Source: Acidobacteriota bacterium
GTDB lineage: Bacteria > Acidobacteriota > Thermoanaerobaculia > Gp7-AA8
Assembly (NCBI GenBank): GCA_003223695.1
Contig: QHVY01000144.1
Span: forward strand, 1-29,703
Reading direction: 5' to 3'
Length of the DNA: 29,703 nucleotides
Shown here piece by piece: positions 1-29,703 of the stretch; the first letter of the stretch is position 1; every line of letters starts with the position of its first letter. The translations under genes and the position numbers were made by a program. Under the pieces are notes generated by a model that saw nothing but the letters and a program-made list of their open reading frames with translations, was not told the DNA's origin and ran no database searches.

Positions 1-1275
1 ATCGTTGTAGAACTCCACCACATCCCGCAATGCCGCTGCAGAGCCATTGTGAAAGTACGGCGGACGTGCTGCCAGCGCGCGCAGAATCGGACCTTTGAAC
101 AGCGACATGTGCTTCCATTTGCCCGTAATCAGCGCGCGGCCGGGATCGGTGGTCTTGATGGTCTCACCGGTCGTTTTGTTCCGAAACGTGTAAAGCGGCA
201 TATCCGGCGTGCGCCTCGACTCGCTGGCAACGCCGATATCCAATGGCAGCGCAACGGAGTGGTTCCCCACGTTCGGAGCATCGTGGCAGGTGGTGCAGGT
301 GCCAGTGATGGTTTCCTGACCGAGGACATCGTTCAAACCGCGGACACCGCTGATCTGAATCGGGAAGGTGTTGAACAAAGTTTCGCCGCGCGCAACGGAC
401 TGGCGAGCATCGGCAAACCGCTCCCGTGAAGAGCTGCGCACATCAGACCACGTATCGAACATGTCCATGGAGGCTGGGTTGAAACCTGGACTCAGGGTGT
501 CGTTGATACCGACGTAGTAGGCTTGGGCCGATAGTTGGATCGGGCCACCCTTTGCTCCCTGTGTCTGCAGGTTCCCGGCTTCGAAATCCTTTGATTGCGC
601 GGTGAACAGCGACGTTTCGAAATCGACGATCGCCTCGCGCTGCGTGTCGCTCAGCGGATTCGCGGCTGCAGCATGGCCCAGGGTCGCGCCGTTCGCCTGG
701 TCCGAGAGATCGAAGTGGACGGATTGGTTGGCTAGGGTCTCGCGGCCATCCCACATCACAGCCGACAAAAACGCCAGGTTCGTCGAGGGAAGAGGGCGGC
801 GGAAGAGCGACAGCTCCGATGCGCTGGCGTAGCCGTACGGATCGTCGACTTCGGTGAGCTCGAACTCGGCATTCTCCGGAATACCGATACCCACGCGGAT
901 CAAACCTTTATTGAGAAGCATGTTGTACGCTTCTTTTCGCGCTTCCACAGTAGAGACATCGGCAAGCGGAGAGTTGGAGCCGTCGTTGGTACGGAAGATC
1001 GGATCGAGACCGCCGTCGGCGTCAAAACGGGCCTGCACATGTGCCGGCGTGATACTCCACGCGTCGCTGGCTTGATGACAACTACCGCACGAGCGGCCAT
1101 TCGTTCCCAGGCTTTGGAAAAATGGATTGCGGAGGTCGATTGCGCCGTTCGTGGAGAAGGTTCTCACCTCACCAGTTGCGTCGGTGAATGCCTGAGTATC
1201 CGGTGCGCTGGACCTGCCGAATGCAGTCAATTGAAGAGCCGCAGCGAGAGTGGTCACGAAAAACGCTCTTCTCAT
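1..1275 (-). CDS. Secreted di-haem cytochrome c of the cytochrome c peroxidase/MauG superfamily; 3' end runs off the window
   Basis: Not in the ORF track. Hand translation gives an open frame from ATG at 1275 to position 1 (425 codons). It has a signal-like N-terminus (MRRAFFVTTLAAALQLTA), haem motifs CGSCH (1075-1089) and CTTCH (283-297), and the CcP-type motifs MWDGR, TTDPGRALITG, FKGPILRAL and PYFHNGS. Confidence 0.85.
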   Translation of the reverse strand, partial: MRRAFFVTTLAAALQLTAFGRSSAPDTQAFTDATGEVRTFSTNGAIDLRNPFFQSLGTNGRSCGSCHQASDAWSITPAHVQARFDADGGLDPIFRTNDGSNSPLADVSTVEARKEAYNMLLNKGLIRVGIGIPENAEFELTEVDDPYGYASASELSLFRRPLPSTNLAFLSAVMWDGRETLANQSVHFDLSDQANGATLGHAAAANPLSDTQREAIVDFETSLFTAQSKDFEAGNLQTQGAKGGPIQLSAQAYYVGINDTLSPGFNPASMDMFDTWSDVRSSSRERFADARQSVARGETLFNTFPIQISGVRGLNDVLGQETITGTCTTCHDAPNVGNHSVALPLDIGVASESRRTPDMPLYTFRNKTTGETIKTTDPGRALITGKWKHMSLFKGPILRALAARPPYFHNGSAAALRDVVEFYND

Positions 1276-2492
1276 GTATTGAAATACAAGATGGTCGATG
1301 AAAAAGTTGGTAGCGTGGAAGGCGCTGATTCGCGGGACCTTACGCGAGAAGCTCGAGCACGCCGCGAATCGGGATGCGCACCCAGTCCGGCCGATGATTC
1401 AGCTCATAAACGATCTCGTACAGCGCCTTTTCGAGAAGATACGCATCAAGGAGCAAACGAAGCTCCTCACGATTTGCCGGCAGATGGGGAGCGGCGGCGC
1501 TGGTGGCGAGATAAGCGCGCAGAAACGCAGCGCTGACCCACCGCTGCCAGAATCTCCCACCCTCCTCCAGAGCGGCAACATCTTCCGTGCGAATGACCGA
1601 GCCTTCGGCCTGGCCTAACACGACCGCATACGGCGCGTACTGAAACGAACGCAGCATGCCGGCAACATCGCGCAGTGCGCTTCGCTTGATGCGCCGTTCG
1701 CTCAAAGGACGCGCCGGCTCCCCCTCAAAGTCAATGATGACAAAATCGTTTCCTGTGTAGAGCACCTGACCGAGGTGATAGTCGCCGTGCGTGCGGATGC
1801 GGGAGCCGCCGATGCGCGTTGTGATGACTTCGCGCAGCCGCCGATGAATCTCCGTCTCGTTCGACAGAAGCGTCTCCGCTTCTTCAAGACCCTTCGCTCG
1901 CCGGCGCAAAGTCTGCAGCGCCTGGACCGCTTGACTGCGAATTGACTGATAGATCGACCGCTGATAATGCGGAGTGAATGGCTCGGGCGCAAACGCGGGG
2001 ATGTCGTCGCGCGAAGCGAGAGCGAGATGCATTTCTGCAGTGCGTGTGCCGAGCAGCTCCGCGTCAGCGAGGTAACCGCCGATGAGTCCTTTTACGTCAT
2101 CGGAAACCGCCCGATTCGCTAGATCCAGCAACGGTTCAGACGGCGTGGATTTTATGATGCGCTCGATCGCGCCCGGGTCGCTCAGGACGCGCTCGAAGAA
2201 GCGGCCGATCACGTCGAGCGTATAGCGCCAGGCGTCGCCGGAATTCGGCGTGTAATTCTGCAGAATCGCGACAGTGGTCGGGTCGCGTTGTCCATTTGCC
2301 GAATATTCGATTGCGCCGGCGACGCGCGGTGTGTTCCGAAACGGGGTCTCTTCATTGAGGAATCGCGTGACCTCGAGATCCGCATTCATGCCCGGCTCCA
2401 GGCGCCGGAAAAGCTTGAGAAAGAGCCGCTCGCCATAGACGATCGCTGTATTGCTTTGTTCTGCGCGAAGAATCTGCGGGTGTAGACCGTTG

Positions 2493-2549
2493 GAGCACGA
2501 AGCTTCTTGAGGAAGACATGCGTTTCCGGCAGGTTTTCGCAAATCGTTC
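2493..2549. repeat. 57-bp exact direct copy of 3857..3913 (acceptor copy)
   Basis: gagcacgaagcttcttgaggaagacatgcgtttccggcaggttttcgcaaatcgttc occurs identically at both positions. Confidence 0.95.
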
Positions 2550-3856
2550 GTCTGCAATCGGCTCGTACAACAGATAGCTATCCCGTAACCGCGCAATCAA
2601 TGCGGATGTGCGGTCCACATCATCGGAGCGGCGCGCCTGCGTAATCGCCACCGGCAAGAGATACCGCTCCGGCTCACCATCCGTGTACTCGACGTCGAGC
2701 ATCAGAAGCGATCCGGCATCACGGCTGATCGGAATCACATCAGCGATCGAAAGCGTGCTCACCGTTCGCGCTTTCGCGCCGAACCAGCGCCGAGAGCGGA
2801 CGTATCGCAGAATCGCTCCTGTGAGCGCGTCACGATTTCGGTCGTGCAGAACCTCGCTCCACATTTTGGCTGCAATCAGCGGCAGCTCTTCAGCGCCCGC
2901 CGAGACTTCCGCTCGCTGCTTCTCGAGAGCGAACCAATAGAACGCGAATGGGCTGAGATTCAGAAAGTACGGACGATCGGTGATCTCCGGGAAACGCGTA
3001 CCGCCAGACAGCTCGACAGGAACCATTCCGCGGTATTGCGACAGATCGACCTCAAAGCACTGAACGAGACGCGACAGGTTGGCGACGACGAGGATCGTCT
3101 CGTCTTCGAAACGGCGGATGAACACTAGGATCTTGCGATTCTCGGGGTAGAGGAACTCCATTGTGCCGCGGCCAAATGCTCGGTAGCGCTTGCGCATTGC
3201 AATGAGCCTCTTCGTCCACCACAAAAGTGAGTAGGGGCTCGACTGCTGCACTTCGACGTTGACCTGCTCATAGTGATACTGCGGATCAATGATGACCGGC
3301 AGATAAAGCTTCTGCGGATTGGCGCGCGAGAATCCTGAATTGCGATCCGCACTCCACTGCATCGGCGTGCGCACGCCATTACGGTCGCCGAGATAAATGT
3401 TGTCGCCCATGCCGATTTCGTCGCCGTAATAGACAATCGGCGTTCCGGGAAACGAGAATAACAGGCCGTTCATCAGATGAATGCGCCCGCGATTGTTCTG
3501 CATCAGCGGCGCAAGCCTGCGCCGAATTCCAAGGTTGATGCGTGCCTCGCGATCGGTAGCGTAGGTGCGCCACATGTAGTCGCGATCCTCATCGGTAACC
3601 ATTTCGAGCGTGAGCTCGTCGTGATTGCGGAGGAACAGCGCCCACTGACAATTCTCCGGAATCGGCGGCGTTTGCGCCATGATATCCACAATCGGAAACC
3701 GATCTTCCTGTGCGAGCGACATATACATCCTCGGCATCACAGGAAAGTTGAAGGCCATGTGGCACTCATCGCCGTCGCCGAAATAAGGACGCGAGTCTTC
3801 GGGCCACTGATTCGCTTCCGCTAGCAACATTTTTCCCGGATAGAGCTCATCGAGCC

Positions 3857-3913
3857 GAGCACGAAGCTTCTTGAGGAAGACATGCGTTTCCGGCAGGTTT
3901 TCGCAAATCGTTC
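3857..3913. repeat. Donor copy of the 57-bp segment (native treS coding sequence around TICENLPETHVFLKKLRA)
   Basis: In frame within treS and identical to 2493..2549. Confidence 0.95.
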
Positions 3914-4553
3914 CTTCTCGCTCGTAGAGATACGGAATCGCATCCAGCCTGAATGCATCGACGCCAAGGTTCATCCAGAATTCGAGGACTTTGAACAGCG
4001 CCTCGTGAACGGCGGGGTTGTCGAAGTTCAAATCCGGCTGATGCGAATAGAAGCGATGCCAGTAATACGCCTTTGCGATCGGATCCCAGGCCCAATTCGA
4101 TGTTTCAAAGTCTTTGAAAATAATCCGGGCGTCTTTGTACTTTTCTGGCGTGTCGCTCCACACGTAGTAATCGCGCCACGGAGATCCAGGCTTCGCGCGC
4201 CGCGATTTTTGGAACCACGGATGCGTGTCGCTCGTGTGATTGATCACCAGCTCCGTGACGACTCGAATCCCTCGGAGGTGTGCCTCTCGCAGAAAGGCCT
4301 TGAAATCGGTCAGCGTGCCGTAATTCGGATGTACTGCGGTGTAATTGGCGATGTCATAGCCGTCGTCGCGAAGTGGCGATGGATAGAACGGCAGCAGCCA
4401 CAGAATGTTGATTCCCAGGTCCTGAAGGTAGTCCAGCTTTTGCGTTAGACCGAGGAAATCGCCGACGCCGTCAGAGTTCGTGTCGAAGAACGCTTTGACG
4501 TGCGTCTGATAGATGATTCCGTCCTTGTACCAAGCGTTATCCATCATCAATCG

Positions 4554-4615
4554 TGTAGGGCACGGCTGCGCCGTGCCGCACCCTGGGATTCGGCACGGCG
4601 CAGCCGTGCCCTACA
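4554..4615. repeat. GTAG-type REP doublet (perfect 25-bp inverted repeat)
   Basis: tgtagggcacggctgcgccgtgccg, a 12-nt spacer, then cggcacggcgcagccgtgccctaca. Each arm is itself a small hairpin. It includes the glgE TAG stop at 4611-4613. Confidence 0.9.
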
Positions 4616-6572
4616 GAAAGTACTCAAAATCTCGTTCACTTCTCACCTTTCTTCGAATTCTGAAAATGTGCGCGGGCACCACGTGAGGATTGAGCTGCAC
4701 ATAATTGCGCCCGCCATGCCACGTGTAACGGGCGCCCGTGAGCAACTCATGCACCTGAAATGGCCGGTTGGAGTCCACTTGCAAAGCGGTGAGATCGAGA
4801 TCGAGCCATGCGGATTGCGTGTTGTGCGGATCGACATTCACCACGGCGACGATCACGTTATCGCCGGCAGCTTTGCTGTAACAAAGGATCTCGTCATTGC
4901 TCGTAGTGTGAAACTTCAGCATCGCGTTCTGTTGAAGAGCGGGATTCTCTCGCCGCACACGATTCACAGAGGAAATCAGAGCGGACAGATCGTCTTCGGC
5001 CGGCGGCCACTGTTTGACTTCATATTTTTCGGAGTCGCGGTATTCCTCACTCCCCGGCTCGCGCCCTTCGTGCATCATCCGCTCGAAAGCGGGCCCGTAG
5101 ATTCCGTAATTCGAACAGAGTGTCGCTGCGAGGATAAGCCGCACAACAAACGCCGGTCGTCCACCGTATTGCAGATATTCGGTCAGAATGTCGGGTGTGT
5201 TCGGCCAGGCGTTAGGCCGAAAGAAGTCGCTGACGGGTGGCTTCGTGATCTCACTGAAATACGCCGTCAGCTCATATTTCGTGTTGCGCCACGCGAAGTA
5301 TGTGTACGACTGCGTAAAGCCCGCTTTCGCCAGCCAGTACATGATTTTCGGCCGGGTAAAAGCCTCTGAAAGAAAAATGAGATCGGGATGATCGCGTTTC
5401 AATTCGCCGATCACCCATTGCCAGAAGAGCAGCGGCTTGGTGTGAGGATTGTCGACGCGAAAAATGCGCACGCCTTGCTTGACCCAGAACAGAAAGACAT
5501 CGCGCAGCTCGTTCCACAGATCGCGCCACGCCTCGCTCTCGAAATGGAAAGGATAGATGTCCTGATATTTTTTCGGCGGATTCTCCGCGTATTGAATCGT
5601 GCCGTCAGGCCGCTTCAAGAACCACTCGTCGTGTTTGCTGACGTACGGATGATCCGGCGATGACTGGAATGCGATATCGATCGCGATCTCCAGCCCGTTG
5701 CCTTTCGCCGCTTCGATCAGCCGGCGAAAATCTTCCAGTGTGCCGAGCTTCGGATGGATCGATGTGTGTCCGCCTTCATCCGATCCGATCGCCCACGGGC
5801 TGCCAACATCGTTCGGACCAGCAGTCATCACATTGTTTCGACCTTTGCGAAACGTCTTCCCGATCGGGTGGATGGGCGGGAGGTAGAGCACATCGAATCC
5901 CATGTTGGCGATTCCTGGAAGCTGCGCCTCGACATCGCGGAGAGTGCCGAACGAACGGGGAAAGAGCTCGTACCAGGCGCTGAACGCCGCCTTTGGGCGA
6001 TCGACTTCGATCGCGTATTCGCAATCGAGACGCGTCGCGTGTGTGCGATCGGAGTATCGCCACATGAGATCGAGGAGCTCGTCGCTTTTCACGTCGTGTA
6101 CTTTGTCTTCCAATTCATCATCGCCTTCGAGCACTTCGACGAAATGCGCGAGCCGTTTGCGGTCGCGCCCTTTCGCGCGCGATGTGGCGGCGCGAATCAT
6201 CTCCAATCCGATTTGAAGCTGCACCGCGTAATCGGATTTCTCCCGCTTCTGAAGATCACGATGCCACGTGAGGAAATGATCGACCCATGCCTCGACGGTG
6301 AAAAAATAGAAGCCGAGCTGTTCGACGCGAAGCTCCGCGCGCCACCGGTCGTTCACCAGCGGTGTCATGCGCCTTTCCGCGGCAGTGGACTCGCTTTGAT
6401 GGCGATGCAGAACCACCGCGGAAAGAACGTCGTGACCGTCCGCGAACACGTCCGCCTCGACGAGAACTGTATCGCCGGCAACGCGTTTCGCTGGAAAGCG
6501 GCCCTCATCGACGGCGGGTGAAACGCCTTCGATGACCACACGACGACGACCGTCAAAATCACTTTCGGGCAC
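4611..6572 (-). CDS. glgE: Alpha-1,4-glucan:maltose-1-phosphate maltosyltransferase
   Basis: 653-aa ORF with GlgE motifs (WYELFPRS, YLPPIHPIG, GSPWAIGS, YAENPPKKYQDIYP, RVDNPHTKP, FLSEAFTRP). It lies next to treS-mak, as in the canonical GlgE pathway. Confidence 0.95.
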   Translation of the reverse strand: MPESDFDGRRRVVIEGVSPAVDEGRFPAKRVAGDTVLVEADVFADGHDVLSAVVLHRHQSESTAAERRMTPLVNDRWRAELRVEQLGFYFFTVEAWVDHFLTWHRDLQKREKSDYAVQLQIGLEMIRAATSRAKGRDRKRLAHFVEVLEGDDELEDKVHDVKSDELLDLMWRYSDRTHATRLDCEYAIEVDRPKAAFSAWYELFPRSFGTLRDVEAQLPGIANMGFDVLYLPPIHPIGKTFRKGRNNVMTAGPNDVGSPWAIGSDEGGHTSIHPKLGTLEDFRRLIEAAKGNGLEIAIDIAFQSSPDHPYVSKHDEWFLKRPDGTIQYAENPPKKYQDIYPFHFESEAWRDLWNELRDVFLFWVKQGVRIFRVDNPHTKPLLFWQWVIGELKRDHPDLIFLSEAFTRPKIMYWLAKAGFTQSYTYFAWRNTKYELTAYFSEITKPPVSDFFRPNAWPNTPDILTEYLQYGGRPAFVVRLILAATLCSNYGIYGPAFERMMHEGREPGSEEYRDSEKYEVKQWPPAEDDLSALISSVNRVRRENPALQQNAMLKFHTTSNDEILCYSKAAGDNVIVAVVNVDPHNTQSAWLDLDLTALQVDSNRPFQVHELLTGARYTWHGGRNYVQLNPHVVPAHIFRIRRKVRSERDFEYFL

Positions 6573-6590
6573 GAGCTCGCTTCGTGCGAA

Positions 6591-8194
6591 CTACATGCCC
6601 TGTAACGCGCGGCGAGCGGTAAACGGGTCATGCAATTCGAACAGGAGACGCTCGGCGGATCGATTTCCGAGGGCGGCTTGTATCGCCAGGACGTGCTCGT
6701 TGCCCGGCGCCTCTCGCTCCGCAACCGCCAAGAACGGCCTCGGATCGCGACCGAGGTGCGCGGCGGCGACCGCGCGGTAGTAAGCAACGGATGACACGGC
6801 GCGATTTTCCCGAATCGGGCGGTAATGCTCGTTTTCGAGCTGCGCAAGCAACGCGTCGGCCTGAGCCCATTGGCCCTGCTGTTCGAGGGCGATGGCCTGA
6901 TCGAATCCGTTACGGACGCCGAGCCATCCGGCAGCGTCTTCGCGTTGGGCCGGACCGGTGATGCTGAGCAAAACGGCGATAGCAACCGCGATGATCAACG
7001 TGGCGCCGGCTCTCAGCCGGCGCGAGCCGACTAAGAGTCGGCTCCACGTCGCCAATCCCGCTGCCGCGAGAATCACCATCGGCGGCAGGATCGCGTTCCG
7101 CTGACGCGAAGTGACGTAGAAAATGACGAGCGTCACGCCTGCGGCGCACACGAAAATCACCAGCGGCGCGATTCCGCGGACTCGCAGAAGCATCGCCATC
7201 AGCGCCAGCGCGACGGTGACTCCGAACGGGATGAAGAATCCGCGCGAGAGCAGGAAATCTTTTCGCGCCATGGTCGCCAGGTCGTATGGCTCGTAGCTTT
7301 GCAATGCGAAATAGAACTTGCGCGCGGTGAGGCGCAGCGCGGCCAGCGGATATGCACGGACGAACGCCAGTGCCTTCGCGGTCCAGTAGCGATTCGATTC
7401 CGCGCGCGTGACCGGATGCCCAAGCGCTTTCGCGGCGACGACACGATAGGCGACGTGGAGGTAATCGGGATCACGTGACTGCCGCTCGAGATCGTTCACG
7501 ATCCGCGGCTGCACACCTTCGTAGCCTGCGGCGTTCGAATTCGTGCCTTCGTAAAACACCGTGCCGGGATCCATCAGCGTTATCTCGCCGGTCAGGGCAC
7601 GATTGCGCCGGCGATCAGGCGCCATGAACGCATCGCAATCGCAATTGCGATGACCACAAGCAATGCGACCGGCCGGCACGCGGCGGAGAGGCCGAGGAGA
7701 AAACCGGCGAGAAGGTGGAGGACAGCGGCCCTCCGCTGTCCGGACAGCCGAGGGCGGCTGTCTTCCACCAAGCAGGCCAACGCGCCAGCATTCAACACCA
7801 GAATGAACGTCTCCGGCTCCAACTCCGTCGCGCACACAAGCGCGCCGCGACTGCCAAGGAGAAGAATCGGCGCGGCGATGACAGCGAGGAGGCCGAAGCG
7901 GCGCGCCGCGAGGGCGACGAGGACAGCGCCGGCGCTGACGAGAACGATCTGCAGCGTGCGGATCGCTCGAAATCCGGCGCCGATCGCTCGCATCGCTACA
8001 ACGAACCAGAGGTACAGCGGACTGAAATCGAGCAGCCGGTCCCGCGGAATGCGGCCGGCGAGAATCTGATCGGCGACGATCGTGTACTTCGCGAAATGGC
8101 CCTGGTCGGGAAGCGAGTCGATGAGCCGCACGCGCGCCCAGGTGAGAAGCGCGAGCAGAATGAGGCCGGCCGCGATCTGCAGCCTTCGACTCAC
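6591..8194 (-). pseudogene. Multi-TM GT-C (PMT/ArnT-like) membrane glycosyltransferase-like protein, frameshifted at about 7595
   Basis: The hydrophobic N-half (7592..8194; DFSPLYLW, ELEPE) and the C-half (TLMDPGTVFYEGTN, YVTSRQR, helical tail) are in different frames. The GTG start overlaps the upstream TGA. Confidence 0.65.
6998..7049. repeat. Double-hairpin REP-like element, in frame in the GT-C gene
   Basis: acgtg...cacgt termini enclose two hairpins. It translates as TWSRLLVGSRRLRAGAT and is homologous to 26049..26102. Confidence 0.9.
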
Positions 8195-9204
8195 AAAAGC
8201 TTCCGCACAAAGGGCCGCACGAAAAATCGCAGCACGCTTGCCGCCGGTCCGCGGCGAAACGCGGCGAGGCGGATGACCTGCTCGGCGGCGAGTGCAGCCG
8301 CAACGAGCAGCGCGACGACTGCTCCGCGAAGGTATGAGCTGACGATGCCCACCGCCGCGACGAGAAAAAGCACAATCGCAACGGCGGAGGATTCGCGGCG
8401 GTAGTCGTAATTGAAGCGCGCGGCGACGCGCGATTGTTCGGCCGGAGTGAGCAGCGTGACGAATGCCTCTCGCATCGCGAACGCATCTCGTTGGGCGATC
8501 TCATCGGGCGCGTCAGTGATCTTGACCGACCATCCTTTCTCCTTCGCGAATGGCGAGACGCCGCGGCCGGTGATGAAGTGAAAGAGCATGTAGCCGATCC
8601 AGCCGAGTGCGGAGCCGATCGGTCGCGACTGCGTCCAATAGATCAAGAAGCGGATCGAATTCTCGATGGCGAAATAAATTATGATGATAATGAGTACGAT
8701 CGGCGGGAACTCATCGCGGATCAGATAGCTCGCGCACAGCAGAACGATCGCCGCGATCAGTGCATAGGTGCCGAGGATCGAGATAAATGTGAGGCGCGGC
8801 GGCAGGACGCCCAGCTCGCGTCCGAGCTCCTCCTGAACGACTGCCGGCAAATTTCCGGTGAACACGCCGAGCAGGTTCGTCGATTTGCGCCCCGCTTCGC
8901 GCTGCAGATCTTTCCGATACTCCTCCGCACGCTGCGATTCGGTTTCCGCGTCGTACCGATCGGTGAGACGCATCGCGTGGTTGTCGCGCCACGGCTCGAG
9001 CACGTACCGCACACCACCTTGCTTCACGTTCTCCGCCGCAACCACTTCGAAAAATCGCTCCTCCCAAAGAACCGCGGTTCCGGGAAACTCTGCGCTCGTC
9101 AGCGTTTTTTCGACCCGAGGAGTCCATCCCTTCGACAAACGCGATGAGAGGACGATCTGCTCGCCGTCGCCGCTGCGGACGCGGTCGGAGCCAAATGCCT
9201 GCAT
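8191..9204 (-). CDS. Hypothetical membrane protein
   Basis: 337-aa ORF with several predicted TM segments; its stop overlaps the next gene's start (GTGA). Confidence 0.75.
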   Translation of the reverse strand: MQAFGSDRVRSGDGEQIVLSSRLSKGWTPRVEKTLTSAEFPGTAVLWEERFFEVVAAENVKQGGVRYVLEPWRDNHAMRLTDRYDAETESQRAEEYRKDLQREAGRKSTNLLGVFTGNLPAVVQEELGRELGVLPPRLTFISILGTYALIAAIVLLCASYLIRDEFPPIVLIIIIIYFAIENSIRFLIYWTQSRPIGSALGWIGYMLFHFITGRGVSPFAKEKGWSVKITDAPDEIAQRDAFAMREAFVTLLTPAEQSRVAARFNYDYRRESSAVAIVLFLVAAVGIVSSYLRGAVVALLVAAALAAEQVIRLAAFRRGPAASVLRFFVRPFVRKLL

Positions 9205-9210
9205 GGTGAA

Positions 9211-9216
9211 ATTTTA
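9211..9216 (-). promoter_or_regulatory. -10 hexamer (TAAAAT) 6 nt before ATG 9204; putative leaderless promoter
   Basis: The minus strand reads TAAAAT-ttcacc-ATG with no Shine-Dalgarno sequence. Confidence 0.5.
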
Positions 9217-9227
9217 GCGTTCTTCGT

Positions 9228-9602
9228 TCACGAAGGCGTCTGCGCGACGATGCATGCTCGCACGCGCCCGACGAGATCATTGATGTCGAACGGTTTCGGC
9301 AGCATGTCGAACGGCGTTCCGCGCAATCGCTCCCGGATCAGCGAGGGTGAGGCAGCGCTGGTGACGATGATTCGCTTGAGGTGAGATTCGTTCTGCGTCA
9401 TGAACGCAAATCCGTCGAGGTTCGGCAACATCAGATCGAGGACGATGACGGCGTACTGCGCGACGCCCAGCTTCACGACTGCTTCGAGGCCGTCGGCGGC
9501 CTAGTGGACGTGATAGCCCTCGCGCTCGAGGACCATCCTGATGAGGCGGCGAATGGCTCGGTCATCCTCGACGACGAGGATCTCCTCACTCTTCAGCAAC
9601 AC
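9228..9602 (-). pseudogene. Single-domain response regulator (CheY-like receiver) with an in-frame TAG
   Basis: A GAGGAG RBS precedes GTG 9602. The frame reads ILVVEDDRAIRRLIRMVLEREGYHVH*AADGLEA...IVLDLMLPNLDG...KPFD, with the TAG at 9501-9503. Confidence 0.85.
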
Positions 9603-9605
9603 TGC

Positions 9606-10001
9606 CTACTCCTCGGAACCCGAGGATTGCAGATGGAGGGCGTTTGTCAAGAATGCCGGTTGCCGCTTCTCGTAGACGCTATGGCCGACGAACTGGAAGA
9701 TCCAGCCGAGGATGAAGAAGGCGACGTTGATCCAGAAGGGGAGCGCGGCTCCGATCAAATAAAAAACGGCCGAGATCAGCAACATCAATGCTGCGAGCCG
9801 CCAATCGAGGATCGCGTACACAATCTCAGCGATGACGATCAGGACGATTGCGGCATCCACATGAGGGGCAATCGGTACACGGGCGAGCATGCCGACCAGC
9901 GTCAGCATGATCATCGGGATTCCGAAACGATGGAACCACTTGTTGCCTTTCGTCTGATGATGGGAGGCGTAATCGGCAAAAAGTGCACGGATGTCGCGCA
10001 T
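9606..10001 (-). CDS. DUF962/Mpo1-like membrane protein, C-terminus possibly truncated
   Basis: MRDIRALFADYASHHQTKGNKWFHRFGIP...GWIFQFVGHSVYEKRQPAF matches my recollection of the DUF962 pattern. Confidence 0.75.
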   Translation of the reverse strand: MRDIRALFADYASHHQTKGNKWFHRFGIPMIMLTLVGMLARVPIAPHVDAAIVLIVIAEIVYAILDWRLAALMLLISAVFYLIGAALPFWINVAFFILGWIFQFVGHSVYEKRQPAFLTNALHLQSSGSEE

Positions 10002-10009
10002 GGCCAGCA

Positions 10010-10015
10010 ATTCTA
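10010..10015 (-). promoter_or_regulatory. -10 hexamer (TAGAAT) 8 nt before ATG 10001; putative leaderless promoter
   Basis: The minus strand reads TAGAAT-tgctggcc-ATG. Confidence 0.45.
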
Positions 10016-10057
10016 AGATAGGCTCTCGCCACCGAAATCGGAAGGGAGCCATTCTGA

Positions 10058-11530
10058 ATGCGCAAGTTGTCATTTCTGCTTTGCCTCTTCGCGGCCGCGG
10101 CGTTTGGCCAGAGCAACAACAGCAAAGATCCGACCTGGTGGGACAAATATCAGTACATCCTCAATAACGGGCCGGCCGCTGATCCGGGGTCAACGAGCTC
10201 GGTTTCGTCCAGCGGCAACGTGGACGTGTCGAACGAATGCGGCCCGCAGAGCGAGACGTACATCACGATCAACCCAGCGAACACGAAGAATCTGGCGGGC
10301 GGATCCAACGAGATTTTCCGTCTGCCGATGCGCGGATATTTCTCGAGCGACGGCGGCAAATCGTGGGGCGGCGTCGATGCTCCTCTTCCTCCGGCGATCG
10401 GCGCGAACGGTATCGATTTCGGCTCGGATCCGACGCTGGCGTTCGACTCGCGCGGCAACCTCTTTTACGGTTATATCGTCGTCTTCTTCGGAAACGGTAA
10501 CGGCATCAACGGAACTGAGTTGGCCGTAGCGAAATCGACGGATGGCGGCAAAACGTATCCGAGCGTGACGTACTTCTCGTTCAACGGCGGCGAAGATCAT
10601 TTCAACGACAAGCCGATGATCACGGCGGACAATGCGCCGGCCTCGCCGTTCCGCGACAACATCTACGTGGCGTGGGACGCGGCGATCGGCGGCTCGACCG
10701 GAGGCGGAATCCGCCTGGCGACGTCGAGCGATCAGGGCGCCACCTTCACGGTGACGCGCGCGGATGATCCGAAAGGGCCCGGCCGCGCAATCGGCGCCGT
10801 TCCATTCGTCGGCACGAACGGCGAGCTTTACGTCGCATGGAACGATTACGCCGCGAACACCATCGCGTTCAATCGCTCGTTCGACGCCGGCGCGACGTGG
10901 GACAAGCAGAGCGTGATCGCCGGCAAGGCAATTCCGTTCGACATCCGCATTCCCGCGGAGAGTTTCCGAGGAGCGTTGGTCTATCCGTCCTGCGATGTCG
11001 ATCGAAGCAGCGGCGCGCATCGCGGACGTCTCGTCTGCTCGTGGATGAATTTGTCGGGCAACGGGACCACCGATATTTTCACGTCGTACTCAGATGACAA
11101 AGGCACGAGCTGGTCGTTGCCGAAACCGGCGACCGACCAGCTCGCGTTTGCAGTCGATCGCTTCAATCATTGGTTGTCGATCGATCCGACCAACGGCGTC
11201 GTGAATGTCTCGTTCTATGACACACGAAACGACACGACCGGTTTCCGCTACATGACGGATACGTACTTGTCGCGCTCGAGCGACGGCGGCGCGACGTTCG
11301 CCTCGAACGTGCGCGTCTCCACGGTCAGCTCGAACGAGCACGACTGCGACGGCGTTTTCCCCTGCCGCTCGATCAACTACGGCAATCAGCAGGGCGACTA
11401 CGAAGGCCTCGTCGCGTACGGCGGGGTCGCACATCCGATCTGGACCGACAGCCGGCGCAACACCGAACCGGCGCCCGGCTGCACCGCCAGAGGGCTGATG
11501 GAGGAAGTGTTCACTGCCAGCGTGAAGTAG
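10058..11530 (+). CDS. Secreted sialidase-like/BNR (Asp-box) beta-propeller protein
   Basis: Signal peptide (MRKLSFLLCLFAAAAFG) and six Asp-boxes (SSDGGKSW, STDGGKTY, SSDQGATF, SFDAGATW, SDDKGTSW, SSDGGATF), plus DKPMIT and GDYEG motifs. Confidence 0.85.
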   Translation: MRKLSFLLCLFAAAAFGQSNNSKDPTWWDKYQYILNNGPAADPGSTSSVSSSGNVDVSNECGPQSETYITINPANTKNLAGGSNEIFRLPMRGYFSSDGGKSWGGVDAPLPPAIGANGIDFGSDPTLAFDSRGNLFYGYIVVFFGNGNGINGTELAVAKSTDGGKTYPSVTYFSFNGGEDHFNDKPMITADNAPASPFRDNIYVAWDAAIGGSTGGGIRLATSSDQGATFTVTRADDPKGPGRAIGAVPFVGTNGELYVAWNDYAANTIAFNRSFDAGATWDKQSVIAGKAIPFDIRIPAESFRGALVYPSCDVDRSSGAHRGRLVCSWMNLSGNGTTDIFTSYSDDKGTSWSLPKPATDQLAFAVDRFNHWLSIDPTNGVVNVSFYDTRNDTTGFRYMTDTYLSRSSDGGATFASNVRVSTVSSNEHDCDGVFPCRSINYGNQQGDYEGLVAYGGVAHPIWTDSRRNTEPAPGCTARGLMEEVFTASVK

Positions 11531-11536
11531 TTCAGT

Positions 11537-11561
11537 GTAGGGGCGGGCTTCAGCCCGCCCC
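11537..11561. repeat. Single GTAG-tagged REP
   Basis: gtaggggcgggcttcagcccgcccc: a GTAG tag followed by a GC-rich hairpin, intergenic. Confidence 0.85.
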
Positions 11562-11568
11562 AGCAACC

Positions 11569-11817
11569 ATGAAGGTCACCGTCATCGTCGAGCTGAAGCC
11601 CTCGGTTCTCGACCCTCAGGGAAAAGCGATTCAGCATTCGCTGAGCTCGCTTGGATTTTCGGGTGTGGAAGATGTACGGGCTGGCAAATTGTTTCGAATC
11701 ACGTTGGCGGATAGTGGGCAGTCACGACCGGAAGTCGAGCAGCAGATTCGGCAAATGTGTGAGAAGCTCCTCGCGAATACGGTCATCGAAAACTTCTCCT
11801 ACACAATCGAGGGGTGA
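11569..11817 (+). CDS. purS: Phosphoribosylformylglycinamidine synthase subunit PurS
   Basis: 82 aa with LKPSVLDPQG, VRAGK and CEKLLANTVIENF. Confidence 0.95.
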   Translation: MKVTVIVELKPSVLDPQGKAIQHSLSSLGFSGVEDVRAGKLFRITLADSGQSRPEVEQQIRQMCEKLLANTVIENFSYTIEG

Positions 11818-12772
11818 TCGCGCAGCAGCCACGATCGTGCTGCTCACTTTATCCGCCGCGATCTCCCTTCAAGCGCAAACTCCGCTCGCGGTCATCCCAA
11901 CAAACGACTCGAAGATCGTTCGCCGCTGGTCGCTTCCAGGCGATCCGCATGGCATCGCGATCGGCGCCGACGGCACGATTTACGTTGGCCTTGCGCAGCC
12001 GCAGGCTGTCGTGGCGATCGATCCTGCACGCGGCACAATCAAGAAGCGGGTGGTCCTTGCAGCGACAAAAGAGCTCGTCACGATGCGAATGAGCGCCGAC
12101 GGAAAGCACCTCTATGTCGCAAATGGCAGCGACGAGAGCGTCACGATCCTCGAGCTGCCTGACCTCCACGTCGCCCGCGAGATCACGATCGAAGGTGAGC
12201 CGATCCGCGACGCGCTTCCCGATCCGAAAGGACGTTACCTGTTTGTTCTTGGTCATCGCGTGCATGTTTACGACGCGAGCGGCAACGAGGAACTACGCAT
12301 GCTCGCCCTGGATGAGCCGACGGCGATCGCCGCTACCGACTCACATTTGGCGGTGCTCACCAAAGATCGACTGACGTTCTACGAGACCAAAGGCTTCCAG
12401 GAAACCGGATTCGTCGCGGGACTGAACGGGATTGAAGCCGCTCTGTTTGCCGGCCGCGTCCTTCTTCTCCTCGGCCACGACACACTTTATGAAGTCTCAC
12501 AAAAGACGATCAGCGAACCGATCTGCCTCCCGAAGGGAAGCGGGCCGCAAATCGCCACGCTCGCAGCGCCACGCCTTCTGCTATTCGCTGAACGGCGATG
12601 CAGCAGCAGCGGCGCGTTTTCCAGCGCCGATCATCTCGTCACGCCGGCATCGCTCTACGGCGTGAACGCGTACGCAGTGGCATATGACGGGCAATCGAAT
12701 CTGCTCTACACGACCGAGCGCGCGGGATACCTTACAATTTACCGTGTGCCCAGACCGGCGGTCGCTCATTAG
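11814..12772 (+). CDS. Secreted YncE/YVTN-like beta-propeller protein; probable 1-nt deletion near 11820
   Basis: Beta-propeller-like repeats (PHGIAIGADGTIYV, ADGKHLYVAN, PKGRYLFV). The GTGA-coupled start at 11814 is out of frame; one extra C gives the signal peptide MIRAAATIVLLTLSAAISLQA. An in-frame GTG at 11837 is the alternative start. Confidence 0.7.
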
Positions 12773-12837
12773 GTTGTCAGTTATCGGTTGTCGGTTGTCC
12801 CCACCCGCCGACAACCGACAACTGACAACCGACAACC
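12772..12837. repeat. Heptamer-arm hairpin H1: (GGTTGTC)4, 10-nt loop, (GACAACC)4
   Basis: Four tandem 7-mers per arm in inverted orientation, filling the spacer before purQ. Confidence 0.95.
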
Positions 12838-12841
12838 AATT

Positions 12842-13537
12842 ATGAAATTCGGCATCGTCGTTCTTCCCGGATCCAACTGCGATCACGACGCGCTCCACGT
12901 CACGCGCGACATCATCGGCGCTGAGGCCGAAGTGCTCTGGCACAAAGACACGGACCTCAAAGGCGTCGACTGCGTGATCATCCCCGGCGGGTTCGCGTAC
13001 GGCGATTACTTGCGTGCCGGAGCGCTGGCGAAATTCGCTCCGATCATGGAGCCCATCCGCCATCATGCCGCCGCGGGCGGCATCGTCTTCGGCATCTGCA
13101 ATGGATTTCAGGTGCTCACGGAAGTCGGACTTCTTCCCGGCGCGCTGATGCGCAACGCGCATCTGCGCTTCGCCAGCCGCGACATCCTTCTGCGCACCGA
13201 AGAAACCGACACGCCGTTCACGAGCGAACTCACGAACGGAGAAATTCTGCGGATGCCGATCGCTCATGGCGAAGGAAACTATTTCGCTGATCCGGCTACG
13301 CTCGATGAGCTCGAACGCAACCGGCAGGTGATCTTCCGCTATTGCGACAGCGAAGGACGAATCATCTCGGAAGCGAATCCGAACGGCTCGGCGCGCAACA
13401 TCGCCGGCATCTGCAATCGCGAGCGTAACGTCCTCGGCATGATGCCGCATCCGGAACGCTGCTCCGAGGCGCTGTTGGGGAACGCGGATGGCGTGGGTGT
13501 GTTCAAATCGATTGCGGCATCGCTGGCGCGCGTGTGA
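12842..13537 (+). CDS. purQ: Phosphoribosylformylglycinamidine synthase subunit PurQ (glutaminase)
   Basis: [55 protein letters not shown]. The true start is ATG 12842; the upstream ORF extension is repeat-derived. Confidence 0.95.
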
Positions 13538-14451
13538 GAATCGCAGCCGCCGTTGTCATTCTCCTCACATCGCCCGCGCTCGCTGACGAAGTCACACTGC
13601 AAACGCCGACTGGCACGCTTTACGGCACACTGCTCGTGCCGCCCGCTCGTGCGACGCTGGCGGTAGTTCTGATCATCGCCGGCTCGGGGCCGACCGATCG
13701 CGATGGAAACTCCGCTCTTGAACAAGCTCCGAACAACTCCTACCGGATGCTCGCTGAGGCGCTCGCCGCGCTGGACATCGCCTCGCTGCAATATGACAAA
13801 CGCGGTGTGGCGGCAAGTGCTGCGGCATTCACTAGCGACATGACGATCGAGACCGAGATCAGCGATGCTATTGGATGGCTCCAGCAGCTTCGGAGCGATC
13901 CTCGATTTTCACTGCTCATCGTCGCCGGGCACAGTGAAGGATCATTGATCGGAATTATTGCCGCAGAAAGGATGCCGGTCGACCGCGTGATCTCACTCGC
14001 AGGCGCAGGCCGGCCAGCGGGCGACGTCATCCTGTCGCAGATCGAGGCACAATTCACGCCCGCGCTGATCGACGCTGCACGAAAAATTGTCGCCTCGTTA
14101 AATGCCGGCGTTACCGTCCCCAATTCGATGGTGCCGTTTGGACTCAGATTCATTTTCGACGAAAGTGGGCAACCGTATCTCATCTCCTGGTTTCGCTACG
14201 ATCCGGCGGTGGAGATTGGCCGATTGATGATTCCGGTTTTGATCGTACAGGGCACGGCTGACACTCAGGTCACTATCGACGACGCGATGCGACTGTCGAA
14301 CGCGAACCGTGTGGCGGAGCTGCAGATCATCACCGGCATGAATCACGAACTGAAAGATGCGTCCGATCCGACTTCGCCGATCGATCGCATTTTGGTCGCT
14401 ACTGTCACGAGTTTTATCCAGCCGCCGGTCCGTCGCCGCGCAGTCCGTTAG
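13534..14451 (+). CDS. Secreted alpha/beta hydrolase (serine aminopeptidase/esterase-like)
   Basis: Signal peptide, [20 protein letters not shown] nucleophile elbow, QGTAD and GMNH; the C-terminus is PPVRRRAVR. Confidence 0.85.
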
Positions 14452-14454
14452 AAT
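14449..14454 (+). promoter_or_regulatory. -10-like hexamer (TAGAAT) 9 nt before ATG 14464
   Basis: TAGAAT-cgccggcgg-ATG. It overlaps the upstream TAG stop, so it could be coincidental. Confidence 0.3.
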
Positions 14455-14463
14455 CGCCGGCGG

Positions 14464-15189
14464 ATGCCGAAAACTGTGTTGATCACCGGCGGGGCGCGAG
14501 GGATCGGGCGCGTCACGGCCATGCGCCTGCTCGCTGACGGCTATAACGTCGCCTTCACGTACACGAGGTCGAAAAAGGCAGCCGAGGAATTTGTGAGCAC
14601 CGATCGCGAGCGGCTGCACGCGTATCCAGGTGACGTTCGCGATGACGCGCGCAATCGCGCGGTTGTCGAAGACGTCATTACGCGCTTTGGAGCGCTCGAT
14701 GCCCTTGTGAACAATGCCGGGATTCGTCGCGACGCGTTGATGTTCAGCATGACGGACGAGCAGTGGGACGACGTTCTGGACACGAATCTGCGCGGCGCGT
14801 TCTCGATGACGCACGCCGCGCTGCCGATCATGCTGAAGCAGCGCCGCGGCGCAGTGGTGAACGTGGCCTCGGTGTCCGGATTGCACGGCGTCGTCGGCCA
14901 GACGAACTACTCGGCGGCGAAGGGGGGCTTGATTGCGATGACGCGGTCGCTTGCGCGTGAGGTCGCGCGCAGCGGAATTCGCATCAACTGCGTGGCGCCT
15001 GGCCTCGTCGAGACGGACATGCTCACAGGTCTCGATGCCGACATGAAGCGAAACATGATTCACGAGATCCCAATGCGGCGCGCGATTCGTGCGGACGAAG
15101 TCGCAGCGGCGATTGCCTTTCTCATTTCTGACGATTCGAGCGGGATCACCGGCCAGGTCCTGTGCATTGATGGCGGAGTGTCTGCGTGA
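14464..15189 (+). CDS. fabG: Short-chain dehydrogenase, 3-oxoacyl-ACP reductase (FabG)-like
   Basis: TGGARGIG, NNAGIRRD, YSAAKGG, NCVAPGLVETDM. The SDR family call is certain; FabG function is likely. Confidence 0.75.
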   Translation: MPKTVLITGGARGIGRVTAMRLLADGYNVAFTYTRSKKAAEEFVSTDRERLHAYPGDVRDDARNRAVVEDVITRFGALDALVNNAGIRRDALMFSMTDEQWDDVLDTNLRGAFSMTHAALPIMLKQRRGAVVNVASVSGLHGVVGQTNYSAAKGGLIAMTRSLAREVARSGIRINCVAPGLVETDMLTGLDADMKRNMIHEIPMRRAIRADEVAAAIAFLISDDSSGITGQVLCIDGGVSA

Positions 15190-16160
15190 ATACGTTCGCC
15201 GTTGACCGTTCGCCGTTGGCCGAGACAGAGAGCCCCTCACAGCCAACGGCCAACGGCCAACAGCCAACTTTCTCAGTGGTCATTCCGACGCATAACCGCA
15301 TCACGATGCTGCAGCGCGTTCTCGACGCACTTGGTCAGCAGCAGGAAGCGCCGGAGTTCGAGACGATCGTGATCAATGACGGCTCGACGGACGAGACGGA
15401 AAAGATTTTGACGCAGCGCAGCGGAATTGTCTTTCGCTCGCAGCCGAACTCCGGGCCAGGTCACGCGAGGAACCACGGAGTCTCGCTCGCACGCGGCCGC
15501 TTCATCGTCTTCATCGGCGACGATACGGTTCCCGAGCCGCGCTTCCTCGCCGAGCATGCCCGCACGCATCACGATTCCCACGATGATCGGCTTATCGCAT
15601 GTCTCGGTTACACGGGGTGGCCGCGCAGCGAGCGTGTTACCGCCTTCATGGATTACATAAACGATTATGGTCTTCAATTTGGATATAGATTAATTGAAGA
15701 CGGTGAAACGGTTCCATTCAACTTTTTCTACACGTCGAACATCTCGATCGACCGGCAGCTCCTCCTCGAGAATCCGTTCGACACCACGTTCCCATCCGCC
15801 GCGTGGGAGGACATCGAGCTCGCCTATCGTCTGGAGGCGCGCGGCCTCAAGATCCGCTATAACGCGAAGGCGGTGACGCGTCACTATCATCAGATGAATG
15901 TCGACTCCTTTGCCCGGCGGCAGTACACGGTTGGGAAATCGGGGGCGATTTTTTATCGCAAGCACCCGGAGCTCGGACATTTCCTCGGCGTACACGAGCT
16001 CGAATCGCGCCGTCTGGCGAATGAACGCCAGCTCGCGCGCCTCCATCGCCGCGCCCGACTCGGCGAGCGATTTCGGTTTCTCGCGCGCAATGATGTCTTC
16101 GAGAGGTTGATGCGCGAACACTACCTTCGCGGATTGAAAGATGGTCTTCATCACACTTGA
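15186..16160 (+). CDS. GT2 family glycosyltransferase
   Basis: SVVIPTHNR, INDGSTD, GPGHARNHG, FIGDDT and WEDIEL. The GTG start overlaps the SDR stop. Confidence 0.9.
   Translation: MNTFAVDRSPLAETESPSQPTANGQQPTFSVVIPTHNRITMLQRVLDALGQQQEAPEFETIVINDGSTDETEKILTQRSGIVFRSQPNSGPGHARNHGVSLARGRFIVFIGDDTVPEPRFLAEHARTHHDSHDDRLIACLGYTGWPRSERVTAFMDYINDYGLQFGYRLIEDGETVPFNFFYTSNISIDRQLLLENPFDTTFPSAAWEDIELAYRLEARGLKIRYNAKAVTRHYHQMNVDSFARRQYTVGKSGAIFYRKHPELGHFLGVHELESRRLANERQLARLHRRARLGERFRFLARNDVFERLMREHYLRGLKDGLHHT
15193..15268. repeat. Heptamer-arm hairpin H2 (CGTTGGC-like / ACGGCCA-like, 4+4 units) inside the GT2 N-terminus
   Basis: cgttcgc cgttgac cgttcgc cgttggc ... acagcca acggcca acggcca acagcca; the reading frame stays open. 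Confidence 0.9.
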
Positions 16161-16758
16161 AGGCATCGAAGGCTCCGGTAAGACGACGCAGCTCCGCAAG
16201 CTGGCGGAACGCATTCCGAACGTGCTGGTGACGAAAGAGCCAGGCGGCACGCCCACTGCGGATCGCATTCGAGCGATCTTGCTCGACACGCGCGAGAAGA
16301 TTGATCCCGTCGCGGAACTTTTTCTTTTCGCCGCATCGCGGCGGCAACATGTCACCGAGGTGATCCGCCCTGCCCTTGCCGAAGGACGCGTCGTGATCTG
16401 CGATCGATTCACTGATGCCACGCTCGCGTATCAGGGCTTTGGTCGCCTTCTCGATCTCGATCGGCTGCGCGGACTGAACGACTGGGCGACAGATTCGCTG
16501 AAGCCCGATCTCACGTTGATTTTCGACCTGCCCGAGGAGGTCGGATTGACGCGCGCGCGATCGCGCAATACGAAGGCGCCCCTCGACGAAGGACGCTTCG
16601 AGCTCGAAGATCTTCGATTTCATCGCCGCGTTCGCGAGGGCTACCTCGCACTCGCCGCCTCCGATCCAAAGCGTTATGCAGTGATCGACGCTACGGGAGC
16701 AGCGGACGAAGTTTTCGCGCGCACATGGCAGGTTCTGCAAGAGCGAGTGCCGATATGA
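16141..16758 (+). CDS. tmk: Thymidylate kinase
   Basis: FITLEGIEGSGKTTQ, KEPGGT, LLFAASRRQH-like segment, CDRFTDATLAYQG. Confidence 0.95.
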   Translation: MVFITLEGIEGSGKTTQLRKLAERIPNVLVTKEPGGTPTADRIRAILLDTREKIDPVAELFLFAASRRQHVTEVIRPALAEGRVVICDRFTDATLAYQGFGRLLDLDRLRGLNDWATDSLKPDLTLIFDLPEEVGLTRARSRNTKAPLDEGRFELEDLRFHRRVREGYLALAASDPKRYAVIDATGAADEVFARTWQVLQERVPI

Positions 16759-17534
16759 ACAATGCTGGAGCGCTGTTAGCCGACACCGCGCGTCGCGGGG
16801 AGCTGCATCATGCGGTGATTCTGCATGGACCGTCAGCCGAGGCGTTGCGCGACGCGGCGATTCGAATCGCCAAAGCGCTGAATTGTCTGAATCGAACGAG
16901 CGGCGACGATTGCCTCGCATGTCAGCGGATCGAGCGGCGCATTCATCCGGACGTGCACTTCATCGAAGTTGGCAGCGAGCGAAAGCTGATTAGCGTCGAA
17001 CAGATCCGCGACATCGTCGCTGCGGCCATCCTGCGGCCATACGAAGGGCGCAACAAAGTCTTCATCATCGATCCTGCGGATGCGCTGAGCGCCGGCGGAT
17101 CGAATTCGCTGTTGAAAACGCTCGAGGAACCGGTCCGCGACACGACGTTCATTCTGCTCACGCGCTCGCCCGACTTGCTGCTGCCGACGATCCGCTCGCG
17201 GTCGCAGGCGATTTACGTCGGAGGAAACGTGCAGCGCGATGAGGAGCTGGCGGCGGATATCGCCGTGCTGCTCGAACAGTTCGCCACGAAAAAAGAATCG
17301 GCGGCGCTGCTCGCGATTGCGGCCGTACTGGCCGGTCAGGAAGACCTCAGCCAGTCGATGGCGCTACTAGCAGAAATTCTGTGCGACGCCGCCGCCGGCC
17401 GTCCGGCGCTTGCCATTCCTCGCGAGCGGCTCCTCGCCGCGGCCGATGCATCGGTATTCAACACGCGATGGCTGATGGTCAACGCGGATGCGCGGATGAT
17501 CGTCGAGCAGGCGCTGCCAGCGCTCATCACCTGA
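16755..17534 (+). CDS. holB: DNA polymerase III delta-prime subunit (short form)
   Basis: Zn-finger cysteines (LNC...CLAC), HPDVH, ISVEQIR, NSLLKTLEEP, LLPTIRSR. ATGA-coupled to tmk, matching conserved tmk-holB synteny. Confidence 0.9.
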   Translation: MNNAGALLADTARRGELHHAVILHGPSAEALRDAAIRIAKALNCLNRTSGDDCLACQRIERRIHPDVHFIEVGSERKLISVEQIRDIVAAAILRPYEGRNKVFIIDPADALSAGGSNSLLKTLEEPVRDTTFILLTRSPDLLLPTIRSRSQAIYVGGNVQRDEELAADIAVLLEQFATKKESAALLAIAAVLAGQEDLSQSMALLAEILCDAAAGRPALAIPRERLLAAADASVFNTRWLMVNADARMIVEQALPALIT

Positions 17535-17535
17535 C

Positions 17536-17627
17536 GAAATTTCAAATGAAAAATGAAAAATGAAAAATGAAAAATCGTCGCTATGCCGGCTTTCATTTTT
17601 CATTCTTAATTCGAAATTCGAAATTTC
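17536..17627. repeat. Heptamer-arm hairpin H3a (AAAATGA / TTTCATT / CGAAATT units)
   Basis: Tandem 7-mers in inverted arms directly after the holB stop. Confidence 0.9.
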
Positions 17628-17727
17628 GCTTTTGAGATTCCGCCACTGGCGAAATGCGATGGCTGATGGTCAACGCGGATGCGCGGATGATCGTCGAGCA
17701 GGCGCTCGCAGCGCTGATCACCTGACG

Positions 17728-17831
17728 GAATTTCAAATTTCAAATTTCAAATGAAAAATAAAAAATAAAAAACGTGGTTCCGCCGGCTTTCATTTTTCAT
17801 GCTTAATTCTTAATTCGAAATTCGAAATTTC
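17728..17831. repeat. Heptamer-arm hairpin H3b (variant copy of H3a)
   Basis: Same architecture as H3a with different unit counts (three AATTTCA units, an extra CTTAATT). Confidence 0.9.
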
Positions 17832-17855
17832 GCTTTTGAGATTGCGGCACTGGCG

Positions 17856-17892
17856 AAAAAAATTTGCCCCGTCCCGCTTGGCGGGACGGGGC
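17856..17892 (-). terminator. Intrinsic terminator for a minus-strand transcript
   Basis: 12-bp perfect GC stem gccccgtcccgc/gcgggacggggc with a 3-nt loop. A run of seven A on the + strand (17856-17862) gives the U-tract on the minus strand. Confidence 0.8.
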
Positions 17893-18042
17893 GGGGGTTA
17901 CTTACTGGATGTGCGTGGCGCGAACGCTCAGGGGTGAGTCAACAGATCGGTAAGGTTCAAAGAAGACTTCAAGAGGTACAACTTTGAGGCAGGCTCAGTA
18001 CAACAGGAAGCAGATTCTCGCCTGCCCATCCAGTAATTCCTC
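17893..18042 (-). ncRNA. Candidate structured small RNA of about 150 nt, family unassigned (a 33-aa small ORF is the alternative)
   Basis: ttactggatg (17902-17911) pairs with catccagtaa (18027-18036). The pairing continues inward through further helices and internal loops. It is flanked by an AT-rich promoter-like region and a terminator, and no ORF-track ORF covers it. Confidence 0.4.
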
Positions 18043-18055
18043 AATGGTCAATACG

Positions 18056-18091
18056 GAGAAATTATCGCACACTTTGTGAAAAATTTCTCAA
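18056..18091 (-). promoter_or_regulatory. Putative sigma70-type promoter overlapped by an imperfect palindrome
   Basis: The minus strand reads TTGAGA-19 nt-GATAAT with an extended -10 TG; the spacing is longer than ideal. The palindrome is GAGAAATT..CACA-ctt-TGTG..AATTTCTC at 18056-18089. Confidence 0.4.
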
Positions 18092-18191
18092 TGTAACAGC
18101 AACGTGACAACAACTTATATTTCAATAAGATAACGCACAAATTCGGAAGCAACTGCAGACTACTACAGAACACTTGTTCGGTCAACCAGAT

Positions 18192-18719
18192 TCAGCGGAC
18201 GACCATCGACGGCACCGGGGTCAGCGCTCTACTTAGACTCACATGACCGGCCAAAGTTTCAGCCGGCTCTCCGTTGACGAGCACTCGCACACGTTTGGCC
18301 TCGACAAAATTCGCCGTAACTGTCTGCACCCCCGAGTAGATCGCCATCAACTCCTGATGGCTCCCTGTTGTCCAACCCTGGGTCAGCGTCGGTCCGCCGA
18401 GATCGACGAAGGCCGTGCCCTCGGGCAGGAGGTACGCCCCGCGAATTGTCGTATCGGCCGGAAGCAGCCGTGGAACGGCAGCGTTCGCCGAGCCCTTCAG
18501 CAGCTCGCGCATGACGAGGTCGAGCGCGGCGGCGGGATTCTGGGGAAGCGGCAGATTGCGACGTTCCGGTGCGAGTAACAGATCGGGCGATTCGTAGTAG
18601 AGCGACACCGTGCGCATCGCCACTTTGTTCTCGACGTTGAGATTGCGCGAAAGCGGCTGTTGCCGGCGGCAAGACGTTGTCAGGAGAAGCAGAGTGACAA
18701 ACGCAAAGCGGCGAATCAC
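18192..18719 (-). CDS. GerMN-domain lipoprotein
   Basis: Lipobox-like LLLTTSC, ELLKGS, AFVDL, ELMAIYSGVQTVTANF and VRVLVNGEPAETLAGH; downstream of an amidase, a common pairing. Confidence 0.85.
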   Translation of the reverse strand: MIRRFAFVTLLLLTTSCRRQQPLSRNLNVENKVAMRTVSLYYESPDLLLAPERRNLPLPQNPAAALDLVMRELLKGSANAAVPRLLPADTTIRGAYLLPEGTAFVDLGGPTLTQGWTTGSHQELMAIYSGVQTVTANFVEAKRVRVLVNGEPAETLAGHVSLSRALTPVPSMVVR

Positions 18720-20144
18720 TTCGATGCCGCCGCCGGTGCGGCCGGCCGAAGGACGCCGATACGCGTTTCGTAATCGATCTTGTAGCGCTGGATTGCAGTC
18801 GTCAGCGCGTCAATGATCATTTTCTAGAGCCGCCGGCATCGTCGCGCCGACGAGCACTTTGAATGGCGCCTGCTTCACGCCGCGATTCTGCACGCCGGTG
18901 GCTCGGTTCATCTCCTCCTGCACCGCCTGCGCGAAGCGGCTCGACTCGGCGAGATACTCCTGCTGCGCGAGGTCCCACAAGATCAGTTTTAGATCGCTGC
19001 TGCCGGCCGGCGGCAGCGGTCTCCCCGCGGCATTCTCCACCTCCGCTGCCTTCCTCGCGAGCTCGTCGGATGCTTCCAGCGAAAGAAAGTATGTCTCGGA
19101 GCCGTGCGCACCCTTGACCACGGCGGCGTTCATGTGCACCGACAGAAACAGATCGGCCTTGTACTGATTGGCGATGGCCGTCCTCTGATCAAGCGTGACC
19201 ACGCTGTCATCAGTGCGTGTGAGGATGACTCGCGTTCTCAGCCTCGTCTCGAGATTGTCTGCGAGTTTGCGGCAGAGCGTGAGCGTCGCATCCTTTTCCA
19301 TCATTCCGCCGGGCCCAATCGCACCGACTTCTTTGCCGCCGTGTCCAGGATCGATCACGATCGTGTGAATCCCCGGCGTCTCGACCGGCCTCGTGGGAAT
19401 GACGATCGTCGGCAGCGTCGAAGGTCCCGGAGCGACTTTGTGAAAGTCGAGCACGATCCGAAATGGATTCTCGAGTTTGTAGGCATCGGCGCCGGCATCC
19501 GGCGCTTTCAGATCGAGACGCAGATCGCTCGCCGAAAAAGTCGCTTTGGCGACGTACGGATCGTCGTACGACTGCGCCGCAAAGGGCGCGCGAATCTGCG
19601 TTTTAAATCGAATCGTGTACGCGCTCTGCTCCTTCGTGATCGTGTAATCCGTGGGTCCGCTGAGCGTGATCACGACTTTCGACACGCCCTGCACATTGGC
19701 CACCGACAACTGAACGCCGATGATCGTGTGCTGGGTCGGGCGCACTGTCAGGAAGCGGCTGACTGGATCCCACGACACCTCGAGGTCCGCCGCTTTGCCG
19801 AGGAATCCCTGGAAAAATTGGAGTGGGACGTAAGGGCGTCCTTCGACGATGGCGGGAGCGATTGGCATCTCGATCAGCTCATCGCGGACCACACCGAAGC
19901 GGCTGTCGGGACCGAACGCGGCGATCGTATTGTTCAAATTCGCCTTGAAGCCGGTCGCGTCTGGCGAAACGGCGCCTCCCAGCGCGGCCATGACTTCGTC
20001 CGCAGCAAACAGAGTTTGTCCATTGACGCGTGTGATCGTCACCAGGCGGTCACCCGTCGGCGTGCGAAGCGTCGCCTGATTGGGTGCCTGTGCGAGGAGA
20101 ATCGATGCGGCGGCGAGAATCAGCAGCGGAAAAAACCGCTTCAT
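18716..20144 (-). pseudogene. N-acetylmuramoyl-L-alanine amidase (Amidase_3) with a C-terminal deletion/frameshift
   Basis: The Zn-ligand motifs VIDPGHGG, EK and LSVHMNA are present. After ATMPAAL the frame shifts; the C-terminus KMIIDALTTAIQRYKIDYETRI...ASK* continues in another frame to a TGA overlapping the GerMN GTG. Confidence 0.85.
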
Positions 20145-20146
20145 AA

Positions 20147-20225
20147 CAGTGCCCAGTTCCCGGTGCCCCGTGCCCAGTCCATTGGAATCAACAACCTGGG
20201 CACTGGGTACTGGGCACCGGGCACT
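20147..20225. repeat. Heptamer-arm hairpin H4 (CAGTGCC / CTGGGCA units)
   Basis: 4+4 tandem 7-mers in inverted arms, between divergent genes. Confidence 0.9.
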
Positions 20226-20250
20226 TCGATTCTCGTATTATCGCATGCCG

Positions 20251-20835
20251 ATGACCGCTCGCTTCTCATTGATGTTGCTCGTCGTGGCTGCTTGCGGCCC
20301 AGCGAACCCGAACGGGCCGCAAGTCAGCAAAGAACCGATCAGCGTGCGCGGCTGGATTGTCGACGTCGCCGGTTCGCCGCACGCTCCCTTTCAGACGCCG
20401 GAGACCGAGGCCGCTCGTCGTCGTCAGCTCTTTCAATCGACGTACGTGGATGTCGAGAATGCTCCGTACGTGTCGGGGGGAATTGCGGAAAACGGCGCGT
20501 TCATCCTGCTCGACGTACCGCCGGGGAACATAACGATAACGTTCACCGCGCCGGGCGCGCCTGCCGCGCGACTCGTCTTGAAGAACATTCCTGGAAACGC
20601 GGACGTGTTCGTTACGGCGATGCTGCTCAAAGCCGACTCAGTCGCGCTCCTCGAGCCAAAAAATGTGAAGGTGCGCCTCGCGGCGACGATTGAGCGGCCG
20701 GCACCTGCGAACCTGACCGCAAACGTCGCCGGACTCGCGGTACCGGTGATGAATACGCCGATCGCTCAGATGGCGGACAGGCACGATTACCCGAATCCGC
20801 CGGGCGGATTGCGGCCATTAGCAACTGTGAAGTAA
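20251..20835 (+). CDS. Hypothetical lipoprotein (carboxypeptidase-regulatory-like beta domain)
   Basis: Lipobox LLVVAAC; GAFILLDVPPGNITITF. The start is ATG 20251 or 20245. Confidence 0.75.
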   Translation: MTARFSLMLLVVAACGPANPNGPQVSKEPISVRGWIVDVAGSPHAPFQTPETEAARRRQLFQSTYVDVENAPYVSGGIAENGAFILLDVPPGNITITFTAPGAPAARLVLKNIPGNADVFVTAMLLKADSVALLEPKNVKVRLAATIERPAPANLTANVAGLAVPVMNTPIAQMADRHDYPNPPGGLRPLATVK

Positions 20836-20856
20836 TGCGCGCGACCCACGAAGTGC

Positions 20857-20950
20857 AAATTTCGAATTTCGAATGAAGAATTCAGAATTAGAACAGCCTT
20901 GAGCGGATGGGCTTCTTAATTCTTAATTCTGAATTCGAAATTCGAACTTT
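20857..20950. repeat. Heptamer-arm hairpin H5 (GAATTTC / TTCTTAA / TTCGAAA units)
   Basis: Inverted tandem 7-mer arms between convergent genes; the right arm resembles those of H3a and H3b. Confidence 0.9.
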
Positions 20951-20956
20951 CTCAGG

Positions 20957-21922
20957 TCAAAGAATTAGCTCCGCGAATTTTTTCAAATCAATATTGCCAC
21001 CTGACACCACCGCGACGATCGGCCCTCCTCCCGCCCGCCCGCTCAGCGCCGCGGCGACCCCCAGCGCTCCCGCCCCTTCCGCGATCACGCGCGTCTTCTC
21101 CGCGATGAGTCGCATTGCGCGGCGCACTTCGTCGAGTGAGACCACAATCGACCCATCGACGATTCCCTGCATGCGCTCCCACATTCGCGGAAAGATGCTC
21201 TTGCCGCCGGCGCCGTCGACGAACGACGCTTGCCACTGGGTGAACACTTGCGGCGAATTTTTTTCGAATGAGAGCGCGCCCGGCGCCGCGGTCTCCGGTT
21301 CGGCGCCGAGGATTCGGACGTTCGGTGAGAGCTGGCGGATGGCGCTGCCGATTCCCGAGATCAACCCGCCGCCGCCGATCGCGGCGATGACGGTCTTCAC
21401 GTTCGGCAAGTCCTCGATGATTTCCAGGCCGAGTGTGGCGTTGCCGGCGACGAAATTGTGATCGTCGAACGGATGGATGAACGTCCCTTCCACGCCGGGA
21501 AACTCGCGCGTCTCCATCGCGCGCCAGCAAGCGTCGAACGGCGCTTTCACGATACGTGCACCGAGGTTGCGCATGCGTTCCAGTTTCGTCTCCGGAGCGG
21601 TTTCGATCGCCACGACCGTGCAGACGATTCCCGCGTCGCGCGCGGCGAAGGCGACGCCTTGACCGGCGTTGCCGGCGCTGATTGTCCAGACTCCTTTTTT
21701 GCGAGCTTCCGGCGTGAGCATCGCCACCGCATTCGCCGCGCCGCGAATCTTGAACGCGTTGATCGGCTGTAGCGTCTCCAGCTTCAACCAGATGTCCGGT
21801 GCTGTCGTGTCGTGCCGCAATTGAATGAGTGGTGTATGCACGACGAGTTTGCGCGTCCGCTCGCGCGCGGCGCGGATCTCTTCGATCGACACCGGACGGA
21901 CGGGAGGAGGGGCGACGGTCAT
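20957..21922 (-). CDS. PLP-dependent threonine/serine dehydratase-family enzyme without an ACT domain
   Basis: HTPL, LKLETLQPINAFKIRGA (PLP lysine), SAGNAGQG, IGGGGLISG, AEGAGA, VVSGGNID. The start is ATG 21922. Confidence 0.9.
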   Translation of the reverse strand: MTVAPPPVRPVSIEEIRAARERTRKLVVHTPLIQLRHDTTAPDIWLKLETLQPINAFKIRGAANAVAMLTPEARKKGVWTISAGNAGQGVAFAARDAGIVCTVVAIETAPETKLERMRNLGARIVKAPFDACWRAMETREFPGVEGTFIHPFDDHNFVAGNATLGLEIIEDLPNVKTVIAAIGGGGLISGIGSAIRQLSPNVRILGAEPETAAPGALSFEKNSPQVFTQWQASFVDGAGGKSIFPRMWERMQGIVDGSIVVSLDEVRRAMRLIAEKTRVIAEGAGALGVAAALSGRAGGGPIVAVVSGGNIDLKKFAELIL

Positions 21923-21930
21923 GGCGGGCG

Positions 21931-21936
21931 ATTGTA
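21931..21936 (-). promoter_or_regulatory. -10 hexamer (TACAAT) 8 nt before ATG 21922; putative leaderless promoter
   Basis: The minus strand reads TACAAT-cgcccgcc-ATG with no Shine-Dalgarno sequence. Confidence 0.5.
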
Positions 21937-21970
21937 TCTTTCCGGCATACCTCGTGCTCTGTAACGAAGC

Positions 21971-22675
21971 ATGGAAAATACGAATGTCAGCAATCCCGAG
22001 CGCTGGATCTCGGTGATTGGCGGAACCGCGCTCGCAGCATACGGCCTCGCTCGTCGATCGATTCCCGGAGTGCTTCTCGCCGGTATCGGCGGCATCCTTG
22101 CGTGGCGCGGCGCCACCGGACGCTGCCCGCTCTACGGCGCGCTCGGCATTTCCACCGCCGATGAAAAGGACGAGGATCGCAACGTAAGCGTGTCGTACGG
22201 ACGCGGCATTCGCGTCGAAGAGAGCGTCACCGTCAATTCCTCTCCGGAAGAGCTCTATCACTTCTGGCGAAATTTCGAGAATTTGCCGCGAATCATGTCC
22301 CATCTGCAATCCGTCAAAGTGCTCGATGACAAACGCTCGCACTGGGTCGCGAAAGGACCGATCGGAACCGATGCCGAGTGGGATGCTGAGATCATCAACG
22401 AGATTCCCAATGAGCTGATCGGCTGGCGCTCTGTCGACGGAGCAAATGTTCACAACGCCGGGTCGGTACACTTCACTCGTTCCGGCGGCAATCGCGGAAC
22501 CGATGTGAAGGTGGTGCTCCGATACGACCCGCCGGCGGGCGCGCTCGGCGCGGCGATCGCCAAGCTGTTCGGCGAAGATCCTGCGCGTCAAGTGCAGGAG
22601 GATCTCCGAGCATTCGCATTAAAATATTCGGACCGCGAAAGGGGACGCGGCACTTCTTTCGAGGAGGCTCGTTGA
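21971..22675 (+). CDS. DUF2892 + SRPBCC (polyketide cyclase/dehydrase-like) protein
   Basis: NVSNPERWISVIGG, ATGRCPLYGALGIST, FWRNFENLPRIM, SHWVAKGP, EWDAEI, GSVHF. The C-terminal tail looks atypical. Confidence 0.85.
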   Translation: MENTNVSNPERWISVIGGTALAAYGLARRSIPGVLLAGIGGILAWRGATGRCPLYGALGISTADEKDEDRNVSVSYGRGIRVEESVTVNSSPEELYHFWRNFENLPRIMSHLQSVKVLDDKRSHWVAKGPIGTDAEWDAEIINEIPNELIGWRSVDGANVHNAGSVHFTRSGGNRGTDVKVVLRYDPPAGALGAAIAKLFGEDPARQVQEDLRAFALKYSDRERGRGTSFEEAR

Positions 22676-23016
22676 TGTCTCGATCGCTGTTCGCTGCCGC
22701 CTTGCTTCTCGTCGCCTCTCCACTCATCGCTGCGCCGTTCGTGAAACGTCTCGGGCGCTGTCCGCATCAGTTCGATTTCTCCGCTGAGATCACCTCGCGC
22801 CATCCTGGAGAAGTTACAGTCCAGTGGCTCCGCAGCGACGGCGCGACCGGACCGTCCCAAAAATTGCACTTCAATCGCGGCAATGAGACACGCCGCGTCT
22901 TCGATCACTGGAGGCTCGGAAGCCGTTATCGCGGCTGGGAACAACTGCGGGTGACCGACGGCGCGGGTAACAGGAGCATGTCGCGTCGAGTGACATTCAC
23001 GAACCGCTGCCGCTGA
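22675..23016 (+). CDS. Small secreted beta-rich hypothetical protein
   Basis: GAGGAGG RBS at 22661-22667, signal peptide MSRSLFAAALLLVASPLIA, two Cys (CPHQF and terminal NRCR), WLRSDG. Confidence 0.75.
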   Translation: MSRSLFAAALLLVASPLIAAPFVKRLGRCPHQFDFSAEITSRHPGEVTVQWLRSDGATGPSQKLHFNRGNETRRVFDHWRLGSRYRGWEQLRVTDGAGNRSMSRRVTFTNRCR

Positions 23017-23063
23017 GGTGTAGGGCCGGCTTTAGCCGGCCGGCTGAAGCCGGCCCGCACACC
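23017..23063. repeat. Double-hairpin GTAG-type REP containing the stop codon of the RlmA-like gene
   Basis: ggtgtagggccggctttagccggccggctgaagccggcccgcacacc; the minus-strand TAA is at 23032-23034. Confidence 0.85.
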
Positions 23064-23844
23064 GGAACAACAGCAAGTCGAGGCTGAGATGGACAGCGGA
23101 GGGCCGCTGTCCTCCACGCGGGCGATAGCTCGCGAAGAGGATGTCCCGCGCTTCATCTGCATTCAGCTCAGCGACTGTCGTCGCGCGCTCCCGCTTCACG
23201 AGCGAGAAGAACGGCGCGAATGTCTCGATGGTCCGCGCAACGCGATCGCGTCCGCGTCTTCCGCGCAATTCGATCAGATCGTCGGGAGCGGCAACTGCGA
23301 CGAGCAGATATCCGCGTCCGACTCTCCGAAATTCTTCTGCGTTCATGCGGCCGGTGATCGAGAGGATGAGATCGAAGGATGCGTCGGCATAGGGGATGAA
23401 TCGATCGGCATTCGCCACGATCCATTCGCATTGCGGATAGCGTCGCGCCGCGAGATCGATCGCCGCGGTCGAAATGTCGATCCCGGACCCGCGGCCGAGG
23501 GAACCGAGGTAGTAACCGTCGCCGCAGCCGGCGTCGAGGATCGACTCCTCAGCATGCCCTCTCCCTTGGGAGAGGGTGGCGCGAAGCGCCGGGTGAGGGG
23601 CGACCATCGCCCGAATCGCATCAAGCAGCGGCTCGGCGTGACCGCGATCGAGAAACCGCCGCCGCGCCGCCACCGCCTCGGCAGAGTCGCCGGGATTTCG
23701 CGAGCGGCGCTCCTGCGGCTGCAGCAGATTGATATAGCCGCTGCGCGCGATGTCGAAGGAGTGACCACGCGGACAGACGACGCGCCGCTCCTCGCGCGCA
23801 AGCGGGAGGTGGCAACTGCGCACTGTGCAAAGGAGTTGCGGCAT
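23032..23844 (-). CDS. RlmA-like (23S rRNA m1G745/748) SAM-dependent methyltransferase
   Basis: N-terminal Zn-binding CTVRSC...CPRGHSFDIARSGYINLL, then GDSAE and ILDAGCGDGYY. The start is ATG 23844. Confidence 0.8.
   Translation of the reverse strand: MPQLLCTVRSCHLPLAREERRVVCPRGHSFDIARSGYINLLQPQERRSRNPGDSAEAVAARRRFLDRGHAEPLLDAIRAMVAPHPALRATLSQGRGHAEESILDAGCGDGYYLGSLGRGSGIDISTAAIDLAARRYPQCEWIVANADRFIPYADASFDLILSITGRMNAEEFRRVGRGYLLVAVAAPDDLIELRGRRGRDRVARTIETFAPFFSLVKRERATTVAELNADEARDILFASYRPRGGQRPSAVHLSLDLLLFRCAGRLQPAG
23557..23600. repeat. CCCTCTCCC-type palindromic repeat, in frame in the RlmA-like gene
   Basis: ccctctcccttgggagagggtggcgcgaagcgccgggtgagggg translates as PHPALRATLSQGRG on the minus strand. 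Same family as 26697..26797. Confidence 0.9.
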
Positions 23845-23846
23845 AG

Positions 23847-23919
23847 GTTGGCCGTTGGCTTTTGGCCGTTGGCCGTGAACATTGCCTATCGGCCAGCGGC
23901 GAATGGCGAACGGCCAACG
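23847..23919. repeat. Heptamer-arm hairpin H6 (GTTGGCC / CGGCCAA units)
   Basis: 4+4 tandem 7-mers in inverted arms between divergent genes; same unit family as H2. Confidence 0.9.
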
Positions 23920-23925
23920 TAGAAT
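23920..23925 (+). promoter_or_regulatory. -10 hexamer (TAGAAT) 6 nt before ATG 23932; putative leaderless promoter
   Basis: TAGAAT-tctccc-ATG with no Shine-Dalgarno sequence. Confidence 0.5.
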
Positions 23926-23931
23926 TCTCCC

Positions 23932-25545
23932 ATGCACCGCTCGACGCGAAGGCTCATCGCGCTGGCGATGGTTCTCGTCGCGTTCGTCACCGCCTCCGCG
24001 CTGATTTATCAGTTCGCAATGGCGCACCTCGAGGGAAAGCCGCGCACGTTCTGGGAATCGTTCGATTGGGCAGCGGGAACATTGAGCACCACCGGCTACG
24101 GCGGCGACGTCCGCTGGAGTAACCCGGAGATGGTCCTTCTCGTCGCCGCATTGCAGCTCATCGGCGTGTTCCTGATTTTCATGATCGTGCCGGTCGTCAT
24201 GATTCCGTTTCTCGAACGCCGGTTCGAGGAACGCCTCCCGCGCGAAGCGGGTGACATCGCCAATCACATCGTGATTTATCGATTCGGACCAGCGGTTGAG
24301 TCACTCATACAGCGGCTGAAAGCGGCCGCGGTGCCGTCGCTCGTCCTCGAGACCGACGAAGCCGCAGCGCGAGCGGTTCTGGAGATGGACCAGCGCGTCG
24401 TCTTCAGCCGCGCCGAAGAAGACGCGCTCGACGTGTGCCGCCTGGGCGTCGCCCGGGCGCTCGTCGCGAATGGCCGTGACGAAGAAAACGCGGCGATCGT
24501 TTTGCGCGCGCGACAGATGGGATTCCGCGGCGAGATTTTCGCCTTCGTGGAGGAGCCGGCGCATCGACGTCCGATCGAGCTCGCCGGGGCGACGTCTGCC
24601 TATACGCCGAGGCACATCGTCGCTGCCGCGCTCGCGGCGCACGCGAGCGATCGGATCAGTCCGCGCCTGCCGGGAGCGGAGTCGATCGCTGGACTGGAAC
24701 GACGAGAGCTGCGCGTCCCGGCATCGAGTCCGCTCGCCGGAAAAACGCTGGGCGAGGCGCAGATCGGATCGCGAAGCGGAGCGATCGTTGTCGGAGAATG
24801 GTCGCGAAGCCGGTTGAACGCGAGCTGCGACGGAGAGCTGCGCATCGAGCCCGGCGCGCTGCTCGAGCTCGTAGGCGATGCAGCGAGCCTCGATCGTGCG
24901 GCACAGCTCTTCGGCGCCGCGTACATGCGGCGCAAAGGCCCGTACATCGTCGCCGGCTTTGGCGAAGTCGGACGAAAGGTACATGAGCTGCTCACCGATG
25001 CCGGCGAAGAAGTGCGCGTGATCGAAAAGCAATCGATGAAAGGCGTCGACTTCGTTGGCAATGTGCTCGATCCGTCGGTACTCGAAAGCGCGGGACTTCG
25101 CGACTCGCGCGGCGTCGTACTGGCGCTCGACTCCGATGACGCCACGCTTTTCGCGACAGTGATCTGCCGCGACGCCGCGGCCGACGTGCCAGTGATCGCG
25201 CGCGTCAATCACGCGCGGAACATCGACAACATCTACCGCGCCGGCGCCGACTACGCCCTTTCGATCAGCGACATCTCCGGTGAAATGCTCTCCGCTCGCC
25301 TCCTCGGCCGCTCCCGAACGCATGAGCAACATCGCAAAATCGCCCGCATTGCGGCGAACGGCGCCGCCGGCCGGACGATCGCCGAGCTGCCGATCCGCAA
25401 GCATGGCTGCTCTGTCGTGGCGATTGCCCGGAACGGCGCGTTCATCACCCGCTTGAGCGCGCAGACGAAAATCGAACTCGGCGACGAGCTGTACGTGTGC
25501 GGCAACGCTGAGGCGCTGAAATTGCTTGAGAAGTTCACGTCATGA
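23932..25545 (+). CDS. Potassium channel family protein with TrkA-N/TrkA-C (RCK) domains
   Basis: Two TM helices around the selectivity filter TLSTTGYGG, then Rossmann motifs IVIYRFG and IVAGFGEVG with TrkA-C segments. Confidence 0.9.
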   Translation: MHRSTRRLIALAMVLVAFVTASALIYQFAMAHLEGKPRTFWESFDWAAGTLSTTGYGGDVRWSNPEMVLLVAALQLIGVFLIFMIVPVVMIPFLERRFEERLPREAGDIANHIVIYRFGPAVESLIQRLKAAAVPSLVLETDEAAARAVLEMDQRVVFSRAEEDALDVCRLGVARALVANGRDEENAAIVLRARQMGFRGEIFAFVEEPAHRRPIELAGATSAYTPRHIVAAALAAHASDRISPRLPGAESIAGLERRELRVPASSPLAGKTLGEAQIGSRSGAIVVGEWSRSRLNASCDGELRIEPGALLELVGDAASLDRAAQLFGAAYMRRKGPYIVAGFGEVGRKVHELLTDAGEEVRVIEKQSMKGVDFVGNVLDPSVLESAGLRDSRGVVLALDSDDATLFATVICRDAAADVPVIARVNHARNIDNIYRAGADYALSISDISGEMLSARLLGRSRTHEQHRKIARIAANGAAGRTIAELPIRKHGCSVVAIARNGAFITRLSAQTKIELGDELYVCGNAEALKLLEKFTS

Positions 25546-25811
25546 AAACGTCCAGCACGCACCAGGTCATCAAACGCTTGATTCCGCCGCTCGCGGTGTG
25601 GGCGGTTGGTAAGCTTCTGGAAACGCCGCGAGTCAAAGGCGCATTGCAGGAAGTCGATTCGCGCGCGTACGTGCAGAAACGAAATGCGCTGCGCACGGTG
25701 AGGCGCGCGAGCCGGAACGCGGCGTCGAATTCGGCGTGGCTCATCGCAGGCGCAGCAGCGATCGCTGTAGGAATCGGCCTGATGGCAAAGGCAGTGCGCG
25801 ACCGGAGGTGA
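25542..25811 (+). CDS. Small hypothetical protein with a C-terminal hydrophobic segment
   Basis: 89 aa; ATGA and GTGA overlaps with both neighbours. Confidence 0.65.
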   Translation: MKTSSTHQVIKRLIPPLAVWAVGKLLETPRVKGALQEVDSRAYVQKRNALRTVRRASRNAASNSAWLIAGAAAIAVGIGLMAKAVRDRR

Positions 25812-26683
25812 AACAGATCGCCCTTGCAATCGCACTCACGGCGATCGGCGATACCCACGCATTGCCGCCAGCGCTTCGATGTGCTGTGAATCCTGCGGTA
25901 TTCGAGGCACTGCCCGCCCCCGGCCCGAACGACTGGCTGGCAAATCATCCCGAGCGCGGTCAGACGTTCGACGATTTCGTAAGCTCGCACCCGAATCGCC
26001 CAACTCCGCAGCAGCACACCATCTATCTCCAGCCTCTCGGTACTTTCGACGTAGAGCCGGCTCTTAGCCGGCTCCCGAGCCGACTGAGAGTCGGCTCTAC
26101 GTCTGTCGAGACACTGAAAGAATTTACGGAAGCATTTTTCATGATGCCTGTGGTCGTGCGTCCGCCGCTCGATCTGGCGACGGCGAAAATCACAACGCGT
26201 ACGAATCCGTATACGCGGCAGCGTCAGCTTCTGACGACCGACATCCTCTCGTATCTCAAACGGCAACTCCCGGCGGACGCCTACTGCATGCTCGGAATCA
26301 CCATGATCGATCTCTATCCCGATCCAGCGTGGAATTTCGTTTTCGGACAGGCGGCGCTGCGCGATCGCGTCGGCGTGTATTCGTTCGCCCGATACGAAGG
26401 GGTCGCACGCCGAAGCTGCAAAGTGGTCGCGCACGAGACTTCGCACATGTTCGGCATCGAGCATTGCATCTACTTCCGATGTGTACTCAACGGATCGAAT
26501 CATCTCGCCGAATCGGACGCGCGTCCGATGCATCTCTGTCCCGTCGATCTCCGTAAGCTGCAGTGGAGTGTTGGGTTCGACGTCATCGAGCGCTATCGCC
26601 GATTGCGCGCGGTCTGCGAGCGCGCCGGCTTCGCCGACGAGGCCCGCTGGTGCCAGCGCGAGATCGAACGTTGCGGGAAATGA
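25808..26683 (+). CDS. Archaemetzincin-like (M54) zinc metallopeptidase
   Basis: GGAG then GTG start, IYLQPLG, DLYPDPAWNFVFGQA, HETSHMFGIEHCIYFRCVLNGS, LCPVD. Confidence 0.85.
   Translation: MKQIALAIALTAIGDTHALPPALRCAVNPAVFEALPAPGPNDWLANHPERGQTFDDFVSSHPNRPTPQQHTIYLQPLGTFDVEPALSRLPSRLRVGSTSVETLKEFTEAFFMMPVVVRPPLDLATAKITTRTNPYTRQRQLLTTDILSYLKRQLPADAYCMLGITMIDLYPDPAWNFVFGQAALRDRVGVYSFARYEGVARRSCKVVAHETSHMFGIEHCIYFRCVLNGSNHLAESDARPMHLCPVDLRKLQWSVGFDVIERYRRLRAVCERAGFADEARWCQREIERCGK
26049..26102. repeat. Double-hairpin REP-like element, in frame in the M54 peptidase
   Basis: acgta...tacgt termini and two hairpins; it encodes VEPALSRLPSRLRVGST and is homologous to 6998..7049. Confidence 0.9.
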
Positions 26684-26696
26684 GCGCGAACGAGAT

Positions 26697-26797
26697 CCCT
26701 CGCCCCGCGCAGCGGGGAGAGGGTGGCGCGCAGCGCCGGGTGAGGGGCACCCCTCATCCGCCCTGCGGGCACCTTCTCCCCGCACGCGGGGAGAAGG
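26697..26797. repeat. Inverted pair of CCCTCTCCC-type palindromic repeats, intergenic
   Basis: Copy A (26697-26747) and inverted copy B (26750-26797) lie between the M54 and M28 genes. Confidence 0.9.
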
Positions 26798-26804
26798 ATG
26801 TCGA

Positions 26805-27605
26805 ATGCGGGAAATCGTAGAAACGCTCGCCGGTGCGATCGGCGAGCGCAACGTGACGAGGCCGCGCGCGTACGCGGAGGCCGCGGCTTTCATCGAGCAA
26901 TCGTTTCCGTCCGCATCGCGGCAAACGTTCGAGCACGGCGTGAACATCGAATGCGAAGTCCGCGGCAACCTGGAGATCGTCATCGTCGGCGCGCATTACG
27001 ATTCTGTGATCGGCTCGCCCGGTGCGGACGATAACGCGACCGGAGTGGCGGCGACGATTTCACTGGCGAATCGATTCGCCCGGCTAAAGCCGGCCCGCAC
27101 ACTGCGATTCGTTGCCTTTGCCAATGAGGAGCCGCCGCACTTCGGCACGCCCGCGATGGGTAGCTTCCAGTACGCCCAGCGCTGTCACGATCGCGGCGAA
27201 AAGATCGTGGCCATGCTCAGCCTGGAGTCGATCGGCTACTTCACCGACGCGCCGAAGTCGCAGACCTATCCGGCGATGCTCGACTTCATTTATCCATCGG
27301 TCGGAAACTTCGTTGCCTTCGTTTCCAATCTGCAGTCGTGGCGCCTCCTCCGACGCTGCGTTCGCAGCTTCAAGAGCTTTCCTGCGGTGAGCGGCGCGCT
27401 GCCGGAAATGATCGCCGGCGTCGCCTGGTCCGATCAGTGGGCGTTCTGGCGATTCGGCTATCCAGCGGTGATGGTCACCGACACGGCGCCTTTTCGAAAT
27501 CCGTACTATCACACTTCATTGGACAAGCCGGAGACGATCGACTACGCGCGCCTCGCGCAGGTCGTCGATGGACTCGCCGCCGTCATTGAGAGGTTGTGTT
27601 CATGA
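26805..27605 (+). CDS. M28 family metallopeptidase
   Basis: VGAHYDS, PGADDNATG, FANEE, WSDQWAF, YHTSLD. The start is ATG 26805; the upstream ORF extension is repeat-derived. Confidence 0.9.
   Translation: MREIVETLAGAIGERNVTRPRAYAEAAAFIEQSFPSASRQTFEHGVNIECEVRGNLEIVIVGAHYDSVIGSPGADDNATGVAATISLANRFARLKPARTLRFVAFANEEPPHFGTPAMGSFQYAQRCHDRGEKIVAMLSLESIGYFTDAPKSQTYPAMLDFIYPSVGNFVAFVSNLQSWRLLRRCVRSFKSFPAVSGALPEMIAGVAWSDQWAFWRFGYPAVMVTDTAPFRNPYYHTSLDKPETIDYARLAQVVDGLAAVIERLCS
27080..27102. repeat. Half-REP inside the M28 peptidase coding sequence
   Basis: ccggctaaagccggcccgcacac matches 23040..23062 at 22 of 23 nt and encodes RLKPART. Confidence 0.65.
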
Positions 27606-28902
27606 AAATCGCCGAAATCGCTTTATGTGCAGTGATGGCCACACCGGTTACCGCGCAGCAAACGGCACTTGATGAAGCCACCACCGCGGAGATGAAGAGC
27701 TTGAACATCCCCGGTGCCGCGGTGGTGATCGTTCGCGGCACAACGCCCATTTACGCAAAAGCATTTGGCATCGCAAATGCTGAGACGCGCGCTCCGGTAA
27801 GCCTAGACACCGCGTTTGAGCTCGCGTCGCTGACGAAGACATTCACGGCGATGACGCTGCTCACGTACGCGGAGCGAAAGGTGATCGATCTCGATGCGCC
27901 GGTCAGCCGCTACATCGCCCTCCCCGGCTGCCTCGGTTCCGCGCGAATCCGCCAGCTTCTCTCGCACACCGCAGGCATCCGCGATGAGCCGGACGAATTC
28001 GGCACGCATGACGACAACGCGATGGCGGAATAACGTTCTCCTACTCGAACGCTGGTTACACGCTCGCCGGTTTCGTTCTCGAAAAAATCGCCGGGAAGGC
28101 TTTCCCGGACCTGGTTGCAGCAACGGTGTTGTCACCACTGAAAATGACTCACAGCGGATTTCGCACCGTCACCGTCATGACGTATCCGTTCGCCGTTGGT
28201 CACAAGATGTCGGGCGAGGTTATTCGGCCGCTGGCCGAGGATTCGAGGCAGTGGCCGGCGGGCGGCCTCTTCGCCAGCGCCAATGACCTCTCGCGCTTCG
28301 CGATTGCGTTGCTCAACGACGGCATGGTCGATGGACAGCAGGTGATCGCGGCGAATGTCGTGAGGACAATGTTTACGCCGCGGGTCGAGATTCCAGCACT
28401 GCGCCAGCAGTATGGATACGGCCTCTTTATCAATGATCGTGTCGTCGAACATGCCGGCAGCAATCCGGGATTCACGGCTGTGTTGCGGATGAGACCCGAC
28501 GAGCACTGTGCCGTCATTGCGCTGGCAAACAGCGATGCGTTTCTTCGCAGCACGGCGCAGCGTGCATTGGAGACATGTACGGGCCGCGCCGCGCCGGCTC
28601 CTATAGTAACCAATACTATAGCGATTCCTCCGCAGCAGACGTCTGACTATGAAGGCACCTACGCGCAGCCGCGCCGCTGGACGATCGAGGTGGTGCGCAG
28701 CGGCGACGCACTCGTATTGAAGCAGTTCGGTAAGGAGTTTCCGCTGCTCCGTGTTGCCGGCGATCGCCTGGCGTTTCTCCCTGCGGCAGGCGCGCGGCCG
28801 AAAGAGATCGTTTTCCATCGTGACAGCAGCGGCAAAATCGATCTGCTGCAGGAAGACCTATGGGCCTTCAAGAAGCTTCGCGCGTCAGCTCAATCACCGT
28901 GA
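27602..28902 (+). pseudogene. Secreted serine hydrolase (beta-lactamase/class C-like family) split by a deletion/frameshift at about 28030
   Basis: SxxK (ASLTK) and LLSHTAG lie in the first frame, which stops at 28031-28033. YSN (TFSYSNAGY), PAGGLFAS and HAGS lie in a second frame starting right at the junction. Confidence 0.85.
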
Positions 28903-29703
28903 TCTCGCCGCCGACACCGAGGCGTGAGGGCGGCCCCCAGTAACCTGTGCCGCGGCTCACGTACAGCAGCATGTCGCCGACGCGATGCAGTCCGGCCACG
29001 ACCGGCTGAAACCAGCGGATCAGCAGATTGAACGGAAAGAACTGGCCGCCGTGCGTGTGCCCGGAGAGTTGCAGATCGACGCCGAGACGGCTTGCGTCCT
29101 GCGCGGCTTGGGGGCGATGCGCCAGCAGAATTCGAAATGCATCTCGAGGCGCGCCGGCGAGCGCGGCTCGAGCATCAGGTTTGTGCGTATCGCGGCCTGC
29201 CGGATCGGTGACGCCGGCGATGACGAGATTCCCGTTGACGACGCGGTGTTCATTCTTGAGAAATGTCAGGCCGAGACGCTCGAACTCTTTCACCCATTCG
29301 CTGGCGTGCCAGTAGTACTCGTGATTGCCGGTGACGACGAACACGCCGTCGCGCGCGCGCAGATCCCGCAGCGGTTCGATCGCGTGGCGCAGATCATCGA
29401 CATGGCCGTCGACGAGATCACCGGTGATGACGATCGCGTCAGCTTTCAGCGCGTTGGTGCGCTCGACCAGCGATTCGACGAAGCGGCGCTGAATCGTCGG
29501 GCCGATGTGCACATCGCTCCATTGCACGAGGCGATAGTCGAGGCTCGCGGGGATTTGAAGCGAAACCACACGAGGCCGCCTCGCCTGCACGAGACCAACG
29601 AAAGCCAAGAGGCCCGCCACTGCTATCGTGACGAAGCTCATCGTTGGCGCGCTGATCGTCGCGCGGGCGATCTTCAGAGACAAACGAAGAAGATCCGAGG
29701 TGA
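28868..29703 (-). CDS. Membrane-anchored calcineurin-like metallophosphoesterase (YkuE/YaeI-like); 5' end off the window
   Basis: SDVHIG, ITGDLVD, VTGNHEYY, LLAHRP, LSGHTHGGQ, VSRGTGYWGPP. The frame stays open to the window edge. Confidence 0.9.
   Translation of the reverse strand, partial: TSDLLRLSLKIARATISAPTMSFVTIAVAGLLAFVGLVQARRPRVVSLQIPASLDYRLVQWSDVHIGPTIQRRFVESLVERTNALKADAIVITGDLVDGHVDDLRHAIEPLRDLRARDGVFVVTGNHEYYWHASEWVKEFERLGLTFLKNEHRVVNGNLVIAGVTDPAGRDTHKPDARAALAGAPRDAFRILLAHRPQAAQDASRLGVDLQLSGHTHGGQFFPFNLLIRWFQPVVAGLHRVGDMLLYVSRGTGYWGPPSRLGVGGEITVIELTREAS

Follow-up and report, generated by a model that had tools for sequence, protein, structure and literature searches.

The seven hairpins found between 12772 and 23919 of the window (the whole stretch of 29,703 nt that was analyzed) appear to be versions, lacking the gene, of a small selfish cassette hitherto known from rRNA genes. 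We consider it probable, at roughly 60%, that they are non-autonomous or decayed copies of palindromic cassettes of the intervening-sequence (IVS) type. In its full form such a cassette consists of a 5' arm, a small four-helix-bundle gene (PF05635/TIGR02436, S23p, Avd-like) and a reverse-complement arm. Each arm comprises about four tandem units of a conserved hexamer plus one or two free bases, with an arm sequence and period of its own for each cassette lineage.

Seven hairpins in the window

Tandem Repeats Finder returned paired period-7 arrays at all seven sites listed by the first-pass annotation. Six of the seven fold as RNA at -25 to -53 kcal/mol, with z-scores of -4 to -10 relative to 200 dinucleotide shuffles, and none of the 200 shuffles folded as well as these six. 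The hairpins are real. A 1x1 mismatch recurs at each seventh pair of their stems.

A hairpin of the GACAAC family occupies 12772..12837, between the upstream gene, whose TAG stop codon is at 12770-12772, and purQ, whose ATG is at 12842. Its arms, 12772-12799 (GGTTGTC x4) and 12808-12837 (CCGACAA x4.3), enclose the loop CCCACCCG (dG -41.1, z -10.4). The GGCCAAC/GGCGAAC family is represented twice. One copy, 15193..15268 (arms 15193-15222 and 15242-15268; dG -36.6, z -6.2; periodic C.C mismatches), lies between the stop of an SDR gene (15187-15189) and the GTG of a GT2 gene at 15276. The other, 23847..23919 (arms 23847-23876 and 23897-23919; dG -51.4, z -7.7), separates a divergent RlmA-like methyltransferase gene (start 23844, minus strand) from the ATG of a TrkA-type gene at 23932. 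The GGGCACT-family hairpin at 20147..20225 (arms 20147-20178 and 20196-20225; dG -53.3, z -6.9) also fills a divergent gap, flanked by the start of an amidase gene on the minus strand (20144) and that of an ORF on the plus strand (20245).

The remaining elements are AT-rich, with composite arms made from two unit types. The hairpin at 17536..17627 (Tandem Repeats Finder arrays 17544-17575/17608-17625; dG -24.8, z -3.95) starts immediately 3' of the holB stop codon (17532-17534) and has outer GAAATTY and inner AAATGAA units, a composite architecture with at least 13 copies in the genome. A degenerate second copy at 17728..17831 (arrays 17729-17772/17802-17829), preceded by a tandem duplication of ~190 nt from the holB 3' end, folds weakly (z -1.35 for the region 17727-17835). 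Local "arm plus flank" duplications resembling it were also seen at C144 and C165. The composite hairpin at 20857..20950 (Tandem Repeats Finder arrays 20858-20874/20913-20946; dG -37.1, z -6.8) lies in a convergent gap, between stops at 20835 (plus strand) and 20957 (minus strand). In one soil-metagenome contig (X1) it carries a two-unit insertion (+14 nt) at 20866.

Genome-wide census, gene context and orthologous junctions

The census covered the 3.88 Mb, 84% complete Thermoanaerobaculia MAG of this soil acidobacterium. It contains 235 inverted period-7 pairs by strict and about 290 by relaxed counting. Across the whole genome, inverted adjacent pairs numbered 10 at period 8 and 27 at period 9, none at periods 5 or 6, and 0-2 at all others. 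Tandem arrays numbered 840 at period 7, compared with 162 at period 6 and 219 at period 8. A fixed template, GTT(N4)x3 ... AAC(N4)x3, matched 86 genomic sites at period 7, 8 at period 8 and none at periods 5, 6 or 9; in reverse polarity it matched a single site (86:1). The period-7 excess is far above chance level.

The architecture first noted in the window, with period 7, about four units per arm and a unique loop, extends genome-wide across many unit sequences. Arms measure 29.2±5.3 nt on either side (~4 units), and in the repeat unit six bases are conserved and one is free. The genome has more than 12 families of such units. They had been described as unrelated, but most belong to a few connected superfamilies, including GTT…AAC, and GACAACC, GGCCAAC/GGCGAAC, GAAGAAC and ATTCAAC are one-step mutational neighbors (NNNN-AAC). 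Nor is period 7 strict, as had been supposed: period-8 and period-9 families keep the architecture of the heptamer hairpins.

Inverted pairs make up at least 70% of the arrays; solo arrays without a partner arm are also present. Spacers between arms range from 0 to 80 nt, and single arms are expanded in places to 17-40 units. Loops are unique to each hairpin, those of one family sharing only the 3-7 nt that adjoin the arms. Arm variants are as similar between elements (0.897) as within them (0.894), showing no covariation, and the lengths of the two arms are uncorrelated (r=0.03), which argues against the suggestion that one process builds an arm together with its mirror copy. Mismatches in the stems, read on the sense strand, comprise 85 G.U and 118 A.C. 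This ratio and the absence of covariation give no indication that RNA pairing is under selection.

The median distance from a stop codon to the beginning of the hairpin is 2 nt, and hairpins occur in co-directional and divergent gaps, that is, with a downstream start codon. Convergent gene pairs flank only 10 of 205 hairpins, compared with 15.5% of gaps genome-wide (p=2.8e-6), a roughly three-fold depletion; the hairpins are therefore not terminators. A terminator scan of 12000-24500 likewise gave no excess (9 found, 13.1 expected), the sole listed site touching a hairpin being 23838-23855, and intrinsic terminator identity was rejected on both grounds. Hairpin elements account for ~5% of intergenic DNA and for 18% of co-directional gaps of at least 60 nt. 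A Shine-Dalgarno motif is used by 23% of all genes and by 11% of genes 3' of hairpins. All copies seen in the part of the MAG that was covered, outside its rRNA genes, lie between protein-coding genes.

In relatives, orthologous junctions alternate between a stop/start overlap and hairpins of other families, and some family is re-used at several junctions within one genome. At the purQ junction, stop and start overlap in L003, L104, L108 and L110, and the hairpin at 12772..12837 is 94% identical (68/72) to its L090 orthologue, loop and "free" bases included, compared with 65% identity at purQ third codon positions. The junction of 15193..15268 holds hairpins of at least nine unit types in ~15 of 43 relatives and an ATGA overlap in the rest. 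At the position of 20147..20225, L001 and L096 carry CGTGCCC/GGGGCAC arms, and L002, L021, L032, L087 and L101 are empty. The junction of 23847..23919 has a related CGTTGGC-type element in L032, a GTTGTC type in L001, a GTTCTTY type in L087 and a period-8 GGTTGCTN type in L130/L141, and is empty in L021, L101, L124 and L128. Occupied and empty orthologous junctions revealed no consistent target-site duplication of the kind the first-pass annotation had proposed to look for; for this reason, and because same-family loops are unrelated, MITE identity was rejected. The pattern is patchy even within one genus, with 168 matches in G059, 158 in G103 and none in G075, G083 and G091.

These observations bear on the alternative that the host selects the hairpins as intercistronic mRNA structures (3'-end stabilizers, processing sites or translation couplers), the cassette link being secondary. 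Such selection would account for the conservation of the purQ hairpin over third codon positions, the high stability of the stems, the placement ahead of a start codon with convergent gaps depleted, and the low Shine-Dalgarno use. However, it fits poorly with junctions that are vacant in many relatives, with patchiness within a genus, with arm families that differ from genome to genome, and with stems that show neither a G.U-over-A.C bias nor compensatory change between arms. We give it a small but appreciable chance.

PF05635 genes between hairpin-type arms

The genome contains six PF05635/TIGR02436 genes, and all six are bracketed (the two at contig ends, adjoined) by hairpin-type arms. The arm families are GGCCAAC, AACATTC, AAGGCAG, period-8 AGCAACCN, ACCCGCY and GGGCACT, each of which also occurs as gene-less hairpins. 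The cassette arms abut the stops and starts of neighboring genes. The arms of the cassette at G000:C163:3230-3687 are those of hairpin 15193..15268, and a gene cut by the end of contig C345 retains one flanking arm of the GGGCACT family, as in 20147..20225. A frameshift is present in one of the cassette genes. Among solved structures, 2rld, an entry with five chains, comes closest to the protein. An RNase III gene (rnc) is present in the genome.

Homologues of one cassette protein (48-87% identity) have period-7 flanking arrays in 27 of 27 other published genomes, on both sides in 26 of them. Arm sequence follows protein identity, with GAATGTT from ~60% upwards, followed by GAATGCA, GAATTGA and others. 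Period-8 arms were found in 18 of 28 genomes carrying homologues of the period-8-armed protein and in 0 of 27 of the other lineage (Fisher 1.2e-7). Arm sequence and period (7 vs 8) thus track protein lineage in 55 relatives, related genomes being non-independent observations in these counts. Of the earlier proposal of a common reader, the protein version now has a candidate in the PF05635/TIGR02436 protein, whose lineages co-inherit arm sequence and period; the reading itself would still be the protein's putative role.

We surveyed 301 genomes of the class for PF05635 matches and the hairpin pattern in each family. Families with hairpins (f1, f5, f7, f4 and f11) are those with strong PF05635 matches, and f13, f15 and f10 have neither; PF05635 is near-universal in the family, so co-occurrence there is of little power. 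Gene-less AACATTC hairpins occur in 4 of 5 genomes with a GAATGTT-armed cassette, compared with 17 of 95 others. Several AACATTC-rich genomes (among them G283, with 67 matches, G306 and G199) have no close homologue of the matching protein, and two hairpin-rich genomes, both fragmented MAGs (G224 and G232), have weak or absent PF05635 matches. Five major families in our 84%-complete assembly are without a cassette (ACTGAGG, AACGAAG, AAATTTC, GACAAC and period-9 CACAGAG). No remnant of the protein gene, even partial, was found in any hairpin loop. With the loops also unrelated, neither simple step-wise decay of full cassettes nor copy-paste of a defined MITE is seen.

The arrays could instead be plain simple-sequence repeats, produced by in-place slippage and inverted by template switching, with no element or dedicated protein. 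Variable unit number (the +14 nt insertion and the single arms of 17-40 units), uncorrelated arm lengths, solo arrays and a heptamer excess among simple-sequence repeats of several phyla (PMC4692102) are all consistent with this. Slippage alone leaves unexplained dozens of same-hexamer copies with 86:1 polarity at unlinked sites, as well as arm lengths kept near four units, six of six PF05635 genes between such arms, and arm sequence and period that follow the protein lineage; we regard this explanation as improbable. Tandem hexamers might also be bound in double-stranded form by a nucleoid protein or a regulator, with hairpin potential incidental. While six conserved positions of seven, fixed polarity and arms that need no match to each other would suit such binding arrays, spacers of 0 to 80 nt, a dozen distinct cores per genome, sites within operons rather than promoters, and strong variation in presence among congeners make them very unlikely. 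A REP/REPIN-like system mobilized by a RAYT (Y1 HUH transposase) would share the dispersed, genome-specific palindromes in intergenic gaps and could draw on the 5-6 Y1_Tnp matches in the genome, but is largely refuted here: no Y1_Tnp gene in the genome has flanking heptamer hairpins, there is no GTAG/CGTC tag, divergent gaps are occupied and convergent ones avoided, unlike REP, and Y1_Tnp, found in 247 of 301 class genomes, hairpin-free families included, is absent from G059 and G155 (both 100% complete; 168 and 153 pattern matches) and present in 7-14 copies in G002, G017, G031 and G079, which have zero matches. The co-occurrence with RAYT across class genomes or with a reverse transcriptase in this genome, raised in the first-pass annotation, was not seen.

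Known systems and a proposed mechanism

Tandem heptamer repeats have been on record since 1990 in cyanobacteria, Xanthomonas, Beggiatoaceae and others, and we know of no established origin or function for them. Members of the "23S rRNA intervening-sequence protein" family occur widely, with structures solved and, to our knowledge, no known role. Diversity-generating retroelements (DGR) have an accessory protein, Avd, a small pentamer with a four-helix-bundle fold, to which we take the PF05635 protein here to be related. Avd acts with a reverse transcriptase, whereas in this genome no RVT_1 was found and no template or variable repeat is present. One paper (PMC10053308) reportedly mentions PF05635 in the DGR context.

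The 23S rRNA IVS of Coxiella burnetii and Leptospira, like the cassettes described here, are palindromic, with a terminal stem of ~28 bp around the insert, lie within a transcribed region and carry the same small four-helix-bundle gene (S23p = PF05635), often decaying. The 28-bp terminal stem of the Coxiella IVS consists of tandem heptamer repeats, the number of GACAGAT repeats differs among strains, the S23p ORF is decaying, and RNase III cleaves mid-stem (PMC4990558). Stems with variable-number tandem heptamers are common to IVS, where they vary from strain to strain, and to our elements. However, IVS occupy helix 25 or 45 of 23S rRNA and the cassettes here lie between protein-coding genes, with at least six lineages per genome; published IVS are removed from RNA by RNase III, a removal that is putative for our elements. 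Also unlike IVS, the seven window elements and the other ~300 hairpins are gene-less, the PF05635 ORF being confined to six full copies, and are therefore derivatives rather than full IVS-type members.

The GGGAATC arrays of Xanthomonas mostly have four units and form ~70-75 convergent pairs per genome (Rehm et al. 2015, PMC4692102); convergent ~4-unit heptamer pairs in intergenic gaps are found here as well. The Xanthomonas heptamers are 89-93% intergenic and near the upstream ORF, have the logo GGGANTN with free positions, and differ in flanking genes between species (PMC4692102). They represent one G-rich unit, studied as a G-quadruplex, compared with more than 12 families here; they do not avoid convergent gene pairs (16%), and no link to a cassette gene is reported for them, in both respects unlike our elements (PMC4692102). 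Given these published inverted arrays and the heptamer stem of the Coxiella IVS (PMC4990558), the earlier suggestion that the hairpins may be an undescribed system is not supported. TAACTGA direct repeats are known from Beggiatoaceae, Cyanobacteria and Bacteroidetes (MacGregor 2015, PMC4679880). STRR/TAACTGA repeats resemble our elements in being patchy intergenic tandem heptamers, often a few nt 5' of start codons and in genomes where canonical ribosome-binding sites are scarce, but TAACTGA arrays are overwhelmingly direct (169 direct sets vs 1 indirect in BOGUAY), whereas at least 70% are inverted here (PMC4679880). REP/BIME/REPIN are likewise dispersed, genome-specific extragenic palindromes with two arms and a variable linker; unlike them, the elements here have internally tandem-repetitive arms, no RAYT association and a gene-context bias opposite to that of REP.

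Both forms fill presumably transcribed gaps, beginning directly past a stop codon and ending shortly ahead of the next start codon, or lying between divergent genes. If the hairpins are gene-less copies of IVS-type cassettes, the arms would pair in the transcript into a stem of ~28 bp, which RNase III would cut, by analogy with the rRNA IVS of Coxiella, Leptospira and Salmonella. The insert would be removed or neutralized in the RNA and folding would join the old stop and start, so operon junctions would tolerate it. Local slippage would alter unit number in either arm independently. RNase III processing, recognition and propagation of arms by the encoded protein, and the origin of new copies are the steps that we infer.

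For annotation, the elements sit at the expected positions of ribosome-binding sites and can be misread as N-terminal gene extensions, as in ORF 15186-16160; they also break short-read assemblies. For the biology, evidence from this genome and from related ones links the heptamer repeats with the IVS protein family. Because every PF05635 gene lies within such arms, and arm sequence and period descend together with the protein lineage, two questions merge into one hypothesis, in which a pentamer binds its cognate arms and RNase III excises the stems. We tentatively suggest, while thinking it rather doubtful, that the PF05635/TIGR02436 (S23p, Avd-like) pentamer is a sequence- and period-specific arm reader that propagates or maintains unrecognized mobile cassettes free of transposase, RAYT and reverse transcriptase. 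If so, the STRR, Xanthomonas GGGAATC and TAACTGA repeats would be footprints of a PF05635 protein, and the geometry of that protein would set the repeat period at 7 or 8.

Period-7 hairpins in the window and across the genome

In the window, Tandem Repeats Finder (TRF) reported a pair of period-7 arrays at each of the seven places where the first-pass annotation had described heptamer hairpins, and their sequences match its description. RNA folding gave energies of -25 to -53 kcal/mol for six of the seven (z of -4 to -10), and 0 of 200 dinucleotide shuffles folded as well as these six; the seventh, a degenerate duplicate at 17727-17835, has a z of -1.35. The predicted stems carry a periodic mismatch, one per seven pairs. 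No Rfam family reached the gathering threshold anywhere in the window. Because Logan contigs from four soil runs break at the hairpins, the population variation seen in them was limited to a +14 nt variant, encountered once, and to indels in the loops.

Across the whole source MAG (3.88 Mb, 507 contigs, 84%-complete; its contig C39 begins with the 29.7-kb window), TRF returned 840 period-7 arrays, compared with 162 for period 6 and 219 for period 8. Counting only neighbouring arrays with reverse-complement units left 235 pairs of period 7, 27 of period 9 and 10 of period 8; each remaining period gave 0-2. When the criterion was relaxed, an inverted partner was found for 584 of 835 arrays, corresponding to approximately 290 hairpins. 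A uniform template, GTT(N4)x3 ... AAC(N4)x3, matched 86 sites at period 7 and 8 at period 8, with no site in the whole genome at periods 5, 6 or 9 and a single site in the opposite polarity. By both the TRF and the template counts the preference for seven is real, and other periods are not equally common, although families of period 8 (GGTTGCTN) and period 9 (CACAGAGNN) share the architecture. Direct GTTAACN arrays also occur (G000:C98:2277-2306, C118:1169-1203 and C44:5760-5790, G000 being the window's own MAG); because their hexamer core GTTAAC is a palindrome, such an array is self-complementary on its own.

The window contains a tandem duplication of ~190 nt at 17458-17841 that comprises the 3' end of holB and its hairpin. 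Comparable duplications of an arm plus its flank lie at G000:C144:9776-10037 and C165:9872-10081. Such copies could have arisen by duplication mediated by the repeats or from the collapse of two strains during assembly. Downstream of holB, on the minus strand, a non-coding stretch at 17866-18090 is conserved in nearly all of ~100 related loci, has blocks such as 'ctactggatg', 'cgaacgctcagg' and 'ggtaagattcaaagaag' in common and ends in a strong terminator (17892-17866). It has no Rfam match at the gathering threshold and resembles a conserved gene for a small RNA. At 23557-23600 the depth of metagenome contigs rises to 250-1270 with many loose ends, indicating another short repeat, of very high abundance, inside an RlmA-like gene. 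At 12056, X3 and X4, which are contigs of two soil runs, have 15 nt inserted in the upstream beta-propeller gene, a strain variant that keeps the reading frame.

Units, arms and loops

We distinguished 37 canonical unit types. The first-pass annotation had regarded the units as unrelated; many of the 37, however, differ by one step, either as NNNN-AAC neighbours (GGCCAAC, GGCGAAC, GAAGAAC, GAACAAC, CGACAAC and ATTCAAC) or as NNNN-ACT neighbours. Within each family six unit positions are at least 90% conserved and the seventh is free. Arms measure 29.2±5.3 nt on either side, with a mode of four units.

The lengths of the two arms of a hairpin are uncorrelated (r=0.03), and arm complementarity is 0.894 within elements versus 0.897 between elements of the same family. 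Sense-strand mismatches between co-directional genes comprise 85 G.U and 118 A.C; neither this comparison nor that of complementarity within and between elements gives a signal of selection for RNA pairing. The loops (median 13 nt) show no relationship between copies of one family, which led us to reject whole-element copying. Together, the uncorrelated lengths, equal complementarity, mismatch counts and unrelated loops mean that the arms behave like two independent samples of the family consensus; they are neither mirror copies, as had been suggested, nor compensatorily paired stems. Asymmetry relative to transcription is weak (82 C.C versus 50 G.G; 3' arm 1 nt longer). The loop motif CCCRCCC is 7.5-fold enriched and occurs in two families only, in both orientations. 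A 'telomere-like' rule of GT-rich 5' arms was dropped, as it fits the GTT...AAC superfamily only and fails for GGGCACT and CACAGAG.

Hairpins at gene junctions

Gene context was derived from our own dicodon gene caller, which is crude. Hairpins occupy 156 co-directional, 39 divergent and 10 convergent gaps, out of 2474, 559 and 557 such gaps, respectively. This depletion in convergent gaps (p=2.8e-6), together with a terminator scan, led us to reject a terminator reading. Among co-directional gaps measuring 60 nt or more, 18% hold a hairpin, and 5.4% of intergenic bases belong to hairpins. The 5' arm begins a median of 2 nt past the upstream stop codon, a distance the caller gives reliably, and the stop often lies within the first unit. 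The gap from the end of the 3' arm to the next start has a median of 16 nt and is no longer than 5 nt in 28% of cases, start distances being biased short. The starts of purQ and GT2 in the window were confirmed through conserved N-termini. The long GT2 ORF (15186-16160) begins where it overlaps the upstream gene at a GTGA and stays open throughout the hairpin, and automatic annotation would probably give it a false 30-residue N-terminal extension. Shine-Dalgarno-like motifs (-20 to -4) precede ~23% of all genes and 11% of hairpin-trailing genes; the organism's reliance on such pairing seems low, as in other heptamer-repeat-rich phyla.

Using the window's holB as query, we retrieved loci from soil Thermoanaerobaculia (Acidobacteriota) MAGs, and junctions were compared across 160 related loci. 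At empty junctions the stop and start overlap (ATGA, TGATG) or are 4-14 nt apart; in occupied ones the hairpin sits exactly from stop to start. The SDR|GT2 junction is occupied in ~15 of 43 species, by at least nine unit types, and one family can recur at several junctions of a genome (AATGCAG in locus L012, ATTTTGG in L024). In relatives (L001, L003, L027, L056, L063, L090 and L093), junctions of these kinds are also taken by a second, unrelated palindromic family whose core is similar to 'catcctgagcg...cgctcaggatg'; it is possible that these repeats are the target of the many Y1_Tnp genes.

At the purQ junction a GTTGTCN hairpin, including its CCCACCC loop, is common to the window and loci L089, L090 and L101, and the same core recurs at period 8 in L100 and L109. 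The L090 hairpin is identical to that of the window at 68 of 72 positions, compared with 65% identity at purQ third codon positions. For individual conserved copies such as this one, an RNA function selected by the host is possible. The patchy distribution of the hairpins, however, does not agree with it. Among 301 class genomes (including the unpublished G004, G175 and G179), the GTT...AAC template occurs in 54 of the 72 in the window's family and in three more families, and is absent from five others; within genera, genomes with 168 and 158 matches have congeners with none.

Heptamer-armed cassettes and the proposed origin of the hairpins

PF05635 matches in the genome number exactly six, also with the cutoff relaxed to E<=10. 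Array arms bracket four of these genes, and the other two, cut by contig ends, have an arm on the remaining side. The arms are CGTTGGC/CGGCCAA on contig C163, GAATGTT/ACATTCA on C22, AAGGCAG on C465, period-8 TGGGTTGC/AGCAACCG on C214, ACCCGCT on C218 and GGCACTG on C345. They adjoin neighbouring genes, and all six arm families also occur as gene-less hairpins. The proteins belong to TIGR02436, 'four helix bundle protein'; among solved structures, the five-chain entry 2rld comes closest. No cassette gene was found near holB in the 160 related loci (tblastn).

Arms track protein lineage, as seen for two cassette proteins with different arms, one GAATGTT-armed and the other period-8 AGCAACCN-armed. 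In 27 published family genomes, homologues with 48-87% identity to the C22 protein are all flanked by period-7 arrays, on both sides in 26 cases. Their arm sequence follows protein identity, being GAATGTT down to ~60% and then GAATGCA, GAATTGA, ATTGAGG, AGGCAGA and others. Homologues of the C214 protein in 28 genomes have period-8 arms in 18 cases, period 7 only in 8 and others in 2. Period-8 arms thus occur in 18/28 versus 0/27 (Fisher 1.2e-7, the related genomes not being independent); the unpublished loci L189, L197 and L215 were excluded from both counts. Gene-less AACATTC hairpins are found in 4 of 5 genomes with a GAATGTT-armed cassette versus 17 of 95 others, and the protein of that cassette has no close homologue in some hairpin-rich genomes. 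At class level PF05635 is strong in hairpin-bearing families and absent or sub-threshold in hairpin-less ones.

The architecture itself, which the first-pass annotation had put forward as its best candidate for an undescribed system, has published precedents. Xanthomonas carries 186 GGGAATC arrays, mostly of four units and including 70-75 convergent pairs, that are 89-93% intergenic and near the upstream ORF (Rehm et al. 2015, PMC4692102), and TAACTGA direct repeats lie immediately 5' of start codons (MacGregor 2015, PMC4679880). We found no paper on such repeats in Acidobacteriota, and none linking the PF05635 family with dispersed heptamer repeats. Xanthomonas campestris carries GGGAATC hairpins as well as S23p. 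The Coxiella IVS, a 428-nt selfish element in 23S rRNA, has GACAGAT tandem heptamers of strain-variable number, a decaying S23p ORF and a 28-bp terminal stem cleaved mid-stem by RNase III (PMC4990558). In length, its stem matches the arms of ~28-29 nt described here. RNase III is encoded in the present genome, and the PF05635 gene of the GGCCAAC-armed cassette (G000:C163:3337-3622), frameshifted and split across two frames, is in decay, like the reported Coxiella ORF.

Pure slippage, as a source of the arrays, leaves the shared cores, fixed polarity and protein linkage unexplained. For a reverse transcriptase partner, no RVT_1 was found in this 84%-complete genome. A RAYT/REP partner is excluded, its link to the hairpins having come out negative in the co-occurrence check.

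Counting against a cassette origin are the unique loops, which have just 3-7 nt in common with cassette interiors, beside the arms, and the absence of decay intermediates, loops of 80-900 nt containing no PF05635 fragments. The first-pass annotation stands in its observation of arrays, folding and period 7, and only in part in its reading: unrelated units and an undescribed system fall away, and the reader that it postulated has a candidate. On the best reading, the hairpins belong to IVS-type cassette lineages as gene-less members, with the cassette-encoded four-helix-bundle protein as the candidate reader.

What the first reader, a model, noticed from the sequence alone, without database searches (positions are those of the whole stretch)
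17856..18091. Stand-alone small transcription unit: candidate structured sRNA or micro-ORF
Seen: an AT-rich stretch with a promoter-like element, a perfect 10-bp closing helix extended by further pairing (ggcg/cgcc, gaa/ttc, gct/agc, tgagcc/gactca, tcaaag/ctttga), and a minus-strand terminator. The same strand holds GAGGA-8 nt-ATG opening a 33-aa ORF (18029..17928, MGRRESASCCTEPASKLYLLKSSLNLTDLLTHP) whose start codon lies in the closing helix. CUGAGCC and UUGAACC recall E. coli 6S RNA, but my hand fold gives too short an apical stem for 6S, and several G-U pairs fit the + strand better. Inference: an unassigned sRNA, a divergent 6S, or a structure-repressed small protein.
Basis: partly seen in the sequence, partly recalled or inferred. 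Interest (0 to 1): 0.65.

Follow-up and report, generated by a model that had tools for sequence, protein, structure and literature searches.

The report
Redox-regulated small RNA gene, Acidobacteria
This is a real, conserved gene for a roughly 200-nt non-coding RNA in one family of uncultured soil Acidobacteria; it has no Rfam family, is neither 6S RNA nor a small-protein gene, and its promoter carries the same NADH-sensor (Rex) operator as the complex I operon.

Summary
They belong to a stand-alone RNA gene on the minus strand, about 18054..17857.

- **Gene parts:** it has its own sigma-70 type promoter, a 10-bp closing helix, a second helix with one covarying pair, invariant C/U-rich blocks predicted to be unpaired, and an intrinsic terminator.
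- **Distribution:** it is single copy and always lies between an amidase-GerMN operon and a convergent holB. I found it in 28 of 35 genomes of one GTDB family of Thermoanaerobaculia and in 0 of 115 genomes of 16 other families. A pattern scan recovered 87 distinct copies.
- **Not 6S:** no Rfam family matches. A canonical 6S RNA lies elsewhere in the same genome.
- **Not a small-protein gene:** the 33-aa ORF is not conserved.
- **New result, the promoter:** an 18-bp palindrome overlaps the promoter and matches the Rex operator consensus with one mismatch in 81 of 83 homologs. The only other site of that quality in this genome lies upstream of nuoB-nuoCD, and the genome encodes Rex.

I read it as a Rex-repressed trans-acting sRNA, a functional analogue of RoxS/RsaE but not a homologue. 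Targets, transcription and Rex binding are untested. A second upstream promoter carries a LexA-box-like operator that I could not assign.

The parts
18157..18185 (-). Distal promoter P1. The -35 TTGACC is at 18185..18180, a 17-nt spacer follows, and the -10 TAGTCT is at 18162..18157. An 18-bp palindromic operator (half-sites around GAAC-N4-GTTC) at 18165-18182 fills the spacer.
   Evidence: The sequence was read. Conservation of the -35, the operator and a TAnnnT -10 is seen. The operator is present at this place in 77 of 83 homologs. It is the only match with at most 1 mismatch in the genome.
18092..18110 (-). Conserved inverted repeat TGTCAC-N6-GTTACA directly upstream of the Rex-like box. 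The factor that binds it is unknown.
   Evidence: It is nearly invariant in homologs and unique in the genome.
18074..18091 (.). Rex-operator-like palindrome with 1 mismatch to TTGTGAA-N4-TTCACAA. It overlaps the -35 and spacer region of promoter P2.
   Evidence: It is the best match in the genome, one of only 2 sites with at most 1 mismatch against 0.15 expected. It is kept with 1 mismatch in 81 of 83 homologs. The other site lies upstream of nuoB-nuoCD.
18061..18069 (-). Proximal promoter P2, an extended -10 element: TG at 18069..18068 and GATAAT at 18066..18061.
   Evidence: A TAnnnT-type hexamer is kept in all homologs, 7-10 nt after the box in 72 and 16-18 nt after it in 11.
17857..18054 (-). 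Predicted primary sRNA transcript from P2, about 198 nt. The 5' end is inferred from the -10 position. A longer form of about 295 nt would start at P1.
   Evidence: The covariance model hit at 17902-18037 scores 130.8 bits on the minus strand against 20 bits on the plus strand.
18027..18036 (-). Helix P1, 5' strand (TTACTGGATG).
   Evidence: The sequence is invariant in 86 homologs. It pairs with 17911..17902, and 98% of cells are paired.
17902..17911 (-). Helix P1, 3' strand.
   Evidence: U-A changes to U-G in 32 of 86 sequences at the terminal pair and in 4 of 86 at pair 10:144. These changes are valid only on the minus strand.
18020..18026 (-). Helix P2, 5' strand (GGCAGGC). It can alternatively pair with the 3'-proximal CGCC (helix P1b).
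   Evidence: P2 is 87% paired and has one covarying pair, A-U in 46 sequences and G-C in 24. The alternative P1b is 73.5% paired.
17988..17994 (-). Helix P2, 3' strand (GCCTGCC).
17948..17966 (-). Near-invariant pyrimidine-rich block (CTTCYTTGAAYCTTACCG), predicted single-stranded. It is preceded by a second block, CCTCTTGAA.
   Evidence: Invariant columns are listed. Mean pairing probability over most of the block is 0.1-0.3 across 86 homologs. The block is absent from two divergent genera.
17925..17938 (-). C-rich block (CTCACC-CCTGAGCG), predicted unpaired. It is the internal block that is also kept in the most divergent homologs.
   Evidence: Pairing probability is near 0. Related C-rich blocks are retained in G013 and G018.
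17856..17892 (-). Intrinsic terminator: a 12-bp G+C-rich stem-loop followed by a U-run.
   Evidence: Found. The stem covaries, with G-C in 11 and A-U in 11 of 24 sequences at one pair. A hairpin plus T-run is present in 73 of 86 homologs by a crude test.
17928..18029 (-). It is not conserved and probably not translated.

Best explanation
The region is a stand-alone gene for a non-coding RNA of about 200 nt on the minus strand.

**Shown**
- The gene is conserved, single copy and syntenic within one GTDB family of Thermoanaerobaculia (Acidobacteriota).
- It has a conserved sigma-70 type -10 element, an invariant closing helix, a second helix with covariation, and a covarying terminator.
- No conserved ORF exists and no Rfam family matches.
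- An 18-bp palindrome overlapping the promoter matches the Rex operator. The same motif sits on the nuoB promoter of this genome and of a relative, and the genome encodes a Rex protein.

**Inferred**
- Rex binds this operator at low NADH/NAD+ and blocks RNA polymerase. When NADH rises, Rex leaves and the RNA is made together with complex I.
- The closing helix clamps the ends and leaves conserved C/U-rich stretches exposed. These stretches pair in trans with purine-rich ribosome-binding regions of target mRNAs and retune redox metabolism, as RoxS/RsaE does in Firmicutes.
- A second upstream promoter, with its own unassigned palindromic operator, adds another input and would give a longer isoform.
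For: **Gene and strand**
- The terminator is on the minus strand only.
- A -10 hexamer of TAnnnT type is kept in all 83 upstream regions examined.
- Substitutions in P1, P2 and P1b are G-U compatible only on the minus strand.
- The covariance model scores 130.8 bits on the minus strand and 20 bits on the plus strand.

**Conservation**
- DNA matches occur in 24 of 36 same-family genomes.
- A pattern scan of all GTDB species genomes gave 91 loci, 87 of them real and all labelled Thermoanaerobaculia or Acidobacteriota.
- The covariance model finds it in 28 of 35 genomes of the family and 0 of 115 elsewhere in the class, one copy each.
- Divergent copies in two further genera have the same promoter, P1, P2 and terminator.

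**Non-coding**: the ORF length and frame are not conserved.

**Not cis-regulatory**: the next gene, holB, is convergent in three distant loci.

**Rex control**
- The box has 1 mismatch to the consensus in 81 of 83 homologs.
- There are only 2 sites with at most 1 mismatch in the 3.9-Mb genome, against 0.15 in shuffles. The other site is upstream of nuoB-nuoCD, and a 2-mismatch site is upstream of a nuoG-like gene.
- Five relatives have 1-2 such sites each, always including the sRNA promoter. The reversed control pattern gave 0. The second site in G004 is upstream of nuoB-nuoC.
- A Rex gene is present.
- The published operator consensus, and a nuo operator that covers the -35, are described in PMC5355995.
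- RoxS is Rex-repressed and uses C-rich regions to pair with targets (PMC5419742).

**Accessibility**: the pyrimidine-rich blocks have low predicted pairing probability across 86 homologs.
Against: - There are no expression data, so the transcript and its ends are predictions.
- Rex binding is inferred from motif matches. The core TGTGA-N6-TCACA is shared with CRP/FNR-type sites, so another regulator could bind here.
- The spacing from a TTGAGA -35 to the -10 is 19 nt in this window, which is unusual for sigma-70. The nuo promoters have 17 nt.
- No target was found. A scan for extended complementarity to the invariant block gave nothing near start codons, and a duplex scan of start regions gave only generic purine-rich hits.
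- About 80 nt are conserved in sequence, which is more than a base-pairing seed needs. This suggests a protein-binding or tertiary-structured RNA.
- The large pyrimidine block is missing in two divergent genera.
- No Hfq match passes the Pfam cut-off (best 26.1 against 27 bits) in this 84%-complete genome.
- Apart from one pair in P2 and the terminator, structural covariation is weak.
Confidence: 0.55

Rival explanations
1. It is a structured RNA that binds a protein or a ligand, not a base-pairing regulator. It could be a sequestering RNA, a scaffold, or a trans-acting sensor. Its many invariant nucleotides and two mutually exclusive pairings of the 5' G-rich strand (P2 against P1b) would form a functional fold or a switch. 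Rex control could still hold.
For: - About 80 near-invariant positions are spread over 136 nt, while the spacers between them are randomised.
- The P1 sequence itself is invariant, not merely paired.
- Both P2 and P1b can form in all clades. One clade carries matched insertions on both strands that lengthen the end-to-end rod.
- No mRNA target was found.
Against: - No partner protein gene is linked to it; its neighbours are an amidase, GerMN and holB.
- There is little covariation beyond P1, P2 and the terminator.
- The long pyrimidine block is dispensable in two genera.
- The conserved blocks are predicted to be unpaired, which suits pairing in trans.
Confidence: 0.25
2. It is a second, divergent 6S RNA that binds RNA polymerase holoenzyme by mimicking an open promoter.
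For: It has a similar length, paired ends, and a possible extended end-to-end rod (P1 plus P1b).
Against: - RF00013 gives no match at E up to 10 over 17400-18300.
- A canonical 6S of 63.7 bits (cut-off 46.4) is on contig C174.
- The conserved core is branched, with a local P2 hairpin that covaries. It is not a rod with a central bubble.
- It carries its own intrinsic terminator.
Confidence: 0.04
3. It is an mRNA for the 33-aa peptide (18029..17928), and the closing helix masks the start codon.
For: In this window and its genus, GAGGA or AAGGA lies 8 nt before the ATG. The ORF is open for 33 codons.
Against: - ORF length in 87 homologs runs from 3 to 68 aa, and even within the genus it is 8, 19, 29 or 33 aa.
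- Only the first 5-6 residues are shared, because they overlap the invariant helix.
- Single-nucleotide indels shift the frame.
- An SD-like motif is present in only 26 of 87.
Confidence: 0.03
4. It is a cis-acting element. It could be a riboswitch or attenuator for a downstream gene, or a 3'-UTR element processed from the amidase-GerMN operon transcript.
For: It has an aptamer-like build, with a closing helix, conserved internal nucleotides and then a terminator. It always lies directly downstream of the GerMN gene on the same strand.
Against: - There is no gene downstream on its strand. holB converges on it in this window and in two distant loci.
- Two conserved promoters lie between the GerMN gene and the RNA.
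Confidence: 0.07

Closest known systems
RoxS / RsaE (Rfam RF01820), the Rex-repressed sRNA of Bacillus and Staphylococcus
   Same: It is a stand-alone sRNA gene with an intrinsic terminator. A Rex operator lies at the promoter. Exposed C-rich stretches are suited to pair with G-rich ribosome-binding sites. The predicted role is in NADH/NAD+ balance (PMC5419742).
   Different: There is no sequence or covariance-model similarity. This RNA is about twice as long and comes from a different phylum. Its ends are clamped by an invariant 10-bp helix, and the conserved blocks are C/U-rich rather than CCCC loops. It has a second upstream promoter with another operator. Targets and Rex binding are untested here.
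6S RNA (Rfam RF00013)
   Same: It has a similar size, and its 5' and 3' ends pair.
   Different: There is no model match. The genome has its own canonical 6S elsewhere. The core is branched rather than a rod with a central bubble, and a terminator hairpin is part of the unit.
Rex regulon promoters of respiratory operons, such as nuoA1-N1 of Streptomyces avermitilis
   Same: The 18-bp operator consensus is the same and it is placed over the -35 and spacer of the promoter (PMC5355995). In this genome and in G004 the same motif sits on the nuoB promoter.
   Different: Here the controlled product is a non-coding RNA. The spacing between box and -10 is 7-10 nt or 16-18 nt, against 5 nt at the nuo promoters.

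Membership tests
6S RNA (RF00013) | A match to the family covariance model at or above the gathering score. | tested here: not met
   There was no hit at the gathering threshold and none at E up to 10 over 17400-18300. The model works in this genome, where it finds C174:9256-9456 at 63.7 bits.
6S RNA (RF00013) | A long irregular rod with a large central bubble that mimics an open promoter. | tested here: inconclusive
   The ends pair, and P1 could extend into P1b. However, the covarying helix is a local hairpin, P2, and no central bubble flanked by a terminal stem is conserved.
RsaE/RoxS (RF01820) | A match to the family model, meaning homology. | tested here: not met
   There was no Rfam hit of any family over the RNA.
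RsaE/RoxS (RF01820) | Exposed C-rich motifs used for pairing with targets. | tested here: inconclusive
   Conserved C-rich and C/U-rich blocks are predicted to be unpaired. No target pairing was demonstrated.
Rex regulon member | An operator matching TTGTGAA-N4-TTCACAA in the promoter region. | tested here: met
   The site at 18074-18091 has 1 mismatch and is the best in the genome. The box is conserved in 81 of 83 homologs. It overlaps the promoter 7 nt upstream of the -10.
Rex regulon member | The genome encodes Rex, and the same motif marks classical Rex targets. | tested here: met
   The PF06971 hit of 59.4 bits lies in a 222-aa frame. The motif is upstream of nuoB-nuoCD and of a nuoG-like gene, and upstream of nuoB-nuoC in G004.
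Rex regulon member | NADH-sensitive binding of Rex and derepression in vivo. | not testable with these tools
   This needs EMSA or footprinting with and without NADH, plus expression data.
SOS (LexA) regulon member | An operator of the type that also marks lexA, recA and other SOS genes of the same genome. | tested here: not met
   The GAAC-N4-GTTC palindrome in P1 resembles the Gram-positive LexA box. However, no such box lies upstream of lexA or recA here, and the extended 18-bp operator is unique in the genome.
Small-protein gene | An ORF conserved in frame and length, with a ribosome-binding site. | tested here: not met
   lengths run from 3 to 68 aa, the frame is lost early, and an SD-like motif is present in 26 of 87.
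Riboswitch / transcription attenuator | A gene downstream on the same strand that it could control. | tested here: not met
   holB converges on it in the window and in L036 and L060.

The most novel reading that the evidence does not exclude
The RNA is a new class of structured, trans-acting RNA wired into the Rex regulon. Its roughly 80 invariant nucleotides and the competing P2 and P1b pairings would form a fold or switch that binds a protein or metabolite. Two stacked operators (Rex plus an unknown factor) would make it an integrator of redox state and a second signal in uncultured Acidobacteria.
Probability: 0.2. Interest if true: 0.7.

Novelty: new member of a known kind. Interest (0 to 1): 0.45.

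Why it matters
Almost nothing is known about RNA regulators in Acidobacteria, and I found no paper on sRNAs in Thermoanaerobaculia. This locus gives a well-delimited sRNA family that can be searched with a model, and it comes with a testable regulatory input. If Rex control holds, it would be a second, independently evolved case of an NADH-sensing repressor driving an sRNA alongside respiratory genes. That would suggest the logic seen with RoxS in Firmicutes recurs across phyla. The finding also gives a handle on the Rex regulon of an abundant, uncultured soil lineage. It is still one more lineage-specific sRNA with no known target, so the surprise for a specialist is moderate.

Tried and rejected
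- **Rfam:** the gathering-score search and the E-value search gave nothing over the RNA. The only hits were spurious plant miRNA matches to the neighbouring AT-rich repeats.
- **6S:** rejected.
- **Micro-ORF:** rejected.
- **Riboswitch or attenuator:** rejected on synteny.
- **LexA control of the distal promoter:** not supported.
- **Regulons for the other motifs:** the genome scan for the TGTCAC-N6-GTTACA repeat found only this locus. The 12-bp palindrome that follows the terminator in relatives has no exact copy in this genome, only one 1-mismatch site on another contig (C301).
- **Extra helices:** P1b remains a possible alternative to P2.
- **Column-pair covariation (G-test with APC):** mostly reflected clade structure.
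- **Target search:** the complement of the invariant block, allowing up to 4 mismatches, gave no convincing site. A duplex scan of about 5,600 crude ORF starts returned generic purine-rich regions. I draw no conclusion from these.
- **Hfq:** only sub-threshold Sm-like hits.
- **16S rRNA resemblance:** from memory, a 10-nt stretch of the invariant block resembles a conserved 16S rRNA segment. No 16S copy with it is assembled in this MAG, and the position varies (C or U) among homologs, so I dropped it.

Full report
**Observation.**
- A minus-strand intrinsic terminator has a stem-loop at 17892..17866 and a T-run at 17865..17856.
- A perfect 10-bp helix forms between 18036..18027 and 17911..17902.
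- An AT-rich, promoter-like stretch lies upstream on the minus strand.
- An ATG at 18029 opens a 33-aa ORF.
- Both strands fold better than shuffles, with z = -4.7 for the minus strand and -5.2 for the plus strand. Folding of this one sequence therefore does not decide the strand.

**Conservation and strand.**
- BLAST of the 236 nt against relatives found the element in 24 of 36 genomes of the same GTDB family.
- An IUPAC pattern built from the conserved blocks found 91 loci among all GTDB species genomes. Four are chance hits. The rest carry Thermoanaerobaculia or Acidobacteriota labels, so the window comes from that lineage and not from a Firmicute, despite the GerMN neighbour.
- In the alignments the closing helix is invariant. 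Its only changes are U-A to U-G, in 32 of 86 sequences at the outer pair.
- P2 shows C-G to U-G, and the alternative helix P1b shows G-C to G-U. All of these are legal only if the minus strand is the RNA.
- The terminator stem covaries, G-C in 11 and A-U in 11 of 24 sequences.
- A covariance model built from 86 sequences scores the locus 130.8 bits on the minus strand and 20 bits on the plus strand, and finds one copy in the genome.
- One of the 24 rows of alignment A1 and one of the 86 rows of A2 come from genome G003, which is flagged as unpublished. No claim depends on that row.

**What it is not.**
- No Rfam family matches, either at gathering scores or at E up to 10.
- The genome's 6S RNA is on contig C174 at 63.7 bits.
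- The ORF is not conserved. From the same ATG the open frame in 87 homologs is 3 to 68 aa, and within the genus it is 8 to 33 aa. Only the first residues are shared, because they overlap the invariant helix. Single-base indels follow. An SD-like motif precedes the ATG in 26 of 87.
- It cannot be a riboswitch for a downstream gene. Here and in two distant loci the order is amidase, GerMN, RNA, then convergent holB and tmk.

**Anatomy.**
- The conserved -10 puts the start near 18054, and the U-run ends at 17857. That gives about 198 nt.
- Only two internal helices are robust: P1, and P2 (GGCAGGC with GCCTGCC). P2 has one pair that covaries, A-U in 46 sequences and G-C in 24, across several lineages.
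- The 5' strand of P2 can instead pair with a 3'-proximal CGCC and lengthen P1 into a rod (P1b). One clade has matched insertions on both strands that extend this rod. I cannot decide between the two, and they may alternate.
- The rest consists of near-invariant sequence blocks separated by spacers of free sequence and length.
- The pyrimidine-rich block at 17966..17948 and the C-rich block at 17938..17925 have low predicted pairing probability across 86 homologs.
- Two divergent genera keep the promoter, P1, P2, a C-rich block and the terminator, but replace the long pyrimidine block with hairpins.

**Promoter and the Rex link.**
- Upstream conservation is as strong as in the RNA itself.
- A TAnnnT hexamer is always present (GATAAT here, with TG two bases upstream).
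- Seven to ten bases before it, or 16-18 in a minority with an insertion of about one helical turn, lies an 18-bp palindrome. It differs from the published Rex operator consensus at one position in 81 of 83 homologs and at two positions in the other 2 (consensus in PMC5355995).
- This 3.9-Mb, 60% G+C genome has only two sites with at most one mismatch, where local-composition shuffles give 0.15. One is this promoter. The other sits over the -35 and spacer of a promoter upstream of nuoB-nuoCD. A two-mismatch site lies about 30 nt upstream of a nuoG-like gene.
- Five relatives have one or two such sites each, always including the sRNA promoter, and the reversed control pattern gives none. In G004 the second site is upstream of nuoB-nuoC.
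- The genome encodes a Rex protein.
- Rex repression of nuo, with an operator covering the -35, is documented in Streptomyces (PMC5355995).
- I therefore infer that Rex represses this RNA and that rising NADH induces it. Binding itself is not shown. The motif core is shared with CRP/FNR-type sites, so another regulator is possible.

**Second promoter.**
- About 95 nt further upstream there is a conserved TTGACC, a 17-nt spacer and a TAnnnT hexamer. The spacer is filled by a palindrome built on GAAC-N4-GTTC (18157-18185). The palindrome is present in 77 of 83 homologs.
- It looks like a Gram-positive LexA box. However, the lexA and recA promoters of this genome have no such box, and the extended operator is unique in the genome. 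I leave it unassigned.
- A further inverted repeat at 18092-18110 is also unique to this locus.

**Distribution.** The model finds the RNA in 28 of 35 sampled genomes of the family and in none of 115 genomes from 16 other families of the class, always as a single copy. Weaker, divergent copies exist in at least two of the genera that scored negative.

**Mechanism and rivals.**
- My best reading (0.55) is a Rex-gated, trans-acting sRNA. P1 clamps the ends, exposed C/U-rich blocks pair with purine-rich ribosome-binding regions, and the terminator hairpin gives stability.
- That the gene is real I put near 0.9. Rex control I put near 0.65, and base pairing as the mode of action near 0.4.
- The main rival (0.25) is a protein-binding or ligand-binding structured RNA. 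The amount of invariant sequence and the P2/P1b alternative favour it.
- The remaining rivals are a second 6S (0.04), a peptide mRNA (0.03) and a cis element (0.07).
- Target scans were uninformative.

**Comparison and novelty.**
- Functionally the nearest known system is RoxS/RsaE, which Rex represses and which acts through C-rich regions (PMC5419742). There is no homology to it, and the size, architecture and phylum all differ.
- A full-text search found no work on sRNAs in this class.
- I class it as a new member of a known kind: a lineage-specific bacterial sRNA with a redox-sensing input.

Noticed in passing
G000 contig C174:9256-9456 (minus strand), locus L002: The genome's canonical 6S RNA. 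It scores 63.7 bits against RF00013, over the 46.4-bit cut-off.
   Followed up: partly
G000 contig C50:8538-8555 (locus L126:2539-2556) and C377:725-742 (locus L127): Rex-operator-like palindromes on the promoter of nuoB-nuoCD and about 30 nt upstream of a nuoG-like gene. They outline a Rex regulon of respiratory genes in this lineage. The nuoB promoter has the box, then 5 nt, then TAGAAT.
   Followed up: partly
window 17500-17850: Directly downstream of the terminator there is a tandem duplication of about 190 bp. It includes the 3' end of holB and long AT-rich hairpins built of 7-nt repeats. These hairpins cause the spurious plant-miRNA hits in the Rfam E-value scan. Other first-stage notes already cover this region.
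   Followed up: no
loci L010, L015, L020, L032 and many others, 0-5 nt after the terminator U-run: A 12-bp palindrome, GTAACCGGTTAC, follows the sRNA terminator in many genera. It is absent from this window's genus and has no exact copy in this genome, only one 1-mismatch site on contig C301. Its function is unknown, and no gene lies downstream of it on that strand.
   Followed up: partly
window 18157-18185 and 18092-18110: Two conserved palindromic elements upstream of the sRNA are unique in the genome. One is a LexA-box-like operator inside a second promoter, and the other is a TGTCAC-N6-GTTACA repeat. The factors that bind them are unknown.
   Followed up: partly
loci L153:1420-1680 (G013) and L154:1420-1680 (G018): Divergent homologs of the sRNA keep the Rex-like box, P1, P2, a C-rich block and the terminator. 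They replace the long pyrimidine block with hairpins. They are useful for defining the minimal conserved core.
   Followed up: partly
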